Shown here one piece after another: positions 1-42,979 of a DNA stretch of 42,979 nucleotides. The translations under genes were made by a program, and so were the position numbers. The stretch lies in NCBI RefSeq assembly GCF_003334815.1, contig NZ_QOWO01000032.1. The stretch is one strand, 5' to 3'. Within the stretch, counting starts at the first letter, position 1. Each line of letters begins with the position of its first letter. The notes under the pieces are model-generated. The model did not search any database, was not told where the DNA came from, and saw nothing but the letters and a program-made list of their open reading frames with translations. This DNA comes from Escherichia coli (GTDB lineage: Bacteria > Pseudomonadota > Gammaproteobacteria > Enterobacterales > Enterobacteriaceae).

Positions 1-10534: not shown

Positions 10535-13168
10535 TCAGGCAAGCCGGTAACTGAACGTCCGTGACTGGCCGGGTAAAAAAGGCCCCGATAGATTTGAACC
10601 TTGATTTTCCTCGGTGGTAATGTGTTCATCCATCATCGTTTCTGAGCAAGAAATCACCTCGCGACTGAAAGCAACAGTCGCATCACAGGTTGCTGATTCA
10701 GCCGGATTAAACAGCCGTAAAATCACTTCTTGTCGGTCTTCAGCTTTCTTAAGTGCGCTTATCAGGCATCCCACTGGGGGCATTTTCAACAAACTATAAC
10801 TTTCCGGCACGTTGAATCCGGCTTTGTTGAGCTTCATCACATCCCATGGGATTTTGTTGTAACACTGTACTGGAGTCAGCCATGCTCGCGCCTGCTGAGC
10901 TACACCAGCGGCGGTTGGCGTACCGGTATAACTCAATAAACTTAGGCGACAAGAAAGCAGACCACGTAGTTGTGAGTCCGGGACTGGCATTTTAATTCCC
11001 GAAGGCCGCCCAGGCCTTAAAAGCAGATCTTCTTTGCCCAGTAAGCCCACGCCACGCAGCAACGTAATGGCAAAGGTTTTCTTCTCTTCACCGATGACTT
11101 CAAATTCACGTAACCCTTCGCTAAAGACAGCCATGCCGTTACGCCCTTCCTGTAAGGCAACATAGTTGAGCATATTCCATACCGGAACCGGCGCTTCTTT
11201 CCAGCCTTCTTGCTGCCAGTTGTTCATTGCACTGTCGTTCACGGGGCGCGTTAGCGAACCAAACTGCGTATCTGCCAGAACACTGTCGGTGTTAAAAGGT
11301 GTAGGGACCAGGACACGAAGGCGATGATCGTCAGCCTGGTTATCAAGATTGATATCCACATCAATACGCCTGCTGTTATGACTAAGAGTGACAACCAACA
11401 CCACCCCTACTCTGCCAGTGGATTGCCGGGCGCTGCGTTCTGACAAATTGAGCGGCACTGCCATGTCATAGCGGATAACAGCCCTGCTCTGCCAGGCTTC
11501 ATGAATAATATCGCATTGCGGTTTCGCGTTCGCTGCGGTAATTACCCACTCTTCTTTTGCGGGTGAATAGTCATATTCATCACCATCATCAGAGCTTTCT
11601 TCAATTTGCAATACCCGGTCATAGCGCACACCGCTGTCTTTATCTACCAGTTGCAGAGAACCATCCTCATTGAGCGCAATTTGCCAGAAAGCATTTTCCA
11701 GTATCCCTTCAGCGTCACTTTTTGCCGCAATTACGTTGCCAGGCTGATTCGCTTCGATATAAAGCGTGCGATAGCCCATAGAAGGGACAATCTGGTTGAT
11801 CTGTATATCAAACTCCATAAAGGGATCGTAATTACCGTAATGAACTATTTGCCGATCGATTAGGCCTGGATCGATCTCACGGGCATGGCGAATAAAATAC
11901 GGTACAGGCTGACCGCGATCGTCCCGCAAATTAAACTGGCTGGCGCGCAGCCGCACAGTGGTGTTGATAACTTCTTCACGCGGCCAGGGCATCAGGTTAA
12001 ACAGGACGAGTTTGTCGGCGTCGCTCTGCGGCATGTTGTCGGCAATTTTGCGCATGTAGAAACGAATCAGATTATCCGCCATGTCTTCAGCCAGTTCGAA
12101 GCGGGCGACGATTTCGCGATGAACTTTGTCACTACAGCAGCAGCCGATACTGTCGTGGGCATGATTTTTTAAGATCTCTTTCCACATTTTCTCCAGCAAG
12201 CCGTGGTGGTATTCAAAACCCAACGTCCAGGCCAGTGTTGCCAGCGGTTCCAGCAGATTAACAATCTTATTTTCAATACGCGCGTGGGCAATTTTGATAT
12301 CCATACGCGTAGAACCGATGGTGCGATGCACGCGCATATATTTGCCATCAATAAATTCCCCTTTCAGGGTTGCCAGATTATCTCGCTGCGCTTCGATCTT
12401 CTCAAATACCTCTTCAAAGCGGCTCATCACAAACTTACGTTGAGGGTAGATCTCACGTAGCTTATCCATCACTTCGAAGATATTTTGCTGCAATGGCATC
12501 TGGTCATGCCCATTCGGCAGCAAAATCTCTTTGGTTACAGACGCTTTTTCCAGCACGTCAAAATAACTGTCGAGGCGTTTACGTAATCCGTTTTCGTCGG
12601 CAGGTAAGTACTTACCGATGGCGTAGCCCAGCGGCAGCACCTGCGCCGTCACTTCGCTACCGTCACTGCTTTGCCACAAAAACTCGGTTTTATCAGTACC
12701 GTGGCGCTCCGAACATCCGCGCCAGAACATGGTGCGGGTAATGCCAAATCCATTGTAGATATGCGGCAGTTGCCCGGACATGCCAAAGGAATCTGGTAAA
12801 TAACCTATTTTCATCGGCTCGCCAAACGCGAGGCAGTCACGCATTCCGTACATCAGATTACGGACGATGGATTCCGCAGAAACAATCGTGGTATCGGTCT
12901 GGGTATACCAGGGGCCGATAATCAACTTGCCGGCTTCTACCTGTTTCTTCACACGGTCTTTGTTTTCCGGTTTCACCGCGAAATAATCTTCGAGGATCGC
13001 CGTTTGCCCGTCGAGTACGTAATATTTGTATTCGTTGTCCTGTTCCAGTCGGCACAGGATCTCTTCCATATTATTGACCAGCAGAATACGTGACTCTTCG
13101 GTGGTGAAATACCACTCTCGATCCCAGTGCATATGCGGGGTGATGTGAACGCGAGATACTGCTTTCAT
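10535..13168 (-). CDS. mngB: Alpha-mannosidase (2-O-alpha-mannosyl-D-glycerate hydrolase), GH38 family
   Basis: 877 aa; matches MngB/YbgG in length and N-terminal sequence ([22 protein letters not shown]...). Confidence 0.93.
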
Positions 13169-13185
13169 CGTCGTTTCCTTTTTGT

Positions 13186-15162
13186 TTATGGCATTACGCC
13201 ATCAGTCAGATAGTTGCCATGCTTAACCGCGTGACGCCGCCACATCAGGAGAATTGCAGTCGAGATTGCAGCCCCCACCAATGCCGCGCCAAACCAGCCA
13301 ATTGCCGCCATAACACCGCCCGCGCCATTATCATGAAGTAAAAAGAGCGAGAAAATGCCGGCACCGGGTGTCGAAAGGCCGATATTCATCGCACCGACAA
13401 TAGCGCCCGTTACCATAGAGCCCAGCACAAACGAACCAATAACCCGCAGCGGATCTTCAATCGCCATCGGGATCGCCCCTTCGGTAATACCTGCCAGCCC
13501 TAACAGCCAGGTGGATTTCCCGGTCTCAATTTCAAACTCTTTAAACAGGCGCGGTGCGAGCATCGTGGAAGCGGTTACGGTAAATGCCGAAACCATTTTG
13601 ACGGAGGCGAAAATGGCATACGGGCCGTAAACGCCGTTCGCCATTGCGCCCAGGCAGAATGCATAAGCGGCTTTATTCACTGGCCCTCCAAGGTCAAAGG
13701 AACACATAAAACCGAGAATGGCACCCAGCAACAGCGCGTTACTTCCTGACAGACCGTTCAGCCAGGCGGTAAGCGAGTTATTGATCCAGGCGACAGGTTC
13801 CCCCACCACAAACAGCATCAGACTGCCCGCTCCCAACGTACCGAGCACCGGGTAGAGATAAAAAGTCAGGAATCCATTGAATTTACTGCTAAGACGCAAG
13901 TGATTTTTCACCCAGCGCATCAAGTAACCGGCTATCAATCCGCCAACGACCGCGCCGAGAAACCCGGAGCCGATCATGTTGGCGGCAAGTCCAGCCGCAA
14001 AGCCTGGCGCTAACGCCGGTTTATCTGCCAGAGAATAGGCGGTATAGGCCGCGAGCACCGGTACCATCAAAATTCCGAGCAGCCCGCCGCCCAGCTTGCG
14101 GTACATCCACAGCCAGGAGTTTTCTTCATTAAACAGATCTTGTAGCCCGAAGATTTGCGACAGTAATACCGCGACCGCCAGCACCGTGCCCCCCGCGACA
14201 ATCAACGGTACGGCAAAAGAGATTCCGCTCAACAGTGCCTGTTTCAGCTCCGTTTTGACACTTTTCACCGGTTGCGTATCTTGCTGTACGGTACGCGTCT
14301 CATCGCTACGCTTGAGGGTAAGCGCTTGTTGGATCAACGCTTCTGCATGGCGAATCGGCTCGGCAACAGGCACTGAAAGCGCGGGAATGCCATTAAAACG
14401 CTCACTCTCCTTGATGGCGACTTCAGCCGCAAAAATACAGGCGGTTGCACTATTGAGTTGATCCGCCGTTAAACGCCCTTCAATGCCGTTAGCGCCTTGT
14501 TTTTCAACGTAAACATTTACGCCGAGTTTGCGTCCGGCTTTTTCCAGATATTCCGCAGCCATATAGGTGTGAGCAATACCCGCCGGACAGGCCGTTACGC
14601 AGACGATAGTTGGCGCGTTGGAAAAAGAGGCAGAAGGTTGCGTGCCTCCCTTGTCATCCAGCGCCGAGAGCAACTCATCAGGCGTCGTCGCCGACTGTAT
14701 ACGCGCCCGAATCTCATCATCCGCAAGGCGCGTGGTCAGCGCTGTCAGCAGTTGCATATGCGTAGTACCCGCTTCATTGGGGGGAATCGCCAGCAGCACC
14801 ACTAAATCAACTGCTTCCGGGCCATCAACGCCTTCCCACTGAAGCGGCTCGCTGAGTGTGGCGACCGCAAACGCCGCTTCTTTTACCGCAGCAGTTTTGC
14901 CATGCGGCACAGCCAACCCTTCACCTAAGGCGGTCGGGCCAAGGCTTTCACGGCGATACACTTCTTCCAGAAATTGCTCAGTACTGGAAATTTTCCCCAG
15001 AGCAGCAAGACGTTGAGTCAACGCGTGGATGGCCTCTTCACGGCTGGTAAAGCGCGCATTCAGACACAACGCATCGCGGTGGGTCAGAGTCGTCAGATTC
15101 ATCATGATCCTCACTTGATCGTTTTTATAGTCGCGCCAGTGTGCCCGATAAAACAATACCAT
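13186..15162 (-). CDS. mngA: PTS system 2-O-alpha-mannosyl-D-glycerate-specific EIIABC component
   Basis: 658-aa ORF with N-terminal EIIA-like and EIIB-like domains and a C-terminal polytopic EIIC domain. An alternative start at 15105 (MMNLTT...) has a better Shine-Dalgarno, so the start is uncertain. Confidence 0.88.
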
Positions 15163-15270
15163 TATGTGATCAATTTCACTTGATTGAAATTATTTGTATT
15201 GTATTTGTATTATTTACAGGATGAATTTATCGGGCATAATGGTTAAATTCGTATTAATGAGATACTAAAA
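15163..15270. promoter_or_regulatory. mngR / mngAB divergent control region with candidate MngR operators
   Basis: Inverted repeat aatttca-N6-tgaaatt (15172..15191) followed by direct repeats atttgtattgtatttgtatta; GntR/HutC-type operator-like. Confidence 0.5.
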
Positions 15271-15993
15271 ATGGGACACAAGCCCTTATACCGGCAGATT
15301 GCCGATCGCATTCGTGAACAAATTGCGCGTGGCGAGCTTAAACCTGGCGATGCGTTACCCACTGAATCAGCGCTACAAACAGAGTTTGGCGTCAGCCGGG
15401 TTACGGTGCGTCAGGCTTTGCGCCAGCTAGTCGAGCAGCAGATCCTCGAAAGCATTCAGGGCAGCGGGACTTACGTCAAAGAAGAGCGGGTCAATTACGA
15501 TATTTTTCAGTTAACCAGTTTTGATGAAAAACTGTCGGACCGTCACGTCGATACACACAGTGAAGTTCTGATATTCGAAGTGATTCCGGCTGACGATTTT
15601 CTTCAGCAACAGCTACAAATCACCCCGCAGGATCGTGTGTGGCATGTGAAGCGCGTGCGCTATCGCAAGCAAAAGCCAATGGCGCTGGAAGAAACCTGGA
15701 TGCCGCTTGCGTTGTTCCCGGATCTCACCTGGCAGGTCATGGAAAATTCGAAATATCACTTTATCGAAGAAGTGAAGAAAATGGTTATCGATCGTAGCGA
15801 ACAGGAAATCATTCCTCTGATGCCAACCGAAGAGATGAGCCGTCTGCTTAATATCAGCCAGACAAAGCCGATTCTTGAAAAAGTATCGCGTGGATATTTA
15901 GTTGATGGTCGGGTGTTTGAATATAGCCGCAACGCTTTTAATACCGATGACTATAAATTTACCCTGATAGCGCAGCGAAAATCATCGCGATAA
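15271..15993 (+). CDS. mngR: GntR/HutC-family transcriptional repressor MngR (FarR)
   Basis: 240 aa; N-terminal winged-HTH (…FGVSRVTVRQALRQL…) and C-terminal UTRA-like effector domain. Confidence 0.93.
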   Translation: MGHKPLYRQIADRIREQIARGELKPGDALPTESALQTEFGVSRVTVRQALRQLVEQQILESIQGSGTYVKEERVNYDIFQLTSFDEKLSDRHVDTHSEVLIFEVIPADDFLQQQLQITPQDRVWHVKRVRYRKQKPMALEETWMPLALFPDLTWQVMENSKYHFIEEVKKMVIDRSEQEIIPLMPTEEMSRLLNISQTKPILEKVSRGYLVDGRVFEYSRNAFNTDDYKFTLIAQRKSSR

Positions 15994-15995
15994 GC

Positions 15996-16021
15996 ACAAA
16001 AAAGGCCATCATACGATGGCC
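15996..16021 (-). terminator. Intrinsic terminator of the suc operon / SdhX
   Basis: Hairpin ggccatc-atac-gatggcc (16004..16021); on the minus strand followed by a run of about 8 U. Confidence 0.6.
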
Positions 16022-16096
16022 AACCATGTCGAAACCGACAGCCCTTCGCCATTCCTGTAGAGGGAAGCGGCGAGGGCTATTTCTTATTACAGATAT
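15996..16096 (-). ncRNA. sdhX: Probable 3'-UTR-derived sRNA SdhX (RybD)
   Basis: About 100 nt between the sucD stop and the terminator, GC-rich (…cccttcgccattcctgtagagggaagcggcgagggc…). Assigned by position and literature memory; exact ends not determined. Confidence 0.5.
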
Positions 16097-16966
16097 TTAT
16101 TTCAGAACAGTTTTCAGTGCTTCACCGATATCCGCCAGGCTGCGAACGGTTTTCACGCCTGCGGCTTCCAGAGCAGCGAATTTCTCATCCGCAGTCCCTT
16201 TCCCACCGGCAATGATGGCACCCGCGTGGCCCATACGTTTGCCTTTCGGCGCAGTCACACCAGCGATGTAACCCACAACTGGCTTGGTAACGTGCTCTTT
16301 GATGTACGCAGCTGCTTCTTCTTCAGCGCTACCGCCGATCTCACCGATCATCACGATCGCTTCGGTCTGCGGATCTTTTTCGAACATTTCGAGAATGTCG
16401 ATAAAGTTAGAGCCCGGGATCGGGTCACCGCCGATACCGACACAGGTCGACTGACCGAAACCGTAATCCGTGGTCTGTTTAACCGCTTCATAGGTCAGTG
16501 TACCGGAACGGGAAACGATACCCACTTTACCCGGTTTGTGAATGTGACCAGGCTGGATACCGATTTTGCATTCACCCGGAGTGATAACGCCTGGGCAGTT
16601 CGGGCCGATCATACGAACGCCTGCTTCATCCAGCTTCACTTTCACGGTCAGCATATCCAGCGTCGGGATGCCTTCAGTGATGGTGATAATCAGTTTGATG
16701 CCTGCGTCGATGGCTTCCAGAATGGAGTCTTTGCAGAACGGTGCTGGTACGTAGATAACAGAAGCGGTAGCGCCAGTGGCAGCAACGGCTTCACGCACGG
16801 TGTTGAACACCGGCAGGCCGAGGTGGGTGGTGCCGCCTTTACCTGGGGTTACGCCGCCAACCATTTTAGTGCCGTATGCAATGGCCTGTTCTGAGTGGAA
16901 AGTCCCCTGGCTACCGGTAAAGCCCTGGCAGATAACCTTGGTGTTTTTATCGATTAAAATGGACAT
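16097..16966 (-). CDS. sucD: Succinyl-CoA synthetase alpha subunit
   Basis: 289 aa starting [45 protein letters not shown]; CoA-binding and catalytic His-loop region. Confidence 0.97.
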
Positions 16967-18132
16967 TATTTCCCCTCCACTGCGGCAACAACCTGCTGAG
17001 CTGCATCCGTCAGACCTTTTGCTGCAATAATATTCAGGCCGCTGTCAGCCAGTTTCTTCGCGCCGAGTTCGGCGTTGTTACCTTCCAGACGTACCACGAC
17101 CGGTACGTTAACACCCACTTCTGCTACCGCGCCGATGATACCGTCAGCGATCAGGTCGCAACGAACGATACCGCCGAAGATGTTAACCAGAACGGCTTTC
17201 ACTTTGTCGTCAGAGAGGATGATTTTGAACGCTTCGGTTACACGTTCTTTGGTTGCGCCGCCGCCAACGTCAAGGAAGTTAGCCGGTTCGCCGCCGTGCA
17301 GTTTAACGATGTCCATCGTACCCATCGCCAGACCTGCGCCGTTAACCATACAACCGATGTTACCGTCCAGCGCAACGTAGTTCAGTTCCCACTGTGCAGC
17401 CTGTGCTTCACGCGGATCTTCCTGCGACTGGTCACGCATTTCGCGCAGATCAGGCTGGCGGAACAGTGCGTTGCCGTCAGCGCCCAGTTTGCCGTCGAGG
17501 CAAATCAGATCGCCCTGTTTGGTGATGACCAGCGGGTTGATTTCGATCAACGCCAGGTCGCGCTCCAGGAAAATGGTCGCCAGGCCCATGAAGATTTTGG
17601 TGAACTGCTGAACCAGTTTACCTTCCAGACCCAGTTTGAACGCCAGCTCGCGTCCCTGATACGGCATCGGGCCAGTCAGCGGATCAAGCGCAACTTTATG
17701 GATCAGGTGCGGAGTTTCTTCCGCCACTTTTTCGATTTCCACGCCGCCTTCGGTGGAGGCCATAAAGACCACACGACGGGAACTACGGTCAACAACGGCA
17801 CCGAGATACAGCTCTTTAGCGATATCGGTCGCTGCTTCAACCAGAATCTGGTTAACCGGTTGGCCATTGGCATCTGTTTGATACGTTACCAGACGCTTGC
17901 CCAGCCAGTTTTCTGCAAAAGCACGGATGTCTTCTTTGCTGTTTACAACTTTCACACCGCCCGCTTTACCGCGGCCACCAGCGTGAACCTGACATTTCAC
18001 TACCCACGGACCGGCACCGATTTTTGAAGCGGCTTCTTCTGCTTCGCGCGGAGTAGTACAGGCATAACCCACCGGTGCTGGTAAGCCATAGCGGGCAAAA
18101 AGTTGTTTTGCCTGATATTCATGTAAGTTCAT
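16966..18132 (-). CDS. sucC: Succinyl-CoA synthetase beta subunit (ATP-grasp)
   Basis: 388 aa starting [20 protein letters not shown]; stop overlaps the sucD start by 1 nt. Confidence 0.97.
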
Positions 18133-18214
18133 GTGTTCTGTCCATCCTTCAGTAATCGTTATCTTTTAAACCGTAGACCGAATATTTCGTATCGCTTCCG
18201 GGCATTGTCGGTCA

Positions 18215-18485
18215 CCCGTAGGCCTGATAAGACACGTTAAACGTCACATCAGGCATCGCTTGTCGGATGCGGCGCTTGCGCCTTATCCGACCTACATTGG
18301 TGGTCCCCGTAGGCCTGATAAGACACGTTAACCGTCACATCAGGCATCGCTTGTCGGATGCGGCGCTAGCGCCTTATCCGACCTACATTGGTGGTCCCGT
18401 AGGCCTGATAAGACGCGTCAGCGTCGCATCAGGCTTCAATTGCCGGAGAAGGCGATAATGCCTTATCCGGTCTACAGTGCAGGTG
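18215..18485. repeat. Three tandem ~91-bp BIME/REP-containing units between sucB and sucC
   Basis: Units begin near 18215, 18306 and 18396; each contains gtaggcctgataagacgcgt…gcatcaggc and gccttatccg REP-like palindromes. Confidence 0.85.
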
Positions 18486-18497
18486 AAACTTAAACTA

Positions 18498-19715
18498 CTA
18501 CACGTCCAGCAGCAGACGCGTCGGATCTTCCAGCAACTCTTTGATCGTTACCAGGAAGCCCACGGATTCGCGACCATCGATCAGACGGTGATCGTAGGAC
18601 AGCGCCAGGTACATCATCGGCAGGATCTCAACCTGACCATTCACCGCCATCGGACGATCTTTGATAGCGTGCATACCCAGAATTGCGCTCTGCGGCGGGT
18701 TGATGATCGGCGTAGACATCAGGGAACCGAACACACCACCGTTGGTGATGGTGAAGTTACCACCGGTCAGATCTTCAACGGTCAGCTTGCCGTCACGGCC
18801 TTTGACTGCCAGCTCTTTGATTTTCTTCTCGATGTCTGCCATGCCGAGGGTATCGACATCACGCAGAACCGGCGTCACCAGGCCGCGCGGCGTAGAAACC
18901 GCCATGCTGACGTCGAAATAGTTGTGGTAAACCACGTCATCGCCGTCGATAGAAGCGTTCACTTCCGGGTAACGTTTCAGGGCTTCAACCACCGCTTTCA
19001 CGTAGAAGGACATAAAGCCCAGACGGATGCCGTGGCGTTTTTCAAACGCTTCACCGTACTGCTTACGCAGATCCATAATCGGCTTCATGTTGACTTCGTT
19101 GAACGTGGTCAGCATGGCGGTGGAGTTTTTCGCTTCCAGCAGACGCTCTGCCACACGCTTACGCAGGCGAGTCATCGGGACACGTTTTTCACTACGTGCA
19201 GCCAGAGCCGGTTGCGCCGCCGGAGCAGCCGCTGCCGGAGCAGACTCTTTCGCCGGGGCTTTCGCCAGATGTTTTTCCACATCTTCACGAGTCAGACGAC
19301 CACCCACACCGGTACCTTTAATGGCGCTGGCGTCGAGATTGTGTTCAGCCAGCAGGCGACGGATCGCCGGGCTTAACGCATCGTTGTTTTGCTCTTCCAG
19401 AGACGCCTGCTGGCGTTGCGCCGGAGTGGACGCTTTCTCTTCAGATTTGGCGCTGGTTTCTTTACCGGCGCTGTTGCCTTCACGCAGGCGACCAAGGATC
19501 TGACGAGACGTTACCGTTGTACCTTCATCTTCCAGAACCGCATCCAGAATGCCGTCTGCTGATGCCGGTACTTCCAGTACCACTTTGTCAGTTTCGATTT
19601 CTACCAGCACTTCATCACGTACGACTGCGTCGCCGGGTTTTTTATGCCAGGTTGCGACGGTGGCATCGGCTACGGATTCAGGCAGGTCAGGGACCAGAAT
19701 ATCTACGCTACTCAT
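18498..19715 (-). CDS. sucB: 2-oxoglutarate dehydrogenase E2 (dihydrolipoyllysine-residue succinyltransferase)
   Basis: 405 aa; N-terminal lipoyl domain (…[12 protein letters not shown]…), Ala/Pro-rich linker, C-terminal catalytic domain (…DHRLIDG…). Confidence 0.97.
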
Positions 19716-19729
19716 TGTGTATCCTTTAT

Positions 19730-22531
19730 TTATTCGACGTTCAGCGCGTCATTAACCAGATCTTGTTGCTGTTTCTGGTGAACGGACATATACCCTACCG
19801 CCGGAGAGGCGGAGGCCGGGCGGCCTGCATAACGCAGAGAAGCCCCAAACGGAATCACTTCACGGAAATGATGCTGGCTGCAGTACCATGCGCCCTGGTT
19901 GAGCGGCTCTTCCTGGCACCAGACAAAATCCTTGACGTGAGCAAACTGCTGCAACACTTCCTGCATCGCTTTATGCGGGAACGGGTAGAGTTGCTCGATA
20001 CGCACAATGGCGACATCGTGTTGATTGTTCTTACGACGCTGTTCCAGCAGGTCGTAATAAACCTTACCAGAACACATCACTACGCGCTTCACGCCCTTCG
20101 GATCAAGCTCGTCGATTTCACCGATGGCTGGCAGGAAGGTGCCGTTCGCCAGTTCTTCGAGGCTGGAAACCGCCAGCGGATGACGCAGCAGGGATTTCGG
20201 CGACATCACGACCAGCGGACGACGCATCCCGCGCAGCGCCTGACGACGCAGCATGTGGTAAACCTGTGCCGGGGTAGACGGTACGCAAACCTGCATGTTT
20301 TGCTCAGCACAAAGTTGCAGATAACGTTCCAGACGCGCGGAGGAGTGCTCCGGCCCCTGCCCTTCGTAACCGTGCGGCAGCAACATCACCAGACCACACA
20401 TCCGGCCCCATTTCTGTTCGCCAGAGGAGATGAACTGGTCGATAACCACCTGCGCACCGTTGGCGAAGTCACCGAACTGCGCTTCCCAGATGGTCAGAGT
20501 GCGTGGTTCTGCGGTGGCATAACCATATTCAAACGCCAGCACTGCTTCTTCAGACAGTACGGAGTCCCAGACACGGAACGCGCCCTGCCCGTTATGGATA
20601 TGTTGCAGCGGCGTGTAAGTGGAACCGTTAGACTGGTTGTGGATCACCGCGTGGCGGTGGAAGAAGGTACCGCGACCGGAGTCTTCACCCGACAGGCGAA
20701 CCGGAATGCCTTCATCAACCAGCGTGGCGTAAGCGAGGTTTTCCGCACCGCCCCAGTCGAACAGTTTCTCACCGGCAGCCATCGCCTGGCGATCGCCATA
20801 AATCTTGGCAACGCGAGACTGCATTTCAACTGCTTCCGGCACCGTGCTGATGCGTTTCGCCAGCTCCTGCAGGCGCTTCATCTCAACTTTGTTCGGGTAC
20901 TCTTCGTCCCATTCGTGGTTGAGGTACGGCGACCAGGTGAAAGAGTGCATGTTCATCGGACGCCACTCTGCCACTACGCAATCGCCAGCATCCAGCGCAT
21001 CGCGGTACAGGTTAACCATCTCGGTGGCATCTTCCAGCGTCGCCACTTTTTCCTGCTCCAGCTTGTCAGCGTAGATTTTGCGCGGTGTCGGATGTTTTTT
21101 GATTTTCTGATACATCAGCGGCTGGGTTGCGCTCGGCTCGTCGGCTTCGTTGTGGCCGTGACGGCGGTAGCACACCAGGTCGATGAAGACATCACGTTTA
21201 AAGGTGTTACGGAAATCGAGCGCCAGACGGGTCACAAAGGCAACGGCTTCCGGATCGTCCGCGTTAACGTGGAAAATCGGGGCCTGAACCATCTTACCGA
21301 TATCAGTACAGTACGGCGTAGAACGGGCATCCAGCGGATTAGAGGTGGTGAAACCAACCTGGTTGTTGATAACGATACGTACCGTACCGCCAACTTCATA
21401 ACCACGCGCTTTCGACATGTTCAGGGTTTCCTGAACCACGCCCTGCCCGGTCACTGCGGCGTCACCGTGGATGGTGATTGGCAGCACTTTGTTGCTGCTC
21501 GGCTCATCAAGTCTGTCCAGACGGGCACGAACAGAACCGATAACTACCGGGCTTACAATCTCAAGGTGAGACGGGTTAAACGCCAGCGCCAGGTGCACCA
21601 GGCCGCCATCGGTCTGGAAGTCAGACGAGAAGCCCATGTGGTATTTCACGTCACCCGTGCCGAGGTGTTCTTTATGTTTACCGGCGAACTCGTCGAACAA
21701 GTCTTGCGGTTTTTTACCCAGCACGTTCACCAGCACGTTCAGACGACCACGGTGCGCCATCCCGAGAACCACTTCGCGGGTGCCGCTGTTGCCAGCGTGG
21801 CGGATCATCTCTTTAAGCATCGGGATTAACGCGTCACCGCCTTCCAGCGAGAAGCGTTTTGCGCCAGGGAATTTTGCGCCGAGGTAACGTTCAAGACCTT
21901 CAGCGGCGGTCAGTTCGCTTAAGAAGCGTTTTTTCTCTTCGCTATTGAAAGTCGCGCGACCAGACTCGATACGCTGTTGGATCCAGCGTTTTTCTTCGGT
22001 GCTGGTAATGTGCATATACTCGGCACCAATCGGGCCGCAGTAGGTTTGCTTGAGGGCTTCCAGCAGCTCGCCGAGTTTCATGGTTTCTTTGCCGCTGGCA
22101 AATGAACCGACGTTGAAGGTCTCCTGGAAGTCTGCTTCGGTCAGATCGTGGAAAGACGGATCCAGATCGGCCACTTTATCTTGCTGCCACAGTCCCAGCG
22201 GATCGAGATTCGCATGCTGGTGACCACGGAAGCGGTATGCGTTAATGAGCTGCAGGACTTTAACCTGCTTCACATTGGTGTCAGGGTCGGAGATCGTTGA
22301 AGAGTAACGTGAAGCGTCTTTCGCCAGGCGGCGGAAATATTCACGCGTTTGAGAGTGGAATTGATCCGGTTTGACTCCCGTACCAGGTAACTGCTGGAAC
22401 GTCGAACGCCAGTTAGCGTCAACCGAGTCAGGATCGGTTAAGAAGTCTTCATAGAGCTGTTCTATCCAGCTCTGGTTTGCGCCAGAGAGGTAAGAAGAGT
22501 CCAACCAGGCTTTCAAAGCGCTGTTCTGCAT
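19730..22531 (-). CDS. sucA: 2-oxoglutarate dehydrogenase E1 component
   Basis: 933 aa starting [38 protein letters not shown]; ThDP-dependent E1. Confidence 0.97.
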
Positions 22532-22710
22532 CGTGATCCCTTAAGCATCTTTTTTATGCTTACTTCGCCGTGGATACTACCACGCACAGTGATGTGCGTG
22601 CCGGGGTTCACTTGCGAGCTCTTGTCTACGTAGTGGCTCGCGAAGGAACCTTTAAAAACTGTCTTAGTGTCAGGGGCAGTTTTTAAAGATTTCCTGCATT
22701 TCTTTGTTAC

Positions 22711-22830
22711 GCCTGATGCGCTGCGCTTATCAGGCCTACGGGTAATGACTTGTAGGCCGGATAAGGCGTTCACGCCGCATCCGGCACTGGTTGCCTGATG
22801 CGACGCTTGCGCGTCTTATCAGGCCTACGG
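22711..22830. repeat. REP/BIME cluster in the sdhB-sucA intergenic region
   Basis: Three REP-like palindromes (gcctgatgcg…cttatcaggcctacg; tgtaggccggataaggcg…; gcctgatgcgacgcttgcgcgtcttatcaggcctacgg) immediately after the sdhB stop. Confidence 0.8.

Positions 22831-42979: not shown

Follow-up and report, generated by a model that had tools for sequence, protein, structure and literature searches.

A direct-repeat MngR operator and a predicted CRP-dependent mngA promoter in the divergent mngR-mngA control region of Escherichia coli

In published descriptions MngR, also known as FarR, is the repressor of mngA and mngB only, and its likely inducer is phosphorylated mannosylglycerate. Most regulators of the HutC family bind palindromes, and FarR is cited as an exception in this subfamily, since it binds direct repeats of TGTATTAWTT (Suvorova et al., 2015, PMC4494728, citing Quail et al., 1994). 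According to the same paper, two other GntR-family winged-helix regulators recognize tandem (T/G)GTAT(T/A) boxes and likewise use no palindrome: the repeats are GGTATA for NanR and TGGTATT for NagQ. NanR is a member of the FadR subfamily, unlike MngR. In the spacer between mngR and mngA, a SELEX peak of the RNA polymerase holoenzyme and an H-NS mark have been recorded (Shimada et al., 2014), and overproduction of SlyA is published as raising mngAB 3.4-fold. The region considered here is the very locus of the E. coli FarR/MngR operator, with the same sequence (Quail, Dempsey & Guest 1994; Sampaio et al., 2004). Boxes 2 and 3 described below do not differ from that operator, while boxes 1 and 4 and a CRP-like site are additional predictions.

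The window is the whole stretch of E. coli DNA that was analyzed, 42,979 nucleotides of contig NZ_QOWO01000032.1 (assembly GCF_003334815.1). From 13186 to 15993 it has no mismatch to E. coli K-12 MG1655 (NC_000913.3), so that mngA to mngR are identical, and the gene order around the control region is that of the K-12 mngR-mngAB locus, with sucD, mngR, and the divergent mngA-mngB pair. The NCBIfam equivalog models NF007293 (MngA) and NF007292 (MngR-type GntR regulator) score far above their cut-offs, and MngR is made of a GntR wHTH domain and a UTRA/HutC-type C-terminal domain. The initial annotation's reading of this stretch as the mngR/mngA divergent control region is thus borne out by both the annotations and the NCBIfam models. 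It is the shared and already characterized repressor-controlled divergent promoter region of mngR and mngAB.

Of 5426 complete E. coli genomes, 3868 contain the 401 bases around the control region, and the mng locus is found in just that number. Two main alleles of the control region occur in the species, the K-12 type (3289 genomes) and a second type (547 genomes) which has no ATG at 15162, no inverted repeat, and no TTGAAA hexamer. Strain 504239 (L001) shares the control region of the window at 100% identity, and its mngA (1188-3103) carries a frameshift and is annotated as a pseudogene, which suggests decay of the mng locus in some lineages. On the far side of mngR, the small RNA sdhX (MG1655 765050-765150) corresponds to window 15996-16096 on the minus strand, at the 3' end of the suc operon; it lies between the sucD and mngR stop codons, convergent with mngR, and an Rfam scan at E<=1 does not report it. 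The scan of 14800-16400 yields no known RNA element. An RNA-based mechanism was rejected, there being no Rfam family and no significant fold in the predicted mngA 5' UTR (z = 0.1).

A search with MngR recovers 38 loci in other Enterobacterales, including Citrobacter, Enterobacter, Kluyvera, Leclercia, Atlantibacter, Serratia, and Edwardsiella, and mngA lies divergently upstream in all of them. After addition of the divergent E. coli allele (L002), the intergenic regions were aligned (alignment A1, 40 sequences), and conservation was scored per position in window coordinates. Because the unconstrained stretches have fully diverged, conserved blocks are readily visible. These blocks (a to h) are collected in Table 1 along with the other features.

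Table 1. Annotated and predicted features of the mngR-mngA control region, in window coordinates.
Feature	Position	Strand	Description
Likely true mngA start codon	15100-15102	minus	second ATG of ATGATG; MNLTT..., 638 aa
Block a	15100-15112		CAT...ATCCTC; mngA start and Shine-Dalgarno
Predicted mngA 5' UTR	15103-15131	minus	29 nt; predicted start about A15131, MG1655 766015, placed from the -10 position
Shine-Dalgarno of mngA	15108-15112	minus	GAGGA; 5 nt before ATG 15102, 2 nt before ATG 15105
Predicted mngA -10	15138-15146	minus	GGG-CACACT in K-12; TGn-CACAAT in most relatives
Block b	15143-15138	minus	-10 hexamer; CACACT in K-12, mostly CACAAT elsewhere
Box 1, MngR-like, inverted	15150-15164	minus	TAATGGTATTGTTTT; core GGTATT 15160-15155, about -29 to -24 of the predicted mngA promoter
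Block c	15155-15159		AATAC; minus-strand reading is the core of (T/G)GTATT(G/A)TTT
Block d	15165-15179		TGTGATCAnTTTCAC; in 38 of 40 loci
CRP-like site	15165-15180		TGTGATCAATTTCACT; centre 15172.5, at -41.5 of the predicted mngA start
Inverted repeat	arms 15172-15178 and 15185-15191		AATTTCA-N6-TGAAATT; perfect, 7-nt arms
Block e	15181-15190		spacer; not conserved
Alternative promoter-like sequence	15184-15213	+	TTGAAA-18-TATTAT; specific to the K-12 allele; -35 is the right arm of the inverted repeat
Primary MngR operator, boxes 2 and 3	15191-15216	+	TGTATT cores 15195-15200 and 15206-15211
Block f			two TTTGTATT boxes; spacing invariant at 11 bp; 40 of 40 loci
Predicted mngR promoter	15213-15240	+	-35 TTTACA 15213-15218, 16-bp spacer, -10 CATAAT 15235-15240; predicted start about 15247, MG1655 765899
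Block g	15213-15218 and 15235-15240		mngR promoter, TTTACA, 16 bp, CATAAT
Box 4, MngR-like	15246-15260	+	AATTCGTATTAATGA; core CGTATT 15250-15255, about +4 to +9 of the mngR promoter
Block h	15250-15256		(G/C)GTATTA; kept in most species
mngR (farR)	15271-15993	+	GntR/HutC-family repressor, 240 aa; ATG 15271

The primary operator is formed by direct repeats. The sequence atttgtattgtatttgtatta at 15192-15212 comprises TATTTGTATT at 15191-15200 and again at 15202-15211, at an offset of 11 bp. No other place in the window shows this pattern. When the 168-bp region (31% G+C) was shuffled 2000 times with its dinucleotides preserved, direct repeats of 10 nt or longer spaced by 4-20 bp arose in 0.7% of cases, and the repeat with its 11-bp spacing is invariant in 40 of 40 enterobacterial loci. 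TGTATTATTT at 15206-15215 is an exact fit to TGTATTAWTT, and TGTATTGTAT at 15195-15204 fits it in the core. The arrangement that Sampaio and colleagues reportedly described in 2004, two 6-bp TGTATT repeats lying 5 bp apart, is presumably that of boxes 2 and 3. On the match to the published FarR motif and the invariance in 40 loci, the direct repeats are the known MngR operator, and their initial assignment to MngR is upheld. Owing to the 5-bp spacer between the cores, the K-12 allele has a third TGTATT at 15200-15205 that overlaps them; in other species and in the second E. coli allele, this spacer is TAATT or AAATT.

Boxes 2 and 3 abut or overlap the -35 hexamer of the predicted mngR promoter. 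Most of the 40 sequences keep both mngR hexamers, which the four most distant loci (L005, L030, L032, and L033) have lost. The promoter scan picks up TTTACA-16-CATAAT and also TTGAAA-18-TATTAT. The latter sequence, picked from sequence as the predicted mngR promoter by Shimada et al. (2014), was also considered as the ancestral mngR promoter and was rejected, as its -35 is not conserved.

On the mngA side, a consensus promoter scan finds no match on the mngA strand, as expected for a promoter that has no -35. The predicted -10 hexamer is constrained: the A at position 2 and the T at position 6 occur in 40 of 40 sequences, and TGn stands ahead of it in 31 of 40. Upstream of this hexamer, TGTGATCAATTTCACT matches nine of the ten core bases of TGTGA-N6-TCACA. 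It provides the sole TGTGA-N6-TCAC match in the 43-kb window, where 0.27 would be expected by chance, so that the core match alone is weak evidence. What speaks for the site is its conservation and its geometry. GTGATCAnTTTC is found in 38 of 40 loci, and the offset from the centre of the CRP-like site to the -10 is 32 bp in all 40, while the -10 and the ATG stand anywhere from 36 to 68 bp apart. The class II position of -41.5 holds relative to the predicted -10, with the hexamer set at -12 to -7. From these features, we infer that the mngA promoter is a class II CRP-dependent promoter. The K-12 -10, CACACT with no TGn, is weak and falls below the TGn-CACAAT of most related genera; given this weaker element, expression of mngAB may be lower in E. 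coli than in related genera. A GATC site for Dam methylation lies inside the CRP-like site (15168-15171) and is invariant in 40 of 40 loci, as are adjacent spacer bases.

The alternative that survives best, which we nevertheless think unlikely, is that the TGTGATCAnTTTCAC block binds some other factor or extends the MngR operator, and that mngA has an ordinary repressor-controlled sigma-70 promoter. In its favor, the literature and supplements searched show no link between CRP and mngA, hrsA, or farR, and neither mngA nor mngR appears in the CRP genomic-SELEX paper and those of its supplements that were examined, or in the supplements examined for a paper on CRP feed-forward loops. The central bases TCA and TTT of the site are also more invariant than CRP alone usually requires, so another factor may share it. 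Lastly, GTGATCAC forms a HutC-type GT-N4-AC palindrome in some species. However, this palindrome needs a C at 15173, a position that is unconstrained (A, C, or T) next to a conserved TTTCAC, and it was rejected on that ground. The block contains no GTATT, its core is the one found in the lac CRP site, and its centre is placed exactly at -41.5 of a promoter without any -35. An FNR half-site in the TGTGATCA block was rejected as well, its right half being mismatched on direct reading. The class II CRP promoter thus remains the preferred reading for mngA.

Two further MngR-like boxes flank the primary operator, each less than 50 bp away from it. A weight matrix was built from boxes 2 and 3 only, in 40 species, and the window was scanned with it. 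Among about 86,000 positions, box 4 ranks 5th and box 1 ranks 6th. In K-12, their cores deviate from TGTATT, to CGTATT in box 4 and to GGTATT in box 1. The GTATT core of box 1 is invariant or nearly so, whereas the (G/C)GTATTA of box 4, kept in most species, is missing in some genera. Judging from these matches, MngR may occupy both boxes. The distance between boxes 1 and 2 varies by 2 bp among species, and that between boxes 3 and 4 by 2-10 bp. Because the spacings vary in this way, a rigid, phased four-box repressor assembly is not supported as a higher-order complex. Other high matrix matches are TATTTGTATTCGTTG at 13023-13037 (+), in the 5' part of mngB, and AAGTCGTATTAAATT at 31919-31933 (+), both of which may be due to chance.

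Box 1 also contains the ATG annotated as the mngA start in K-12 (15162-15160). The longest mngA ORF runs leftward from this codon (658 aa) and leaves 108 bp to mngR, as in the K-12 RefSeq. Further down, the minus strand from 15112 to 15100 reads GAGGATC-ATG-ATG, with ATG codons at 15105 and 15102. The methionine of MNLTT is encoded by ATG in 39 of 40 aligned sequences, the codon preceding ATG 15102 is not a methionine codon in 20 of 40, and GAGGA is at least 90% conserved across the 40 sequences. Upstream of ATG 15102, the frame meets a stop within a few codons in many species, or is not conserved. At 15162 itself, the second E. coli allele has AAT, most species have AAT or another non-start codon, and direct reading finds no Shine-Dalgarno ahead of the K-12 ATG. 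On the long ORF, the match to NF007293 runs over residues 20-658 and that to Pfam EIIA_2 begins at residue 30; the 19-20 extra N-terminal residues thus lie outside the family and domain models, and they vary even within E. coli. ATG 15162 therefore has no conserved codon, no ribosome-binding site, and no constrained extension to mark it as a genuine start. It falls at -31 of the predicted mngA promoter, and the first codons of the long ORF, ATG GTA TTG TTT, are box 1. Being upstream of the predicted transcription start and inside this box, it would not serve as a start codon. PGAP-annotated E. coli genomes begin mngA at 15102 (638 aa) and leave 15140-15200 unannotated.

The start of mngA is thus most likely ATG 15102, 60 bases further in than in the K-12 annotation, as codon conservation and the Shine-Dalgarno indicate. 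In that case the intergenic region spans about 168 bp (15103-15270), and not 108. The initial annotation was right to doubt the start and to look downstream for a better one. The in-frame MMNLTT start at 15105 to which it pointed was one codon off, the conserved start being 15102. Its 108-bp region agrees with the K-12 annotation but depends on a start that is probably wrong, and the functional region is about 168 bp: the stretch down to 15103 that was left as coding holds the predicted -10, the inverted MngR-like box, and half of the CRP-like site.

It is very improbable that both mngA starts are used, with a long transcript from a promoter inside the mngR promoter region giving a 658-aa isoform in K-12-type strains. 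The ORF is indeed open from 15162 in the K-12 allele, and a predicted mngA promoter, TTAATA-19-GATAAA, has been placed further upstream (Shimada et al., 2014). But this promoter is a sequence-only prediction in an unconserved region, and the long form runs into the same obstacles as above, a start without a Shine-Dalgarno and 20 extra residues which no family or domain model covers and which vary within E. coli. We therefore keep a single start at 15102.

The inverted repeat also attracted attention as an operator in the initial annotation, all of whose quoted sequences are found at their positions. Perfect inverted repeats whose arms are 7 nt or longer and whose loop does not exceed 12 nt turn up in 22% of the shuffles. 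The repeat is present only in the K-12-identical locus and absent in the other 39 of 40, the second E. coli allele included. Its right arm lies within the least conserved stretch, and the left arm owes its conservation solely to the overlap with block d, the CRP-like site. It does not contain the palindromic HutC-type core GT-N4-AC (GTMTAKAC). For these reasons, the operator claim falls, and the inverted repeat is judged to be fortuitous, a chance feature overlapping a probable CRP site. A palindromic operator acting with the direct repeats in a 108-bp region, with mngA perhaps starting at ATG 15162, can accordingly be given next to no credence: the perfection of the 7-nt arms, the preference of most HutC-family regulators for palindromes, and the 658-aa ORF of the K-12 RefSeq are outweighed by the frequency of such repeats in shuffles, their absence from 39 loci and from the allele of 547 genomes, the unconserved right arm, the missing GT..AC core, the unconserved codon with no Shine-Dalgarno, and the citation of FarR as a direct-repeat exception in PMC4494728.

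A model of the region can be proposed by combining these elements. MngR would bind the two head-to-tail TATTTGTATT boxes (15191-15211); as these touch the -35 of TTTACA-16-CATAAT, this binding would give autoregulation of mngR. For mngAB, which is transcribed leftward, the promoter would lack a -35 and consist of the -10 at 15143-15138 together with the CRP-like site at -41.5. With this class II geometry, expression of mngAB would need both cAMP-CRP and the release of MngR. A repressor bound at box 1, which falls between the CRP-like site and the -10, would keep RNA polymerase out, and box 4 lies just downstream of the predicted mngR start. Translation of mngA would begin at ATG 15102, behind GAGGA. 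CRP binding, the transcription start sites, the binding of MngR to boxes 1 and 4, and the mechanism of repression we infer from sequence. We hold it to be highly probable that the model is correct as a whole, that is, a region of about 168 bp with a direct-repeat operator, a class II CRP promoter for mngA, auxiliary boxes, and a start at 15102. Moderately likely, in our view, is the more specific proposal that a class II CRP promoter of mngA has gone undescribed, that the K-12 start is an inverted MngR box, that some 60 bp of "coding" sequence are promoter and operator, and that MngR represses mngA there, with the direct repeats serving mainly for mngR autoregulation. What is new here is modest: a class II CRP site as a prediction, two auxiliary MngR-like boxes, and the position of the K-12 start inside a promoter/operator.

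The practical consequence concerns the K-12 reference annotation of mngA (b0731), which should be corrected to 638 aa from 658, with an intergenic region of 168 bp in place of 108. Reporter fusions, knockouts, and expression constructs designed from the K-12 mngA coordinates would carry along parts of the promoter and operator or disrupt them. A model for combined catabolite and substrate-specific control is also offered by the predicted CRP site and the extra boxes. Otherwise, this is textbook repressor-plus-CRP control of a sugar PTS operon.

Where NanR and NagQ sites are tandem boxes, the mngR-mngA region has two boxes exactly 11 bp apart, plus one inverted and one distal box. The palindromic HutC-type operators (GT-N-TA-N-AC), such as the NagR/DasR dre sites, belong to the regulator subfamily that MngR shares, but the region contains no conserved GTMTAKAC palindrome. 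At class II CRP promoters, such as galP1 and melR, a CRP site at -41.5 replaces the -35. Like these, mngA has TGTGA-N6-TCAC 41.5 bp upstream of its predicted start and no -35, and in most species an extended -10 (TGn). Unlike these, it has an unusually weak -10 in K-12, and a repressor box between the predicted CRP site and the -10.

Follow-up and report, generated by a model that had tools for sequence, protein, structure and literature searches.

The sequence between sucD and mngR in an Escherichia coli contig is the known 3'-UTR small RNA SdhX, marked by a short conserved seed and a terminator

The final gene of the sdhCDAB-sucABCD operon, sucD, is followed by about 100 nt before the end of the convergent gene mngR, which raises the question of whether this sequence merely ends the operon or encodes a regulator, and, if so, how that regulator is produced. 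We addressed this question in a 42,979-nucleotide stretch of E. coli DNA (contig NZ_QOWO01000032.1), which we refer to in full as the window and whose orientation is the reverse of the K-12 map. A sequence-only reading of the window had proposed that a 3'-UTR small RNA, SdhX (RybD), lies directly after sucD. The RefSeq annotation of MG1655 contains an ncRNA, sdhX (b4764, "small regulatory RNA SdhX"), at 765050..765150, directly after sucD and stopping 2 nt short of the mngR end; across 171 aligned nt, which include all 101 nt of b4764, the window and MG1655 are 100% identical. Given this identity and the matching MG1655 coordinates, window positions 15996-16096 are exactly the annotated sdhX. 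The proposal was therefore right as to both position and sequence, and the seed, the terminator and the target complementarities described below are all present; its description needed correction as to strand, since the RNA belongs to the minus strand of the window. Read on that strand from 16096 to 15996, directly after the sucD stop, the 101 nt are AUAUCUGUAAUAAGAAAUAGCCCUCGCCGCUUCCCUCUACAGGAAUGGCGAAGGGCUGUCGGUUUCGACAUGGUUGGCCAUCGUAUGAUGGCCUUUUUUGU, and sdhX nt n corresponds to window position 16097 - n (Table 1). The stretch is the known sRNA SdhX (RybD): every sequence-level defining feature that can be tested was found, and the RNA was already known. In locus, 101-nt sequence, post-sucD position, seed, terminator and ackA, fdoG and katG sites it is the same as K-12 SdhX, with no sequence difference. 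SdhX was first seen in 2003 as an Hfq-bound RNA, and its characterisation in Salmonella and E. coli followed in 2018-2019 (PMC6393394, PMC9438474); its parent is the mRNA of the operon that sucD closes.

Table 1. Coordinates of sdhX, its neighbours and its pairing regions. SdhX nt are positions in the 101-nt RNA; target positions are relative to the target gene.
Feature	SdhX nt	Window position	Strand	Basis or remark
mngR, convergent neighbour, outside the sRNA system		15271..15993	plus	ORF list, MG1655 annotation
mngR stop codon		15991-15993	plus	
sdhX (RybD), full 101-nt form		15996..16096	minus	identical to RefSeq ncRNA b4764
U6 tail, expected Hfq-binding 3' end	94-99	15998..16003	minus	
Terminator stem-loop, 7 bp + 4-nt loop	76-93	16004..16021	minus	terminator scan, covariation
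Seed region, GUUUCGACAUGGUU	62-75	16022..16035	minus	matches published seed
Seed core, UUCGACAUGG	64-73	16024-16033	minus	pairs with ackA, fdoG
GG↓UUU	61-65	16032..16036	minus	sole RN↓WUU match in sdhX
Hairpin 1, Escherichia-specific	19-57	16040..16078	minus	MFE structure
Apical part of hairpin 1, complementary to katG SD	29-42	16055-16068	minus	14-bp pairing
5' leader, AU-rich	1-18	16079..16096	minus	17% G+C
sucD stop codon		16097-16099	minus	
sucD CDS		16097..16966	minus	ORF list; annotated sucD in MG1655 and other E. coli
Pairing with ackA -2..+8 (CCAUGUCGAG)	64-73			9 Watson-Crick + 1 G-U; 2/3000 shuffles (seed nt 58-75 only)
Pairing with fdoG -22..-13	62-71			10 Watson-Crick, end G62:C-13; 2/3000 shuffles (seed nt 58-75 only)
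Pairing with katG -20..-7	29-42			14 bp, 13 Watson-Crick; 2/2000 shuffles
Pairing with yfbV (E. coli) -1..+5	67-72			6 bp; chance level

The 101 nt were found in all 5426 complete E. coli genomes searched, with coverage of at least 80% in 5425 of them; identity reaches 99% or more in 4086 records. Among the E. coli RefSeq records listed, MG1655 excepted, no RNA is annotated under the stretch. A scan with Rfam 15, at gathering thresholds and at a permissive E<=10 (15900-16200), gave no SdhX match; the permissive matches at sdhX were chance-level terminator ones only (for example isrD, 17.3 bits against a threshold of 37). An SdhX family model thus appears to be missing from Rfam 15. Elsewhere in the window there are three Rfam naRNA4 (REP-type) matches, at 18221-18383 (minus) and 22755-22825 (plus), all within the sdh-suc operon, at sites upstream of sucC and farther up the operon; two of them score exactly at the gathering threshold. 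The other Rfam matches are a tRNA cluster with two RtT elements (5-592), a CpoB/ybgF thermometer (1519-1657; 142 bits) and an ES036 sRNA (40207-40249), all on the minus strand. A plus-strand ATG ORF of 81 aa (16026..16271), antisense to the 3' end of sucD, starts inside sdhX and is probably a chance ORF.

The sequence after sucD had been described as structured, GC-rich and ending in a hairpin with a U-run, and all but one of these properties are borne out. The 101 nt fold at -41.3 kcal/mol, as against -26.1 +/- 3.2 in 200 dinucleotide shuffles (z = -4.71), and none of the 200 shuffles folded as well. The minimum free energy fold has three parts, namely the long hairpin 1, a weak 4-bp hairpin at nt 58-69 and the terminator. 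The terminator stem, GGCCAUC/GAUGGCC, has 7 bp with five G-C pairs (16021..16004, minus) and is followed by UUUUUU (16003..15998); it is the sole terminator-like site that a consensus scan reported in 15000..17000. The fold score, the hairpin and the U6 tract together establish that a structured, terminator-ended sequence of about 100 nt does follow sucD. It is not GC-rich: G+C is 48.5% overall, compared with 51.3% for the window, and only hairpin 1 is GC-rich (64%). The sRNA varies slightly between strains of E. coli. In the allele of strain MSHS 133 (L003:2501-2599), GGG replaces AAU at nt 44-46; these positions belong to the 3' arm of hairpin 1 and adjoin the katG-pairing segment, and the change makes two A-U pairs G-U. 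In the terminator loop, nt 83 is G, A or U depending on the strain.

We then compared the region between species. A scan for SucD, with one genome per species, yielded 80 loci (44 Enterobacterales-like and 36 non-Enterobacterales), from which the post-sucD sequence was taken. The seed, a GGCC-stem terminator and a U-run follow sucD in 21 of the 44 other Enterobacterales and in 0 of the 36 non-Enterobacterales. The seed-positive species are E. albertii, two Citrobacter, Enterobacter, Kluyvera, Cedecea, Siccibacter, Mangrovibacter, Superficieibacter, three of four Serratia, Dickeya, two Rahnella, Hafnia, Yersinia nurmii and two MAGs. The seed was absent after sucD at the sampled loci of Pantoea, Erwinia, Photorhabdus, Xenorhabdus, Morganella, Tatumella, Rosenbergiella, Budvicia and Arsenophonus. 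Where SucD identity is at least 94%, 14 of 15 Enterobacteriaceae-like loci carry the seed with at most two mismatches. The sucD 3' UTR ranges from 44 to 187 nt in length and its 5' parts cannot be aligned. An anchored alignment of 22 species showed that UCGACAU and the ends of the stem are invariant or nearly so, and that the 12 nt upstream are unconserved. An alignment across enterobacteria had been suggested as a check on the sRNA, and it identifies a conserved seed above the neutral level: in the seed-positive species, mean identity to E. coli is ~93% over the seed (the 12 nt above the stem) and ~52% at four-fold sites of sucD, which are saturated, the 93% being inflated by ascertainment because the 21 species were selected as seed carriers. 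Over the 12 nt upstream of the seed, identity is ~31%. Across the 22 species, 100% of cells in the terminator stem are paired, and in 4 of the 7 pairs both sides have changed in a compensatory manner; the covariation score of the stem was reached by 0 of 500 shuffles, and slid controls fell to 22-61% paired. At shorter range, E. coli and E. albertii differ at 4 of 99 positions in sdhX, as against 24% at four-fold sites, and two of the four differences (C28U and G47A in E. albertii) form a compensatory pair in hairpin 1. Judged by such comparisons, the entire sdhX is under constraint within Escherichia.

Two of the sampled loci depart from their relatives. Enterobacter sp. BIGb0383 (L019) has kept the GGCC-stem terminator and its seed has diverged to GCGACUUAACU, and in Serratia grimesii (L024), in contrast to three other Serratia species, the terminator is a different one and the seed is missing. 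These are possible lineage-specific losses of SdhX function.

The seed defined by Miyakoshi et al., UUCGACAUGGU, lies just upstream of the terminator (PMC6393394), and it is present in sdhX at nt 64-74, directly 5' of the terminator. In the predicted fold, seed nt 66-69 sit in the weak 4-bp hairpin with nt 58-61, and this hairpin is not conserved elsewhere. We took target regions from MG1655 and counted ungapped complementary runs against shuffled targets (Table 1). RNAduplex with full-length SdhX had given unrealistically long, loop-filled duplexes that separated poorly from shuffles, and was replaced by these counts. The ackA pairing spans the start codon and the second codon (UCG); the match is ordinary when the whole 101 nt are used and G-U pairs are allowed (248 of 2000 shuffles), and stands out only when the search is restricted to the seed. 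The computed pairings agree with published genetics, in which compensatory mutants were G62C/C-13G for fdoG and C34G for katG in E. coli: the fdoG run ends on G62, the katG run covers the C34 region, and the yfbV match is at chance level, regulation of yfbV having been lost in E. coli (PMC6393394). In Salmonella, the seed mutant was G41C, again with compensatory target mutations (PMC6393394). Hfq-CLASH in E. coli recovered hybrids of SdhX with ackA and katG (PMC7213987).

These data bear on whether the stretch could be no more than an operon 3' UTR and terminator, which ends transcription and shields sucD mRNA from 3' exonucleases and has no role in trans. The strong terminator is compatible with that, and when the entire 3' UTR is deleted SucD falls and growth on acetate suffers, so that a cis role of the terminator is real (PMC6393394). 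However, a purely cis element accounts neither for the conservation of the 12 nt above the stem relative to four-fold sites and to the next 12 nt, nor for exact complementarity to the initiation regions of ackA, fdoG and katG, and the G41C, G62C and C34G mutations with their compensatory target mutations demonstrate regulation in trans, which refutes it as a complete explanation (PMC6393394). We consider it very improbable that the 3' UTR acts in cis alone, and return to SdhX as a trans-acting sRNA whose terminator also serves its own mRNA.

With regard to how the RNA is made, RNase E is said, after Chao et al. in 2017, to prefer RN↓WUU. The single match in sdhX is GG↓UUU, and a cut there would leave a fragment of 37-39 nt made up of seed and terminator. 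This position agrees with the ~38-nt short form of SdhX (PMC6393394, PMC9438474) and with the published SdhX2 processing site, where E. coli has G62 (PMC6393394). The published 5' ends of SdhX are processed ends. An alternative origin, on the model of MicL, would be an independent sRNA gene transcribed from a promoter of its own within the 3' end of sucD. SdhX and SucD levels are not always in step (PMC6393394), and there is one minus-strand promoter-like match in sucD, at 16542..16515. However, this match, ~420 nt upstream of the sucD stop, scores 9 of 12, and promoter-like matches around sdhX and sucD are as frequent as expected by chance (3 found, 2.3 expected); moreover, no transcription start site was found for SdhX, which is lost in an rne-ts strain (PMC6393394). 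Since the sequence upstream of the seed is unconserved between genera, there is also no conserved promoter. We rejected the candidate promoter as a chance-level match, and an independent gene of this kind is barely credible. Release from the operon mRNA by RNase E is the origin we retain.

The mechanism that we favour would run as follows. Transcription of the operon would end at the hairpin and U6, and RNase E would free the 3' UTR as the ~101-nt form; a further RNase E cut at GG↓UUU (nt 62/63) would give the ~38-nt form, consisting of seed and terminator. With Hfq on the terminator and U-tail, the single-stranded seed core would pair with the start and second codons of ackA and block translation of acetate kinase, which would couple acetate and acetyl-phosphate metabolism to transcription of the TCA-cycle operon. 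In E. coli the seed would be lengthened by G62, permitting repression of fdoG, and the ribosome-binding site of katG would pair with the apical part of hairpin 1, a hairpin specific to Escherichia. We are very nearly certain of this mechanism as a whole, that is, of a 3'-UTR sRNA released by RNase E, bound by Hfq and pairing with ackA, fdoG and katG. What we contribute to it is the identity to the annotated gene, the structure, the conservation of seed and terminator above neutral, and the target complementarities; the stable RNAs, the dependence on RNase E and Hfq, and the repression of targets come from the literature. Stable SdhX, Hfq binding and target repression have been reported in vivo (PMC6393394, PMC7213987; reviewed in PMC9438474), a role of terminator U-tails in Hfq binding has been described (PMC6393394), and Northern blots of SdhX and the effect of a seed mutant on an ackA translational fusion are published, positive, for K-12 and Salmonella.

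SdhX of S. Typhimurium (SdhX1, 87 nt; SdhX2, 38 nt; PMC6393394) shares with that of E. coli the parental operon, the seed core, the terminator, RNase E processing, Hfq dependence and the ackA target. It differs in having an unrelated 5' part that lacks the katG-pairing segment, and fdoG is not targeted because position 62 is U rather than G. Salmonella SdhX also targets fumB and yfbV, both of which have been lost as targets in E. coli because of changes around their start codons (PMC6393394). More widely, CpxQ, SroC, NarS, GlnZ and MalH resemble SdhX in that an mRNA terminator doubles as an Hfq-binding 3' end (PMC9438474, PMC6393394), the RNA is released by RNase E, and a short seed above the terminator represses other mRNAs; their parental genes and targets are different. 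SdhX is unusual among 3'-UTR sRNAs in being conserved only over a short seed and the terminator, with a 5' part that varies freely.

The junction downstream of sdhX is variable. Most Enterobacterales have same-strand cydA directly downstream of sucD (26 of the sampled loci), and only Kluyvera has an adjacent convergent mngR. In E. coli, gene content just 3' of the sdhX U-run (window ~15994-15997) differs by lineage: mngR-mngAB is found in the K-12 type, a convergent RtcB-family gene and then hutU in a second locus (L002), and a co-directional gene for a TPR-repeat protein in the MSHS 133 locus (L003). The homology of other E. coli lineages to the window ends directly after the U-run; some 1543 of the 5426 genomes lack coverage of at least 80% of 15900-16200, yet 5425 keep most of sdhX. 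In E. coli FDAARGOS_944 (L004:2573-3330), an IS1 is inserted after sdhX nt 73, between seed and terminator, a natural disruption of both the sRNA and the operon terminator.

The sequence-only reading had placed the hairpin 3 nt after the mngR stop, as a terminator shared back-to-back by the two genes, with mngR read-through antisense to the sRNA. The distance fits only the annotated 3' end of sdhX (15996), which is 3 nt from position 15993, where the mngR stop ends; counted from there, the U-run begins at 5 nt and the stem at 11 nt. Nor is the hairpin a canonical bidirectional terminator: what comes after it on the plus strand is AACCAUGUCG, without a U-run, and the scan of 15000..17000 reported no plus-strand terminator. 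The claim about read-through stands in part. Because of the close convergence, RNA from any read-through of mngR would be antisense to SdhX, and transcription from mngR into the antisense of sdhX is plausible; what weakens the claim is that the hairpin has no mngR-strand U-run and that the neighbour is unconserved.

The convergence could itself be functional if, in K-12-type strains, antisense RNA from mngR read-through paired with SdhX and titrated or destabilised it. In favour of this, the mngR stop is close to the sdhX 3' end, and inefficient termination of mngR would be expected from a hairpin with no plus-strand U-run. Against this, the usual neighbour in Enterobacterales is same-strand cydA, and in other lineages of E. 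coli the place of mngR is taken by an RtcB-family or TPR gene. Because the neighbour is unconserved in both E. coli and the Enterobacterales, its adjacency to sdhX is best seen as an accident of local gene content rather than part of the design of the sRNA, and we think a functional convergence improbable. A search for mngR together with sucD found no papers in the library searched, and mngR is not mentioned in the SdhX paper PMC6393394. A functional role for antisense transcription from the lineage-specific mngR is unlikely. On a speculative note to which we give little credence, antisense RNA from K-12-type read-through, with perfect complementarity to SdhX, might lower free SdhX, so that acetate metabolism would be coupled to the mannosylglycerate locus in a single lineage, and, more generally, the sdhX 3' junction might be a recombination hot spot whose changing neighbours alter SdhX output.

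The sequence-only reading recognised a 3'-UTR sRNA without recourse to databases, and our analysis adds no new biology to what is known of it. By-products are that sdhX is unannotated in the listed E. coli RefSeq records other than MG1655, and that its downstream junction varies between lineages. SdhX is a textbook case of a regulator carried at the 3' end of an operon mRNA, and through it acetate kinase and acetyl-phosphate levels are linked to expression of the TCA-cycle operon.

Follow-up and report, generated by a model that had tools for sequence, protein, structure and literature searches.

Overlapping stop and start codons in the sdh-suc cluster of Escherichia coli: known junctions that probably reflect translational coupling

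Three gene junctions in the sdhCDAB-sucABCD cluster of Escherichia coli, namely sucC/sucD, sdhD/sdhA and sdhC/sdhD, are formed by overlapping stop and start codons, and the explanation that best fits the evidence is that termination-reinitiation coupling, aided by a Shine-Dalgarno (SD) motif located inside the upstream gene, links the production of SdhC to SdhD, SdhD to SdhA and SucC to SucD, subunits that assemble 1:1. We put the probability of this reading at about 0.7. All three overlaps are already known, being textbook features that have been catalogued and already been read as signs of coupled translation. One article (PMC11751636) credits the single-nucleotide overlap of sucC/sucD and its translational coupling to Buck, Spencer and Guest (1985, Biochemistry 24:6245), and Table S2 of Huber et al. 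(2023, PMC10666635) lists spacings of -7 for sdhC/sdhD, -1 for sdhD/sdhA and -1 for sucC/sucD in strain K-12, with all three pairs flagged as subunits of a complex. With the overlaps in the literature since the 1980s, their presence here has little significance beyond confirming the gene boundaries drawn by an earlier sequence-only reading of this DNA; the contribution of the present analysis is the comparative picture of the three junctions.

The DNA analysed (the window) is a stretch of 42,979 nucleotides of E. coli chromosome (assembly GCF_003334815.1, contig NZ_QOWO01000032.1). Its 10.2-kb portion from 16000 to 26200 is 100% identical to NZ_CP033250.1 and to several other complete E. coli chromosomes, and each of the 5,426 complete E. 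coli genomes contains a match to it. The genes follow the order sdhC-D-A-B-sucA-B-C-D with a divergent gltA adjoining, in agreement with the RefSeq gene table. Five of them concern us here, all on the minus strand: sucC (16966-18132; succinyl-CoA synthetase beta subunit, 388 aa; NF001913, 611.7 bits; RefSeq), sucD (16097-16966; alpha subunit, 289 aa; NF004230, 492.5 bits; PDB 1SCU/2SCU), sdhA (23564-25330; flavoprotein subunit, 588 aa; TIGR01816, 922.7 bits; RefSeq), sdhD (25330-25677; membrane anchor subunit, 115 aa; NF007022; PDB 1NEK chain D) and sdhC (25671-26075; cytochrome b556 subunit, 134 aa as annotated; NF007021; RefSeq). The coordinates of all five agree with those that RefSeq assigns in an identical genome, NCBIfam equivalog models span all five proteins end to end, and the E. 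coli chains in the PDB comprise residues 2-289 of SucD (1SCU/2SCU) and residues 1-115 of SdhD (1NEK chain D). The same structures, together with the NCBIfam assignments, place the products in the heteromeric complexes SucCD and SdhCDAB, although shared membership in a complex is an enriched property of termination-reinitiation pairs rather than a defining one.

It should be noted that the 129-position NF007021 profile aligns to residues 6-134 of the SdhC annotated from the ATG at 26075, which suggests that translation may possibly begin at the ATG at 26060 to give a protein of 129 aa. Neither ATG has a good SD motif (-5.1 kcal/mol for 26075 versus -2.5 kcal/mol for 26060).

The codon overlaps themselves are unambiguous, and here the sequence and the RefSeq boundaries bear out the sequence-only reading at every junction. 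At sucC/sucD, TAATG occupies 16964-16968 of the minus strand (CATTA on the plus strand), so that the last A of the sucC TAA doubles as the first letter of the sucD ATG and nucleotide 16966 is common to both genes. At sdhD/sdhA, TGATG occupies 25328-25332 of the minus strand (CATCA on the plus strand), and the last A of the sdhD TGA, nucleotide 25330, opens the sdhA ATG. The sdhC/sdhD overlap is longer, consisting of the seven nucleotides ATGGTAA (25671-25677, minus strand), in which the sdhD ATG (25677-25675) begins 4 nt ahead of the sdhC TAA (25673-25671). The possibility that these overlaps stem from misannotated start codons was ruled out by alignment of homologues, by in-frame stops in relatives and by the chain ends in the PDB. 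Likewise, a start of sdhA at the GTG at 25342, an extension offered by the list of open reading frames, was rejected on the basis of homologue alignment and in-frame stops: relatives at 36 loci carry, at the homologous position, an in-frame stop immediately ahead of the sdhA start, and the start is therefore the ATG at 25330, matching RefSeq.

Ahead of every downstream start, within the coding sequence of the upstream gene, lies an SD-like sequence, given here with the free energy of its duplex with the 3' tail of 16S rRNA. The sucD motif, GGAGGGG (16972-16978, minus strand), is contained in the final sucC codons (GAG GGG) and forms the strongest duplex among the eight genes of the cluster (-9.8 kcal/mol). 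The sdhD motif, AGGAG (25685-25689, minus strand; -6.9 kcal/mol), lies within the Ala-Gly-Val codons of sdhC, and the codons for the conserved Trp-Gly-Val end of SdhD supply a weak run, GGGGTG (25336-25342, minus strand; -6.0 kcal/mol), ahead of sdhA. Codon choice in related loci is biased towards the first two motifs: the sucC tail encodes its Glu with GAG in 56 of 56 cases, versus 25% GAG across the remainder of sucC, and the sdhC tail encodes its Gly with GGA or GGG in 80 of 83, versus 22% elsewhere in sdhC and sdhD, although the common descent of the loci inflates the p-values of these codon tests. Synonymous sites flanking the embedded motifs vary freely. This biased codon choice shows that the sucD and sdhD motifs are maintained by selection at synonymous sites. 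Codon choice at the sdhA motif is uninformative because TGGGG is dictated by the conserved Trp and Gly residues.

The geometry of the junctions was compared across relatives by means of an SdhA scan with one genome per species, which yielded 80 loci (SdhA 81-100% identical) from Enterobacterales, Aeromonadales, Vibrionales and Alteromonadales, with gene models derived from tblastn. The sdhC/sdhD spacing is -7 in 77 of 79 related loci, and the junction reads ATGGTAA apart from two cases of ATGGTAG and one of GTGGTAA. The sucC/sucD spacing is -1 in 57 of 66 loci, the others being +2, +3, 0, -4 and -13. At sdhD/sdhA the exact 1-nt overlap occurs in only 26 of 79 loci, although the spacing is always tight (0 in 36 loci, -1 in 26, +1 in 11, +3 in three, -4 in two and +6 in one); in Vibrio and Aeromonas, sdhA begins with a GTG immediately after the sdhD TAA. 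As an internal control in the same loci, the spacers of gene pairs that do not overlap in our strain range over 11-134 nt for sdhA/sdhB, -4 to 358 nt for sucA/sucB and 56-261 nt for sucB/sucC. Within E. coli, the 60- and 71-mers representing the junctions are found in at least 5,421 of the 5,426 complete genomes, and single-nucleotide polymorphisms in sucC/sucD fall outside GGAGGGGAAATAATG in three aligned sequences. Overall, both the sucC/sucD TAATG, SD motif included, and the 7-nt junction of sdhC/sdhD are nearly invariant over the four gammaproteobacterial orders, and the 1-nt sdhD/sdhA overlap is only one among several equally tight variants.

Nine distant SucD representatives (44-68% identity) were examined, two of which lie at contig ends, where the junction is absent, and were excluded; of the seven informative beta/alpha pairs of the SCS type, five have a 4-nt overlap between the two genes and the others show spacings of +20 and +353. 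In the archaeon Haloferax volcanii, sucC/sucD is at -4 and sdhC/sdhD at -1 (Huber et al., 2023, PMC10666635). Table S4 of the same study, covering 1,695 species, gives a median of +7.8 for SucC>SucD (quartiles -1 and +21, n = 1220), +1 for SdhC>SdhD (-7 and +11, n = 730) and +4 for SdhD>SdhA (+1 and +18, n = 690). Because the medians are positive, overlap is not required for these complexes.

Two further observations concern the suc genes in other organisms. In Pantoea sp. Nvir, a symbiont of Nezara viridula (locus L050), the sucC frame extends 13 nt into sucD and ends in an altered C-terminus (NKCLF*), which looks like a stop codon shifted or lost in the symbiont. In addition, five proteins of ~690-730 aa (P0064, P0068, P0076, P0077 and P0080) have a SucD-like C-terminal half, and in P0064 a part that aligns to SucC (residues 1-371; 34% identity, E 3e-53) is followed by one that aligns to SucD (residues 405-690), an arrangement which indicates that in some lineages SucC and SucD are encoded as a single fused polypeptide.

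In the termination-reinitiation model, a ribosome that has completed the upstream gene would halt within 1 to 7 nt of the following start codon, an SD motif in the coding sequence just translated would help to retain it there, and the retained ribosome would restart on the downstream gene, so that the output of the downstream subunit would track that of the upstream subunit. The spacings of -1, -1 and -7 lie within the same-strand range of about -8 to +10 nt that is treated as predictive of termination-reinitiation (Huber et al., 2023, PMC10666635), and an SD motif 5-10 nt before the start and inside the upstream reading frame, which is usual in E. coli without being obligatory, is present for sucD and sdhD and in weak form for sdhA. 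No promoter- or terminator-like sites were found at the three junctions, which leave no room for transcription signals, and Rfam likewise gave no match to a regulatory RNA family at these junctions. We infer that translation of sucD, sdhA and sdhD depends on the upstream gene, the presumable benefit being 1:1 production of subunits, and de novo initiation at the embedded SD motifs probably contributes as well, especially for sucD. A literature search found neither a direct coupling experiment on sucC/sucD or sdhD/sdhA nor measured synthesis ratios for SucC:SucD or the Sdh subunits.

For these genes, the single relevant experiment that the literature search turned up concerns sdhC to sdhD and is indirect. 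Urban and Vogel (2007), who also report a polycistronic sdhCDAB mRNA, saw near-background expression of an sdhD::gfp fusion that included 60 nt of the preceding sequence but had no translated upstream reading frame, whereas GFP was well detectable when the same sdhD fragment was placed behind a translated FlacZ'-'sdhC frame; they attribute the gain to enhanced translation or mRNA stability, and the result may therefore reflect a stabilised mRNA instead of coupling. On a translated sdhCD fusion, repression by the small RNA RyhB was absent (Urban & Vogel, 2007). An exact-complement scan with the RyhB sequence, which was verified by Rfam, located a 13-nt exact complement of RyhB nucleotides 29-41 at 25698-25710 (minus strand), within the 3' end of sdhC and 21-33 nt upstream of the sdhD ATG; this is the RyhB/sdhD site proposed in the literature (Urban & Vogel, 2007). 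A complement of at least 13 nt arose in 3 of 200 shuffles. The complement in the sdhC 3' end is kept in most Enterobacteriaceae loci.

The most serious competitor, although we consider it unlikely as the principal account, is that ribosomes initiate de novo at the embedded SD motifs, with the overlap being merely compact, the two cistrons functionally independent and the stoichiometry set by separately tuned rates. This is most plausible for sucD, whose SD motif is the strongest of the eight genes; moreover, no hairpin was found hiding any of the three start sites (z-scores of the local minimum free energy were 0.2 to 1.4 relative to shuffled sequence), and the strength of the motif and the weak local structure together make independent initiation feasible. 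Selection on synonymous sites in the SD motifs would also be explained by de novo initiation, and the proposed RyhB block of the sdhD ribosome-binding site presupposes it (Urban & Vogel, 2007). Overlap alone is, furthermore, insufficient for coupling, because among five native overlapping E. coli pairs examined by Huber et al. (2019, PMC6728339), all with a spacing of -4, four were coupled and the fifth, bioB/bioF, overlaps yet initiates de novo. The same tally of four out of five nevertheless argues against independent initiation, as do the background expression of sdhD::gfp in the absence of upstream translation despite its own SD motif, the failure of RyhB to repress the sdhCD fusion, the conservation of junction geometry far tighter than that of the neighbouring spacers, and the weak SD motif of sdhA, whose start is also the costliest in the cluster to open (13.3 kcal/mol).

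Translational coupling, as advanced in the sequence-only reading, is the standard and most probable interpretation, given the coupled native pairs, a 4.5-fold enrichment of complex subunits among close gene pairs (Huber et al., 2023), the conserved geometry and SD motifs and the sdhD::gfp data; however, the earlier statement that the overlaps imply coupling was too strong in view of bioB/bioF and the strong sucD motif. The accompanying claim that they balance subunit stoichiometry across the TCA complexes was too broad. Since sdhA/sdhB (+15) and sucA/sucB (+14) attain their stoichiometries in the absence of overlap, a point that also favours separately tuned initiation, overlap is not a general setter of stoichiometry across these complexes, and the positive median spacings across prokaryotes and the inconstant 1-nt overlap of sdhD/sdhA point the same way.

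A more specialised version of coupling, to which we give little credence, holds that ATGGTAA at sdhC/sdhD is a dedicated back-stepping reinitiation module and that RyhB gates the coupling rather than blocking a free ribosome-binding site. A ribosome terminating at UAA would step 4 nt back to the sdhD AUG, and RyhB, whose site falls within the sdhC frame being translated, would come into play only once translation of sdhC is already low. If true, such gating could account for the absence of repression on the well-translated sdhCD fusion (Urban & Vogel, 2007).

It is still less probable that coupling is exerted through unfolding of the mRNA, whereby the upstream ribosome would melt a structure hiding the start and a fresh 30S subunit would then bind. 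This is one of two mechanisms discussed for E. coli (PMC6728339), and the opening energies at the starts are moderate to high (13.3 kcal/mol for sdhA, 10.3 for sucD and 10.0 for sdhD, versus 5.4 for sucB). However, the folds at the three starts, considered locally, are no more stable than those of shuffled sequence, and strict conservation of distance suits a hand-off of the ribosome better. Finally, that the overlaps are neutral by-products, frozen accidents of genome compaction, stop-codon loss or start-codon shifts with expression unaffected, is very improbable, for although the sdhD/sdhA spacing drifts from -4 to +6 among relatives and ATGGTAA is held by two reading frames simultaneously, which by itself slows change, the spacing never exceeds +6 at sdhD/sdhA or +3 at sucC/sucD in 66-79 loci while neighbouring spacers vary by hundreds of nucleotides, and the genome-wide maxima at spacings of -4 and -1, like the enrichment of complex subunits (PMC10666635), speak against it.

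Overlaps of this kind are non-random as a class, given their genome-wide enrichment (Huber et al., 2023), and ordinary as instances. In E. coli the commonest gene spacing is -4, followed by -1 and -8; 707 of 2,987 unidirectional pairs lie within -8 to +6, and subunits of one complex make up 30.4% of close pairs versus 6.8% of distant ones (Huber et al., 2023, PMC10666635). In the window, the RefSeq table contains 31 co-directional adjacent pairs of coding sequences, nine of which overlap: three at -1 (cydX/ybgE, sucC/sucD and sdhD/sdhA), three at -4 (ybgC/tolQ, ybgP/ybgO and ybgA/phrB), two at -7 (sdhC/sdhD and pxpB/pxpC) and one at -11 (pxpC/pxpA). The overlaps outside the sdh-suc cluster are located at 6837 (cydX/ybgE), 5990-5993 (ybgC/tolQ), 32255-32258 (ybgP/ybgO), 41727-41730 (ybgA/phrB), 36988-36994 (pxpB/pxpC) and 36062-36072 (pxpC/pxpA). 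In addition, the convergent genes abrB (plus strand) and nei (minus strand) share 4 nt where their 3' ends meet (34511-34514).

Several other features of the window were recorded. At 16004-16021 on the minus strand, 76 nt past the sucD stop, the sequence GGCCATCGTATGATGGCC gives a terminator-like hairpin with a T-run after it, which probably marks the end of the operon; Rfam matched no family at this hairpin. The 3' UTR downstream of sucD is the source of the SdhX sRNA. Two tandem Rfam matches of the naRNA4/REP type (18221-18292 and 18312-18383) are situated in the sucB-sucC spacer (18133-18497), and a third (22755-22825) in the sdhB-sucA spacer. Elsewhere, a strong Rfam match (142 bits) to the CpoB/ybgF RNA thermometer extends across the pal-cpoB junction (1519-1657, minus strand), and ybfD at the end of the window (42387-42979) is annotated as an incomplete pseudogene of an ISAs1-family transposase.

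The closest known systems are the same junctions in K-12. For sucC/sucD the genes and the overlap are the same as those ascribed to Buck, Spencer and Guest (1985), and the junction shows no difference; the distances at sdhC/sdhD (-7) and sdhD/sdhA (-1) are identical to those of Huber et al. (2023, PMC10666635), whose Table S2 also lists sdhA/sdhB at +15, sdhB/sucA at 300 and sucB/sucC at 274 for K-12. The sucB-sucC spacer does differ, with 365 nt in the present strain versus 274 nt in K-12 (PMC10666635). [quoted passage not shown] They overlap by 4 nt (ATGA) and their coupling was measured, whereas the sdh and suc pairs overlap by 1 and 7 nt and their coupling is a probable reading of the evidence above. 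The trpB/trpA pair of E. coli is similar in that the genes adjoin, encode two subunits of one enzyme and are linked in translation. It too has a 1-nt TGATG overlap. Its coupling has been demonstrated by mutagenesis, whereas for the sdh and suc pairs we only infer it. The sucC/sucD and sdhC/sdhD junctions are reasonable native test cases for coupling at spacings of -1 and -7, which have been less tested than -4.

Follow-up and report, generated by a model that had tools for sequence, protein, structure and literature searches.

A three-unit BIME-2 array in the sucABCD message of Escherichia coli, with probable RNA-level protection of sucAB and possible attenuation into sucCD

The sucB–sucC spacer and its repeats

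The stretch of DNA analysed here, referred to below as the window, comprises 42,979 nucleotides of Escherichia coli (NCBI RefSeq assembly GCF_003334815.1, contig NZ_QOWO01000032.1). Its minus strand carries sucA (19730–22531), sucB, also named odhB (18498–19715), which encodes the E2 subunit of 2-oxoglutarate dehydrogenase, sucC (16966–18132), which encodes the beta subunit of succinyl-CoA synthetase, and sucD (16097–16966). All four genes are assigned by NCBIfam equivalogs, with E-values of 1e-198 for sucB (NF004309/TIGR01347), 5e-184 for sucC (NF001913) and 1e-145 or better for sucA and sucD. The sucB gene is the 5′ neighbour and sucC the 3′ neighbour of an intercistronic spacer of 365 nt (18133–18497, minus strand), which measures 274 nt in K-12 MG1655 and in which no feature is recorded in the RefSeq annotation, that of MG1655 included. 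On the mRNA strand, 22 nt separate the sucB stop codon from the first repetitive extragenic palindrome (REP), and 85 nt follow the last one, ending in the sucC ribosome-binding region (AAGGATGG, 18142–18149, minus strand), which is kept across genera. The translation initiation region of sucC is the target through which GcvB represses this gene, as described with a K-12 sucB–sucC fusion (PMC9299463).

A scan of the spacer for promoter-like sites returned none. The terminator scan returned a single match (18515–18495), with a stem of 7 bp, which straddles the sucB stop codon, and such matches are no more frequent than in shuffled sequences (1 found, 0.8 expected). Together, these results place the array inside the suc operon, and the preliminary description of the locus, which had proposed this position, is borne out by the equivalog assignments of both flanking genes.

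The array itself (18218–18475, minus strand) consists of six REPs, arranged as three y/z2 units of about 90 bp with a period of about 91 bp. Tandem Repeats Finder detects a single array (18203–18476) with a period of 91, 3.0 copies, 87% matches and a score of 385. In the repeat search, the segments 18215–18305 and 18306–18396 share 98% identity, and the third, sucB-proximal copy (18396–18485) is diverged, with 75–96% identity over sub-segments. The coordinates and the count of three tandem units of about 91 bp given earlier are thus confirmed by both programs; the accompanying statement that the units are nearly identical holds for two of them and fails for the sucB-proximal one.

In the order of the mRNA strand, all on the minus strand, the first unit is formed by REP a (18441–18475), a diverged y type that agrees with the consensus at 28 of 35 positions and whose GTAG foot doubles as the 5′ arm of an outer stem, and by REP b (18399–18434), a z2 type, that is, an inverted REP with CTAC at its 3′ end, matching the consensus at 34 of 36 positions. 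The middle unit, missing from K-12, consists of REP c (18352–18386, y type) and REP d (18309–18345, z2 type, variant GTGACGGTTAACGTG). The third unit, REP e (18261–18295, y type) with REP f (18218–18254, z2 type), has exactly the sequence of the second K-12 unit. The whole reads y–6 nt–z2–12 nt–y–6 nt–z2–13 nt–y–6 nt–z2, with head-to-head linkers of 6 nt and tail-to-tail linkers of 12–13 nt, the latter of which we take to be the motif "s" of the BIME nomenclature.

Each REP, when folded alone, gives a hairpin interrupted by an internal mismatch, and the folding energies lie between −15.2 and −21.4 kcal/mol. For the RNA of the entire spacer, the folding energy is −157.3 kcal/mol (z = −8.7 relative to shuffles), and the outer stem closes the array. 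This RNA contains 91 C and 100 G; it is not enriched in C over G and thus offers no classical Rho loading site.

The membership of these repeats in the REP family is established by several observations. All six are palindromes of 35–37 nt with a GTAG or CTAC foot, and they agree with the consensus, derived from the Rfam naRNA4 model, at 28–30 of 35 positions for the y type and at 32–34 of 36–37 positions for the z2 type. With up to 3 mismatches allowed, 0.00 matches to these patterns are expected in shuffled sequences. The array is entirely extragenic, bounded by the sucB stop codon on one side and the start of sucC on the other, and the only open reading frame that overlaps it is spurious. 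Moreover, each of the three units gives a full-length alignment, on the mRNA strand, to Rfam RF02564 (naRNA4). Two of the scores (59.8 and 59.5 bits) reach the gathering threshold of 59.5 bits, and the third (56.4 bits) stays below it. Since the RF02564 model is itself the y/z2 REP pair of REP325, such a match indicates REP-pair identity and not the function of a small RNA.

According to the published definition (PMC3333891), the y and z2 REPs of a BIME-2 element alternate in orientation and are joined by short linkers. The head-to-head linker is named S in the nomenclature, and the tail-to-tail one is an s, l or r motif. The present array shows this alternation and such linkers, and its number of tandem units varies among strains. 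Both strands of the spacer are free of matches to the IHF consensus (WATCAANNNNTTR), and z1 REPs are absent from it as well, which assigns the array to BIME-2 rather than to BIME-1. The latter class, built of y and z1 REPs around a long L linker with an IHF site, was considered and rejected, as the linkers here are of 6 and 12–13 nt and both the IHF site and z1 are missing. An intrinsic terminator was likewise rejected: the scan finds none in the array, and the outer stem is followed by UUUAAAAG, with no U-run. The sucB–sucC repeat is therefore an ordinary element of a type well known from E. coli, at a locus that has been studied before. The initial reading of the repeats as REP-pair (BIME) units stands, given the GTAG/CTAC feet, the alternating y/z2 order, the short linkers and the RF02564 matches of all three units, and so does the remark that they are not a repeat-spacer array.

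That the locus might instead hold a gene for a naRNA4-like small RNA, a CRISPR-like array or a protein-coding frame on the plus strand is very improbable. Such readings could draw on the regular spacing, on the two units at the gathering score of RF02564 and on an ATG-initiated frame of 63 amino acids. An independent small-RNA gene was rejected, as no promoter-like site is present and the RF02564 match, being to one y/z2 REP pair, merely restates REP membership. A CRISPR array was rejected because the units are contiguous and no unique spacers exist, the apparent spacers being linkers that are themselves repeated. The open reading frame (18267–18458, plus strand, 63 codons, ATG start) runs antisense to the operon and lies wholly within the REP array; it is absent from 63% of genomes and must be spurious, since it shrinks to 14 codons in the K-12 allele. 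This frame is a repeat-generated artefact which could be picked up by gene callers.

The consensus pattern search detects more y and z2 copies within the window, at 22752–22828 and 40250–40284. The former belong to a second BIME of the operon, in the sdhB–sucA spacer (22700–22830, minus strand), which comprises three REPs (z2, y, z1), the first of them only 3 nt past the sdhB stop codon, and coincides with an Rfam naRNA4 match of 88.4 bits at 22755–22825 (plus strand). This spacer is the region to which the literature assigns the internal terminator of the operon and the suc promoter. The latter is a y-type REP (40250–40284, plus strand) that directly adjoins a match to the Rfam ES036/CssrF small RNA (40207–40249, minus strand, 75 bits), and this "sRNA" family may itself be REP-derived. 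Elsewhere in the window, four tRNA genes are clustered at 5–592 (minus strand) and overlapped by two Rfam RtT matches (54.9 and 58.8 bits), and the Rfam CpoB/ybgF thermometer matches at 1519–1657 (minus strand, 142 bits). Overlapping tandem repeats with periods of 15–78 are located at 3927–4147, within an apparent Ala/Lys-rich coding region, probably tolA, as we assume.

Copy-number alleles and the gain of units

The number of units was surveyed in 5,426 complete E. coli genomes. BLAST coverage cannot separate two-unit from three-unit alleles, as overlapping pieces cover the query either way; the alleles were therefore counted with junction-specific and SNP-specific 60–75-mers and a synthetic four-unit query. 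The most common state is the lack of an array, recognised in 3402 of the 5426 genomes (63%) by a 60-mer spanning the array-less spacer, and strains of this type include O157:H7, O103, O111, Nissle 1917 and E2348/69. Their spacer is 93 nt long and is built around a hairpin of 15 perfectly paired bp (CUGUAGACCGACGUG…UGUCGGUCUACGG), after which comes UUUAAAAG. In HS-02, an array-less variant of 89 nt has a shorter loop (GTAGACCGACGGGATGTGTCGGTCTAC) and keeps the stem. The predominance of this allele implies that the array is dispensable, and that any effect it has is a modulation and not a requirement.

An array is present in 2019 genomes. The three-unit allele of the window type accounts for 1052 of them by its allele-specific junction (about 20% of the survey), BL21 being an example, and the K-12-like two-unit allele for about 580. 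The K-12 strains J53, W3110, DH10B and MG1655 all have the 274-nt spacer with four REPs and lack the middle unit of the window, so that the laboratory strains of the K-12 and B lineages differ in the sucB–sucC spacer. Diverged arrays, with two or three units or in a form of 261 nt whose fourth REP is truncated, are found in about 390 genomes. Four units are indicated in 3 of the 5426 genomes by a single full-length match to the synthetic query, and the four-unit allele was verified in strain A23 (NZ_CP028752.1), with a spacer of 456 nt and eight REPs. No array above four units was seen among the 5,426 genomes, although rare ones are possible. Two junction queries aimed at arrays of at least four units matched only three-unit arrays in which SNPs had been homogenised between units, a state recorded in seven genomes. 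The preliminary description had held tandem arrays of this kind to be prone to copy-number change and had proposed the comparison of unit number across E. coli genomes. The number is not uniform: alleles of 0, 2, 3 or 4 units occur, and the expansion from two to three units has taken place independently at least twice.

The sequences of the units indicate how they are gained. The middle unit of the window differs from the K-12-type unit at 2 positions and from the units of other alleles at 6–9, which identifies it as a recent copy of the K-12-type unit. In strain APEC37, the three-unit allele most resembles the two-unit alleles found in AST85 and JNE25, and it contains its own linker signature twice; on these grounds, it has arisen independently. 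In the four-unit allele of A23, the third unit is chimeric, with a y variant taken from one parent unit and a z2 variant taken from the other, which points to unequal exchange or slippage between misaligned units. Most likely, the number of units changes by unequal homologous exchange or by replication slippage between the units of about 91 bp. Recombination mediated by the RAYT protein is an alternative route of copy-number change; BIME copy number varies among strains, and BIMEs are substrates for cleavage and recombination by TnpA-REP in vitro (PMC3333891).

The outer hairpin across Enterobacteriaceae

The equivalent spacer was compared in 120 loci from species-representative genomes, retrieved with a degenerate sucC-start pattern. 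Two-unit arrays are also present in Escherichia albertii (261 nt) and Escherichia whittamii (274 nt). Salmonella and some Citrobacter have a single REP doublet at the equivalent place. Shorter GTAG…CTAC hairpins are located there in other Citrobacter, Klebsiella, Enterobacter and Lelliottia, and non-REP hairpins in still other genera. As a separate observation, a minority allele of E. coli (NZ_OZ121072.1; 261-nt spacer, truncated fourth REP) shows 1 difference in unit 2 from E. albertii NBRC 107761 and 18–19 differing positions from the corresponding units of K-12 and the window. Such near-identity across the species border, combined with the divergence within E. coli, suggests introgression or a trans-species polymorphism.

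The position of the element is far more constant than its length. In 38 loci with a GTAG…CTAC element, it starts 20–29 nt past the sucB stop codon (21–24 nt in nearly all) and ends 38–46 nt before the sucC ATG (40–41 nt in most), and the span between these borders ranges from 24 to 303 nt. In the window, the borders correspond to the arms of the outer stem, the 5′ arm being ACUGUAGACC (18469–18478, minus strand) and the 3′ arm GGUCUACGGU (18170–18179, minus strand), which is followed by UUAAAAGAUAAC. By direct reading, the right-hand foot appears to be supplied by a degenerate REP-like remnant, TGCCCGGAAGCG…CGGTCTAC (18173–18204, minus strand). In dozens of species, the stem of 10 bp begins 7 nt past a conserved CACCTG, and about 40 nt separate its end from the sucC ATG.

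Among 25 distinct arm pairs, 96% of the cells are paired, and 9 of the 10 base pairs have changed on both sides. None of 500 shuffles reaches this level, and slid registers attain 24–48%. The test used a motif-anchored gapless alignment in which the 3′ register was the best of 13 offsets for each sequence, and the pairing is inflated by this fit. Furthermore, many of the arms are REP feet, so that the apparent covariation may partly reflect the replacement of one REP family by another and not selection on the stem. MAFFT combined with RNAalifold on the trimmed 5′ and 3′ arms predicted no pairs, with the 3′ arms misaligned by 1 nt. Taken together, the comparison supports, and does not prove, an arrangement in which the array sits in the loop of an intercistronic hairpin whose position and pairing are kept across Enterobacteriaceae. 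The nesting of the array in a conserved outer hairpin appears to be undescribed in the literature searched.

The conserved frame raises the possibility, to be taken seriously and held tentatively, that the outer hairpin with the subsequent UUUAAA is the functional element, as a weak intrinsic attenuator, a processing site or a 3′ stabiliser common to Enterobacteriaceae, and that the REP array either modifies it or is irrelevant to it. The fixed position relative to CACCTG and the sucC ATG in dozens of species is consistent with this, as are the level of pairing over the 25 arm pairs, equalled by none of the 500 shuffles, and the array-less allele of E. coli, in which a perfect 15-bp stem precedes UUUAAAAG. 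The fitted 3′ register and the number of arms that are REP feet lessen the weight of the pairing, the U-tract is poor, and the hairpin is missing from the matches of the terminator scan. A role of the outer hairpin would in any case complement a role of the REPs themselves and does not exclude it.

A further-reaching version is rather doubtful. In this scenario, the sucB–sucC hairpin would be an ancient, selected RNA signal of Enterobacteriaceae, acting in processing, stabilisation or attenuation and setting the ratio of the 2-oxoglutarate dehydrogenase and succinyl-CoA synthetase messages. REPs would have colonised its loop repeatedly, and the forms with 0, 4, 6 and 8 hairpins would act as a graded, lineage-specific dial on the stoichiometry of enzymes of the TCA cycle.

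Probable role and relation to known systems

The array is best explained as a BIME-2 element of three y/z2 pairs in the sucABCD message which probably protects sucAB at the RNA level and possibly attenuates expression into sucCD. Its six hairpins, rich in G+C and with energies of −15 to −21 kcal/mol each, would block 3′-to-5′ exonucleases, and the block would lead to a longer life of the upstream sucAB segment. The hairpins may also partly attenuate transcription into sucCD, as for REP325, and the sucAB:sucCD ratio would be shifted. Both effects would become stronger with more hairpins, of which the window has six and K-12 four. By analogy, alleles with six, four and zero hairpins would be expected to differ in their effect on sucAB and sucCD.

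Published work on the same locus and on related arrays provides precedents for such a role. According to one article (PMC4372235, citing Khemici and Carpousis 2004), an mRNA decay intermediate of the K-12 sucB–sucC REP accumulates in a ΔrhlB pcnB strain, and its clearing needs RhlB and poly(A) polymerase. Deletion of REP325, as reported in a preprint (bioRxiv 10.64898/2026.03.23.713779), lowers the yjdM/yjdN ratio from 35 to 1. The same source describes a partial Rho dependence of the full REP325 array only and not of 2–4 hairpins, and, genome-wide, an expression biased to the upstream gene in REP-containing tandem gene pairs. Since Rho dependence is restricted to the full array, it may be weak at sucB–sucC. 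The mapped 3′ end T3PE-226 is BIME-associated (PMC9023263), and its placement at sucB–sucC is a candidate one. The first REP of the window lies 22 nt past the sucB stop codon. Effects of REPs on translation reportedly need a distance of about 15 nt or less, a value ascribed to Liang, Rudd and Deutscher (2015), so that a translation mechanism is probably not applicable here.

It is somewhat unlikely, though far from negligible, that the array is carried along as a neutral or selfish element, that is, a set of REP doublets (REPINs) spread by the RAYT transposase or by slippage, which has no local function and only occupies a pre-existing hairpin. Its absence from 63% of genomes would fit such a history, and so would the independent, recurrent expansions, the fast turnover of content inside a conserved frame across genera (the GTAG…CTAC span of 24–303 nt) and the cleavage and recombination of BIMEs by TnpA-REP in vitro (PMC3333891). 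However, a measurable stabilisation of an RNA fragment by the K-12 element is on record (PMC4372235), the upstream bias of REP-containing tandem pairs extends genome-wide in the preprint (bioRxiv 10.64898/2026.03.23.713779), and all REP stems are intact in the diverged alleles. A selfish origin and an effect on RNA are, moreover, compatible with each other.

A role at the level of DNA would locate the function in sites for gyrase, Pol I or HU, which would relieve supercoiling in a heavily transcribed operon or organise the nucleoid. Gyrase and Pol I bind BIMEs, as known from the older literature, and the Rfam name "nucleoid-associated RNA 4" goes back to the HU hypothesis; both speak for such sites. 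This role is nevertheless quite unlikely for the present array: in the preprint, deletion or overexpression of REP325/naRNA4 left the nucleoid volume unaffected, and Hi-C revealed no HU-dependent REP–REP contacts (bioRxiv 10.64898/2026.03.23.713779).

As a discovery, the array carries little weight, for textbooks already cover BIME-2 arrays, the variation of their copy number among strains and their action as stabilisers or attenuators of mRNA, and the K-12 locus is a published REP-stabiliser substrate. What is added is a clean natural allelic series of 0, 2, 3 and 4 units in an operon of central metabolism, with sequence signatures of unit gain. The series would be a convenient test bed for the question of the 2026 REP325 study, namely, whether the number of hairpins tunes upstream stabilisation and downstream read-through.

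The closest relative of the array is the K-12 sucB–sucC element (MG1655 762740–763013), which shares with the window the locus, the flanks, the outer stem and the first and last units. The window differs by one additional unit of 91 bp (REPs c and d with the linker), so that 365 nt and six hairpins stand against 274 nt and four. REP325/naRNA4 of the yjdM–yjdN operon is likewise a tandem array of y and z2 REPs between co-transcribed genes, and the units of the window align to the naRNA4 model. The preprint shows that REP325 has a stabilising effect on the upstream gene and acts as a partial terminator ahead of the downstream gene (bioRxiv 10.64898/2026.03.23.713779). It contains six units, 12 hairpins and an internal linker of 13 nt, whereas three units and a linker of 6 nt are present here.

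CRISPR arrays resemble the locus in their regularly spaced palindromic repeats, but unique spacers, a leader and adjacent cas genes are missing here, and the repeats are REPs that recur elsewhere in the window. With the REPINs mobilised by RAYT (TnpA-REP), the array shares its unit, the doublet GTAG-REP … iREP-CTAC, which is single at the equivalent site of Salmonella and Citrobacter; in contrast to RAYT transposition, the chimeric unit of A23 points to homologous unequal exchange. The BIME-2 family in the nomenclature of Gilson and Bachellier (Ton-Hoang 2012) has the same alternation of y and z2, the same short head-to-head linker and the same strain-variable tandem number. Nothing essential sets the sucB–sucC array apart from this family, except for the unusual divergence of its first y REP (28/35) and for an extra half-REP foot that brackets the array.
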